A stretch of DNA of 64,000 bases from Catajapyx aquilonaris (GCA_000934665.2 JYFJ02001946.1:1-64000), one strand, 5' to 3'. Positions 1 to 64,000 are shown, numbered from the stretch's first letter. The notes: generated by a model from the letters alone, not told the origin. Numbers and translations are program-made.

Positions 1-753
1 GTTCTTGGCAGTCATTACTTGGATTTGACATATTCCATTTTCAAGTACTTCCACAAGTCAGATTTCGGTAGACTTTTTATTTTGTTTAGTGGAGGTATTA
101 AAGTGGTGAAATCCGTTGAGAAACCTTTTGAAAGAATTTTGTTGAACCTGCATAGGATATTTCTGTTTAATGACCGGACTAATTCCCTGTAGAGACAGTG
201 CAGTGCCCCATGGCGACGTTAGAATGTTGGGTGAGTTGCCAAGGCAGCGGTATCGCTGGGGACAACAATGATGGTCTCCCTTGGTTTGTTGACGCTCTGA
301 TGTTTGGAATAATTCCTGTCAGTTGGAATAAGGTCATCGGGCGAGAAGGTCGTGCTTGAGAAGTAGTCCACTACTGAATATTGCGTACAATAGGATTATG
401 ACTGTATGGCGGGCTCTAATCATACATACTGCATACATATATGCAGGGTGAAGGGTGAACTCGCGGACAGTGCGGACTCATGAGGAGGTAATCCAGGTCA
501 CAATAATAATGCCTTGATAATGCTCATGAATGCCATGGAAATGCAGCAGTCATTGTTGACATGGTTACCATATGTTACCAGTTAGTCAGTTACCAATGTA
601 ACATGGTAAACAAGGTCATGTAGACTTGTGGGCGTGGCTTGGCCCCCCCGCCAGCCATTCTCGGCCTTTTCGTGGAACCAAAAAAATATGCATAGCTTGG
701 GTATCAGCAAACGGCAAAATAATTACCTCACGGATACTTTTCTTTATCCAAAG

Positions 754-971
754 GTGTAACCGGCTACGGCTGTATTGAAGCAACAGAGGAGAACTATGAC
801 AAGTACAAGGATTGTGGTGATTTTAAGGGGTCCGACTTGTGCTTGTGCTCAGGGGAATTGTGCAACGCCGGTAACACCCAGAAGACTACCTCACCCTTCA
901 TCGTCGGCCAGTTCCTGGTCCTGTCTGTCTGGATGGCTCTCCGTGGTTTCAACATGTTCCTGAGGAATTAA
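754..971 (+). CDS. Terminal exon of a Ly6/uPAR (quiver/sleepless-like three-finger) GPI-anchor-type protein; upstream exons probably within 190-490 but not resolved
   Basis: Acceptor ttttctttatccaaag|754. Translates (G)VTGYGCIEATEENYDKYKDCGDFKGSDLCLCSGELCNAGNTQKTTSPFIVGQFLVLSVWMALRGFNMFLRN*, with the CxCxxxxCN Ly6 end motif plus a hydrophobic tail. AATAAA at 972. Not in the ORF track. Confidence 0.65.
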
Positions 972-2461
972 AATAAAGCTTTCCAAACTGTTCCTTATTA
1001 TATCCTTGGCTTTTCACTTGATAACCCGACATACATAATTATGGGCATGGCCATGGAGGATGTTGCTAAACCCATCGACTGCCGCAGTGGATGAGGTAAA
1101 CAAATGGTTGTTAAACTCATATGTCAGTCGCTTCCGCAGCGACGGCACGGCAGCGGTTGAACTCATTGTTGTTGATTTATTCAACACGGGTTGCTATAGG
1201 CGAAGCGACTTTCGCGTAGGGCGCCATGTTCGATTTTGCCAAGCGAATGGCGGCCAGTGCCTTGGAATAGCGGAAACGTTGTTAAACTCAGCATCCATTT
1301 AGATTGACCAATCAGCGAGCTCTGCAGTGAGTTTATTAGTCCTCCACGGGGGTGGGGGTTTGACAGGAAGTAATAAACCTTGTAATAAACTGTATAGACC
1401 TGTATGTAGCATCACGATTATCCTTAAATTGCAGATTATCCGTGCATAGCCAAACACAAAAGTTAAAGTCCGCAAGAATGCCAACATGTCTCGCAAACGA
1501 AGAAATGTTGCATATTTTTTCCCCCCCAGAAGACATGAAGTGTACTGGCATCTAAAAAGAGATGTGGGAAGATTCCACTCTTTGCAGCAATCAATTGGGC
1601 CATGTCGCACTTTTTTCAGCGTGCACAGTAATAATAATTGCTGTTACCGACGCTTATATACTTTCAATTTAAAATGGTATGGGTGGTTCAGTAGATTGCA
1701 GCTAAACATAATAATTGTGTGACTCAAACTGTACTTGCATAGGTGTCTTATTGCTTGACACAGCAGTTACGATGCAGAAATGCATTGTAGACAGTACCTA
1801 CTGTTTTAATATAATTACTGCATGACCCTGATAATGTGAAACTGTTGCTGAATAGTGCCATCCTTTGCGCATAAATGCTGGAGATTTGGAAAGCATCATT
1901 TGCAATGGAAGCTACGATTCATAACATCATGTCAATTGCTGCCCTCTAGGGCACAGTGGTCCATGGACAAGTGAGCACCTTTTTGTGGAAGATGCTTTTG
2001 CCTCTGTACAGCACTTTATGTCATCGTAGTTTTATATTATACTAATGGTTTTGACAGACGCTAGTATGAAATGAAGTTCATTCGCCAAAGGAAGTGGGAG
2101 GACAAGGTCAACCTTCCGGAAAGAGACAATGTGTCACTTGTGTCCACAGGTTGCAGTAACAGCTACAAGTCCCTTCTATTTATTTCCTGTTTATTTAGCG
2201 GGGTTAAATGTAGGATAACAAATAAAATACACTTCTTGTGTGAATTAGGGGTCCCAATCACTTCCAGACCACTGTGCCCCGGGCATCAGGGCACTAATTG
2301 ACGTATAGTTATCGAAGTATTAACCCTCGGACGGTGACGTGGGCATTTTTTGTGACCAACGACCCTTTTTTTGATATAACTTGGCAAATTTAGGACATTC
2401 AAGATTCATCTTTGAGAACATTTTCGTTTGACTATTTCTGTGATGAATGACGTTTAGTTTA

Positions 2462-2903
2462 AATTATCACAAAAACTAATTCCCTACGGAAATGTAAAAA
2501 AAAAGTAAGATCCAAGTAACGGATAGAAATTACTGAAACAAGACTGGGCTGCGTAAGATCTTCAACCTTATGGATAAATGTAACCCAGAGATCTTACTTC
2601 CGCATTTTACACAATAATTAGATTTGTATCATGGTGATGATCAAAGCGTCTTTGTCCATCAGCCATTCGAACTACTCAGTAAATCAATGAACAAATTAAT
2701 TAATTCAAGGATTATATTTATCATTTATCCTTATTAAATATATATATTATATATTATTATATTATTATATATATTACATATTATATTGTATTACATATTA
2801 TATTATATATTATTATATGTGAATTATTATAATGTGAAACATTTAACCTTCCAGCCACTTAGCTAATCGATGAACCAATTAATAACATTTTTATTTTTAT
2901 CGC

Positions 2904-2980
<77 letters not shown>

Positions 2981-3217
2981 AGCATTAAATAATCCCAAAT
3001 TGCAACCTATACCTTGATGAACAAAGACGCTTTATCATCACCATGATACAAATCTAATTATTGTGTAAAATACGGAAGTAAGATCTCTGGGTTACATTTA
3101 TCCATAAGGTTGAAGATCTTACGCAGCCCAGTCTTGTTTCAGTCATTTCTATCCGTTACTTGGATCTTACTTTTTTTTTTTTTACATTTCCGTAGGGAAT
3201 TAGTTTTTGTGATAATT
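2462..3217. mobile_element. Foldback/MITE with about 200-bp inverted arms and an AT-rich (ATT)n spacer, nested in the piggyBac element
   Basis: 2462-2661 is the near-perfect reverse complement of 3016-3217. (ATT)n tract at about 2904-2978. Confidence 0.8.
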
Positions 3218-3277
3218 GCAGCTATTTTTTGACAAAGCAACCTGAACATGCAGTTATACTCATAGGATGGTATAGAG

Positions 3278-3588
3278 CAGAGGTTCCCAACCTTTTTGAG
3301 TCGCGGAGCACTTTTCAGCATAGATATTCGTGACGGAGCACTAACGTCATCGACGGCGTAAGCATAAAAAAANGGGGGGAGCGCCAAATTAGTAAATGGG
3401 AAGGCGAGGGACAAAAGGGCGCCGCTGGCGAAAATTTTTTGGGTTCAAGGTCACGGCAGCTACTGAGAGATTTGAATGGGTATACAGCTTATTGAAGAAT
3501 TCCTTTTCTCCCCAACCTCTTCGTGGAGCACTTGGAGAAGCTTCGTGGAGCACCAAGTGCTTCGCAGAGCACATGTTGGGAAACTCTG
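3278..3588. mobile_element. hAT-family MITE
   Basis: Ends cagaggttcccaac / gttgggaaactctg. Exact 8-bp TSD GTATAGAG at 3270-3277 and 3589-3596. Confidence 0.9.
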
Positions 3589-6131
3589 GTATAGAGAGAG
3601 GAGCGGATACTTACATCTTGGGCGGGGAGAAGATTTTCTTGGTCGGTTTTATTAAGGTTCGTACACAGTTGAGAGGAGAGTGGAGATAGAGTTTATGGAG
3701 ATGTTGAGGTAGTGGCAGGCAGGATTGTCAGGAAGTGTTGAGAGTCTCAACGACTTTTGTCATATAAGTTCTGGACCTATAGAAAAGGCATGGTGGGAAT
3801 TGTCATGGTACAGAGAGAGGAGCGGATCCTTACCTCTTGGGCGTCGGAAAGATTTTTTTGGAAGGGGTTAAGGTTCGTACCCAGTTGAGAGGCGAGAGAT
3901 GATTTCTGATTAGTTTTATCTTGTGAAAGATGGCTGCTTATAGTTGGTTGCTTGGTTAATTTCTTTCCGACCAAATTTCATTATCACAAGTCCCTTCTTC
4001 ATGACATCTGTCTAAGTTCTCAAATGTATGTGGTGGTTAGAAGTGATTATTCGCTACCCGGCTGTACCCAGGACCCACCACGTGGAGGTGGTCGCGTTGT
4101 TCGGGTCCTATACCCATGCTCACTCAATCACTTTCCCATGTGGACACAAGTCTCCTCAAAATACTACTCTAGTATTGCAGGGACAAGAAATAAGATCATG
4201 GCCTCTCTCATCATCCTGGTACATGATGGTGAGAGAAAGGGAAGAAAGTCGGTTATTGGGAGTGAGAATAACACTAAAGTCATATTATATCATACAGGCG
4301 TCGCGTCGTATGCCTATGTGGTAAGAGTGGTTGCCGTTCGAATCAGCGGGAGGAGAAAGGGGGCAACACCAAAGTCTTATACTGGTTGGGCTACGTATAC
4401 CAGCAAGGACGAACCGCAGGGGTTTACGAAGCCTGAGTGAATTATAAACGCATTAACTTACCAAAATCAAGATAGTTTCAGTTTAGTTAGTTTAAGTGGT
4501 TGAAGGGTGCAGGAGGACTGATGACACGAAGATCGAATGAAATTCATACGAATATGATAGAGTTATCGTTTCTAATACAAATTCAATAATATTTGATGGT
4601 TAGCAACAACACAGTCATAATCGAGTCACTCAACTGTTGACCTAAGGAGGATACCGTGGAAACTGAATGAAATATAATAACAAGTTGAATGAATGAAATG
4701 TTTATTTAATAATAATGTCATGAAAATAAGGTGAAGCATATATTTATTTAAGCAGTTAGCGTACGTAATTCCGCATAAAGTGTAGAGATGATATTTACAC
4801 AAAATAATATTCTAAATAATGTGTGACTATTGCCACACATGGATTCCAGTTGCACGCATTGCTGCTCATAATGAATTATTCACTTATAATTTTATTTCGT
4901 GGTTCTATTACGTCCTTGGGTTTTTTGTGTAGGGGATCGGGCACTGCAGCACGTCGGGCCGGATACGTGTTCAAAATATGAAGGCTGTACTTGCAACGGT
5001 TTTTGAGATATGCTTGACAGAAAAACTCGTCTGAACAAGAACAAGGAAAATTTTCATTGTTGTTTTTGCACGAGGATCTTACTTATAGGGACTATCGTCC
5101 CTACAATATTTTGAGCAAATAGCACGACCAGGAAAAAATTAATTAGGCGGCAATGCATAGATGGGGCCTAACCAAGATCCGGTCTGGCGGCTCCCGGTGG
5201 CATCCCAGGAGTTGGGCCCGACTGATTTTCTTTCCGATTTTTTTTTCTGATCGCACTATTTTCTCAAAAAATGTAAACTAAACGCTATTTGTCGTAGAAG
5301 GAATCACACTATGATTGTCCCAAAGGTGAAGCCCGAATGTGCTATATTTCGCCAGATATAACAAAAAATATGGCTTGGTCACAAAAAGTGCCCACGTCAC
5401 CGGAGAGCGAACATTTCGCACGTCACCGTCTGAGGGTTAACTTACCTGGTAACAAGTCGCAATATCCTTCAATCAGAGAAAACAATAGGCCTACTATACC
5501 AACAAATCCAGATCTCGACAAAAACAGTCCGATTTGGCCTGTAGCATCAATGTGGGAGACTCGCAGCAAATAATAAAAATATGTTGCTCAATGTTACCTG
5601 TTGCGTGAATCACAATTCGTGTTGAATGCAATACACAGAACATGTTTGTTTTTTTTATTTGCAGGTACAACACTTAAAAAAAAGTTTTACAAAAAAAAGA
5701 AAGAAAAAAAACAAATTCCATGTTTTTCATTTATATAAACCACGTTTAAACGACGCCTGGCATTATTAAGACAACCAGTCTTCAAATGACTATTTATCGA
5801 TTTGACGGAATTGGAAAAAGAAAACTATGCCCGCAAGCCGAATCAAACAGCAGATTTGCAGCTGACACTACCCGCCCACACTCACATCTTTTTTACATCT
5901 AATATTTTTTTAGGACTTTTGGCATTTGAAATTAAATTGTAAAAAAAAATGGTGGAACACATGTGGAGACTCACCTAGCTTTTTTTGTCATGTTCTAAAA
6001 ATCTTTTTTTTTCAATATTTAAAAAAACCCTTTTTTTTTCGTCCTTTTTTCTTTCAAAAACCCATTGTTATGGTTCCTTTGTACTGACATGCCACCTGTT
6101 TTTTGTTCTCTCAAATCTCATCGTCAGGCTA

Positions 6132-9100
6132 TCAGTTGCTACTATCCGACTGATTTACTGTGAGCTTATACCTTTCATCACTTGCGATGAGCACCTGCTT
6201 CCCTTGAACTAGAGATTGTATCACCCAAAGAGATGTAACCACCGGTAGATTTTTCAGCTTCGCTTCGCCGACCAAGTGGTGCGGATGGGACTCGTCTGTC
6301 AAGACCATATCCACGTTGTCCAGGTGGGCTGGAGAAACATGAAAAAGAACCGCCTTAGAGTTGCAAACACTGGATTGTCCACCGAATGCATTATGAAGCT
6401 CGGAATAACACAAACCTTTCTTAAAGGTGTGATTTTCCTGTATGTCGACCCTCCTGGCATTTGCGGCAAGTAGCACCTGCTTCCAAACCTGGCAGAATCC
6501 GTCTCGGTTCTCGCTAACCGCAAGAAACCTCAACCCTTCCATAACGCCCTTGGAGTTGGACCGCCACTCGACCAGGTCTTTCGTGTCCAGGCTGTATCCG
6601 GAAGGAAGCAGATTCCGCTTGTACGGCAGCAGCCGGTTCTGTACGAACGAAAAAGAGAAAATGCGATTAAATTGAACAAGGTCAACACCCGACTTACAAC
6701 CTCAAACTCATCAACAGATGTGGGACCCACAGATTTGTCATGACCTCACAATTTCTGGCCACATCTATGGTCCAGACGACCCAACACTTTTAAGCACGGA
6801 ATGGATCTCTTGATGGGGTAACATTATTGGACGCAAAAGACATGTGGTGTGGCTAGAAACAATGACGTCACTCTCATCTCGGGAAAGCCAGCACCTGCGA
6901 TGAAAGAGTCGACGTTAATTAATTTCGTGCAATATCACTTTGAACTCCAAGCATTGCTGCGTTTACGTGAGCGATTCGCTGAGCCTCGATGGAACCAATT
7001 GGTTGGGGATGAAAGTAACAATTGTTTTTCACTTTCAAACAATTGATTTCATCGCTCAGCTATGTCTGTCGCTGCACACTATAGATCAAATTGCTCTCAT
7101 GTAAACGCGACCTGAAAAGTATCATAGGCAATCACCAAAGTTGAAACTTTGGTACATCTTACCTTTCATCGGAGATGATTGCATAGGGTTAAAGCGTCAT
7201 GTACGCAGCAATTGACTGAACGCATACAGACACTTTATATAAACAAAGTAGCAGAAAACAATCATGTTCAAGGATGGAACAGGTCGTACATTGTGAGAAT
7301 GAGCCTGAACATTACAAATGCTCGCTCGTTACATAAAGTCTGCCATTATCAAATGAAAGTCCCAGTACATTTCTTGTGAATAGCCAACTGCGTTCGATGC
7401 CCACCAAAAAATTTGTGCTCGACTCACATTACAGCAGCAATCGATGACCCACTTGTAGCTGACAGGCGCGAATCCTGCTGCCAGGCACAACAGATAGTTG
7501 ACGGAGGTGGAGTGGGTGTTGGAGATGAGGATCCTCTCGCCCTTGGTCCACGCCTGCAACTCGTCAAACGTGTCCAGCACAGTCCCACCACCTGACACCA
7601 GCTGGCGACAAACGTACGACTTCACAAAAGGTAAGTCCTGTGCAGCAATTCCAGGGCTGCTGAGAGCACTTCCAGTGCTGCTGAGATAGTCCGAGTAGTC
7701 GGAGGAACATTGGCTACTTTTGTCCCACTCGTGCTGCACCACTTCCGGCTTGGACAGGAGGAAGGCCTTCCCGGAGAAGATCTTGCTCTTGGGGAGCGGA
7801 CCCATCTTCTGCTCATCCACGACGATCTCTTGCAAAGTTACTTTCGGAGTCGAGCTGGCCTCATCTGCCACTACAAAGTACAATGCTTGATTTAAATGCC
7901 GACTGTTCGCAACATGTAACGTACCTTTCTTCTTCTTGAGTCCCGGCCCGCTTCCGGAGTCGTCCTCGGACATGTCTAGCCTTTTCCTCTTTCCCCGTCC
8001 TCTGGGTGCTGGGCTGGACTTGCTTGGCGTTCCTCTTCCGCCCAAGCTGGACTTCCCTTTCCCCCTGCCTTTCCCTCTGGAGGTGGTCACTTCAGAGTCA
8101 CTCTGCTCGCTTGGGTCAAGGTTTGGGTCCAGTTGCTGCTGCCTCACTGGCGTCTGGGGCTTCTTGGGCGCAATCCTCTTCCTCTTCCCTTGAACTATGT
8201 TCTCTGTTTACAGGAAAAGACATGTTACGTACACCCTGATTTTATGTCACTCCAGCAATAAACAACGTACCCAAACTGACATCCACAATCCTGCTAGAAA
8301 TGGACGGGGAAGCTGGAAATGCAGAGTCCCTCACATACTGCGCCTGATCCTTGTGAAGCGCCAACTTTTGCCGGGGAAGCAGACGCTTCGACTTGTCCTC
8401 TAAAGACACCTCGTACAGAAGATCATTTCCTCTCCTGAAAATAGAACAACGCAAAATGCAGAATTTTACATCGTCGTCATACAGCATTTTCCCAAATATT
8501 TGGTTTGTAAATATTTGGGTGGAAATTTTGCTATTTCCACCCGAATATTTACAATACGTCGGATTATGTCCGTAATGATTACCTTTGGTGCGAGACTATG
8601 TATCCTGGCAGGTACTCATCCTCTTGTAGCAGTGCGTAGATGGCTTGTCCTCTCTTGAGCACCTCCACAGGCACAATGTTGCTGTCACGTACAGGACCGT
8701 ACTTGCCGTCAGAGAAGCTCACGTTCCAAGTGTCCTGCTTGCCTTGCTCGCATATCTTTCCTGGATAGAAGTAATGGTCCTGCCACTTTGCAAATACCTG
8801 TATGCCTGGGGGGAAAAGGGAGGAAGATGAACTTCGACTCCTAACTACAGTCGTAACGCCGTAAATTCCGATCTGTACGCACCTGGGGCTAAAGGTCTCC
8901 ATTGCGTCTCAAGCTCCACCTGCTCCACCTCCTCAGTCTTTTCTTCCGGCTTCTCTTCCTTTACCTTTTCCACTTTGCTACTTGCGGCAGGAACCGGAGT
9001 CTCTTGCTTCTCCTCCACGTTGGAAAGCCTCTTTGCGTCCCCCACCTTTTTAGCAACCCCAACTTTCTTCCCTTCCCCGACCCTCTTCGCTTCTACCAAC

Positions 9101-12100
9101 TTCTTCGGAGGAGACCTTGGAGGGGAGGACGAGGTGTCCGTGCTTGTGCTGACTGCCAAGTTCAACCGAGGCGCCTTCTGGGCAAATGTCACCGGACGCC
9201 GCATATGATGGCGCCCAACTAGATCGACGGAAAGTCAAATTAGCGGTTGCAGAGTGAACGTTTTTGGTGTGAGCTTACTTGGCGACTGTGTCTTGGCAAG
9301 TACGGAAGATGGCCGATGCCTAGCTCTGGGTAGCTCGAACAGGTCATCGATGTTTCCACTCAACGTCTGCGAGAGACGACCTTTTGAAGATGATGAGGTT
9401 GACTTGCTGGCACTGGACACATCTGCGGAATAACCTCCAGGGCTGACAGTCTCCACCCGTCGCTCAAACTCCTGGGCAGCCGATTCTGCCACATCTTTCC
9501 GCACGAGCCGGCGGACATTCTACCAAAAGAGGAAACATTTTAGAGCTTAGGCTGTAATAGAAGTTCAAGTAGCATATTTGACGGCAGATCATACTCAAGA
9601 AAAAGAAGTTTTATTGTATTTTTGCATATACGATGCAGAGCAATTTTTTGATGAAAAAAGTGCGTCAGATGCAGTGCTTTCCACAAACAAAGTATGAGAA
9701 AAATACCTCGTGTGAAAGCAGCACAGCGCCATCTTCCTCCTTAATCTTGATGGTAAACTCAATGACGACAATCCTTTTCCCAGAAACATTCCCACTGCCA
9801 CTTTCGGAGAGTACTTCAGTGTCGGTTTTGCTGACGTTGCACTCTTCCTTTGTCTTCTCCTTGGTCAAGTCCGATGAAGTGTCCGACTCTACGTTCGGGG
9901 TTGAATGCCCCACGGCCTCTATTGGGGAGAAGTGGTGGGCCACGTCCGGCTTGGGATTGCATCCTATCGATGGATTTGATTTCTTCGGTTCAGAAGAAGC
10001 AGGTTCTAAGGTCGGAGGTGGGTTTGGGGTGGAGTTACGGATGAACAGACCTCCAGAATTACTGTGTTGGAGATCACCCGTGTCCTCCAACACTAACGAT
10101 GGGGGGAAAACCACTGTCTTAACTACCTACTTGTTTCTCTTGATAATACTAGGTCACACATCTCTACTAAACACATTCAACATTGAAAATACAGGTGTCT
10201 AAGGGTTGCTACGCCCGTATTCATAATGAAATTCCCAACACAGGCTTCAGGTGGAGTTAACCCTGCGTCCGTATGCATAATTGCTATGTAACCTTGTGAT
10301 TCGGATAGAGTTGGGCTTGGAGTCGATTGCAAATGCCAGACGCAGTCAAATCAGATGTTCCGCAGCAGATGGAGGAGGTCGAGGCTTGTGAACCATTTCC
10401 AAAAAAAAAAAAAAAAAAAACTGGCTGTGTATGGTTTCGGGAAAACTATGGAGGGAATTTGTGTTGCGGCTCGTAAAGGAATACTTTTCATGACGAAGAC
10501 ATGAGCCATGATTTAATTAAGTTCATAACCCAACAATGAGACGTCCGGTGAAACCTGTCATATCCTTTCCCCTTTCTGTTGTTGAAACCATTCCCGCACC
10601 AAAGCCTTCCTTTCTTCCAGCCACTCTTGCTCCAGCTCCTTCCTCTTTTCAAGCCACTCTCGTTCCAGATCCATCCGCTGGTGATGCCACTCCTCAGCCT
10701 GTCTCCTCCTGTCCCTGATTTCATCCAGCATCTCCCTCAGGAGCAAGTCTTCATTCTCTAATATTTTTTTTTGCACAGGAGTCATTGCAGCCCCTCTCAA
10801 AAACGGTCCTGAACCTGTTCAAGTGTAATGTACACATGAGTGAATGTGTACAGTAGCCATACGAAGGTGCCATACAAAGGGGTGACCTTGGTCCAAAAAA
10901 TAACTTTCACGAATGAATGATTGACAATATGCCAAATGCTGCCATAATGATTGTCATCTATAATATTAAAATCGTAAAAGTGTATCCAGCAGCCTTTGTT
11001 CATACAATAATTGGGGCTTTTTAAAAGTCAAAAAGGTATTGGTATGTTGAGATGGGCAAAATGCATATTTCCCAGCCAATACAATAAAGGTGGGATTGCA
11101 GATGGCTCGCAGGGTACAGAATCACGGATACGTGAAGGCAAGGAGGAACGGCTGGGGGGTATGCATATGATTGGGGGGTGGGCATCATCATTGGGTATAA
11201 GTCCGAAGCGATTAAAAATATAGTAGCCACTGCAAGCCGCAGGACTAGAAAAAAGCGAGCGAAACGAGTGGTTTTCTATGCCTGCATCATAGAAAAAAGC
11301 GAGCATAGCAAGTGTTTCTCTAGTTGACTAATAAAATGGAAGTGACAAATTGCACCCACAAAGAAAACCATTGCATTACTTCAATGCGATCAAAATATTT
11401 ATAGAGCGCCATATAGTGGGACTGTGATGTATGAGGACTATTTTCTCAACCTATTATTAACTCTCCTTATTAACTCCAGGTGGCAACAATGTTTCAGTTG
11501 CAAACTCTGTTGCCGCAGCATCGGAATGAGGGACAACAATGCCCCCCTGGTTTGTTGATTCCAGAATATGGTAAATTAGTTATACAGTATTCAGGGTTGG
11601 AGGGGGGGGGGGAGGGGGGCAGAGCGGTTTGCAAGGACCCCCGGGCTCGGATATATTCCTGATTTTGTTGCACCAGAGCAACCTCCGTGGCCACGGGATG
11701 GTCTGCCAGGCTGGAGCTGGAGCTGGAGCCCAGCATGGAGTCCTCATCCTAGTCCTCCTTGCTGTTGTGGTCTTCCCAGGTGAGCCATATACATGCACAG
11801 GGTACAGGTTACGTGCTTTTATTACCCTTAGGGGCTTGACTGCACTTTAGCCCCCCCAAAATATTGCAGGTTTCTATACATTTCCTGAAGCTCCTCCATG
11901 GGCTGAGTCGAATGACACTATTCCTTGGGTGGAGAAACGTTTCGTTAAAAAGTAATCGAATTATGAAGTTGCAAGTAATTAACAATGAATAAATTAAAAT
12001 AAGCAAGTGTTCCATTGTTGCAACTGTGTACTCCTTTTGCAGGATTTGGGTATTCCCCATGGTAACGTGAGGGTTGCCACGGAAATGTGTTGGGAGGTCA

Positions 12101-15100
12101 CCTGAAATACGATAATAATAAACAGTTCCGTTCTTGCTGGTTAATTTGAGACAGGGGAATGGGTCACAGGGATGGAGGTGCGCTTTGTGTTGGTGATGCT
12201 GTATGGCTTTTTGTAACCGCAACAGTACTGTCCATAAGATAGGCCTGTATCCGCTGAGGATAGGGCTGTATCCGCAACGAGTGAAGGTTAGGTTTGGTTA
12301 GGTTTGGTTAGTACATCGTACGCTGACGATAGGGCTGTATCCGCTGAAGATAGGCCTGTATCCGCTGAGGATAGGGCTGTATCCGCAACGATTGAAGGTT
12401 AGGTTTGGTTAGGTTTGGTTAGTACATCGTACGCTGACGATAGGGCTGTATCCGCTGATGATAGGCATGTATCCGCTGAGGATAGGGCCGGCGGTAACTT
12501 CGTCTACTGGTAGGGCCACCCAAGTCGGACAGGTCTTTGGGGTGGGAGACCGGCTTAGAGAAATGCCACGCCTTCATCTCTTTTTTTAAACAATACGAAT
12601 AAACAGTTGCAACAATGGAACACTTGCTTATTTTCATTTATTCATTGTTAATTACTTGCAATTTCATAATTCAATTACTCTTTAACGAAACGTTTCTCCA
12701 CCCAAGGAATAGTGTCATTCGACTCAGCCCATGGAGGAGCTTCAGGAAATGTATAGAAACCTGCAATATTTTGGGGGGGCTAAAGTGCATCCTTACCAAA
12801 ACCCTTACTCGTCAGCATGCTCCTTCTATTGCATGAAGAATATCAACCATGGTAAGCATTGTTGACAATATGATCCTACAGTTATGGCAGGCTCTACGCA
12901 CAGGATGTGTTGCTCTGCCAAAGTGCAACTCCATAGACCCATTCACGAAGCCATTTTCTTTCCCACCCCAAAAAAGATCTCGGTAGCATTATCTACGCCT
13001 GCTACGTTGCAACAAAAGACTATTATAACAAGTATAAGGACTGCGATATCGTTGAAGAAGAGTCCAGCATACGGTGCCTTTGCTCAGGGGACCTGTGCAC
13101 CCATGTATTTGACCATGTCTTAACCATCCCAGACATCCCAGACATCACCAGTACATCACCTCCTGGCCGAGCCCAGAGCCGCTGGAGCCGCCCTACCTCC
13201 TCCACTGCATCTGGCCAGGGCCACACTCCCTACCTCGTCCTGAGCCTCCTCATCCTGTCCCTGCTGTCCATATGGATGGCTCATCATCATCCATGATTCA
13301 CATCATACATTTCAATCATCAAGCGGCCTGGTTAAAGGCAACAATAAATTGCACTGACTGAAATTATTGACTTTACTAGGTTGCCAAAATTTGTCAAATG
13401 GACGGGGGGAGAGAGAGACAGCGATGTGCACCAAGCAGCAGCATTGAAGCGACATCCGACGGTAAAGTGCAGAAGTAAGTGAGTCATGACCAGGCCGCAT
13501 CTTTAGTTTTTTTTACATCGCAACTGCGATCTCTGTATCATGGTATCATTGCAGAGCAGCCGCTTGGAAGTAACACCTTCATTGCAATAACTGCTGTAAC
13601 AGTATTTATTACAGACTATTATCTGCTACTCAGCAGTAGTTATTGATATGCTGCTACTCGCTACTTGTTATTCGCTATCTTACTCAATAGGGTTGGGCAT
13701 AAATGATATCCGCACCAGTACTTTTACCTACTCTCCTAGGTGTGTATCTGCTGAAGAATAGGCCTGTATACGCTGAGGACAGGGCTGTATCCGCAAGGAA
13801 GAAAGGTTAGGTTAGGTTGGGTTAGTACTTTGTACCCCTGCCACACGAAGCAGTCAAAATTAATATCCCAGCACAGAAAATATTAACATGCTTGCCCCTT
13901 GGCCCTCCGAGTAATTAGCGATTGAATGTGGCGCATGGCCATATAAGAGACCAGTTCGGAAGGTACATCTCATGCTAATGGCTGCGTAGGCTAGTGACGT
14001 ACCGGTAATTGTAAGTCTCATTTTCATGACACATTACCTTACATATTTTGGAATTGTGGCCAAGTTCACCTCATTTTATGGCATTGATTCAAATTTCCCT
14101 TTTAAACTTGATGTAACAGATGCCAACCTCAATTGGGACAAAATGGAAGCGTAACTTTTGCATCGCTCATGCGAGGAATTATAAACAATCCACCTGGTTG
14201 TTCTTCATACTTTACCTGAAGGTACAGTCGCCGACATATTGATTGAATCACTTGCGAGCCGATTTCTAACGTTATCCTGGATATTCAGAGCAATACCGTA
14301 CAACATCTTGCGAAATCCAGTGAGGCGACGCGTCGCCTGACTGGATTTCGCAAGATGTTGTGCGGTATTGCTCTGAATATCCAGGATAACGTTAGAAATC
14401 GGCTCGCAAGTGATTCAATCAATATGTCGGCGACTGTACATTACTGCACTTCGGCTCTTTCGGGACGTACAGAATGGCGGCCCACCCTGGGATTAGTTGG
14501 GGTTGGGTGCGGAAGTGGCGAAGGAAACTGTTCAGGACATAGCTGCAGGAGGATGGGCGAGGACGAGGGTGTTCCTGAAGCAGATGGACCCGAATCCAAT
14601 ATATCCACAACCTCTATGTTCAGAGCAAGTGGGTTGCCTAGAAGTAGCATGAGAAATAAAAGGCAAAATCAGCCTTGAGTCCTATCCAATACAGTACCAC
14701 ATTGGGTGGCGTGACTTCACCAATTGACGTCACTGGAACACCTTAAGTCGACTCAATCCTGTGCCTGTTTGTATTATGCATACGGATAACCCCAACCTGC
14801 TGTCGACTCTGGGTTTTTTCTTTATGAATACGGGTCTTAGTCTACTGTGTCGATACACATAAGCCGCACAATTCTTTGTACGTCCAGAAGAACAAACCTG
14901 GCATGTCATCTTCTGCGCCAGAAGAAACGCTGATGACACTATCCTCCGCCTTTTTCCGCTCCTCCAAAATCTCGGTTGTGTCTGTTGCCGCACTGCTGTC
15001 TGCTACTTCTTTGACCTCATCATCAACTCCTTCCTTTCCTGATTCTTCGGCAGTCTCAGACTTAGCTTCGGGATACTGAGAGTCTTGCGTTGGCATATAC

Positions 15101-16589
15101 CTTAGACACAGCTGGTCTGACTGTGTGTCGTCCATTTGTACTGACTTCTGAGTGTCTTCATCTGCAACCCTGACTCTCTTGGGAAAACTAGAAGAGATGA
15201 CTTCCACACTCTTGCGTTTCGGACGTTCATCCAAAATTTGCACCGAGTCGTCCAGGTCAGTGTCACTATCATCTAGATTGGGTTTTTCAGATGACATGTC
15301 AGATTTGATGTTCACCACACAAGACTGGGCATCACTCAGGTCTGTCGGAGCACTAAGACTCAACCTAGGAAGAACAAATTGTAATAACTCTGTGGTGATC
15401 CACAATGTCTGAACAAACAATAAGACGCAGACCTTAAATGTAGTGACTCGGACTCCATCACATGCTCTGGATCTTGAGCCGCCTGAAGAATTGGAATCAT
15501 TTCTGCCGTGGTCGCACTCAGGGCATCTTCTACCACTTGACTGTCAAAAATGTCTGCTTGCGTCTCTGCAGAGGAACAGTAACGTCAAAATCTCTTCCAT
15601 GGCTTTTCAAATATCAGAAGAACCAGTTCTGCCAATAAAGATGTGACTACCTGAGAAGATTTCCTCTTCTCTCTGGGCGCTACTGGACAACACCCTGTCC
15701 GTCTCCCTGCCATATCTGAAATTGTTTCAAAGGTCATGAATCTGGTTTAAAGCTTCAAGTTAACTTTTACCTTTCAGGGGTGGTTTTATTAAGCTCCGAG
15801 AGCAGTAACGCAGACGACGCAATGTTCGCAACATCCGTCTCTTGATCTGTTGGGTCGCTTTCCTGCAGGTGCCCAATGCCCCTTTGCCCTAAATGGCCGT
15901 TAGCGCCTTTCAGATGACCAAAGTCCTCAATCGTGGAGCCATGAGTGCCGCCTCCTGCGAGAAAAGGTTTGTTAACAAAACGCCAAAGACGACAAGAGGT
16001 TGATGCTGTCACCTAGTCCATCATCTCCAACGTGCAGGTCTGCGTGAGTCACGGGAGAGCTGGCAAACCTGACTGGCGGCGGGATGACCATGGGGAGCAG
16101 GCTGCAATGAACGTACGAATTGGAACAGTGGCAACAAATTGGACTGGTAAACTCTGCCCATGTGAAGGAAGTGGCATTGCACCAATAGGCTACGGAAGGT
16201 ACTCACACGTCGGAACTGTTTCCAGTGGTGGTGGGACCGAGCGTGTGGTCTTGCGCTTCGTCCTCCTCCATGAAAACCAGAGGCAAGCTGACCCCCGCCA
16301 CCACCTTGTCTCCACTCCCCCCACTATCCACATGCACTGTGGGACCCAAACCTGTCCCTTCCACCACCACGTCACTCATGAATCCCCCTCCAAGTCCCTT
16401 CTCCCCATCCCCACCACCACTCTCCTGCCTGTTGTGACCTGCTGAGGACTGGTGTCCATTCTGATGCAGGCCCTTCAGGAGCGTCCAAGGCGCCTGAAGA
16501 CAAGAGTCGCCATGTCCCGGGCTGCAGGGAACCACATCGTCGTCATCCAGCTCCTGGCCCAATTCATCTGCCAAGGAATCACTCGACAT
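6132..16589 (-). CDS. TP53BP1: TP53-binding protein 1 (53BP1) ortholog, multi-exon
   Basis: Acidic SQ/TQ-rich N-terminus (putative start MSSDSLADELG at 16589). Tandem Tudor VFAKWQDHYFYPGKI...EDEYLPGYIV (8271-8805). UDR-like VDVSL|ENIVQGKRKR across intron 8204-8270. Tandem BRCT MGPLPKSKIFSGKAFLLS...YKWVIDCC (7428-7864) and LLPSGYSL...VVTSLWVIQSL (6132-6638). Probable 5' exon near 18854-18950. N-terminal exon boundaries are approximate. Confidence 0.92.
10558..10814 (-). pseudogene. Remnant coiled-coil C-terminal exon resembling the Harbinger Myb/SANT-type partner protein; 14441-14637 may be an upstream exon
   Basis: GPFLRGAAMTPVQKKILENEDLLLREMLDEIRDRRRQAEEWHHQRMDLEREWLEKRKELE..., a charged coiled-coil tail inside the Harbinger TIRs. 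Family assigned from composition and context only. Confidence 0.45.
11843..12787. mobile_element. Non-autonomous TIR element with about 185-bp inverted repeats (CAC...GTG termini, or CTTTAG...CTAAAG with a TGCA duplication)
   Basis: 11841-12027 is the reverse complement of 12603-12789. The two ORF-track peptides MEHLLI...LGGLKC on opposite strands reflect this. Confidence 0.85.
12236..12490. repeat. About 2.3 copies of a 111-bp tandem repeat built from 20-bp gatagggctgtatccgctga and ggttaggttt subunits; diverged copy at 13745-13826
   Basis: Unit starts at 12236, 12347 and 12458, read directly from the sequence. Confidence 0.85.
14225..14436. mobile_element. Near-perfect palindromic Tc1/mariner-type MITE
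   Basis: ta|cagtcgccgacatattg...caatatgtcggcgactg|ta. TA TSD. The whole 212 bp folds into a hairpin. Confidence 0.9.
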
Positions 16590-17292
16590 GGCTTCCCAGA
16601 GAGCAATCAAGTTTGGCACCGCTCGCAATCAAATGGTCTGCACCTGCTACAAAGGAGCACATTTATTATACGTCAATTTTACTCTAGTATGCATTTTAAA
16701 AATTAAATACATTGTCAAAGGTGGGTGACTAATAAAAGTTGACAGCGCCTTGTTCCCTTTATAATTAACTCGCCCTTTGACGCCTCCTTATTGTCACGTT
16801 TAATTGAAATAACATTACCATCGGCGATAATTAATTTACAAGAAGTCTGAGTCTCTCTGAACACTAAATTACAGTATGTATTACGCACAAGTTGTAAATG
16901 AAGAATGAGACAGACAATGGGCATTCATGTGTTCGTAGTCTTATCTTTGCCGTTTGTAGCTCAATGGGGCAAAACCCGGTCGTCATATGTTCCCGGTCTC
17001 ATCAACGTGGCCATTGCTAATCAGTACATTAATTAAAATGTAGCATGCAGACGGCATGACCAACGGTATGACAACAAGAAATCAATCAGCATACACAGCC
17101 AAAGGATTAAAAATAAGGTCAATCACACACAGGTACAAAGGAGTACATGTCCAACTTACAAGATGAAACGCTCATACCTAATGTACACATCATTGCTGAA
17201 ATGATCCTAAGGGGTCATCGACCAACTGAAGGTCACATTGTAATTGCCAATGTAGTTGCAGTGGTACATAATCCCTGTTGGTACTACTACTA

Positions 17293-17627
17293 CAGTAGAA
17301 CCCTGATTATTCATCACCCATGGGACCAGGGTATGGTCGACACATGGAAAAGGTCGGATAATCCGAGGAGCAAAAAAAACTTTAAATGAAACACAACAAA
17401 AACCAAAGAAAGACATGAAATACCTTATAATAATTGTGGTTTTCTAATAAATAGTGAAATATTTATCTTTCACATACACACTCTATTGTACTGAATTTAC
17501 AATTTAAGTATTTAACTAAGGCAATACAAAACAAATGTGTAGTACATTACAGTATTTGATTAGAAAACATTTATCGCTGGGGCGGGACGCTCGGATAAGC
17601 CGAAGTTGGATAATCGGGGTTCTACTG
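17293..17627. mobile_element. pogo/Tigger-like MITE
   Basis: ta|cagtagaaccctgattat ... gataatcggggttctactg inverted termini. Confidence 0.75.
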
Positions 17628-17644
17628 CATTATCATCATCACCA

Positions 17645-17819
17645 CAGGGGTTGAAATATTCGCATGCAAAAGTGCAATTTGCATTCCAAAATTGTAATCT
17701 GCACTCCAAACTTGGCTATCTGCTTTTAAACACGGCTATACCCAACAATTAAAAATTAAGCATGCCAAGTAAGCCAGCAATCTTCGCATCTGAACAAAAA
17801 TCTTAAAATTCGACCCCTG
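17645..17819. mobile_element. Short hAT-like MITE
   Basis: Termini caggggttgaaat / aattcgacccctg. The TSD is not clean. Confidence 0.5.
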
Positions 17820-17821
17820 TC

Positions 17822-18130
17822 ATCATGTTATTATGATTACATTATAGGGTAATTATTATTATCATTGTTATTATTACATTATAGGGTTATTATTATTATC
17901 ATTGTTACATTATAGGGTAATTATCATTGTTATTATTACATTATAGGTTAATTATCATTGTTATTATTACATTATAGGGTAATTATTATTATCATTGTTT
18001 ATAGGTTTATTTTCACAAGTTTTAATTTAGTTCATATGTTGGGTTAGCTTGTGTCTCCCTTCATCGCTGACTACCCCTCATAGGGAAAAGTCGTGATGTT
18101 GTTGTTGTTATTACATTACAGGGTATTATA
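17822..18130. repeat. AT-rich minisatellite (ttacattatagggtaattattattatcattg units)
   Basis: At least five tandem degenerate copies of about 32-38 bp. Confidence 0.8.
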
Positions 18131-19172
18131 ACAACAACAACAACAATAATAATCATGGAAAATGTGTTGCCACATGGTATCGGTCGTATGGGTTCCTTTG
18201 TAATTATTAATTACAGTGTCTGCTACAAGCTGAAGAAAAAAAACCTGTCAGGAACAATATTCAAATGTCACTTGACAGCTTTCAAGTAACCAAGCGGCCA
18301 AGCTGCGATCAGAACAGGTGTGATTAACGTCACAGTGTCATAGAACACAGTATGTAAACATGTAACCAACACAAACGTTCCATACTGCCATGAGCATGAA
18401 CCTGGATTAGGAAAATAAAAAAATCCCATGTGCACCTGACATTGTTCTAGAAGGAACAAGGTGAGTCACAACAGGTGATGACTGCTGGTTACATAATGGA
18501 ATTAACTTCGCCTTGAAACCCCCGCCCCTATGATGATACAGGCCCATGTCAGGGCATTGAAGCCACCCCCCACCGCACCTTTCTTTCTGTGTCCAAGTGG
18601 CGGGATGCGGCCGGGTCGATTCCGCCCCACCTTCTTCCGCCCTTTTAGCGGGGGAGGCGGTGCGGGGGCACCAGATGGGTGGTGGGGCGGCCCCTGGGCT
18701 TGGTCCGTCGGCAGCCGTCGAGGGGAGGGCAAGAGGGACGCTGGCAGCCCCCGAATGGAACAAGGGCTGAGCAGGGAGGCGCCGGCGGGCGGGGGAGAGG
18801 ATCCAGTCCGCTTCTGCTCTCTTCTCTCTTTGGCCGCCGACTCACTCACTCACCCGCCAGGCACCAGATGGCGTCCATGCACCACTCCACAAAAAATATT
18901 AATTAAAAAAAATTGGCGAAAATAATCGCAAAAAAAAAAACTGGCGAATATCGCAAAATATATAACGGAAAGGAACGGACCGGGATTGGCTTAACATACG
19001 GAATGGGGCGTGGCTTGTATGGCATGGAAACGGAACGGGCGGCCATTTTAAGATTGAGTTAAGGAACGGAGCGGGTCGAACAAGCGCGCGGTTTTTGTTT
19101 TTTTTATAAAAAATGTATCAACTTTTTTTTTATTTGAATAGAATGGATACACACGGTGTGTTGCGACAACGA

Positions 19173-22100
19173 TCACGCCTGCAGTGTGGCCGTGCTCTCA
19201 CTCATAACAGTCATACCGTCCTTCATCTCAGCACCTTCCTCGCGCTTCAGCTTCACACGGTAGAATTTGGTCCCCTGGGGGACGTTGTACCGATTCAGTG
19301 CCTGGAAAAGTACATACTCGTTACAATCGACATTGCATATCCGGAGCTAAATTAAGCCGCGTTTACATGTGAGCGATGATGACATCGCTCTCATGTAAAT
19401 GTGGCTTTACAATCACAAGATGGAGCTAAATCCGCCTGACCTTTCTAGCCTGGCAATATTCCTTCTCGACGACCTCCCCCGTGGTGAAGAGTGTTTCCGG
19501 ACATGGGCTGCCCCACTCTTGCAGACCTAATGTTTCGAAGGAATCGTTGTGGACAAAGTACATGGTGTCCCCCTCGCAGTACACGGCGTAGTTGAAGTAC
19601 TCCCGGTCCCAGTACACCAGGACAGTGCTTCCAACGGTGCATCGGGATACTATCACCTCTCCTCGCTGGACCAGAGACACTGCGGCTTGAGGCTGCAAAA
19701 TTATGGCGGAAATTGTCAACAGATTCGGGGGTGCTCATGTGACAATAATGCACGAAACATTTCTATGGGAGAGTGTCTGCATTTTAAATTCTAATAAACT
19801 TATTGTTCATAAACAATGTGTGATTCAAAAATTCGGCCATCAAGACCACTGCCACAAAAAGTGCAGTACAAATTCAGGAAGGCTCATAATGTGTGGCCAT
19901 TTCAGAAGCACATTAATTGCAAACGCTTGACGTTCGAGCTCAGGTTTTCACTACTCAGAGGCCAGATATTTAAAAACTGAGTTTCCCTTTTCCATCGAAC
20001 ATTATTAGGAACAACTTGCAATAAAAATTATCGCGCTTTAAGACAATATCAATCCTGAAGAAATCCTTTCGTTATTATCAGAGACTACGGAACAATCGAA
20101 TGGCGGAAAAGAACAATGGGCCATGTCCTACATGAAGAAACGGGAAGCTGCGAAAAGAAATTTGATATAAATTCCTAAACTATTTGAGATTTTGAAATTC
20201 TGTAAAAGGAATAGGCCTAAGAAGGCCACACCAACACGTTAATTTTGGCATATTGATGCTGTGGGCACATCAGCTGTTATTCCGAATTTTCAACCTTGGG
20301 ACACATTCATTACGTGTTCAAAATGGGCTATTCATTTAATTTAACATTTGTCATATCTCATTTCCAGCCAAAAAATTGTTTCCTGGCTCTGGTGCCCCTG
20401 GCCCTTTGTCACAGAAGACAACCATGTATTCCCAAACTCACCAGCCTGTCCAGAGGGAGCGATCTCCTCTTGTGCTTGTTGTGCCTCGAGGATGAGACGG
20501 AATCGGCCATGAACGCACCAATTGCGCTGGTTCCAATGAGCACGCTCTGGCCTTGACTACTCTCCCCCAAGGCGGATGTGTACACGCTCCTGTCTCCACC
20601 TCCTTCAATCATCCCGCTGCCTCCTCCAATTCCGACGCACCCTCTTCTTCGGTTGTGGTCCCACCTCTCTTGCAAAAGCCACAGCTTCTCGGCCTCCAGG
20701 CGACGCACCTTCCGCTCCATCTCCTCCACCTGCTGCGTCTTCTGTGATGTAGCCTTCTGCAGCGCCTCATTGAATGCAACCTGCCTTGCAACTGCCTCGC
20801 TTGGGCTTGACCCTTGACTCATGGATGCAGATGCTACGGCTTCTTGAACTGCTTGCTCCTTCTCCACAGCAAAAGTTTCATTCATGCGGGCTACTATGGT
20901 CTCATGGGTTGCAACGTCCATCACATCAGACCTCTGCAGTTGGGGAACAAGTTCATTACCTACTTAACTGTGACAATACGACTTTAACAAATGCAACAGA
21001 CACAAAGCTCTCGTTTTCAATGTCAGCTCTCACAAAGAACAGTCTACAGTTATGTTATCAATAGCAAGAATTATTTCAGGCTTCTATAACTTTGCAGATA
21101 ATTTAGTTAGCATTGTTAGTCAATGGTGTAAGTCACGTTCACTTCCTGCTCAATTAAGCCATAGCATTAGTGCGAAAGGTAGCCTGTTAGAAGATGCACT
21201 TAGGGGCAAATACCATGCCAGCCTACCCCAAACCACCATCGATTTCTGCGCCTCGTGCCGTGAATACCCTCTCTCTACAGGGAATTTTACAAGCAAAACC
21301 GTCAGTAGATAGGAAGTTGCCAAATTCCAGAAGAGCAAGAAAAGAGAGCGCTTCTTAACCTACACGGTGAAGCAGCCGATTCTGGTCAGGGCTTGACGTG
21401 ATATGACAATTTTGCTTTTCGATGTGATCTGTGCACTTTTTCTTGCTCCACCAAAATTAATACGCCTTTGTACAACGATTGACACTAACCTGTGTGCCAA
21501 ATTCGACCTTATCTAGTGAGGCTTCGCTGGGACTCCTATCGACGGTTGTTACGAGCCTAAACCTGGCTCTGAGTCCGTCCATTTCACTCCTCATCTGCCG
21601 CTGAAGCCTCTCCTCGGCTTCTTTCACTTCTTTCACCCTTCTCTCCTCAGCCTCAGCCCTTTCCTTCTCCATCAAGGCCTGCAGCTCCCTGCACCTTCCG
21701 CATTCTTTTTCCTGCAATGCACGTCGCAACAGCCTCAGGTCCTCCTCCTTCTGACTGGCTTCCTGCTGCCCCTCCTGTCTTGCAAGTTCCAACTCAATCT
21801 CGTGCTCCAGTGTTAGTCGCTTCACCATCTCTTCCCGCTCCTGATTCAGTGCTTCTCTCTGGTGCTGCAACTCGCTGGACCAGTGGGCCTCCATCTTCAG
21901 TCGGGACTCCTCTCGCTCGCGTCTAACCCTCTCCAATTCAGCCTGAACCTCGTCATGCTTTGCTTGGAGAGATTCCGCTTCCCGTTGGACTTGTGCTAGG
22001 TGGCCCCCTTCCGTTTCCATGGCACGACGGCATTCCTCCAAAAGGAGCTGGTGCTCTGATCGAAGCTTCTCTTGGGCCTCACACACGGCCACATCCTGCT

Positions 22101-25100
22101 CCTGAAGTACCTAGAAATGCGTTATATGCAGAATGAGCTTGAGAAATTAAGTCTGGATGGAGCAAGGTAATTTTGATGCTGCTAACACTTGAGAATATAC
22201 CTGCTTGCATGACTGATATGTTTACAGATAATGTTTATATATCCGTTAATAACCTTCAAGCATCTACCACTCACCTGCTCTTGGATGTATGCAATGACAG
22301 AGATGAGCTTCTGTGAGAGGTCTGAAATATAGTGGCAGTACTCTGCTTGGTCCCCCCTGATCTGGTCCTTGAGAGACGATAGTCCTCCTCTCAATGTGGT
22401 TGCTCTTTGCTCTTCCAGCTGCTGCACTCCTTGCAGGCGTGTTCGAAGGTGACCAAGTTCCTCTCGTGCGACAGTCAGTTCCTGCTAGACATTTCATGAA
22501 ATAAATTGCATGTTCAAGAACATGCTCCTCAAAAAATATTACTGTTATTCCTGATATGCTACCCTACCAAACAGTGTGTAATCCCAATGCACCTACACAG
22601 ATATTCTTGGACAAACAGTAACTGGAATTATGCTGAGTGAAGTGGACCACGTAAAGTAACCTCGGTTTATAATAATACAAAATTGCACTTCAAAAAATCT
22701 CAGCAACCAATGCATACATGATGTTCCAAATGAAATGCCCTCATTGAAACCTAAAAGTAAGTGTCCCAAAGTAACTACTTAAAAATAAGCATCTGGGCTA
22801 ACCAATTAATTATAGCATTTAAAATGAAACATCATGTATTTTACAATGTTTCCTGAAAATCAATAACTACCAAAATATATCCTGAGGTAACAGTGGGTCA
22901 CATTTGTGTTACTATTTAGATTCAGGTCGGCCACGTAGAAAAATATGTGGCAAACAAGCGATGTAAAGAGAGTACGAGTTGCTTCACACATGACTACTTG
23001 GTAAGGAGTATTCAGATACATTTCACTAGTAAAATGCAACTCATTCATGTTCAGTATCTGAATGACTGTCACATTTGTTTACAAACTGCACCCAAACTCC
23101 AAGGTTTTCTTTCCCATGGGTGCAACATCACATGTTAACTGATTTGTCCCAGGAGGAACATCCTTGGGACAATCTACAGAGGGAAATAAGTGTACGATCA
23201 AAGAACAACACTTGTGCTTGTGTGCTGTTCCATCCCACATGCCATTACCTTTCTGTTTGGTACTTGGGCAGTAGGATCCAAGTACGTAAACCACAAATGT
23301 GATATTTTCAGACACAAAGATTTCTAAAAGCAACTTATACACACTTGCATATGCTGCCTGTTTAGGCTGAAGCACAGTGAAAGCTTAAGCCTCTTGAAAC
23401 CAACACCTTCACTTACCATTTAAAAAGGGAAAAGGGTGAGGTATACGGTGATTTACAAAAATGGATATGGTCCATGCAAACATGCAGCAATGTGACTTGG
23501 GGGAGTGGGATCGAAACCAAAACATGAGGTGTAGGTGAGGTGAATGGGAAGGAGTCATAAAAATTACAAAGTATACCAAATTAACCAGACGAGTCCATGC
23601 CGCTCATTAGCACACTCCTTGTTTCAAAAAACGTACAGGAGAAGGTAGAAATAAAAGTGAATAAAAGTGCAGCTGCCTCACACCTAACTGGTCACGGCAC
23701 ATTTCCATTCAAACCTATGCAACGTCTAGTGGTGGCAATAAATCACTACAGCGAAGTCAAGTGAATTAATTCTACCCTTGCACCTACCTATGAGACACCC
23801 TAACAGTTCTCAAGAAAGAAAAAATAGCAAGTCAATAGTTCAATGATGTTCAGTCATTCATCATTTGTGGATATAGCTACTGGTAACCCTGCAGGCAAGC
23901 TAATCCAATGTGAGGCAGCTGCATTATGTAAAAAAAAAATCAGGCGAAACTGAATCCAGAAAAGGCCACAACCAATGTCCTTGACGTTTCTTGTCCAAGC
24001 TGCGTGTACCTGAAGTGCTTCCCAATGCATCCGGTGATGGTGATGCGTCCTGACTCGCTGATGTTCCTGCTGTTGCAATTCCTCACCACCTATGCAACCA
24101 CAACCACCACCAAAACCACCACCATTGCTCTCAGAGTAGCTTGAGGGCATGGACTCGTCTATGTAGAAGTCGGCCGTGAGGAACTCGGACTGGGAGTTGG
24201 CCGCAGACTCCCCAGACTCCCCGGACTCGTTATTGGATGGGATGGGCTCGGGGGAATTGTACAAATTTGGGGAGGAACGCACCTCTTCCGGTGGTGGAGC
24301 TGATTTCTTGATAAGGTCCGTGGAGACAGGAACAGTGGTGGTTGACTCATCGGTGAAAGTGGTTGCCTCCACTGGACTTTGCCCCACCTTCTCAAACTCC
24401 TCTGTGTCTGTCTCAGACTCCAGGTCCCTGAAAACAACAAAGAAAGGCTACTTATTACTTCCACATCCCCCACTGTCGCAACTTTAAATGGGGAGAAAAA
24501 GACAACTTGGATCTTCATTTAGTGCACATTCCCGCAAACTGCAAACTCATGACGAAATCCTTACTTCTCCTCTCTTGTTGGCCCAGCTTTGGCCTCTTCT
24601 TCTTTAACCCCACTCTTCACACCATCAGTATCACCCTGTAACTCCTCTGCTTCAGCAGCTGCTTCCTTGACTACCTCCTCCTGCATGCTGCAGAACATGG
24701 CCTCGTATCCTTCCACATCAGGGAGCATAATCCCTGTGAGAGGGCCTGGCAGGTGCGCCTGCATCTCTCTCAGCTCCTCTAGGGACACAGGTGGCAGCTG
24801 ACTGTCAAACTGCGATGGTGGCTGGCATGCAAACAGCGACGGAAGGTCGTCCATCCCGGGGAACAAGGTGGCAAGGAAGTGCCCTTTGAACTGTGCCGAG
24901 AAGGTTTGCCTGGTAGCCACCTCTTGTTGCTGAAGAAGCTGCCATTTGCTGGAGAGTCGGGCCCCCCATTTCAAGAAGGCAGACGAGAAGGCTCGCCGGC
25001 GCACCACCTCAGCAACAGCGGAGATGTACATTCCTGGAGAGGCGTGAATCTGCTGCACGACTTCAAGGTGATGGCGAAGACGCTTCAAATTCTCATGTGA

Positions 25101-27034
25101 TATCACCAGTTTACTGCTCACGTCGCACATCATCTTCTCCACAAACATTATCCACCTGGATGAAAGTAGGAAGAAAGACGTGGAAGTACAGCCACCTGTT
25201 ACGCAACTTTTTTCAAGTAAATTATCCTTACCTGAGCCTAGCGTGTAAGTTGGTGGAAAGCTCTTCTTTTGCTACTACACATCTCCGCCTGATGTCCCTC
25301 AGCTGCTGATGGTTCTTCAGCATGACTAACAGCTGATGACGATGTGAGGCACACAGATCGGGAAGGATAGAAGCGTCTCCAAGGTTGCTGGCACGGTTCT
25401 GGTTTTGCTGGAAAGCTTGTGCCAGTTCTCCTTGCTCCTGGACAATCTTTCTTGCCTCAAACATCATCCCTTCCAAGCCCGACAGGCGATCCTCCAGACC
25501 CCTGATTTCCTTCATAAGTGGAGCATCAGCCGCCTTCAAAGCGTCTCCAACTTCCTGCTGCAGGACATCAAATATGGTACCATTGAATTGTTGCAAACCA
25601 CGAATGCATAGTTCGGCCAACTGCTCCAAGCTGCTGTTACTATCAGTGGAGGCAATCCACTGAAGGAGCGACATCTGGGAGGTAGCTTGCAGTTCCAGCT
25701 GCTGCGGTTCTTGCACAGGTGGCAACGGTTCCTCGTTACCATCTAGCAGTGCTTTTGATTCTTGCTCGCGATCCAGAAGTGATGACAGGACTGGTATCTT
25801 GCTCAGTAGGACCATGTCTTCGCTAAAACTATAGGAAAAATAAAGGTCACAACAGAGTGTTAGGTATAAAAATAATGGGGAGTTTCATGAAAGTTAAGTC
25901 GAAATAGTGTACTTAAACGAATAATCAATTCTCCTAGTATCTAAAAATATTTTATAGCATTAAACCATATTTAAAATAAAATGTCGCAATCACATGCATT
26001 TCCTTCCCCATATATTATGTAACGAGCAAAATTCCAGTTGAGAAAATTAATATGCGCAATCCCAGAATGCCGGTGAATACTAACTTTTGAAGCATATGCA
26101 CATATTCGTGTCGTGCCTGCAGAAAAGTATGGAAGTTGTGCTGGAAGAGGTCGGCCCGGTTCCTGAAAGCGGAGGTGATATCCTCTAGGTTGGCCACCAC
26201 GGCAGCCCAACCCTGATGTTGAAGGTGCTGATCATGCACCAAATGCTCGCAGATGCTCATCACTTCACGAGCTGACTCACAGAACTGCTGGGCCAGTTGG
26301 CACCTTGACACAACTGTATTATAGGTTGGTGGCATATGCAGGCAGCCCTCTACTGTATCCTTCAGGTCTGAATCTACAGGTGAAAGATATATCTTGATTT
26401 AAAAGCAGCTACAACAAAGTAACATCACATTCACTTTCATATTAACTGCCATGCTCGAAATAGTTTATATTAATAACTATTGGCTGAGTAACAGTAGTCT
26501 CACTGCCAAGTTTCACAAATTGCAGTGCGGACAGTGAGTAATTCAGTTCTAATTAATACAATTTCCTTCAGGGTCTGTGGCTCTGTACCTCTTATAAGAG
26601 GTCTGCACTACCAAAATTATTATTTTAAAATTAATACCATTTCTTCGTTATCTCTGTAACAACTCACCTGATCCATAGTCGATGCTTGGCGAAGGTGGGT
26701 TGGCACTTTCAATGGTGCTTTTGCTGAACAGGAAGAGTGGGTTTGTATCCGTTCCAGCGGAGTAGCTGCACACCTTGGCACCTTCTTCCAGACTCTCTCC
26801 ACCACTGACTAGCAGCACCTGCTTCTCCGGAGGGATATGAGTTGCCCGGGAAATCATCTCCTTCAGGGTGGCCACACTGTAATTTTGTCGAAAAAAATTA
26901 TTATTCATGCTGTAATAATCATCAGTGGTGTACATGGAATTTAATCAAAACAATAAGTACGCCAACCTTTTCAGTGCCAGCTTCATCTCAAAAGTCATCA
27001 TTGTCCCCGTGTCTACCAGGAATACGTACAACAT
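19173..27034 (-). CDS. RB1CC1: RB1-inducible coiled-coil protein 1 (FIP200/Atg17), multi-exon
   Basis: Start MLYVFLVDTGTMMTFEM (27034). Ubiquitin-like KQVLLVSGGESL. VHDQHLQHQGWAAVVANLED, DASILPDLCASH and AVAEVVRRR blocks. Long coiled coils. C-terminal Claw region GEVVEKEYCQARK|ALNRYNVPQGTKFYRVK. Stop at 19173-19175, AATAAA (minus) at 19129-19134. Confidence 0.96.
19355..19406. mobile_element. Tiny Harbinger-like hairpin MITE in the last RB1CC1 intron; related ends at about 6958-7112
   Basis: agccgcgtttacatgtgagcgatg / catcgctctcatgtaaatgtggct inverted repeat with TTA-type flanks. Confidence 0.55.
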
Positions 27035-28310
27035 CTTGATTAAGGGATCGTCAGTCTTCTTTTGTACTCACAAACCCAGGTTTGATATCAGGGCAATTTA
27101 CATGACATGCAACAACATAAACACGATGCTTCCTGCAACGAGAAAAGAAAAACTTTATCGCAACAAAATTGATTCAAACATGGGCCTCCCAGCTGCGCAC
27201 AATTCAGGTGTAAAAATAGTTTTCTTGGTTGCACTAATGGACTCGTTCAATGGTGAAAATAAATACGATTTAATAGATGGAAAATATGTGAATGAAATGT
27301 GATAATTAACACCATCCTAGTGCACACATTGTTAGAATGATCATTATGTTTAATGTTAACGTAATATGCCACTTCTTCTAACAGTAAGAGTCACATGGAT
27401 TATTTTCTTGGTTTACATGCATAAAATACTTCTCTACCTGACTCGAGATTGACTTAAAACTAGGAAATTCATATTTCATAGCTTGCGTTAGCTTTTGTGC
27501 TTGAAAATCAGCCTTTTCTGAGGAACAGAAGTCTGAGAGGTCATACAAGGTCAAGAGCAGCACATGACAGCAGACGTTTCTAAATCCGATAAAAACAATT
27601 AAAACATGCATAATGTTGTTGTTTGCTGTTAAGGCCTATTCTGCCATCTTGCAAAAACAGCCTCTGTACAATAAGGTCATATTTTCCTTCAACGTGTCAA
27701 GCCTTATGGCAATGTTAAGATGTTTCTTTTCCTCATGTAACGGCAGTATTCACACACCACCAGGTTCATTATGTGTTATCATGCTATGATCATACCGTTA
27801 CAAGTTGTTCCTGCCGATATGATGCGACATCACTACCCACGTTCCACACATGCTAAATATCTGTTTGTGTCAACACATTACGGCAAATCCATGCTATTTT
27901 TGATGTTGTGCAGTCTTAAGCCTGTATTAGCTTGCCCACTAGGCCTGAACCAACACATGAACCCTGAGTGTTGACGGCCTTTGCGACAAACCAATACAGG
28001 ATGAGCACCAGCCTATGGGCTCTGCCTTATGCAAGACACGTCCTGTAGACGCCTGAAATTGTAGCAAGTGTTGCGAGACTGCCAGACGCTTAGTAAGCAT
28101 ATTGTGGTTGGGGGAGGGACATACGTTGCACCCACCTGTGGTCTCATCGTGCAGGTACAAAAATGAAAAGAGGGGCAGGTCCTGGGGTGACCTGGGCAGC
28201 ACCCGAGGGGCCAGGGGCTGCTCCGAGGCTGGCTTCGAAGGGACTCTGATGCGAGAGCGGGCCTGGATCCCCGTGTGCCTACTTCGAAGGAAATGGAACG
28301 TCGCAATCCG

Positions 28311-28320
28311 CCGCCATCTT
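28311..28320 (-). promoter_or_regulatory. YY1-type AAGATGGCGG motif in the GC-rich RB1CC1 5' region
   Basis: The plus strand reads ccgccatctt, just upstream (on minus) of a donor-like gtaggc at about 28262. Confidence 0.45.
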
Positions 28321-28695
28321 TGTTGGCATAATGCTATAGTTCGGGGGAGGCTCACCAGAGGGCGCCACCAGGAGGCAAGGCAGGGAGGAAGCGCCTCTGG
28401 CGGAAGTGGACTCAACTCTCAAACGGCGTGGCAAAAGGGAGGGAAATTTTTGAATATACTTTGGTCTTTGAAGTCCTGGAACCCTTTGGGGCTGACTGAT
28501 TTCCACATATTTACCATACATGGCCTACCAACTTAAGAACCAGTAATGCCAACAGTGCAAACTGCGCGAACTGTGGTGCGCACTCGGTAAAAAATTCAGC
28601 TAAAATTAGCAGAGTGAATTAAAACTCAGGGTATGGAATGAGCTGCATTTTACTCAGCGTGTAATGACAAAGTCAAATGATTTACAACATTTTTT

Positions 28696-31600
28696 TCAAA
28701 GAGTATGGCGTTGTTGATGCGGTTGCTGCAAGGCGCAGTCTGGAAGATAAGCTTGAGGTTGAGGTGTTTGAGAGGGTGGCGGGAGGTGGTGATGAGTAGG
28801 TTGGTGATGGTGGTGGTGATGGTGGTGATGGTGATGGTCGTGGTGGTGAGAAGGAAGACCCCATCCTGGAACAACAGGCGCCGCAGCGCACGACTCGTAA
28901 TCTTCAGGTACAGACGACTGCTGCTGGTGCTGCTGGTGGTTACCCCAAGAGCAGTCGGCAACAAAGGAGGACGTGGCCTGACCAGCAGATGTGTCGGAGG
29001 CATCGTAGGCGTCGAAGTCCCCCAAAGCGGCCTCGAAGGTCTGCAGGAATCTCAGCGCCTGCATCTGCGTCGAGGGTGACGTCGACGCTTCCCGACGAAG
29101 CGGCTGGTCCATCTGGAATATGTCCTGAGGCTGGTACGGTGCGTCGATGGTCTCCGGAAGACCTGTACCGCAGTCTTCGTCCAAAGACCACATCCACTGC
29201 GGAGGAGCATTGTGGGCGTCGGCTGTGTTGGCTATCGTGGACGCCGTCAGCGCATCCAGACACTCCTGCACCGTCGTCTGAGACTGAGGTACCTGTAGCT
29301 GAGGTTGCGGTTGCGGCACCCCGTTGGTCGCCTTGCACAGGCACTCGAAGGGTGGGCACGAGCACGTTGACAACATCGACGGCTGAGGTGGAGGTGCCAA
29401 CACCGACGACGACACTTCCCTGGAACGCCGACGGGCCTGCCGACATCATATCAATCATGTTAAGCTGGGATTACACGGACATCGTTATCTTCAATCCATC
29501 ATAATCAGTTGATCAGTTTGACGTTATTTTTAATGCGTGCAATAATCTTTTAGTTATCAGTAGCACGTATGAAGTCAACCCGACCTATGAACTACTGATT
29601 ATTCAGGATAAATACAGTACTCGAGTACAGTAATCACAGACCACCGAACTTATCCTAACTGATCATAGCCACCCACGCGCCTTTCATGTTCAACGGTCAG
29701 TCTAATTTACAGGCTGAAGATCAAAATTATATAGGAATTTATCCTAACAAATCAGGGCCACCCACTATTCGACTCTGTTGTGTAAATCAGTCTGACTTAC
29801 AGGCGGAAGTTATGACTGGCTATTGACAAGCTCAATTCTTCACACAGTACGGTACCCTGCTTAGATGAGTGCCGGATTATTATCAGTAAAAGTAGAGAAC
29901 ATACTTTTTTTCTCATTAACTTAAGGGTTAGCAAGTTGCACATTTTGTCCTTAATTTTACTTGATATTGTGCAATAATACTATTGGGAGGTCTGGGAAAT
30001 GTATGGGACCGCAACAATTTCATTGCAGGTGTACCAGTAGGCCCATACCTGGAAAATATGATATAGCAGTGGGACAGGTCGGCCTATATACATGGTGGAT
30101 CCAAACCACAAAGGACAAAGACAATCGTGTGACTCCAACTTTATCGTCACTATTGTGGGTCTCCGGTCACCCCCTCTGCTGGTTCCAGTTAATCTAAAAG
30201 GGCGCGATTAGATCAGATTGATCCAAGCACAACTTTCCCCCTCTCTGTATACCAAAGCACTGCTGACTATTGGGATCGTGAGAATATTGTGACGAGGAAT
30301 TGGAGTGCAGCAAAAGGGATGAAGGAATGGGAAGGGGGGGATGCGATGGAGGGAGTTGGATGGGGAGTATATATATAGAGAGAGGGGTATGGCTAACGAG
30401 CGTGCGAACATTGGCAGCTGGCAGCTATTAGCCGCTTCGTTAACTTCTCCCCAAATCCTCTGTTCATAATAGCAAGCAAACACCATCTATCTACAACCCA
30501 TTTGCTACCTAACTACGTACCTTCCCATCTCCTGCTCCTCCCCCTGAGGGGCCTCCTCCTCCTCTTTGCAGGACCAGAGCCAGGCCGCGACCTCGTCGCG
30601 ACGCCGACGCCAGACTGCGACGAGCCTCCGCCGCAGACTTGGCCTCTGGTCGGGGATGGTCATGGACACCTTTGGCCTACAAAATTAAAGATACATACGC
30701 TGGAAGCTTTTTGGAGTGTCTGAGAAAACTAAAATAACCGATCTTAAAAAAATCCACGATGTTGGTCCATTTGAACAAGATTACGTCTCTAATGGCTTGT
30801 TACTGTAGTTTTGAGATACACATACCGTACACATCACTCACCTGAAAGAAAATGGCGTGTTCCGTGTGCCTCCAAAAGTGCGTGACCGGATATCCGCAGT
30901 GACCTCTGCAGGATTGGATCTCCAGCCTGCCGCTGCATCTCCTATTAGGACATGGCTTCCCTGCAAGGATGCCTTCTTTGATTAACCCAGTCGGAGTCTG
31001 TGGGTAATGGACCAACCTTGCTGCTTCTTCCTGGCCTTGTCACAAATGGCTGGCCTGAGGTGAACTTGCTGCCCCGAGTCGAGGGTGCACCTGGAGGAGC
31101 AGACCAGGACTCCGAGACAGGACTTCTTCAGGATGTGGACGTTGTGGTTGTTGGTGTTCCTCATGGCCCACCCCGAGGCGTGTCTTCGGGCCTCCTCGCA
31201 GTCTGGACCGTAGACCAGCCGGCAGTGGCCGTCGGCCCACTCGGACCAAGGGTCGTACCTGGTCACCTTCGGGACGCTGTTGTCGTTTATGTCCCAGTCC
31301 GCTTGCTGCTGTTGGTGATGCTGCTGGTGCTGGTGGGTCACAGCCGCGCCCTTGCATATGCTGATGCCCAGTGACCCGCCAGGGTCGCCCAAGTACGCAA
31401 GGTCACGGTCTTCTCTGCTTTCCCTATATGTATTATAGATATAGGCTACATTCTTTTACACGACAAGGGGTAGGCGCCTCGAAATGAGCAGTCTTCAAAC
31501 TATGCTTTCATTACTATACGATTACGTGACGAGGTCGAATATAATTATTATATTGTTCATTGATGCTTTTCACGAGCAAAGCATTCACTAACCAATAACT

Positions 31601-34600
31601 TGGGATAATGTGCACTTCTCGCTTATTCAACTACATTATTTTATGTACAGAAATGTTGTAAAATAATATTGCACTCTTATCAGAAATAATGTAGAGTTAT
31701 ACGACATGAGAAATTCACAATATTTCTCTGTGATACATTGAATCATTGCATATCAGTCGGCATCAAGTCCATTCTCTAGCCCCTGTAGCTATATTGGCTT
31801 ATTATTACTGACTGTGATTGGTGGGCAAACTTTTTTCTCCATGGGCCGGATAGAGATTTTTTTTTTTTAATCGACGGGCCGCATCTAACAAAACAAATTT
31901 CAGCTTATAAAAAGGTTTACAATTATATATATCCATCGTTTTAAATGAACTTCCATTAATTGCATAAATTATCATTCAATTATCTGAAAATAGGTAATAA
32001 TTATTAGCTAAATATATCAATGAAAATGGCATGTATAAATAAAAAACAATAATTTTGTGAATTTAAAAGAATTAAAAAGAAAGGCACAGGCATAAAATTT
32101 TGCAATTTTAATTTTTCGACATTTTCAGGAATACCGAAATTTTTCCGCGGTCCGGACAAATTGTCTGCGGGCCGTAGTTTGCCCACCCTTGTTGTAGTGG
32201 GTGAAATGTACATAAATAAATTGCCTAGCATTATTACCGATTTTTTCACGAAAAGATCCTAACGATCCTTTAATTAGACACATGCACATGAAATTATTTT
32301 TAAATACGTATAATGGTTATCCATACTACTTGAGTGCTGCTTTATCATCTCTCTTTATATTGTCACTGAAATATTTAGAAAAAATTAAATGCTCAATTTT
32401 TTACATTATCGAAAATTTTGGATATGGAAATTATGTGATTATTGAAAATACTTAAATTCCACCTCATTATTCACAAATCAAACGAGTATTTTGTTGCGTT
32501 TCCTTGTAAAACTGGCAGCATGTGTTTGTCCCTGTACTAGTGCCGGAAACGTTGCCAAAAACTGAAATAACGCGAAAGATTAAAGTTGCGCAAGGAAGTT
32601 GGTATCGCGATTCTAAGAATTTCCAGATTTGCACGAATCATCTTTTTCGGGACCGTTTAACGCGAACAATGATTGTTCCAGTGTCGCAACGTATTACAGT
32701 ATGCATTCGCACACGTTACAAAATAATTATTATACTGCTAAACTTGCATACGAGTTAGTCATCCTGAAGTAATAAAACACGCCTCAATCTCTTATTATTA
32801 GCCACATCCTATATATGAAATTTAAGCCTAATTCTGCTGGTTTCTCAAATAAAATTGATTACTTTTACAGCTTATTTCATACATGTAATTAAAATATTGT
32901 ATTGTTCACAATAACACTAACTCTTCTTGATATACAGGATATCACGCCTAAGAGTATAATAATTTATTATGTCAGCTTCAAGGGTTTGAGTTTCATTCTT
33001 TGATACGCTCAATTTCGCCTTCGGTTCTCAATAAGGAAAACGGTAGTGAAAAATTAATGATAATTAGTAATTTAGCATTTTACATTTAGTGTTGCAGTAG
33101 ATCTGTGTAGACTGTAGAGCATGTACAGTACAGTATATGAACTACATCATAGATTAATAAGGTCCTTATTAATCTATGCTGGACTACACGTTTGAACGTA
33201 TTTGGACCTGTATAAAAACCACGTGGTATCTCACATAATTTTATAAGGCGAAGGCTGCGTAGTCTTTGGGTCTAACATATTTTAAGATTACTTACTCTTG
33301 TTAGTGCACCTTTAATCCCGCTGCCATTATACGGATTAAGAATTTGCGGCGTATTGCAATATGTCAAATGGTTTTTGTTTTGTTTTTTAATTTTGAAAAA
33401 ATGCACTGCGGCTGAAATATAGTCTTAAGCTGTGCCTCACAGCGGAAATTACGGCTACAAAGGCACTTACAGTGGATAGTTGTGTAAACATTGACACCTC
33501 GCAATGACTAGATGCACGAATGATTCACACACTCACTGATACGCACCTGCCCCACAGTGACTAAAAAGCTTTTAAACCTCACTAATCCATATGACGTGGC
33601 AATTCATTATCCTTTTGTTTGATTATTATTCGGTCTTCTATTGAAAAAAATTAATGCCTTCTAAAAATAATTTGAAACCGGTGTCATTTCACGGTAATGG
33701 TAATGGACGGGACAAAAATAGGGATTTTGTGTTTTCAAATATAAATTCCTGATAAATTCTGTAGGCACCAAAGCGTTTTTGAATGTTATTATGTAACACT
33801 ATTGGAAGGGCACCATAGTCATGGTGTTAAGATTTATGAAACTTCAGATGTTGTAATTACACTAACGTAAGTCGCGTAACGGACGGGGCAGGAAGTGGAG
33901 ATGCATCCGAATTGTAGCACATTGCACATAGGGTATAATAGCAAAACTATGTTCTGTTGAACATTTCAGAAATAAATTTTTCAGTATGTTGTAGAAGACT
34001 ATCATATCAACAAAATAGGTTCATTCCATTAAGTTGTTGCATGCGATTGGTACAGTGATGATAATTGAATTAATCTGGGTAACGGATGGGACAAAGCATT
34101 TTAACTGACCCGACATTTTTGTCCTTGGGTAAAAATGAGTTAAGAGAATGGGTCTGGAATAATCATTCATTTATTGAGTGCTATTCCACAGTCACCCCTA
34201 AATTTTGGTTAAGATGACAATTATTTAAATAGCAGAGAAATGCTTTTAAACGTTCACTTTTCATCAAAATGTCCCTTTTCGCGTATACCCGAAAACTGCA
34301 TACTCGTACAAATTTTAGTGTACAGGGTGATTACAAATGAATAGTATAATTACAAATGCATATAGCTCCGTACCTATATCAACCGTACATGAACTTGTTA
34401 TACACCAAATGAAAGAGGAGGTTTTAAAGTTTTTTTCATGCCTTATAAATGTTCTATATGATTTCCCTTCGTCACTCGAGAAACGTCGATCCGATAGTGC
34501 TATTCCTCCCATACTCGTGCCAGCATGTCCGTTGTCACTGACTCAACCGCAGTAACAATGCACTGGCATTCAGATGTTCGCCAGTTTCTGAACAATGTGC

Positions 34601-36023
34601 TCCTTCGTCGTTGGATAGGTCGCAGTGACCAGCAAGACTTGTCGCTTTACTGCTGGCCCCCAAGGTCGCCGGATTTGGCGCCATTCGACTTCTTCCTTTG
34701 GGGGTACGTTAAGGATGCTGTGTACGAGCCACCGATGCCAACAACCCTGGATGAACTCAAACATAGCATTGTTGCTGCGGTTGAGTCAGTGACAACGGAC
34801 ATGCTGGCACGAGTATGGGAGGAATTGCACTATCGGATCGACGTTTCTCGAGTGACCAAGGGACGTCATATAGAACATTTATAAGGTATGAAATAAACTT
34901 CAAAACCTCCTCTTTCATTTGGTGTATAACACGTTCATGTGCGGTTGATAGGTACGGAGCTATATGCATTTGTAATTATACTATTCATTTGTAATCACCC
35001 TGTATATGTAGACTATAACGTCGTAACATTCATTTATGAAACTACTTTTTTATGATATTAATGCTAAAACCTAATGAACCTGTTACTGTTCTGGTCATTC
35101 GCAATGTAGGCTACCTTTGTATCTGTGAAATAACTTACTGGGTTCGACCAAATAAATCAGAAAAGGCAGAAAACAGGCAAATATAATAAATTATATCGTC
35201 CATCATCAACTTTTAAAACACAAGTCACTAATAACACACCTGTACCGCTGTACATATAGGGTGTAATGTAATATATATTGATAAACTTGATGCACGACCA
35301 GATCATTAAAAATACTTAGAGTAGTGTATTTCTACATAATATTGTTATTCCTTCTCGCAATAGGCGACACGTTTAATACACATTTTCCAAGAACAACTGT
35401 GCAATTTTATTGCTTCTAAAAGATGGTTGACAACAAGCCAGTCAACCTGAGCTAATTAAAATTCAGGAATTTTCCAGGCAGATTCTTCCAGGATACAGCA
35501 CCTATTTTGATTCAAAGTGATCACTGATATTGACCGTAAACTTCACCCCAATTTGTTGATACTGTCGGGACCGCATCAAGGTCAGAAAATAACGTAAGAA
35601 AAAGTCAAAGAGGAAAACTGGGAACGGTTGCAGGCACATCACCAACCTCGGTTTTTTTAAATTCAGGATTTTAATATCTTAATATTAGTTCTACTTTTCT
35701 CCCAGTCGCCTTCATCTCTTTCTGATAAATGACAGTCATTTATCACAGCAGCAATAATATTGCTGACGCCTATTGTGCTGAAAAGGCGCAATTTCTTCTG
35801 TCTGCTGTTCAACATGGTACAGAATTTGAAATCGCATAAATGCAGAACGATCAGATTTTCAGACATGGTTTGTAAACTGAACTGGCAGGTTTTTAAAAAT
35901 ATACAAAATCTATAACATGACTCGAAAACCAGAATGTACGAATTACTCATCATGTGCCTAAAATTCAAATCTCATCATCCATTCAACCCAGATACGGATT
36001 AAAAAGACTTACGACACGACCAT
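28696..36023 (-). CDS. gcm: Glial cells missing transcription factor
   Basis: GCM domain DWDINDN...[31 protein letters not shown]...[47 protein letters not shown]...|[13 protein letters not shown]. Exons 36013-36023 (ATG GTC GTG TC|gtaag, in frame with the next exon), 31017-31423, 30843-30961, 30521-30676 and 28696-29436 (Q/H-rich tail). Confidence 0.96.
31818..32190. mobile_element. hAT-like MITE in a gcm intron
   Basis: ggtgggcaaact / agtttgcccacc termini with gggccg subterminal motifs. Confidence 0.6.
34323..35002 (+). mobile_element. Tc1/mariner-superfamily derivative with a transposase C-terminal remnant and about 240-bp inverted arms
   Basis: TA TSD, cagggtgattacaaatg termini. ORF 34525-34884 contains [20 protein letters not shown]...GRHIEHL*. 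Confidence 0.92.
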
Positions 36024-36378
36024 CTCTCTCCAGGAAGCGTGGTGCCCTCAGTCCTCCATGCACTTTCCTCCTCCTCCTCCAGCAGCACCAGCACCGGAAG
36101 CACAAATGTTCCTCCAGCTCTTGAGCGGCGCCTCCTTTAACCCCATCATCCGGCGCCACACGACGCGCACTGGCGCCACCCCAAACCCGCCCATCGACCA
36201 TCCCCATTGGATCATCCCCCCCAATTTGAATCCAAACACGCCCACTTTTGGGTTACATTATGGGTCCTGGAAAGCAGGTATATATTTTGGAGAGGAGGGT
36301 GAGGGGGTCTCCAGGGGGTGGGGGGCAGCTGAAAGGCTTGTGCAAAATAATAGTGACGTCAGGCGTCGAGCACCTGTC

Positions 36379-36386
36379 ACCCGCAT
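36379..36386 (-). promoter_or_regulatory. GCM-binding consensus ATGCGGGT upstream of gcm
   Basis: The plus strand reads acccgcat, 356 bp 5' of the inferred gcm ATG. A second match ATGCGGGC lies at 40021-40028. Confidence 0.55.
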
Positions 36387-39300
36387 GCGCGCCCTTTTGG
36401 GTCAAGCCCTCCTTCAAGGAAAACCCATTTATGACTTAAGCACAATCATTTTGAAGCTCTATATAGATCAGCGGGGCACAGCTTTCAGGTCGCTTGATAT
36501 GATGCAGACCCGGCAGGGGTGTTATTACCTGGTTTAAACCACGTACAGAATCATGCCATACTTTTAGCTATACTGCTGACGATAATAGCAACTTCACAAT
36601 AATTGAATCAACAATAATTAGAAGCTACTATTAGCCTAGAGTTAAGCGTATAATGAACCCCCTGGTGTTTAGAGACAGTGTAATGACTAAATGGATTGTG
36701 ATCTAAAATTGACATGACTTGAATGCTCCATATTGTTGCAGCAATGTTTGATTTCAAAAATCAATATGAAGACTTATCGCAATATATTAATTCACAGGAC
36801 GATCGGTCGCATTTTAGCATTTAAAATAAGAGCTATTGGGCTTGCTATTGGGTATGATAATGATCGAGAGCAGACTCATGGTCAAACCAGTTTTTAAATA
36901 ACTTAAAGCAATCTGCAACAATATTATGCACAAATTGGTCGATGAAGCTTCAAGCTTTGATGAAGCGTCATATTTGGAAATTATACATATGTGACTTCGA
37001 TTGTTCTGCATTTTAGCTTTTTGAATAGCCATTCAATCAAACGGGGATTGATTGATTGATTAATATTCACGTATGCAAACAATACTACCCTCCTGGCCTA
37101 TAAGAACTGCACCATTATGGCGAATACTGAATTATTTCTGCGCAATGTATGGGAGCTAATTAACACACTTTGTCACAAGACGTTCACAATCCAGATTTTC
37201 AATTATACCGAAGTTCTTATCACTGTATAATTATGTAGTATACATCACAAAATATTCTTGATCGGTTTATTATTTTCAGGATTATTTCTTATGATTTTAC
37301 TGCGATTCTGATACGCAACAGTACAGCGCTTAAAAAATACTACAGTATAGCTTTGTGCGGTGAACATTACACGGCACTGCGTGCATTCAGACTGCATAAA
37401 GAGTAATCACACTGCCCAAATTATTTGCTCTCTTAACGCAAACAAAACTGTGCGTTTGGATGGATAATATTTCGGTTTATTCGATTTCTCCAGTTGAGAA
37501 CGTTTTTGTTGATCACATTAACAATCTCCGAAATCGACGAAAGAATTATTATCCTGATTTTACGGTATTAAGTTAATGCAGGTTGTTTCTCTTTGGATTA
37601 CCAACTTGAGCAAAGAAACACCCTGTATTTATTACAGCAATGATCAATAGGAGAGAGTGTTATTTCAAGTGAAAAAACACCTGTGCAGAAAAGTCTCAAA
37701 TATATTTAGGGAGATCTACGTAATTTATATTTCCTACTTTTTTCGAATTTTATATCGATCATAAATTAGGCTTAATGCTGAAGGCTTCTCTTACATGCCT
37801 CCAAATTTTTCTGCCTTGTATTACCAATGTGAACTATACCTGAATGTCTACAATAAACTTATGAGTAGTTGAGCTTTCCAATATTGCACTGATTGTCACC
37901 TTGTCTGGCAGTTACCATCACTTATTGAAACCTACTTCGTGATTGGGGAAACAGAAGTTACCATGTACAGTACATGGAAAACCGTCCCTCCAAGTTTTGA
38001 TAACGAAGCACATTGTACAATAATTGAAATTCCCATTGATTGGTTTTCAAACGATGGGTATAACTTATTATAACACTGTACTTCCAAAATATATTGAAGG
38101 TGAGGCGATTTTTACTGACATACTCGTATATAGATGTGAGATATAACGTGATACATTTGCCATCAATATGCACTTATTTTTCTCCAATAACCTGACCTAA
38201 GCATCGGAATTCCATCAGCTATGTGATTGGGCTCCTGACAAAATGGGGCGGAGTTGGCAGTTGCCAATAATGCTGAAAAGCAGATCCGCATAATTAATTT
38301 CCATCCGATGAATTCCAACTATAGTTGAACTATAGTTGGTGTCCTGTTTTCCTGATGCTGTGTGTATCCGAGAGTTTGTATGGGGCGGATCAAATTTTGG
38401 GGAGAGTGAGCCCTATTCTCCCCTGCTTTCCATCCCACCCACCCATCCCACCCACCCACCCATCCCCATCGAACCATTCCTCTACTAGTAGTACTAGCAT
38501 TCCAAAATCGAGCCAGCTATCTCGGTCGTGCATGGAAGGCCCCTTTGAGCCATTAGGCCATTTGCCGGGCCAGTGGGTCCCAAAGAGGGGGGCGCGGGGC
38601 CCCTCTTTGGCCCCCTTTGGACCGGGCCATCCAAGCGAGCGCCAGCCGTCAGCAGCGGCCGGCGCGTGTCAACAGATAATTTACGTCTCTTCATGCCAGA
38701 GCGCGCTCCCAGACACAGGACAAACACAGCTTGATTTGGGCGGGTCGATCAGAGGTCGGCTCTTCGGTGAGGGTTCAAACGGTGTGTGTTATACACAGGG
38801 AGGGGGGAGGAGGAGAGGGGAGGATATATACTGCGTCGGATGCACCGGATAAATATATGATGGCTATCAGAACCCATCCTAAAAATCCGACACAAAATTT
38901 TTGAAAATTGCAAAAAAAGGTTCGAGACAAGCATATCCTGGCGATATGCAACCAACAGCACTCTAGCAAGGTGAAAGTTACGGGAAATATTACGGAACTC
39001 TTGATCCAAAAATGTGGCAAAACCTTATAATCAACACGACAATTAAACAACTTTAATGAGATCGCCCGTCGATTTACCACGTAGTACTATTATTCTAGAA
39101 CAGATGGCGCACCATCCCTCTACACACTCCCGCCACTCTCAGGCCGTGCGAGAGAATGCGATACTATCAGGTAGGACAAACATCCGACGAAGATAAGCCT
39201 ATTAGGAGAAAGATTATTGCAGTGTGGATGGTTATACAGCATGAAGTAATGCAGCCAAATTAGTTTCCTGCTCGATTAATTGCAATATTGTCTCAAGAAA

Positions 39301-40822
39301 TCTTTGATTAAGCGGATTCCACAATGATTATGATAATAGCATTTCGAAATCACTCGTTACCGAATGGTTCGTTCTGCATTTCAAATAGTAAAATCTGCTC
39401 ATGTTGTGCCCGAAAATACTATTCGGCTGTACCCTCCAGCAGTATGTATGTGTCCCGTGTGTTACAGGTGACCTACCTAACTTTTTTACAAGCAATGGTA
39501 GCAGTACTGACTCGTTCGCATAAACTAGAAATAATGTCGACCGTCACCTATGCAGATCGAAAACACAACAAATATTAATGGATTTCGTGAATGCAGATTC
39601 CTCCAGATCTCTCTGTGGGTATATGCTGAAACTGATCATGTTTTGGTTCGGTCAGTNTTTTTGGATCCTCCGGGCCGCCAAACTTTTTGATGGGTCGACC
39701 TCCCAGTTTTCAATTGTTTATGGGTTAATTAGCTGAATGCCCATGGCGGGTTTTCCGATAAGCCCCCTCTGGACTCATCCCTCTCGCTTAAACCAACCGG
39801 AAGAGATCAGACGAGTTCATCCTGATAGGATTGATTGGTGTCAGCCACCAATTTTTCAGGGGCGGCTTCCTATCACCACCAGATTTGGCGGGGGATTTTC
39901 CTTCACAGAGAGCGAGAGACTTGTGCAGTTTTCCTAAAAAGGGTGGCCCACCCTCCCACCCACCTAGGAAAGGGGGGGGTGAGGTTGGGTGGGGTCCTCT
40001 CCTCTTTTGCTGTCTCGATCGCCCGCATCAGCTTGCAATCGACTCGGAGGCTTATCTCGGCGCGAGGAGCCATCGCGCTGGATTAACCGCTCCGTTGCTC
40101 ACACTTTTCAACGCGGGGGCGGGGGAGGGAGGGCTTTTTGTTTTGGGAGGAGGGGGGGGGGAGGGGGCACAAATCCAATCGGAAGGGGGGGAGGGGATCA
40201 GCAGGGAGATATAAATTAATGGGGCCCTTTTGTGGTTTTACGCATGCCTGTTTATTCGTTGTTGTCGCCAATTTGCGGAGATGGCATTTTGCGAATAATT
40301 TCGGGAGGATGGCTTGGCCACCAGCAGGACACGGGTCACTATATACCACGGGTTTGTTGCAAGTTGGGTTAATTTTGGAGGGTAATGTTGCTCTCTTCAT
40401 CCAAATCTTACCCTGTGCAGTAGGCCTACACATAACTCTATTGATGATGACATGTCACACTATGCTTCAAATGTGGAAATACAGTACTACGAGTAGGCCT
40501 ACCTGTACTTATGGGTGCAAACAAACGGAAATAAACTGGAATATGCCACTCATGGCGGGCCATATTTTGCAACCATTGAACAATTTATTTGATTGGAGGC
40601 CGGCAACAAAGGCATAATTATTACCATGGGACTGACTTGTGAGAGCAGGCTACTGCCGAGAGAGACGTGTGAGAGTAAAAACGTCCGACAGGTAACTTAT
40701 AGAAAGCAATGAGCTGTGTTTTATTAGTGAATCAAATTAACAACTGCTGGTGACAGGAAAATCTAACGTCAGAATGTGCCAATATATAAAAATATATTTG
40801 AAACTTATGCGTCCACGGATGT

Positions 40823-41096
40823 TAAGGTCCCGGGTTCGATCCCAGCCCGGGGTTCCCCCCTTCGTCTCGTGCAGAGTTGGGCCATCTCTGGCTTCGTCTC
40901 GGGTGGAAATTTCCACTAGACTAATCCACCCGGGGGAGTTCACAAAATGACCAATATGCGACATTGCACTTGCACTTTGCACATCCCCTCTTATTTACCC
41001 ACAAAATAACATATATACATTATATGGTTCCAAAAATAGTGGTATTCCACTCCCCTAATAAGGGCCCAAGGCCTGAGAATGGGGTACTGTAAAAAA
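40823..41096 (+). mobile_element. 5'-truncated tRNA-derived SINE
   Basis: B-box ggttcgatccc at 40833 followed by a non-tRNA body. The 3' end is approximate. Confidence 0.55.
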
Positions 41097-41701
41097 CATT
41101 ACCTCAATATAAGCCTTGTACAGTATATACATGCTGTAATGATTAGACAATTTCTACTAACATCAATCACTGTACATACTGGACATTTTTAGCTAGATAA
41201 AATGGTTTTATCAAATCAGGGGGTCAGCATTTATTAAGCTGGTTTTATCAAATCAATCTTGCTGATAATTTTTATTTGGCCATTGCTTGCGTAAATATTG
41301 ATGAAACGTTATAATGATCATTCATTGTAAATAATTAAAGGGTATTTAGCGCCTACATGTTAGCTAAGCTCTAAGCAGGCCTTGAAGGTTGTATTACCCT
41401 ATCAGGAACCTTATGTCTATATATGAATCAAACAATCCATAATATTATTAAGACAGTGCTTAGCTAATTAAGAAAACTGTCTACAGTATTTTCCTACATA
41501 TAGTGCATGTCTGATCAAATAGATTAGCCCCGCAATGGGTATTCAAAATAAACGCAAGCAAATAAAATAACTGAAATTTTGTTAGAACATATCGATACGG
41601 TATATTGTAACAGAGGCTTCGCTGCCCGTGTAGTATAGGATACATCGTCAGAACAAGCGATCAAGGGTGGAGATAGGACCCGACAACCTTCCTCCTAATA
41701 C

Positions 41702-41703
<2 letters not shown>

Positions 41704-41753
<50 letters not shown>
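41704..41753. repeat. (AG)n microsatellite
   Basis: Direct reading. Confidence 0.95.
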
Positions 41754-41758
<5 letters not shown>

Positions 41759-44700
41759 ATTTATTGCCGCTCAGGCAACAAACCACTACCGGAAGACAAA
41801 AGGGGAGGGTAAAAAAAGGAGCAGGCCATCGCATTTCCTGCAATGATTGATCTGACTGGCTGCCTGGTACAGCGCACCCGGTTTTTAAGTCAGAAATACT
41901 GTATCACCTGTCTTCTGATCAGTATGCCACGGGGGACAACAAGAAGCTCATGGAGATCCAGAGCGCCCCCATCAGGCTCTATAGGGGGGAGGGGTTGGTT
42001 GGGGGTGGGGGGGGGGGACGAAATAATGGAGAGGGGGGCAAAGAGCCGTCCCATGTTGGCTTATCGGGATGACTGCCTGCCTGCCTCACCTGCTTGCCTT
42101 CGCGACTTCCACAAGCCACCTGCGGTGACCTCCGACCATTCGCATTCCCTCCCTACAGCTGCCTGTCTGCCAAACTACTATAGCTTTACTTGGACTCACG
42201 TTAATGTTCCATTTCTTTCCTGTTCGGTTGGGGCACGTGCCAGCTACTGTGTCTGCCACCATTATACACGTGACACTCATTTTACGCAATTTTTTAGAAT
42301 ATGCCGCCCAGCACATCAATGTGCAAAAGTTTTTTTTAAAAGAGGATTTAACTTCTTATCTAACTAATACAAATAACCTCTTGTAGAGTATGATTATGAA
42401 TATTAAATGTAGGCTACTGATCGCCATTTTTCATGGTCACTAGTCCCATAGTAACTACACACAATATTCGCTCTGCTTATATGAAAGTTGCCTGTTGTGT
42501 AAATATGCAGCTCGTATAAAGATCAAACCAAAATGTCGTTTCATGTTGCACTCGGAGAAAAGAAAATACATAAATTCAAATGTAGGCAAAAAAAAATTAT
42601 AATCTCAAATGGCAATTAACTGTTCACGAGGAATAGGGTTCAGCCTACACATGTGACCCCATATTATGAGATCACACAGTTTCATAATAACGAAAATTTG
42701 CAACATAATTATCATCATTCGAAATTTTTGTTGTAATTATGTATGTATGTACTAACATTACATTAAGACGATCTAGCTGTGGTATGTGACACGCATCAAA
42801 ATAATTTTCCGGTTCCATAACTTCTTTCTTGAACTGGGGACTTGAGTTGTTCTCATTTGCATAATGCTCTTCACTGCACAGTATTATACGTATATAACCT
42901 TTGATAGGTTGCAAGCATATATATTTTCTCTTTCAGTTCACTTCTCCTTTTTCTTCTCCGAGTTTGTGTATGGAGTTTGTGGTACTTTCCGCAGCAGATG
43001 GTCATTACCTGTACATGCCTAGCAGAGTCGCAGTAAACCAAGTGGAGGTGTGCGCCATCACATAAACTATTGATTAGGCGTCCTCGTTTAACTCTGGTAA
43101 TGGTGCTGAGAGCGCCTCGGTTGATGAGTCCGTCATGTCGACCCGATAATTCGCATCTTGTCTGTAAGTAGTGCTTGCATCACCAGTGCTGTCTGGTGTC
43201 GGACACCTGCTCCACCACCACAAAAGGGTTCCGTAAATCCTTCTCTTCTAAAAAGGGTGCGCTTCTCCCAAAAGACCACAACTTTTAAATCAGCCTCTAG
43301 CCATCTTCACCAGGATCAAGCCCCTTTTTTATCATCAAAAAGTGCCCGTTTTTGGGACAGGAATTTGTGGTTCTGGCCTGAAGCGAATCGTCACGGGTGG
43401 GCCTTTCTGTATATGCCAAAAAATAAAAGGATGACGTTCATGCGCGGTAGGCTTATCATAAGGCATTGCAGGTGCACAGTTATCGCTGGGAGATTGCAAC
43501 TTGGCTTGTGCCAATATGTGCAAGTTTGCTAATTGCTATGAGGGGTCCATTATATTCGCGGATCCGCTTCGTGTTTGCTCGGCTTTTTATTTTCCGAGAT
43601 AAAATATTCGGGGGTAAAAAATCAAACTGACCCAGATTTAGGAGCTTTACAGCACATTACTGAAAATTTAATATTCTAACTCTACTCGGCCTTAGCAACA
43701 GCCTTAGAACTGTTTTATAGTTTTAATGGAATAGATTTGTACTAACTAATTAACGCCATTATCATAGCTGATGACTCAGATCAATCTCACAGTCAGTAAA
43801 AAATGGTATAGGTTCTACAAGAGAGGAAATACAAATAAAGTTCATACATTTAAAAATAAAATGATAAATATCAAAACTGTTTCGTTGAATAAGAAAAAAA
43901 CGAGTAGCTACTTGTACTACGTATAATAGTACTTCCTGTCACATCCAGATCCAGTATATTGCAAAATTTTATCTATTTTCTATGGGCGGTTTCCAAGCAG
44001 TTATGTGTTTTCTCTTATCTATTTTTCACAAACATTTGTTGACAAAGGAAACTGATAGTTGCGAGACGGCATTGCTGCAGTCACGTGAGTGCAATTTGGC
44101 TAATCCGGAGTCAATAGCTCAGTGAAAGCGAGACACCCGCAGGTCCGGATTTTGCCTACTGCAGTAGGACTTGCGAGAAGGTTTTTCCCCGAGAGATAAG
44201 AAGATGCTGCTGACGGGGCTTGCCCACTTAAGCCCTTCCTAATTAGTGGGGCCCCTTCTCTCCTAATGGTCCTGTAAGGGTGGGAAAAATGGGGCTCCTT
44301 CCCAGATAAGATGGCAGCACCTCACTCTCGATTGCATCGCGATCTTTTTTTCCTTTTCTTCTTTTTTTCGCACAGATCCTCAAGGGAGGGATTGACCAAA
44401 GAGTGGCGGTCCTTCGACCTCATGACCACCCGAGGACAAACTCCTTTGCACGCTAATGATCCACTTCCAGAGAGGGTTAAATGGGGCTTTTCAGACTCGC
44501 GAGTGCCGCTCCCGACAAGGGAGGGGAAAGGTAAGGGAAGAGGTGAAAAAAAAGAGAAAGAAGCCGGCATATAGGTGAGAGAGTGGTCCCTCACCTAAGG
44601 GATTTTGCCTCCGGTGGAAAACTCAGGAGCAATTATTACTATTGCCATTGTTGGACCAACCCCTCAGATTTTATCCACAGTCTGATGCAATCGCAATAGG

Positions 44701-45476
44701 GCGAGTAAAATGGAAGGGAGCGGGGGACACCGGGAGGCGGAAGATAAGCATTAATTTCTCACCAACTCTTTTAAACATCAATGTTCCCTTGGCCTACCAC
44801 CATCTTCACACACATGGATAGATGGCAAAGGGTGATACGTTTGGAGCATTTTATTATACCTAGCATTTATGACGCCAACGTTGCACCGCACTATGTTTTT
44901 ACCCACGATCTGCCAGGATATGCCGTACAAAGTGACATTTAATCGTCACGATTTTGTGCATATAAGGCTGTGGATAAGTAAAGAAGATGCGTTCTATTTT
45001 GGGAAGTTTCCTGAGTTCATTGATATGTAGATACAACCGAAACAAGCCACAGTCTATTTTAAGGGCTAGAACACCTAACACGGTAAGAAAACTGAATAAA
45101 AGCTTTCTATACGTGGCAACAGCTTTCCATAAATTAGTTTCTCACTCATACAACTCCATATAACAACATATACTAACAATAACATGCAGATAATAGGCCA
45201 TTGAAGAAAGTAATTCCATGCACCATGTACAGAGAAACAATATTTTAATTACGCCAGCTAAGAGCAGTTTATTTGAAATATTTCGGATTCAGGGTGTTAG
45301 GAAATACGATCTCACTGACCTTTTTTGGGTAAATTAATTTCAACTGCTGTAGGGCCTCCATAAATAAAAACTGCTGTCGTAGTCCTCGTCACTTATCATC
45401 ACGACCTTCACCTCCATGAGAAAATTAATTACTAATCAGGAGATGCAAGATACCAAAATTATCCCTAATAAATAAC

Positions 45477-45480
<4 letters not shown>

Positions 45481-45517
<37 letters not shown>

Positions 45518-45786
45518 TATAATAATAATAATGGATACCCCGTGATAGGCCTTGGGCCTCTTAGGGGATCATCTTTTGAATACCCGACTTTAATTATTTG
45601 CCTGTAATGTGATGGATTTTGATTGCGGGAGGAAACGGGAGAACCCCGAGAAAACCCACGCGAACACGGAGAGAACCCATCGAAACTCTATCCACATAAG
45701 TATCCTCCGTCCGATCCGGTGATCTAACTCGGGACCTTAGAAGTGGAAGGCTGTGGCGCTAACCACTCCGCCACCGTGTCGCCCGG
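45481..45786 (-). mobile_element. Full-length tRNA-derived SINE with an (ATT)n tail
   Basis: Minus-strand A-box tggcggagtgg and degenerate B-box gagttagatcacc. Tail at 45481-45531. 14-bp TSD aataaataacataa at 45467-45480 and 45787-45800. Confidence 0.88.
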
Positions 45787-46420
45787 AATAAATAACATAA
45801 CTATTATGTGAAATTTTGTGACAATAATACAGACTAGCAATCAATAAGAACTCCGAAAAAACCATGCCATCACAATCTAAACGTGATACTGCGACCTTAT
45901 TAACATATTACCAGCAGATATGCTCATGGACCATGGCTCCTAACTGCATAAATTAAAAGCATATTAAGCTAAATTGTGTAGCATTACGTAGCAAGCAACG
46001 GCATTTAAACTTGACAATTATGAAGGATTAGAGGGAGAAATTATTTTTGTACCTATCTTTGGAACTGCTGTGGACTTCATAACCCTACTGTTAGGCCTAC
46101 ATATCCATAATAGGCTACTTCATATTGTGCCTGTGTGTGCATGACGTACTTTTCTGATGCGTACGGACCAGCTCCAGTAACTTATCAACTGAGGCGAAGG
46201 CAATAAAAAGAGTTAGAATCTTCTGGCATCATCAGAGTGAAATACAGTAGCCAAATACAGTAATAAGGACGGCTTACTAAATCAAAGATGGCGGGTGATT
46301 TTCACCGAGTGACGCGGGCCACCTGTCGGCGACGGGGAGAAAACAAGACATATTGGAGCACTGTTCGAAGAGCGATCGCTTGTAGATCGAACGCCGCCTG
46401 TCCCGACACCACCGACGACG

Positions 46421-47219
46421 ATGGACGCCAGCGACGCCTCCTTCGACGACGCCAGCAGCGAAGGGTAAGGACCGGGGATTGCGGGGGACGCTCTGTACGA
46501 GCTCATTGGGCCTCCGGTTTGGGTTGGCAGGTCGGACACTACCCTGGGCGACTTTGACCTTGGCGAGATCGACTCATCTGCTTTGGTTGACCCGACGACT
46601 CCGGAGGATGAGGGTCAGGATGAAGAGGTCGAAATGGGCGAGGAGGAGGAGGAGGAGGCGTCCGGTGTGATTATTGTTGACCCGGTCGAAATCCCTATCT
46701 CGCGGGAATACCACTCAAGGATGAGGTGAGAGGGGGAGGTCATTGACCTCTGCCACATAGTGTTCCATTGGAAGTGTCCGTCCCCTCAGTGGCTACTAGG
46801 CTGCAGCTATTCTTGACACTATTAGCTTAGCTGATATTGGGTCTCAGCAAATGGCGTAGCCAGAAAAGCGGAGTCAGGTGCATTTAATGCAAAGTGAACA
46901 TACCATATAGTAATATCACAGTGTAAATGTGTAATTAATGTGGCCTCTTCAACAACAGCAGCAGCGGCAGCAGCAGCAGCAACAACAGTAATAAACTACA
47001 GGATATTGATTAACCTTAGCATTAGTTTCCTGCATTTGTGAAAATGTATGCATCCTTTCCAGTATTGCAGAACAACAAATTCGTGATAATTGCAAATGCA
47101 AGTAGCCCATAAGATTAGTGTAAGTATAGCTGTACGAAAATAACAACTTAAAAATAAGCACCTTAATGCAAAAAATATTGCTATCCACTGCTGACACGTC
47201 CATATTTATTATGATGATG

Positions 47220-47273
<54 letters not shown>

Positions 47274-48935
47274 GAAAGCCATGTACAGTACATTCTCTTG
47301 CAGGAATAATAATGAGACCCTTACCGTTTCAGAAATGCTCCTGTGGTGGTGGCAACCATAGAAGAATTTGTGCTTAGTGTGGTGCAGGCTTTCTCGGCCG
47401 GGACTGCTCCGGTTGTCATCGTGCAGAGCAGACTCTGCACCTGGGAGAATGGAGCCCCCACGTATGAGTGCAATGCCACAATATTATGCCAAACATTTAT
47501 CCCATTTATACTGTATACACAGCCCGTTTGGAAACGAACCTGCTGTACTGTACCACGCACGTCCCCGACACCTGTACATGTCCTTTATATTGTTAAATTT
47601 CCCTTTTTCAGACCACTTCTTTCCCGAGTTTCTTTCGCAAGAACGCGGAGCAGGTGTCATTTTGCTCTCCTGATACATTACCTAGGTAAACTGCACGAGA
47701 TTGCGCAGAAGAAAGAAATATGCACTCGCAGGTAATGTGTGAGAGCGGTATAAGTACGCATTCATTATTTCATGTGTTCAGTGCATCTCCTTCCTCCCAG
47801 GGAGTTTTTCTACCGGTCAGCCAGAATTTTTGGCAAGCAGATGGTAGTGGACATGCTGACCAGAGAGGCCAGTTTCGTGTTGAGGATCCCAAGGGCTGCT
47901 CTTCCTCTTGTGGCCACTGCCAAAGGGCTTGTGGCTGGCGACCTCGTCTTCATGGACAACCAAGGGACAATCATCAACTGCAAGGAAGCCCAAGGGAGTA
48001 TGTCTCCGTGCCAAGTACAGTTGCGGAATTGAAATTTTGAAATAATACCGGTATCTTATTATTAATTCACAGGTGTTCTCATACCGAGTGACATCGAAGG
48101 GATGATCGTGTTGCAGTCTGCAGCACGGTTTGTGCTTGTGATTGAGAAAGACGCTACCTTTCAGCACCTGATTGCTGAAAAATTCTTGGAGCAATGGGGG
48201 CCACTCATTATGATTACGGTACGTTTGCATTATGGGGTGTACCTTACTACATCTGCACAATCATACAAATTCCCTACCAATTATTTCGTCTCGCACGTCG
48301 CACTAACCTGGTCTCCGAACACTATAGACACCCATGTTGACTCTCTGGCTTTTCAGGGTAAAGGATATCCAGATTACGCCACCAGGAGATTTCTCCGGAT
48401 TGTGTGGGACTACCTGCAGATTCCAGTGTTAGGACTGGCAGATGCTGATCCGTGTGGTGCTCACATACTCAGCATTTTTAAATGCGGCTCAGGCGTAAGT
48501 TTGTCATTTGGTCATACTGATACGCGGTATGACAGTAAGGTGATTTGTTATTTTGGGCAGGCCATGGCCTGTGATGTGGACGTGTTGGCCGTACCTTCCC
48601 TTTGCTGGCTGGGATTCCTTCCAGCAGATGTAGAGCATCTGAAGCTGCCCGAGACGGCCCTCATGCCCCTCACCGACAAGGACATACAGGTTGCAAGAAG
48701 TTTGCTTCATGGCCCCTTGCAGCACATGCCTTCGTGGAAATTGCAGGTTAGTGCATTTGTGCAATGCTGTACATTCGACTGCATCGTCTGACCTTTTTTT
48801 TTCAATCGCCAGATCAAGAAACAGTTGGACCTAGGATGCAAAGCGGAGTTGGAAGGGTTGAGTTCGTTGTCGCCAAACTTCCTGGGCCTCAAGTATCTCC
48901 CGTTCAAACTGAAACATCAAGACTGGTTGGTGTAA
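46421..48935 (+). CDS. SPO11: Meiotic recombination protein Spo11, multi-exon
   Basis: Catalytic-Tyr motif CTR|REFFYR (47801 exon). AKGLVAGDL. Toprim VLVIEKDATF, ITG|KGYPD and DADPCG. C-terminus KAELEGL...YLPFKLKHQDWLV* (stop 48933-48935). Exons join in frame from the ATG at 46421, though the start is less certain. Confidence 0.95.
47221..47273. repeat. (TTG)n microsatellite in a Spo11 intron
   Basis: Direct reading. Confidence 0.95.
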
Positions 48936-49339
48936 AAAAAGTTGTACAAATTAGCATCGTTGATGTTAGTGCGACAGTGTTCACGTTATGTTTGCTGCTG
49001 AAATTAGCAGTGTTGCGCCTTGAAAAAAAACATTATGTTTTGTTATGTCTTGGATTCATGTTGGATAATTTTTTTGCAATGAAAGTTTTGTTGTTCAGTC
49101 CCGCAGCCTTTTTTATTTCTGAAGGAGGGCCGCAGGAAAGTGCCAGAGGCGATGGAAAATCTATTGGATATGGTATAGCCCCCAGAGATGTCAGGTTTCC
49201 ATTAGCAAATTATGACACGAGAAGTTCTCATCTCACATTATTATTTTATTCTCATTCAATTATTGCTCTCTTAATCTATACTATAATAATACTCAGTCCT
49301 AACACATCTAACATGTTATCATTCTGTTACTCTCAATAA

Positions 49340-50050
49340 ATTCATTCTCTTGTCGTCGTATACGTATGTCGCTCAATGCTGCACTTCTTATCGCTGAGTC
49401 TCGAGCTCTTCTTTTTCTTCTCCTTGGCCTCCTTGGCCAGTCGGGGTGAGTCTGTTTGTGCACTTGTCCTCTCACAGCAACAGCTACATCATGTATCATA
49501 ATAATCAACCAAGAACCAGTCGCTTTATTTCAGTCTCTTTTTTTTACTGCCCGCGAAGTCTTTTATCGCTTTTCCACGTCCTCGACAAATGGTAGCCTGC
49601 GTTCCCTCTGGCTTACAAGTTAGTCTGGTGTTTTATTGAGTTGCCTAGGTGTGGCACTCATTGACTCGTCACACTCTCCCCCTCGATAAGGGCAGGTTGC
49701 CCTCGAATCTCGTGGAGTAGGCGACACGGGACTTGTCACTTCACTAACTTGTACCAGCACTTGCATATTTTTCAAAATTCCACAAAATAAAACGCCGCAA
49801 AAAACATAGCACGTACAGTACATGTTCATTAACACATAGTGGATGGTGCGACAATATTCGGACATATTTTTGGTACCACTTTCCGTCCAATATGTGAATG
49901 TCAGATATCGTAGAAATATTTTTCATTGTCCATGGATGATAAACACTTTTAATTCCTTTGAAGAGAACAGTAAAACAGTTACGAGGCTCTCTGGAATCAA
50001 TTATGTGGCATTTACTGTCGCTTTATGAGGTCCAATAAGTACCTGTAACA
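49340..50050 (-). pseudogene. Degenerate Cys/His-rich spliced ORF (copy A); paralogue at about 52880-53490
   Basis: Shared peptides YHPWTMKN/YHPCTMKN, CRTIHYVLMNMYCTCYVFCG/CRQTIHHVEMDMYCTCDVFCG and ATCPYRG/VSCPYRG. Stops and frameshifts in both copies. Confidence 0.45.
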
Positions 50051-50646
50051 CCCCATCTTATTTCATCTCTAAGAAACATGCAAATACAAAACAGGAATCC
50101 TACAACGATATTTTCAACATCAAACCTTCAAAAAAATCATTGTTACAACAAATTCACAAGATGTATTATCAAGACAACATTCGGACATGTGTTAGAACTG
50201 AGCATCTCAAAAATCACAAACAACATCTGTGCTCTTGTCGTGACTTACCTATATCATAAACAAACGAATAGTTGCCAATACAAGACACAGTTTACTAAAA
50301 ATGACCGAAAAAAGTACCGGTAATGCAAGTGTACAGTATAGATTTTGTTTTGAGTTGATTTTGAGTTGATTTCTTTGTATCTTTCCTACCCCGAAGGCAT
50401 GTCCGGCTTGGGAAACTCTGAGGTCATTAGTGTTGCCTGAGAGCCATGATTTTTTTTGTTCGCAGCATACTACACCCTCTTGCCTGATTGATTCTTCGAT
50501 TCGCTTCGATCCTTACCAATTACTTTGAATGCCCTACGCTCTCTCAAAAATTTTCTTCAATATTATATTGTCAAATCCCGCAAGATTTTAAAATTTGAAC
50601 TTCGTGTTCGAAGATCCCTTTACCTTTTTTTTGTTCTGTATTAGCG

Positions 50647-51033
50647 TTAACCAAAGTGGAAGGTTGGTATTTCGATTTCTTCATTATCTTGGTCCTTGAA
50701 TTTAACCCACCCATTTTCCTTATCCTCCTGTACTCCAGCTCTTTCGCAAAAGTTTCCCCCCAAGATGGGGACTCCGTCATAGCCCTTCAATATGTGAAAT
50801 TTTACCGCTCTCATTGACGTGCACCAAAAGAGCTGGAAAGTTCTAACCGCTGCTATTTCGTATGCTGTCCCTTTGACAAGCAAAATCGTACCTGTCAGCT
50901 CATCCATTTCGGTACCGATGTTCATAGCCTCCCAGCATCTGACCTCACGATCCGAGATGATCGAATACTCCACAGTGGTGTCGATAGTTAAACAAATGTT
51001 CAATTTTGCTTGAGCTGTAATAGCGGCTGACAT
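50647..51033 (-). CDS. Stand-alone retropepsin-like (clan AA aspartyl protease fold) protein, 128 aa, copy 1
   Basis: MSAAITAQAKLNICLTIDTTVEYSIIS...FHILKGYDGVPILGGNF, with hydrophobic-D-T-x, SIIS and ILG-x-N-F retropepsin motifs. GT-AG intron 51044-51155 lies just upstream of the ATG. Confidence 0.72.
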   Translation of the reverse strand: MSAAITAQAKLNICLTIDTTVEYSIISDREVRCWEAMNIGTEMDELTGTILLVKGTAYEIAAVRTFQLFWCTSMRAVKFHILKGYDGVPILGGNFCERAGVQEDKENGWVKFKDQDNEEIEIPTFHFG

Positions 51034-51692
51034 TTCTATTTTTCTGAAACAAACCCAACAAAAAAAATATGAATATCGCTTGTTCAACACAGTTTTTTGT
51101 TGAGCAAGAAACCACCTTCGTTGCAATAATTATTCGAAAGTATAACATACTGTACCTTTTGAGATTCTCACTATTTTTGGTTTTTGTCCTTATAGGCAAT
51201 GTTGTTAATTATTAACAAAATTATTCTATCCAGCTAAAGTTTCGTGGTGCGGATTTCACGACAGTCTCTCTGGATATGACCTGTAGGCCTATACCATATA
51301 CGATAGGTATAGTTTCTCAATATCTATAAGCTTAGTAATTTTCTTTCTTTCTTTCTTTCATTCATTCTTCTATTCTTTCCTTTTTCTGTCTTTTCATTCT
51401 ATTATTTTTAAATTTTTATTCCTTTCATTTCATTATTTCATTCTTCCCTTACCCTATTCTACGCCGAATTACGTAAGTTATGCAACTCTTCTGTCGCATG
51501 TCCATTGTTCAAGGAGTGATAGCAAACCAAAAATAAATCTCCTTCGTAGAAATAAAAGATTTTATTGGCACCTAGCAACTGGGTTTATCCCCCTCTTTCT
51601 AATGTGATCTAAATTGATCTTTTTTGGTTCACCGAAATTTCCTGTTATTGTTTTTATACCAACCTCATTTTCTCAATATCAATATTGCCATA

Positions 51693-51838
51693 TTCATCAT
51701 CATCATCATCATCACCATCACCATCACCATCACCATCACCATCACCATCACCATTCACCACCATCATCATCATGATCATCATGATCATCATCATCTTCTT
51801 CTTCTTATTCTTCTTGTTGCTGCTGTTGTTGTTGCTGT
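51693..51838. repeat. Compound trinucleotide repeat (CAT/CAC, CTT, GCT/GTT)
   Basis: Direct reading. Abuts the start of duplication unit B. Confidence 0.9.
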
Positions 51839-52099
51839 TGCAAGAGGTTTGCTTCATGGCTCCTTGCAGCTAGAGACTAGCAGCACATGCCTTCATGGAA
51901 ATTGCAGGTTAGTGCTGCATTTGTGCAATGCTGTATACATTCGAGTGCATCATCTGACCTTCATTATTTCGTCGCCAGATCAAGAAACTGTTGGACCTAA
52001 GATGCAAAGCGAAGTTCGAAGGGTTGGGTCCTGTGTCGCCAAACTTCCTGGGCCTCAATACCTCCCGTTCAATCTGAATCATCAAGACTGGTTATTGTA
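51836..52099 (+). pseudogene. Duplicated, decayed 3' end of Spo11 (end of the penultimate exon, intron and last exon)
   Basis: Matches 48690-48935. Carries a 14-bp insertion (ctagagactagcag) and further indels. No 5' exons. Confidence 0.88.
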
Positions 52100-54229
52100 A
52101 AAATGGCTGTACAAATTATTAGCACTGTTGATGTTAGTGCGACAGTGTTCATGTTATGTTTGCTGCTGAAATTAGCAGTGTCGCGCCTTGTAAAAAAAAG
52201 GCATTTTGTTTTGTTATGTGTTGGGTTTATGTTGGATTATTATTTTTTGCAATGAAGCCGTGTTGTTCAGCCCCGCAGCCTTTTTATTTCTGAAGGAGGG
52301 CCGCAGGAAAGTGCCAGAGGCGATGGAAATTTCGATTCATCCAAACGAAGCCATCATAAAGGATCCAGAAACGAGAGAAAGCACTCCAACACTTATAATT
52401 CATAACTGAGTGCACAGCGACTGCTGCGGCTGGGAATACCTACGCTCTCGGCTTTGTATTGTTAGCGCTAGCTCAAAATGGTTGTACTCATCATTCAAGC
52501 ACAGTGAATGTGGAAGGGTCATACGAGAACAGCACACAAATGCTGTATAGAGGCTCGACAGTGTTGTCGAAGGGCTATTTGAGGCTGAAATTACGATATT
52601 GTGAGACGGGATGTGACAATGTAAAATGGCTCAGGCGCATTGATGCTTGGTGGTAGAAAGATCATTCCTTCAATCAAATAAGAGCTTATGAAAGTAGCCA
52701 TCAATAATTGGATTTGGTCTAGCCCAGAGGAGTTTTAGGAGCAAATGATGACAAGACATCAGTGTTATTATCACACATTTATTTGCATTATATCTTTCCG
52801 TTGCTTTCTTAACCTATAGGCTACTAATAATACCCAGTCCTAGCACATAACCCTCACATTATCTTTTACTCTCAATTTCCCTCTATTGTTGTCGTGTACG
52901 TCGCCCAACGCTGCACTTCTTATCACTGAAGCTTGAGTCTTCTGTTTCTTCTTCTTCATCATCATCTTCGTTCTTCTTGGCCCTCATGGTCAGTCGGGGT
53001 TTCTGTTTGTCCATTTGTCTTGTCACAGCAACTGCTATTATAATAGCCAACGACCTGTCGCTTTATTTGTCTCATTTTTATAGCCCACAAAGTCTTTTAG
53101 CACGTTGCCACAATCATCCTGGACACATTCACATGCTGACTTATCTGGTGGTCTGATGGACCCTCTGTAAGGACAGCTCACCCTCGAAACTGCACTTGTA
53201 TCACATGCATTTTTAAAAAATCCACAAAAAACATCGCACGTACAGTACATGTCCATCTCCACATGGTGGATGGTTTGACGACATATGCTATTTTTGCGAC
53301 GGTACCTCATTCAGTCCAATAATAATAAGTGAGCGTCAGATATTGTGGAGACATTTTTCCTTGCATTTTTCATTGTACATGGATGATAAACACGTTTAAT
53401 TCCTTTGAAATAGAACAGTAAAACAGTTATTAGGCTCTCTAAAATCTTTTATGTGGCCATTACTGTTGCTTTATGAGGTCCGATAAGTACCTGTAAGATC
53501 TCAACTTATTTAACCGTTAATAAACTTGCAAATATACAGTAAAATTACAACTTTAGAACCATTTTCAATATCAAGCATTCAAAGAAATCCTCGTCACAAG
53601 AGGTTAACGATATCATTAATAACACAATATACGGACATGTGTTAGAACTGAGTAGGCCTATCTCAAAACTTAATCGCAATGAACATAATTCTGTTCTCTA
53701 GACGTGACTTTACCACTCATAAACAAATAAATTATTTATCAATACAAGATATAATTTACTAAAATTACCGAAACAAGTAATGCAAGTACAACATCGATAT
53801 ATATTTCGTTTTCACTTGTTTTTACATCCCATAACTAAGTTAAAACATGCAGCTTGATTAATGACAATGACAATAATTTTATCCATGTTGTAAATTCCTA
53901 ATGTTATAATAATTCTTTTAAAACTAATATAAATACCAACTTGCGTTAACATCTGCTTCAATTAAATCAATAAAAATATACAGAATGAAGTTCAAAGTAT
54001 TTATAAACCATACAATATCTCTGTGAGTCATAAACATACTGCCTGCAGTGTTACTTTTTCTGCATTACAGAATATAATAATTTGACTGCTTTTGAATTTA
54101 GTTTGTAAAGAGATCAATAAATCAATGAGGACATAACAGAATTTAAAAGTTACCCTTGGTATTAAACTATACCATGTTTGTTATGTGTGCTTAAAGATTT
54201 TTAAATTTCAAAAATTATAGCAGCCTAAT

Positions 54230-55320
54230 AATTAACGCCTCCTCATCATTCTCGACTGTGTCGCAACATCATACGAAATCGGGTCTAAACTTTAGAATTT
54301 AACTGTCGAAACAATATTACCAAGTGTTTTCATCATGAGATTATCTTCTGGGAACAACATTTCAAAAATGTCTTCATCGTGAGAAGTACAGTATGTTGTT
54401 ACTTTCTGTCTTCCCAATTAAAGTTTCAATTCGTCCCCTTGTCGCTCATTAAATTTTAGCGTAATTATCTCTGCTTGGAAATGTAACTGTTTGGAAAATA
54501 ATGATAGCCTGTTTATGACTGATTCACATGCCCACAAAATATTAATATTTCCTTAACCCACATTAATATTTCGAAGAAAAAAAACAGCTACAGGCACTAC
54601 ACTACAGAAGACACTGTTACACTGCACTAATCAAAATTCTTCCAACTATCCCACTACAACTCAAAATACCCAAAAGCTATGTCTATAGAGGACAAGTTCA
54701 ATACTTTGTCGTCCTGCACTATCTCCCCTGCTAAATAAGAAATTACTTGTGATAATAATAAATGGAGAATAATTATTCCACTATTCAATATTTTGAGCTA
54801 CTCTTGATAATCAGTATAATTATTTAAAAACTGACTTGAATTCACCTGTCATCAGATAACTTTACTAAATAAAATATCTTGGTTTCATCCCCCCCCCCTT
54901 CTCTAAACCAGCATAAACTTCTCATTCCCGAGTTTTCCTCAAAAAATAATGAAAGAGATTATGCATTAGCAAGAGACCAAAAAGTATAAGTTAACTATAA
55001 ATATATTACCCTTCATTATTATGACTTCTGAATTTAACGAAGACTCATTGAGGAGTGCTCCCATAATGAGGACTCTTTCAGTCCGTCTGAAATATTGGTT
55101 CTGCTGGATATCTAAACCCGAGGGTTGGCATCCAGACGCACAGCAGTCAATTTTTGTGACGTATGCAGTTAATAATTTTTGCATGACCATCTCCGAAAGT
55201 CCATCCAGCTAACAACACCGTAAAAGGGTGGTCAGATTGGAATGATGGTGCCTCAGCCCACTTCTTATAATGGAATCCGAGACAATGTGTAGAATCTGCT
55301 GAAGGAAGACATTATTTGAC
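54230..55320 (-). pseudogene. Decayed multi-exon coding remnant, weakly LRR-like
   Basis: Minus frames with isolated stops: HSNLTTLLRCC*LDGLSEMVMQKLLTAYVTKIDCCASGC and DEDIFEMLFPEDNLMMKTLG. Splice-like boundaries. Confidence 0.3.
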
Positions 55321-55689
55321 TGGCAGGATAGAGTTTGGCAATTTTAGGAAAGGGAAACACAGGATAAGCGATTCATTGCCAAGTTTAGAGTAACTCTGGA
55401 GTGGGGGGGGGGGGGGGCGGGGNTGGGAGTGATATCATAGGAAATGAAGAAGAACCAACCCAGTGATCGTTTATCAATACATTATTATATAGTGTGGTTG
55501 ATGAGCGATAATTGGGATGTATTTTATAATCCCACTGAATATTATTTTGTTGGTTGCACAAAAAATATCATTACATATTGGATCTATGAATGATTCACTT
55601 GCCCTATTTACTCAAATCTAATGCGTGCTTTTTGGCATTAAAAATATTCGAAAATGAATGAAATCAGTCTTACCATTAGGCATAAAGCA

Positions 55690-56335
55690 TTCTACCATAT
55701 AGGTAACATTTCACCACTTAAAACTAGAGGTGAGACTTAGATTTGCTGGCCACTTATATGTGAGCAAATACGGTATATTAAATTAATGAAGGGAAAAAAT
55801 TTTAACATAAAAACCAGTCTTGAACACACTGTTAATTCGAATCTAAGTCTCACTCTTTGGCTTTAAAAAGTCGGGCAAGAAATGGATTCTAGCATATGTA
55901 ACATTTTCACCACTTAAATCTAGGAGCGCGACTTACATTTGGGGGCGACTTGTATTTTTGAGCAAGTACGGTATATAAAATTAATGAAGGGGGAAAAAAT
56001 CAAACTTAAAAAACAGTCTTGAACACATTGGGTGGAATTTTCTCCCCACTGCCAGTTACTGCTAACTTAGCGGTACCAACGAAAATTCGACCCATTAATT
56101 CGAATGTAAGTCGCACTTTTTGCATTTGGGGAAATAATGGGGATCAGTCTTAAAATGAGGTAGCATGCAAAGCATTTTACCATAGGTAACATTTCACCAC
56201 TTAAAACTACTAGAGGTGCGACCTAGATTTGCTGGAGACTTATATTAGACTAAGCACGGTATACAAAATTAATGAAGGAAAAATCTAAGGCGCACTCTTT
56301 GGCTTTTAAAAGTCGGGAAAGAAAGGGGATAAGTC
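55690..56335. repeat. Three diverged copies of a repeat of about 200 bp resembling pogo/Tc1 MITE ends
   Basis: aacatttcaccacttaaa...gcgactta...tacggtata...aaattaatgaagg at about 55705, 55900 and 56188. Confidence 0.7.
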
Positions 56336-56867
56336 TTTGTTTGCATTTTTGCAACATTTTGTGATATTAGTGATTATGATGCTGTTGAAGTGTTGCTCTG
56401 TGTTGGTCGGCCAAGTGTCCGTTGCTGCAGGCTGACCAAATCAAAATAAATAAAAGTTTGATGATGATGTATCACGTACCTATTTGTGTCCTCCGAAAAA
56501 AAAATATCTCCGCCCATCCCCGGCCCTGCAAAATTATCAACTTCAAACGTCACACACAAAAAAATCTGCTGTGCATGTGAATGCTAGCCCCAATTGTGGT
56601 TAGCTATCTTGTATGTTCCTGGATAACAAATAAGATAATAACAAAAGCAAATTGGTAATTAGTGTTTCCTGAAAGAAAGATATGGTTGCTTTTAATCACA
56701 ATTAACTGCACTCTCTTGCCTGATTGATTATTCGATCCTTATAAAAATTTCTTTTAATGCACAACACTCTCAGAATTTTACTTCACTGGTTAAATCTCAC
56801 ACTTTAAATAATTTTAAAAAACTGAATTTTGTTTTTGTCCCTTTGTCATTTTCTCTCAGTATTCGTT

Positions 56868-57254
56868 TTAACCAAAGTGGAAAATTGGTATTTTGATTTC
56901 TTCATTTTTGTGGCCCTTGAATCTAATACACCCATCTTCTTCATCCTCCTCTACTCCTGCTCTTTTGCAAAAGTTTGCCCCCAAGATGGGGACTCCGTCA
57001 TAGCCTTTCAATATATGAAATTGTTCATATTTCCATGAAGTTCCCCAGAAGAGCTGGAGAGTCCTAACAGCCGCTATCTCGTATGCTGTCCCTTTTACAT
57101 TCAGCTTCTTGCCGGCCATCGAATCTAGCTCGGTACTGAAGCTCATAGACTCCCAGCATCTGACCTCGCGATCCGATATGATCGAATCCTCCACAGTGGT
57201 GTCGATTGCAAAACAAATGTACAATTTTGCATGCGCCGTAATAAGGCCTGACAT
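56868..57254 (-). CDS. Stand-alone retropepsin-like protein, 128 aa, copy 2
   Basis: MSGLITAHAKLYICFAIDTTVEDSIIS...VPILGANF. Same length as copy 1, 90/128 identical by manual count. Homologous upstream intron (donor aaag|gtacagt near 57376, acceptor ttccag|ATG). Confidence 0.72.
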   Translation of the reverse strand: MSGLITAHAKLYICFAIDTTVEDSIISDREVRCWESMSFSTELDSMAGKKLNVKGTAYEIAAVRTLQLFWGTSWKYEQFHILKGYDGVPILGANFCKRAGVEEDEEDGCIRFKGHKNEEIKIPIFHFG

Positions 57255-58339
57255 CTGGAAAAGAAACACACACAAAAATCTGTAGCTATGAATATGAGGC
57301 GTTCAGCGCAGGTTTTAGTTGAGCAAGATAACACTATACCTCTGGTTGCAATATGTTATCCTAATATACACTGTACCTTTTCAAATTCAGCCAATCTTCG
57401 TTTTTGCCCTTAAGAATGTTGTTACACTCTATCCAGAAAAAGATTCTCGGTCAGGACTCCAAGCTAGTCTCGCTGTAAATGACTGGCCGTACAATATGTA
57501 TAGCAACTCAGTATCTTTTAATATTCTTTCTATCTTTTTTTTTCTTCCCTTGTCCTAATATAATTAGGCCGACTTATACGTATGTTATGCATCACTTCTG
57601 TGGTATGGTCCATTGTTCAGGACTCGTTTAATGATCTAATACTCTCATTCACCGAAACTTGCCACCGTTCACACCGCAAAATCTCATTTTCACTACTTGT
57701 CGACTTTTTACTACCCTTGAAATACACTTACTATCTTTTGCTTGATCTTTTGCCTAGCCATAAAGACTTTACGATCCTTACGACCAGAACAGAGTGTGGA
57801 TATTAATATATAATTACAGTACGGCACTCTGCTTCGATTTTACCCCTAGAATATTTTGCACAGTTTAGAATAAAAATTTCATTTCTTTTTCCACAATATT
57901 TAACATTTATGGATATTATTCAGTCGTGACTGAGAACACGACCGTGATAACATACCCATAAATGACCAAATGGAAAAATGTGGGCGTCATTCAGAATTCA
58001 TTAAGAATTGATCATTTTAGTTTTTTCTTCTTTCCTTGGAACTTAAAATCGCACTTTATTGAAATTTAGACAATATCCGACGTCCACTGGCGTCCTCTTT
58101 CAGAAAGTTTTGTACACAAATATCAAATATAATTATAAATGTTTCCTTGTAGAAGGGTTATGTAGCCTTGGAATGACTTTTAAACAATTATATCGAAAAG
58201 TAACAAGACTAGGGCATGCCTATACTTACATTTGTCTTTATTGCATGTGTTTTATTAGTAAGAGTGCTCAAGGCAGTTCTATGATTCAAGCGCCAATATT
58301 TTCCCGAACAATAATATTACGTAGCAAGCAAAATTATCT

Positions 58340-59431
58340 TCATGTGGACCTAAAGACGTTTTTCATCACAGTGACCATGTTGCACCGTTTACAAGTCATC
58401 TCTATTGACCACTCTGGAACAACATACGTGATGCAGTCCAGGGGCATCAGGTCCACCCCACACCGAATACAGTAGTCAACGCTGCCAATGAAGACAATGG
58501 TGTGCCCATATACCTCCCACTCCCAATTCTTGCCCCGAACTGCTTCCTGGCGATTCTTCCATTCCCAGGAGGCCTCCCCTGGCATCCTGAACAGGGTCTT
58601 GCTCAAGGGACCTGGTCTCCGGACGCCAGATTTGAAGGCTCCAACCCGCTTCTTCCGGATGGGTCTAGCAGCAACAGTGGTCCCTTTCGCCATCATTTGG
58701 TGCTGTTGGGTCTTCTTGACATCTTTCCGCTCAACGTACTTGCTAAACGGGATGATGCGCCGATACTTCACTGCTGGTTGTTCATCGGAGGACAGAGTAG
58801 TGTCACGACGCCGTCGATGGGCTAAAACCTTATTCCGATAGCTTTCCATGGCATGACGATCTATTTCAATAGGTGCCTGCTCATCAGAGGAAAAGCCGTT
58901 GTTTGCAGATCGGTGTCGGCTAGCCAGGTATTGCTTACGCAATTCTTTCTTGTAATACTGTATGATATTGGTTTCTGACTGAGTTTCAGCAGCGACCTGA
59001 TCATTGCCAAATGATTTTTCAGAAGAATCAGCCTTTATGCCAGATACTCCTACAGCATTATTCTCGAGCACATTACTCTTACGCCATTGCCTTAGTAAAG
59101 ATGTATCAGTCAAGCTGCTTTGGAATTCAACAAGAGTTTCCTCCGATGCGTCAGTCTTGCTTGCCTTCTTTGTACTCTTTTTGCGCTTCTCAATCTCTCT
59201 AGCTGACTTATTACTGGAGTCACTGTGGCCATCTTCAGGTTTCCCTGCAACTGAATTACTCAATCAACCTCAATTTTTGTAGTACTGTATTACAACATGT
59301 TACAGTAAAATAGGGTCTGCATCTCAACACTATTGTAGTGTAAAAATTAATAATACAGCCTCACCTTCGTTATTATTGCAGAATAATCTTGATAAATATG
59401 GCTGGACCAATCTCCACAAAAATGCAGCCAT
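58340..59431 (-). CDS. Uncharacterised 325-aa basic protein with a C-terminal CxxC-x22-CxxC zinc-ribbon-like domain (two exons)
   Basis: Exon 59365-59431 MAAFLWRLVQPYLSRLFCNNNE|gtgag splices in frame to exon 58340-59250. Ends YCIRCGVDLMPLDCITYVVPEWSIEMTCKRCNMVTVMKNVFRST*. Confidence 0.7.
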
Positions 59432-62146
59432 ATTATTTTGATCCCAGCAACAGCAGCTCAACACGCAACAGGGAATATATTTCTCAGCTGCAGGAGATGG
59501 TCATTTTTCGAGGCCAAATTCTCGCATTCATTGTTTCTCTGTTTAGTGTCCTTATGTCATTATGCATTGTCACGTCTTGTCGTACAGGAACTTAATCTGA
59601 GCCCCGCACAATCACTCGAGACCAATTTCACGCCTATAAAACATCTGCGAGTCAAGATACAGGCACCGCAAATTATTTTTGGTCAGTTATCTCACAGCAC
59701 TTATTAATATTGAAGAACGTGGGGTCTCTATACGTCATACATTTCTCATAAGATTTCAGAAAAGCGCATTGCGTATTTTGCAATATAGGCCTACTGTAAC
59801 AATGAACAATAGGGCGCTACTTTATTTGCGTTTACAGGAAAGTCAGGTAAGCTACAGTATAGTATAGCTCACTTGAAGCCTTGGGACAAACAGTCCAGCC
59901 CATGCTGTCCTTCAAGTCACTAGATTACAACTGCGACTGTAAGTACAGCTTAATTGTAGCCTAGTTAAAATTTGGGAGTTGCAGAGGGGTTTCGTAACAC
60001 AATGTAACAGAAATCTACTTTTTCTCCATTTCAGGAATCTCTGAATCAGCCATATTATAATAAATAATGTCAGGTTTGACAGAGAAATTCAGCGTGACAT
60101 TGAAAGCTTTATGGCTCTTGCAAACCTGACATTATCATGGAAATCACTAACACCAGGAACACCAGCCACCAAAGGCCCTTATTTTGTCATGTGTAGTGTG
60201 CTAGAACGATTATACGATCATTGACGTGCAACCCAACCTACAGTAAGTTATAAGGGTATTGTTAGCTTAGGAGGACGTTCTTTTAATTTGAGGAATCTGT
60301 GAACTAGACATACTAATGCCAGGCGTGTCAGAGGAGCAGCCTTATAAGAGCTTCTTTTCCTTGTAAACCTGGTATTATCATGGAAATCACATTTGGCATG
60401 TGATGATGCGCCAACGTAATGTAAGTGCCCAATGGCCTGTTAGGAAACACAAAATGTACGGGCTAATGTCGCCGAGCTCAGCAATAAAATCACATAACCT
60501 ACTGTACTGTATAAGATGGACCAAATTCAGTCAGTGATCTTCTGTATCCCTGTCTATCAGAACGACCTCGAGTGTACATTTCCTCACCTTAGGCGACTGT
60601 GTATTATAATGATCACTGTTATTGTCAATATCAATAAAGCAATGTCAAACCCACACCGAGAAGTTTCCTTCATCTCCACTCTAATGAACACGTACCGGTA
60701 TAAGAACATCAAGACCATCTCTGAGAAATGATGCTGGGAAACATTATGGCGTAGCCGACGGATAATTTATTGGAATTGGAGAAAAACCTGTTATTTGGAA
60801 ACCGTTGCAAACTGAAAGTAGCTGATTGGAGGTGTCATGAGATGGCCTTTTTACGCATTTTTAAATGAAATTTTTGATAATCGTGGATTGGTAGTTCATC
60901 ATAGCCACGGAGGTCGGTTTGGAGTTAGCTGGTTTTTCTTGAAAAATGATTTTTTCCACAGAAATAATTTTTTAACAATAATATGGCGAGTGTTAAAATG
61001 AGGATTAATATACGTAGATACCAAAAAACCTTAATTTAACACATTTACCATTATGGAAAATATTATTGCATTGGAGCTGGCTTGTTAAGTACACATACTT
61101 GGATCTAGCTGCGTTTGTATGCAGAAAACGAATTTTATGTCATGGATCTAACTGGTTTTGCTTAGGACACGCATTTTTGGAGCCAGTTTACTCCCGGTTT
61201 TGTGCCACACAATATTTGAGTATACTTGGTAGAGGGCATCATAATTATAACAAGGATAAAATCTCGGCCTAGTACACAGTGGTTAGACCTGTCATGAACT
61301 GTAGTTAGAAAAATAATCGAATGTAAATGGGGACACGAATGTCCTTTTTAAATATTCATGCAAATGACTTGTTTTTGCATAAAAAATATCAACCTACCGT
61401 ATGTGAGTATATGGCTTTTTGTTGGTTATCATCATTTCTTCGTTGAAGGTTTGGGTGTGTAAATTCATGTATAAAATGTTTCCTAGTAAAAGAGCTTTTA
61501 ACCAGGAATGGCTTTTAACCTGGAATGGCTCTATAAAAAGAGGAATTGAAAAGTAACACAATATGACATGCCTACTACTTATCCATTCGCCTTTATTACG
61601 TACATGTGTCTTTAATTAACGTCAGTGTTCAAGGCAGTTCCATGATACAAACGGCACCTGTAAATTCTGTCTCTGCATGTTGTGTACAGAATCATTGCAG
61701 ATGCGAGGTCATGGAGAACAAAAACAATAATGCCCATGTTGTGACTCAGCTAAGAAAAGTGTAGTCTACTATACTTTCACTGGCAGATAACATGCAGCAC
61801 AATGAACAGGACTTGAGTAGTTACGTAGTTACGTGTTTTAATTGCCACTGCTGCATATCAACCGGAATGACATATCGAGAACCGTCGAGAACTAAGAGTT
61901 ATGTGCTGACTCCCATAATGGATTATAAATACTGACCGGTACTAAATTTTGCATTATGGGTTACTAAAGGAACCCATAATTTATTGTATTTCACTTTTTC
62001 CACCACCCTTTACGACACCAAAATCGGGTATGGCGAGCGTGCCAGTTTGTTTTTCCTTGTCCAATATTACCTTTAATGCCCCTCATTATACGTATACTGA
62101 CCTGACCTATTATGTCGTTGAGCATATCATCTGAAATCAGCTCTTA

Positions 62147-62273
62147 GGGCCGGTTTCACCGAGCTTGGTATATGATAAAACCAGGTTTCTTTAGGAAAAT
62201 CCAATACAAATAGATAGGGATTTTGAGAAAGAACCCTGGTTTTATCATATACTGAGCTCGGTGAAACCGGCCC
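62147..62273. mobile_element. PIF/Harbinger MITE
   Basis: tta|gggccggtttcaccgagct...agctcggtgaaaccggccc|tta. TTA TSD. Confidence 0.9.
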
Positions 62274-62331
62274 TTAAATACTATACCGAATGAAACCACT
62301 GTTCACCAACAATTTCCTGAACAATATTACA

Positions 62332-62613
62332 TTACATGCAAAATATATTATTATCTTCAATGACATCTTTCATTACAGTGACCATGTTGCACCGTTTACA
62401 AGTCATCTCTATTGACCACTCTGGAACAACATACGTGATGCAGTCAAGGGGCATCAGGTCCACCCCACACCGAATACAGTGGTCAAGGCTGCCAAAGAAA
62501 ACAATGGTGTCCACATGTACTGTACTTCCCATTCTTGCCCTGAACTGCTTATTGGCGTTCTTCCGGCATTCCCAGGAGGTCTCCTCTGCCATTCTGAACA
62601 GGGGCTTACTCAA
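62332..62613 (-). pseudogene. Truncated paralogue of the zinc-ribbon gene (possibly an 86-aa mini-protein from the ATG at 62592)
   Basis: Identical CIRCGVDLMPLDCITYVVPEWSIEMTCKRCNMVTVMK. Upstream homology (to about 62800) is deleted and contains stops. Confidence 0.65.
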
Positions 62614-63110
62614 TGGACCATGGAATAATATATCATCAGAGCAGCATCAGAAGAGTGAACTGTCTCGACGTCTCGTCACCCACACAGTTTGGTACTTACA
62701 AGTAGTTATAGTGTCCCTATGGCTTATATCTCAGCCGGATCAGTCTGATGGGAGCCTATGTCTGCTCTCTTATATACTACGGCAAGATATATTGTATAAT
62801 AAGTCCCCACAATCATAATGACACAAATGTATGTTATGCTATATGCTCGATATACCTAGTCACATGAAAATAATAACAATCAAAAATTTGGCATTCATTT
62901 GACCGACCTCATGCCCTGACTTCAATGTCAGACGTTAGTCGTTTCCGTACATAGACTTATCTTTGGCACGATCTTTCTATGAAGCCAAATTTCTTCGTTT
63001 TCCACTGTAAAGTTAAATGTAGCCTGCTTTAATTTTCATTGTACGTACACCAATAAGTCATCAACGGACAAAATGAGCAATCTCGTTATTTTATGATACG
63101 TGATTCTGAG

Positions 63111-63996
63111 TCAAATACCCAGATCACATGACGATCTGAAGAGATGGCCTGGTATTGAACCAATAGAACAAATAATATATATCGTCTCAATAATATTTTT
63201 ACGCATGCAGAAATGTACAGTACCTTGGTGATACAACCCGGACACCACGAGTTCTTTCAACTCTGTGCAGTCCCGAATGAAGCGCTTGATCCTGGCCCCG
63301 TGGTTCATGCAGGTAATATTAACAAGACTAAGCGACCCCAAGGTGGGAGCGCTTTTTCTGACAGCATTAAACAACGTGTTTGTGTTTCCAGACCTCCAAT
63401 TCCTCAGCTCCAGTTGTTTAAGCCATCTCATGCCAAGAAGCCACTCGGCGGCATGTGGGCAGTTCAGTCCTAAGGCCTCACCGTCCAGCGTGACCCGTTT
63501 CCACAGAGATGGATCTTTCGCCAGCTGTTCCCAAGATTTGCAGACCAACGCAGCTTTTGTCACCAGCTCTTCTTCGGTTAGGTAAGAGAACACCTTCAAC
63601 ATCATCTCAGGAGGAAGCCGCGAAAAGCCCCCTTGAATCTGAAAAGTAATGTGAATGCCATGGTGTGCGTCAAATTATTATTGACCAGTTAGGGATTTAA
63701 CCAGCAGGCAAGTGGCCATAACTTCGCTGTAACTAATTAATGGTGTTCAAATATTTTTCAAATATTGTTTGACTTACGATTACGACTTCCATGCTCTTGC
63801 CCTCATCACTTTTGTTCCTGCTTCTCTTCATATTTTTAGGCCCCTGTCCTTCTTTCTCTTCCCTTACTCCTGCAACATTCACCACACTTCGTCTGCATGT
63901 CTTCCCAACTATTCCAGCAGTTTCATTACCAGATTGGTCTTCAGTGGGTCCCTGCCTCTTCCTACCTGACCTCCTCAATGTTCCAGATGAGATCAT
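63111..63996 (-). CDS. F-box/LRR (FBXL-like) protein; 5' end may extend beyond the window and the 3' end may be truncated
   Basis: Exon 63778-63996 splices to 63224-63638: FSRLPPEMMLKVFSYL...ALVCKSWEQLAKDPSLWKRVTL (F-box), then LKQLEL, LGSLSL and CTELKELVVSG LRR-like repeats. Confidence 0.85.
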
Positions 63997-64000
63997 GATG

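Follow-up and report, generated by a model that had tools for sequence, protein, structure and literature searches.

The window, by which we mean the whole 64-kb stretch of DNA analyzed here, carries two ORFs on the minus strand, each encoding 128 amino acids plus a stop. Copy 1 (50647..51033, protein P0001) and copy 2 (56868..57254, protein P0002) start at an ATG common to both and align over their full length with no gaps, being identical at 90 of 128 residues (70%) and similar at 103 of 128. These are the only two copies that tblastn found in the window. The translations bear out the initial annotation, which had described a 70% identical pair of 128-residue ORFs at these positions and had listed the motifs IDTTVE, SIIS, and PILGxNF in both. 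The IDTTVE codons (I17-D18-T19-T20-V21-E22), which align with the retropepsin catalytic loop D-T/S-G-A, occupy 50968..50985 in copy 1 and 57189..57206 in copy 2 (both minus strand), and their DNA is identical in the two copies, synonymous sites included. The second motif, PILG[GA]NF, reads PILGGNF in copy 1 (P89-ILGGNF-95; 50749..50769, minus strand) and PILGANF at its counterpart in copy 2 (56970..56990, minus strand), and lines up with the retropepsin motif (I/L)LGMxF/W.

Upstream of each ATG, ∼325 nt are homologous between the copies (62% identity, 8 gap events). This region contains a conserved AAAAG|GTACAG in each copy, and each ATG is closely preceded by a pyrimidine tract that leads into an AG. 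The candidate 5' introns predicted from the sequence measure 112 nt in copy 1 (51044..51155, minus strand; GT at 51155-51154, AG at 51045-51044) and 122 nt in copy 2 (57255..57376, minus strand; GT at 57376-57375, AG at 57256-57255). We infer that the ORF pair is transcribed and spliced.

Both ORFs are embedded in duplicated DNA. Block B1 (50422..51358), which comprises copy 1, the ∼325 nt upstream, and ∼225 nt downstream, is homologous to block B2 (56654..57541), which contains copy 2, with 71% identity over 955 columns. A further pair of blocks lies on either side of copy 1 as direct repeats with 69-86% identity. Block A1 (48690..50362) covers the end of the plus-strand SPO11 gene, whose last exon ends at ∼48935, as well as intergenic DNA lying downstream of copy 1. 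In its paralogue A2 (51837..53823), the last SPO11 exon is present as a pseudo-copy that is frameshifted and ends at 52100. The ORF pair stands tail to tail with SPO11. We considered A1 and A2 as possible LTRs and rejected this assignment: because the last SPO11 exon and its frameshifted copy lie inside them, they are arms of a tandem segmental duplication, the unit of which took in the SPO11 3' end along with the retropepsin-like ORF. The earlier statement that no LTR lies nearby thus holds, with the amendment that direct repeats of this other kind do flank copy 1.

Probable kinship to retropepsins

Conventional searches did not recognize either protein as a retropepsin. Pfam hmmscan at E ≤ 10 returned no clan-AA family for either copy (no family at all for P0001, and only Cin1_N at E 0.13 for P0002), and no retropepsin was found by phmmer over 1.84 billion representatives or by single and profile sequence searches of the PDB. 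The sole phmmer match was P0003 (E 1.2e-4), a protein of 1444 amino acids consisting mostly of WD-type repeats, which was matched seven times over by one 36-residue stretch of the query. We rejected membership of the WD40 group, as Pfam hmmscan gave no WD40 family at E ≤ 10. An hmmsearch with a bacterial retropepsin-like profile yielded 1.6 and 0.8 bits, scores reached by 15/1000 and 12/1000 shuffles.

Profile-profile comparison did give a match. With hhalign, the two-copy profile matched 38 bacterial PF13975 domains with a score of 21.0 (P 0.0035) that none of 300 column shuffles reached, over 93 collinear columns that placed IDTT over DTGA and PILGGNF over LLGMSF. Against 86 domains, comprising 48 of Ty3/gypsy type and the 38 bacterial ones, the score was 22.4 (P 0.0015; 0/200 shuffles), and the alignment ran through 116 collinear columns (q3-124 on t6-127) with the three hallmark positions in register. 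The match to the 48 Ty3/gypsy-type (RVP_2) domains by themselves was marginal (score 17.4 over 37 columns, P 0.026; 7/200 shuffles scored as high), and that to six truncated RVP_2 fragments was not significant (P 0.32). Reported hhalign probabilities were low, at 2-17%. Sequence identity to the 38 bacterial domains is remote (8-23%); the columns invariant with them in a MAFFT alignment are D18, T19, G55, and G92. The hairpin glycine that follows the active-site helix of retropepsins and the (I/L)LG motif are thus both present, as G55 and G92, and every hhalign run aligned ILG. The Asp precedes ILG by 72 residues here and by 69 in three RVP_2 proteins.

Language-model features from the ESM Atlas pointed, for both copies, only to retropepsin clusters. 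The best match of P0001 scored 0.95, with 176-177 of 256 features shared and a recognition value of 2791; for P0002 the corresponding values were 0.96, 182/256, and 2777. The ten best Pfam-bearing matches of each copy all belonged to one retropepsin family or clan (RVP_2, gag-asp_proteas, RVP), RVP_2 being the nearest family for both. In the calibration, a match of 0.95 was reached by ∼1 in 100 shuffled proteins and ten concordant matches by a third of them; the recognition mark of 2300, which both copies exceed, was reached by 9 in 100.

Finally, we examined structural models. The single-sequence AlphaFold model was uninformative (pLDDT 37.4). A model guided by an alignment with 38 retropepsin rows reached pLDDT 81.9 and matched DDI1 and retroviral proteases, the best structural match being DDI1 5yq8_A (E 1.1e-4, TM 0.62), followed by 3s8i and 4rgh. 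Because it was built on a retropepsin alignment, this model is circular; it indicates compatibility with the retropepsin fold and is no independent proof of it.

These results could also be obtained if the ORFs were selected orphan genes of another fold, in which the D-T..IIS..ILG likeness and the weak profile matches had arisen by chance. Such genes would give no clan-AA match at the HMMER level and low hhalign probabilities, and would fall within what the Atlas calibration allows to shuffled proteins; the one confident model, being circular, does not speak against them. However, two different kinds of method converge on one family among thousands, the hallmark positions fall into register along most of the query, and the recognition values of both copies lie above their mark, so that we regard a chance likeness as unlikely. 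The retropepsin identity, which the initial annotation had proposed from motifs, is therefore retained in a qualified form: two tests independent of visual motif reading, the Atlas features and the hhalign scores beyond shuffles, support a remote kinship of both copies that goes unrecognized by Pfam, by HMMER, and by sequence searches of the PDB.

Active-site loop and coding constraint

Both translations contain the loop D18-T19-T20-V21, confirming the non-canonical D-T-T motif that had been noted earlier. In the alignments, T20 falls on the Gly of D-T/S-G-A and V21 on its Ala, and neither copy has the Asp-Thr/Ser-Gly catalytic triad. Because the loop is D-T-T-V instead of D-T/S-G-A, efficient peptide cleavage has presumably been lost, and the gene pair is probably non-catalytic. 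Alternatively, proteins of the same fold and origin could be active aspartic proteases with an unusual loop, in which a dimer with two Asp18 residues would cut host or element proteins. Asp18 and Thr19 are indeed aligned with the catalytic Asp-Thr in both copies, IDTTVE is the same down to its synonymous sites, and no segment of the protein is more constrained than the hairpin of residues 53-70 (dN/dS 0.03), which aligns with the flap. Yet Gly is replaced by Thr and the next Ala by Val in both copies, and a β-branched residue at the glycine turn is expected to be incompatible with catalysis. The host retropepsin-like enzymes described in a review of ASPRV1 retain D-S/T-G-A, and the grip between active-site loops described there keeps the retropepsin dimer together (PMC11402058). 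We therefore consider an active protease distinctly improbable.

To assess coding constraint, we compared copy 1 with copy 2, so that the selection test involves these two sequences only. The coding parts are 82% identical, compared with 62% and 66% for the 5' and 3' flanks, respectively. No gap event occurs in 387 coding columns, compared with 15 in 630 flank columns, a rate at which ∼9 coding events would be expected (Poisson P ∼1e-4). Identity at codon positions 1, 2, and 3 is 80, 88, and 77%, respectively, giving the order of conservation second > first > third. Overall, dN is 0.168 and dS 0.370, a moderate dN/dS of 0.45. We also ran 20,000 neutral simulations, each with the same 69 changes; the open frame survived in 6.5% of them, and the 38 amino acid changes observed are fewer than the neutral mean of 46.8 (P 0.0046). 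The clustering of differences at residues 36-52, 71-78, and 102-116, another feature of the initial annotation, is reproduced by regional dN, which is 0.50, 0.64, and 0.32 in these segments and 0.10, 0.02, 0.04, and 0.07 in the conserved segments 1-35, 53-70, 79-101, and 117-128, respectively. At residues 102-116, dN/dS rises to as much as 1.85.

The window contains no other recognizable part of a retroelement. Pfam searches of its 121 stop-to-stop frames that reach 90 amino acids or more revealed no gag, reverse transcriptase (RT), RNase H, or integrase; none of the 121 frames matched a retroelement family and nine matched ordinary host families. The ORFs adjoining the pair had no match in Pfam or the PDB. 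The absence of gag, RT, and integrase claimed before is thereby upheld, and across the 64 kb the ORFs have the appearance of a domesticated retroelement gene that has lost these parts together with its LTRs.

With these data, decaying protease relics, devoid of host function and kept open by luck or gene conversion, appear quite improbable. In the simulations, the frame stayed open through 69 neutral changes too often to be called negligible, and the overall dN/dS is only moderately low. Nevertheless, neither frame is broken, start and stop coincide in the two copies, and indels, amino acid changes, and codon-position conservation all depart from the neutral pattern. Gene conversion, which raises identity, cannot yield an excess of synonymous over replacement changes. 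Because the flanks are homologous and the SPO11 3' end forms part of the repeat unit, the two ORFs diverged in place, and the coding constraint is therefore not inherited from an active element. As in a domesticated gene, the frames have stayed intact under purifying selection while fixed in their genomic position. Together, the comparison supports the view that both ORFs are real coding genes kept by selection since the local duplication, and this constraint, along with a window otherwise free of retroelement parts, lends support to the term "domesticated" in the initial annotation.

Proposed role and comparison with known systems

We conclude that the locus probably holds a domesticated, non-catalytic retropepsin-fold gene pair. 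The fuller explanation that we favor, with somewhat better than even confidence, is that of a compact host gene, present as two paralogues in tandem, whose whole product would be one 128-residue retropepsin-fold domain. Its most likely ancestor would be an LTR retrotransposon protease of the Ty3/gypsy kind (Pfam RVP_2), from which every other element part has been lost, the gene being retained by selection after local segmental duplication. With a D-T-T-V loop predicted to cleave peptides inefficiently, the protein may serve as a small dimerizing, peptide-binding module, or pseudo-protease, that forms homodimers or heterodimers of the paralogues, and its variable loops (36-52, 71-78, and 102-116) might tune the bound target. 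A role in host defense, in which a dead stand-alone subunit heterodimerizes with active Ty3/gypsy-like proteases, poisons the shared active site, and blocks Gag-Pol maturation, is highly improbable; if it were true, an arms race would have left its mark in the tandem duplication and the same fast-changing surface loops, the placement relative to SPO11 would hint at germline expression, and the pair would represent the first protease-derived restriction factor, as opposed to one that originates from gag or env.

The overall case for the gene pair is made of remote-homology statistics and the two-copy selection test. If the favored reading is correct, this would be a modestly unusual instance of a host that retained part of a mobile element and put it to use, and the retropepsin fold would have been reused as a non-enzymatic binding or dimerizing module. 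DDI1/2, ASPRV1, PEG10, and RTL1, as presented in the articles cited here, retain D-S/T-G-A, are larger proteins, and are treated as enzymes (PMC11402058, PMC7212762). A bare 128-residue domain that lacks the catalytic Gly and is selected in two diverging copies would differ from these known host genes. Since the pair is missed by Pfam and HMMER annotation, similar genes may hide among the orphan ORFs of animals.

Among known systems, the bacterial retropepsin-like proteases (PF13975, gag-asp_proteas; Rickettsia APRc, PDB entry 5c9f) resemble the pair in domain size and yielded the best full-length profile-profile match (the 93-column hhalign alignment), but they are usually N-terminal fusions (open frames of 165-541 amino acids) and have D-T-G-A. 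The Ty3/gypsy (Metaviridae) protease, RVP_2 (PF08284), shares with the pair, in the same order, a hydrophobic strand, D-x-x-x..(F/I)IS, a glycine hairpin, xVLxxxxxD(V/I)ILGxxW/F, and C-terminal strands. It is, however, embedded in a Gag-Pol polyprotein, where its neighbors are gag, RT, and integrase, and it carries D-S-G-A-S, whereas here the domain is the entire product, the loop is D-T-T-V, and no other element part occurs in 64 kb.

DDI proteins are considered near-universal in eukaryotes. DDI1/DDI2 resemble the pair as a host-encoded retropepsin-fold domain, DDI1 being the best structural match of the alignment-guided model only. They differ in having ubiquitin-like and helical domains and, in the account of the ASPRV1 review, a canonical active site (PMC11402058); the pair consists of the domain alone, its loop is altered, and it has no detectable sequence relatives. 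ASPRV1 (SASPase), PEG10, and PEG11/RTL1 are described as host genes that derive from retroelements and retain the protease domain (PMC11402058, PMC7212762). These mammalian proteins are made as longer, self-processing precursors with Gag-like parts and D-S-G-A, whereas the pair lacks both a precursor and a Gag-like part and carries D-T-T-V. NRIP2 and NRIP3 are host proteins with a retropepsin-like domain and no known protease role. They are larger, vertebrate proteins. The reported coprecipitation of NRIP3 with DDI1 (PMC7445249) provides a precedent for a retropepsin-like protein that acts by binding another.

Two ORFs in a duplicated segment

The two open reading frames (ORFs) are found on the reverse strand of eukaryotic, apparently animal DNA. 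Copy 1 (P0001; 50647–51033) and copy 2 (P0002; 56868–57254) each encode 128 residues from an ATG, and their products align without gaps, with 90 of 128 positions identical and 103 similar. Both contain IDTTVE, SIIS, and PILG[GA]NF, in agreement with the initial annotation, which had described two homologous ORFs sharing these motifs. No third copy was found by tblastn within the window. Pfam matches were obtained for 9 of the 121 window frames of at least 90 residues, and none of the 121 matched a retroelement family, in line with the earlier observation that no gag, reverse transcriptase, or integrase is located near the ORFs. The matches among the longer frames of the window are to host families (53BP1-type BRCT and Tudor, ATG17-like/RB1CC1, GCM, SPO11, and F-box). 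Pfam places SPO11, with its TP6A_N and Toprim domains, at 47690–48788 on the forward strand. No Rfam family was detected in 46000–64000.

Self-comparison of the window revealed two homologous blocks in conserved order. Block A comprises 48690–50362 and 51837–53823 (69–86% identity), and block B, which bears the ORF, comprises 50422–51358 and 56654–57541 (71% identity); in the second unit, about 2.8 kb of additional DNA separates A from B. Block A starts within the SPO11 gene, whose last exon ends ...YLPFKLKHQDWLV* at about 48935. The second A block holds a copy of this exon (51837–52100 versus 48690–48935) that ends ...YLPFNLNHQDWLL* at 52100. Because this copy is frameshifted relative to the true exon (...KAELEGLSSLSPNFLGLKYLPFKLKHQDWLV*), we regard it as a pseudo-exon downstream of an intact SPO11 gene. 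Judged from the sequence, the pair originated by tandem segmental duplication of the SPO11 3' end together with the small gene, which is arranged tail to tail with SPO11. We also considered whether the direct repeats flanking copy 1 could be LTRs and rejected this reading, because they include the SPO11 3' exon. Since the repeats stem from a tandem segmental duplication and are not LTRs, the two ORFs diverged at their present location.

Several other features were noted in the surrounding DNA. The additional 2.8 kb (53823–56654), which is confined to the second duplication unit, is probably an inserted repetitive element; three dispersed repeat copies of roughly 130–145 nt (75–82% identity) occur at about 55663–56288, and a single N is present at 55423. 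At the junction of the two units, (TTTC)n and (TCA)n microsatellites (51340–51400 and 51694–51795) yield spurious open frames rich in His, Ile, and Thr. Just upstream of copy 2, a 307-residue open frame (58343–59263, reverse strand), rich in Lys, Arg, and Ser, terminates in a CxxC...CxxC segment. A gag-like reading of this frame was rejected, as it had no Pfam match at E ≤ 1 and no PDB match. Its 3' part is duplicated at 62306–62619 (84% identity), within the region 61545–62619, and the duplicate adjoins an F-box exon (63114–63674, reverse strand); this frame may represent another orphan gene duplicated locally. The self-comparison also revealed three inverted-repeat pairs (2462–2661/3015–3217, 11841–12039/12591–12789, and 34321–34561/34766–35004), with arms of 200–240 nt, 95–96% identity, and a spacing of about 350–550 nt, which resemble foldback or MITE-like elements.

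The two copies are homologous over about 325 nt ahead of their ATGs. A 12-nt block, AAAAG/GTACAGT, is kept upstream of both ATGs, and a pyrimidine tract followed by AG precedes each of them. In copy 1, 10 nt separate the AG from the ATG; in copy 2, the two adjoin. A reasonable reading of this arrangement is that of a non-coding leader containing a candidate intron, of 112 nt in copy 1 and 122 nt in copy 2. Apart from this intron, still a candidate, the initial description of the sequence holds up. An upstream coding exon is ruled out because the candidate intron phases differ between the copies.

Constraint on the coding frame

To assess constraint, we aligned the two copies with their flanks and analyzed their codons, a single pairwise comparison. 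The coding part showed no gap events in 387 columns (82% identity), compared with 8 in 376 columns of the 5' flank (62% identity) and 7 in 254 columns of the 3' flank (66% identity). Had the coding part gained indels as fast as its flanks, it would carry about 9 of them. Identity at codon positions 1, 2, and 3 was 80, 88, and 77%, and the Nei–Gojobori method gave a dN of 0.168, a dS of 0.370, and a ratio of 0.45. When the observed 69 changes (30 transitions and 39 transversions) were placed in 20,000 neutral simulations, the frame was still open in 6.5%, and the mean number of amino acid changes was 46.8 (S.D. 3.2), compared with 38 observed (P = 0.0046).

The dN/dS ratio between the copies was uneven along the protein, with values of 0.03 and 0.17 in the constrained residues 53–70 and 79–101 and of 0.84, 0.60, and 1.85 in the fast-evolving residues 36–52, 71–78, and 102–116. 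The latter three segments are those in which the differences had originally been described as clustered. From this one comparison, we conclude that selection at the protein level has acted on both copies ever since they were duplicated. Selection acting in place after duplication supports the proposal that these are domesticated genes.

Probable kinship with retropepsins

A feature search of the ESM Atlas with both copies returned retropepsin clusters only, with RVP_2, the Ty3/gypsy-type protease family, ranked first, followed by gag-asp_proteas (PF13975) and RVP. For each copy, the ten best family-bearing matches all belonged to one family or clan. Scores were 0.95–0.96, a level that, according to the calibration supplied with the search, a shuffled protein attains about once in 100, with 176–182 of 256 features shared and a recognition of about 2780–2790.

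We then used hhalign with a two-copy profile against 38 bacterial PF13975 domains (taken from 39 loci) and 48 Ty3/gypsy-type RVP_2 domains (taken from 80 metagenome loci). Both sets were chosen with a D-[ST]-G filter and are therefore uninformative on the natural frequency of glycine variation. The bacterial set gave a score of 21.0 over 93 columns (P = 0.0035; 0 of 300 shuffles), with IDTT on DTGA and PILGGNF on LLGMSF, and the RVP_2 set gave 17.4 over 37 columns, C-terminal only (P = 0.026; 7 of 200 shuffles). The 86 combined domains scored 22.4 (P = 0.0015; 0 of 200 shuffles); the extended alignment covered 116 columns (q3–124 on t6–127) and placed IDTT on fDTGAS, PILGGNF on iLGM, and VKG on anG. 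The hhalign probabilities were low throughout (2–17%). Six truncated RVP_2 fragments gave a P of 0.32, global mode against the RVP_2 set scored 1.6, and hmmsearch with the bacterial profile gave 1.6 and 0.8 bits; of 1000 shuffles, 15 and 12 reached these values.

As a separate observation, a plant-type Ty3/gypsy protease fragment (L145) occurs on a 284-bp contig (G240:C20) of a genome from the phylum of genome G001, and the same assembly includes a contig titled Chitinophagia. P0004, a second fragment 83% identical to the first, carries the NCBI label of a partial hypothetical protein from Staphylococcus aureus. In both cases, the bacterial assemblies seem to contain eukaryotic contamination.

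The protein was not recognized by Pfam at E ≤ 10 or among PDB sequences, with a one-copy query or the two-copy profile. No relative was found for copy 1 in a word-indexed search of 5.8 billion proteins, for the two-copy alignment in metagenome and viral contigs, or for copy 2 by tblastn against phage records. The sole phmmer match among 1.84 billion representatives, a WD40-repeat protein, was dropped because its score is the sum of seven repeats on one query stretch. A Cin1 repeat, in which GYDGxP..FC..AG alone matched (Pfam E = 0.13; PDB entry 2lht, E = 0.019), and a 5'(3')-deoxyribonucleotidase (E = 0.22) were dropped as chance. In the 5.8-billion-protein collection, 2129 candidates shared words with the conserved SPO11 Toprim exon (48066–48788, forward strand; Pfam E = 5.9e-30), and none of these matched the exon at E ≤ 1e-10 either. 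This suggests that the source lineage is thinly represented in protein databases, so that a lineage-restricted distribution gains little support from the lack of relatives.

Finally, we modeled the structure. AlphaFold gave an unusable model from the single sequence (pLDDT 37.4) and a model with pLDDT 81.9 and pTM 0.72 when the 38 bacterial domains were supplied as alignment rows. In a Foldseek search with the latter, the top matches were DDI1 protease domains (5yq8_A; E = 1.1e-4, TM 0.62), with retroviral proteases next. The fold comparison that the initial annotation had proposed thus ranks retropepsins on top, but it is circular: because the alignment rows are themselves retropepsins, the model shows only that the sequence threads on this fold without strain and is no independent proof. 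Homodimer prediction returned "no answer" (score 0.05) and was used neither for nor against a dimer.

Together, the ESM Atlas features and the hhalign comparisons point to retropepsins, as first suggested. Provided that the ORFs are genes, we consider this assignment, which is based on remote-homology statistics, probably right.

The active-site loop and a proposed function

The alignments place Asp-18 and Thr-19 on the catalytic Asp-Thr, Thr-20 on the glycine, and Val-21 on the alanine, and the DNA encoding this D-T-T-V loop is identical between the copies. We infer that the protein would be a poor enzyme or none. We propose that the host retained a Ty3/gypsy-like protease as a small dimerizing, peptide-binding pseudo-protease, and the paralogues may pair each with itself or with one another. 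On a bolder reading, the pair would poison element proteases via heterodimerization.

NRIP3 has a retropepsin-like domain. PMC7445249 reports that NRIP3 co-precipitates with DDI1, a precedent for a retropepsin-like protein working by binding another. Keyword searches of an open-access collection for a retropepsin-like pseudoprotease found no stand-alone D-T-T protein; the print record may hold one. The pair would belong to a known kind of gene, those that hosts have derived from retroelement proteases, in a new form in which the domain stands alone and its active site is degenerate. The host enzymes of retropepsin type that PMC11402058 reviews carry D-S/T-G-A, in a loop that also keeps the dimer together, whereas both copies described here carry D-T-T-V.
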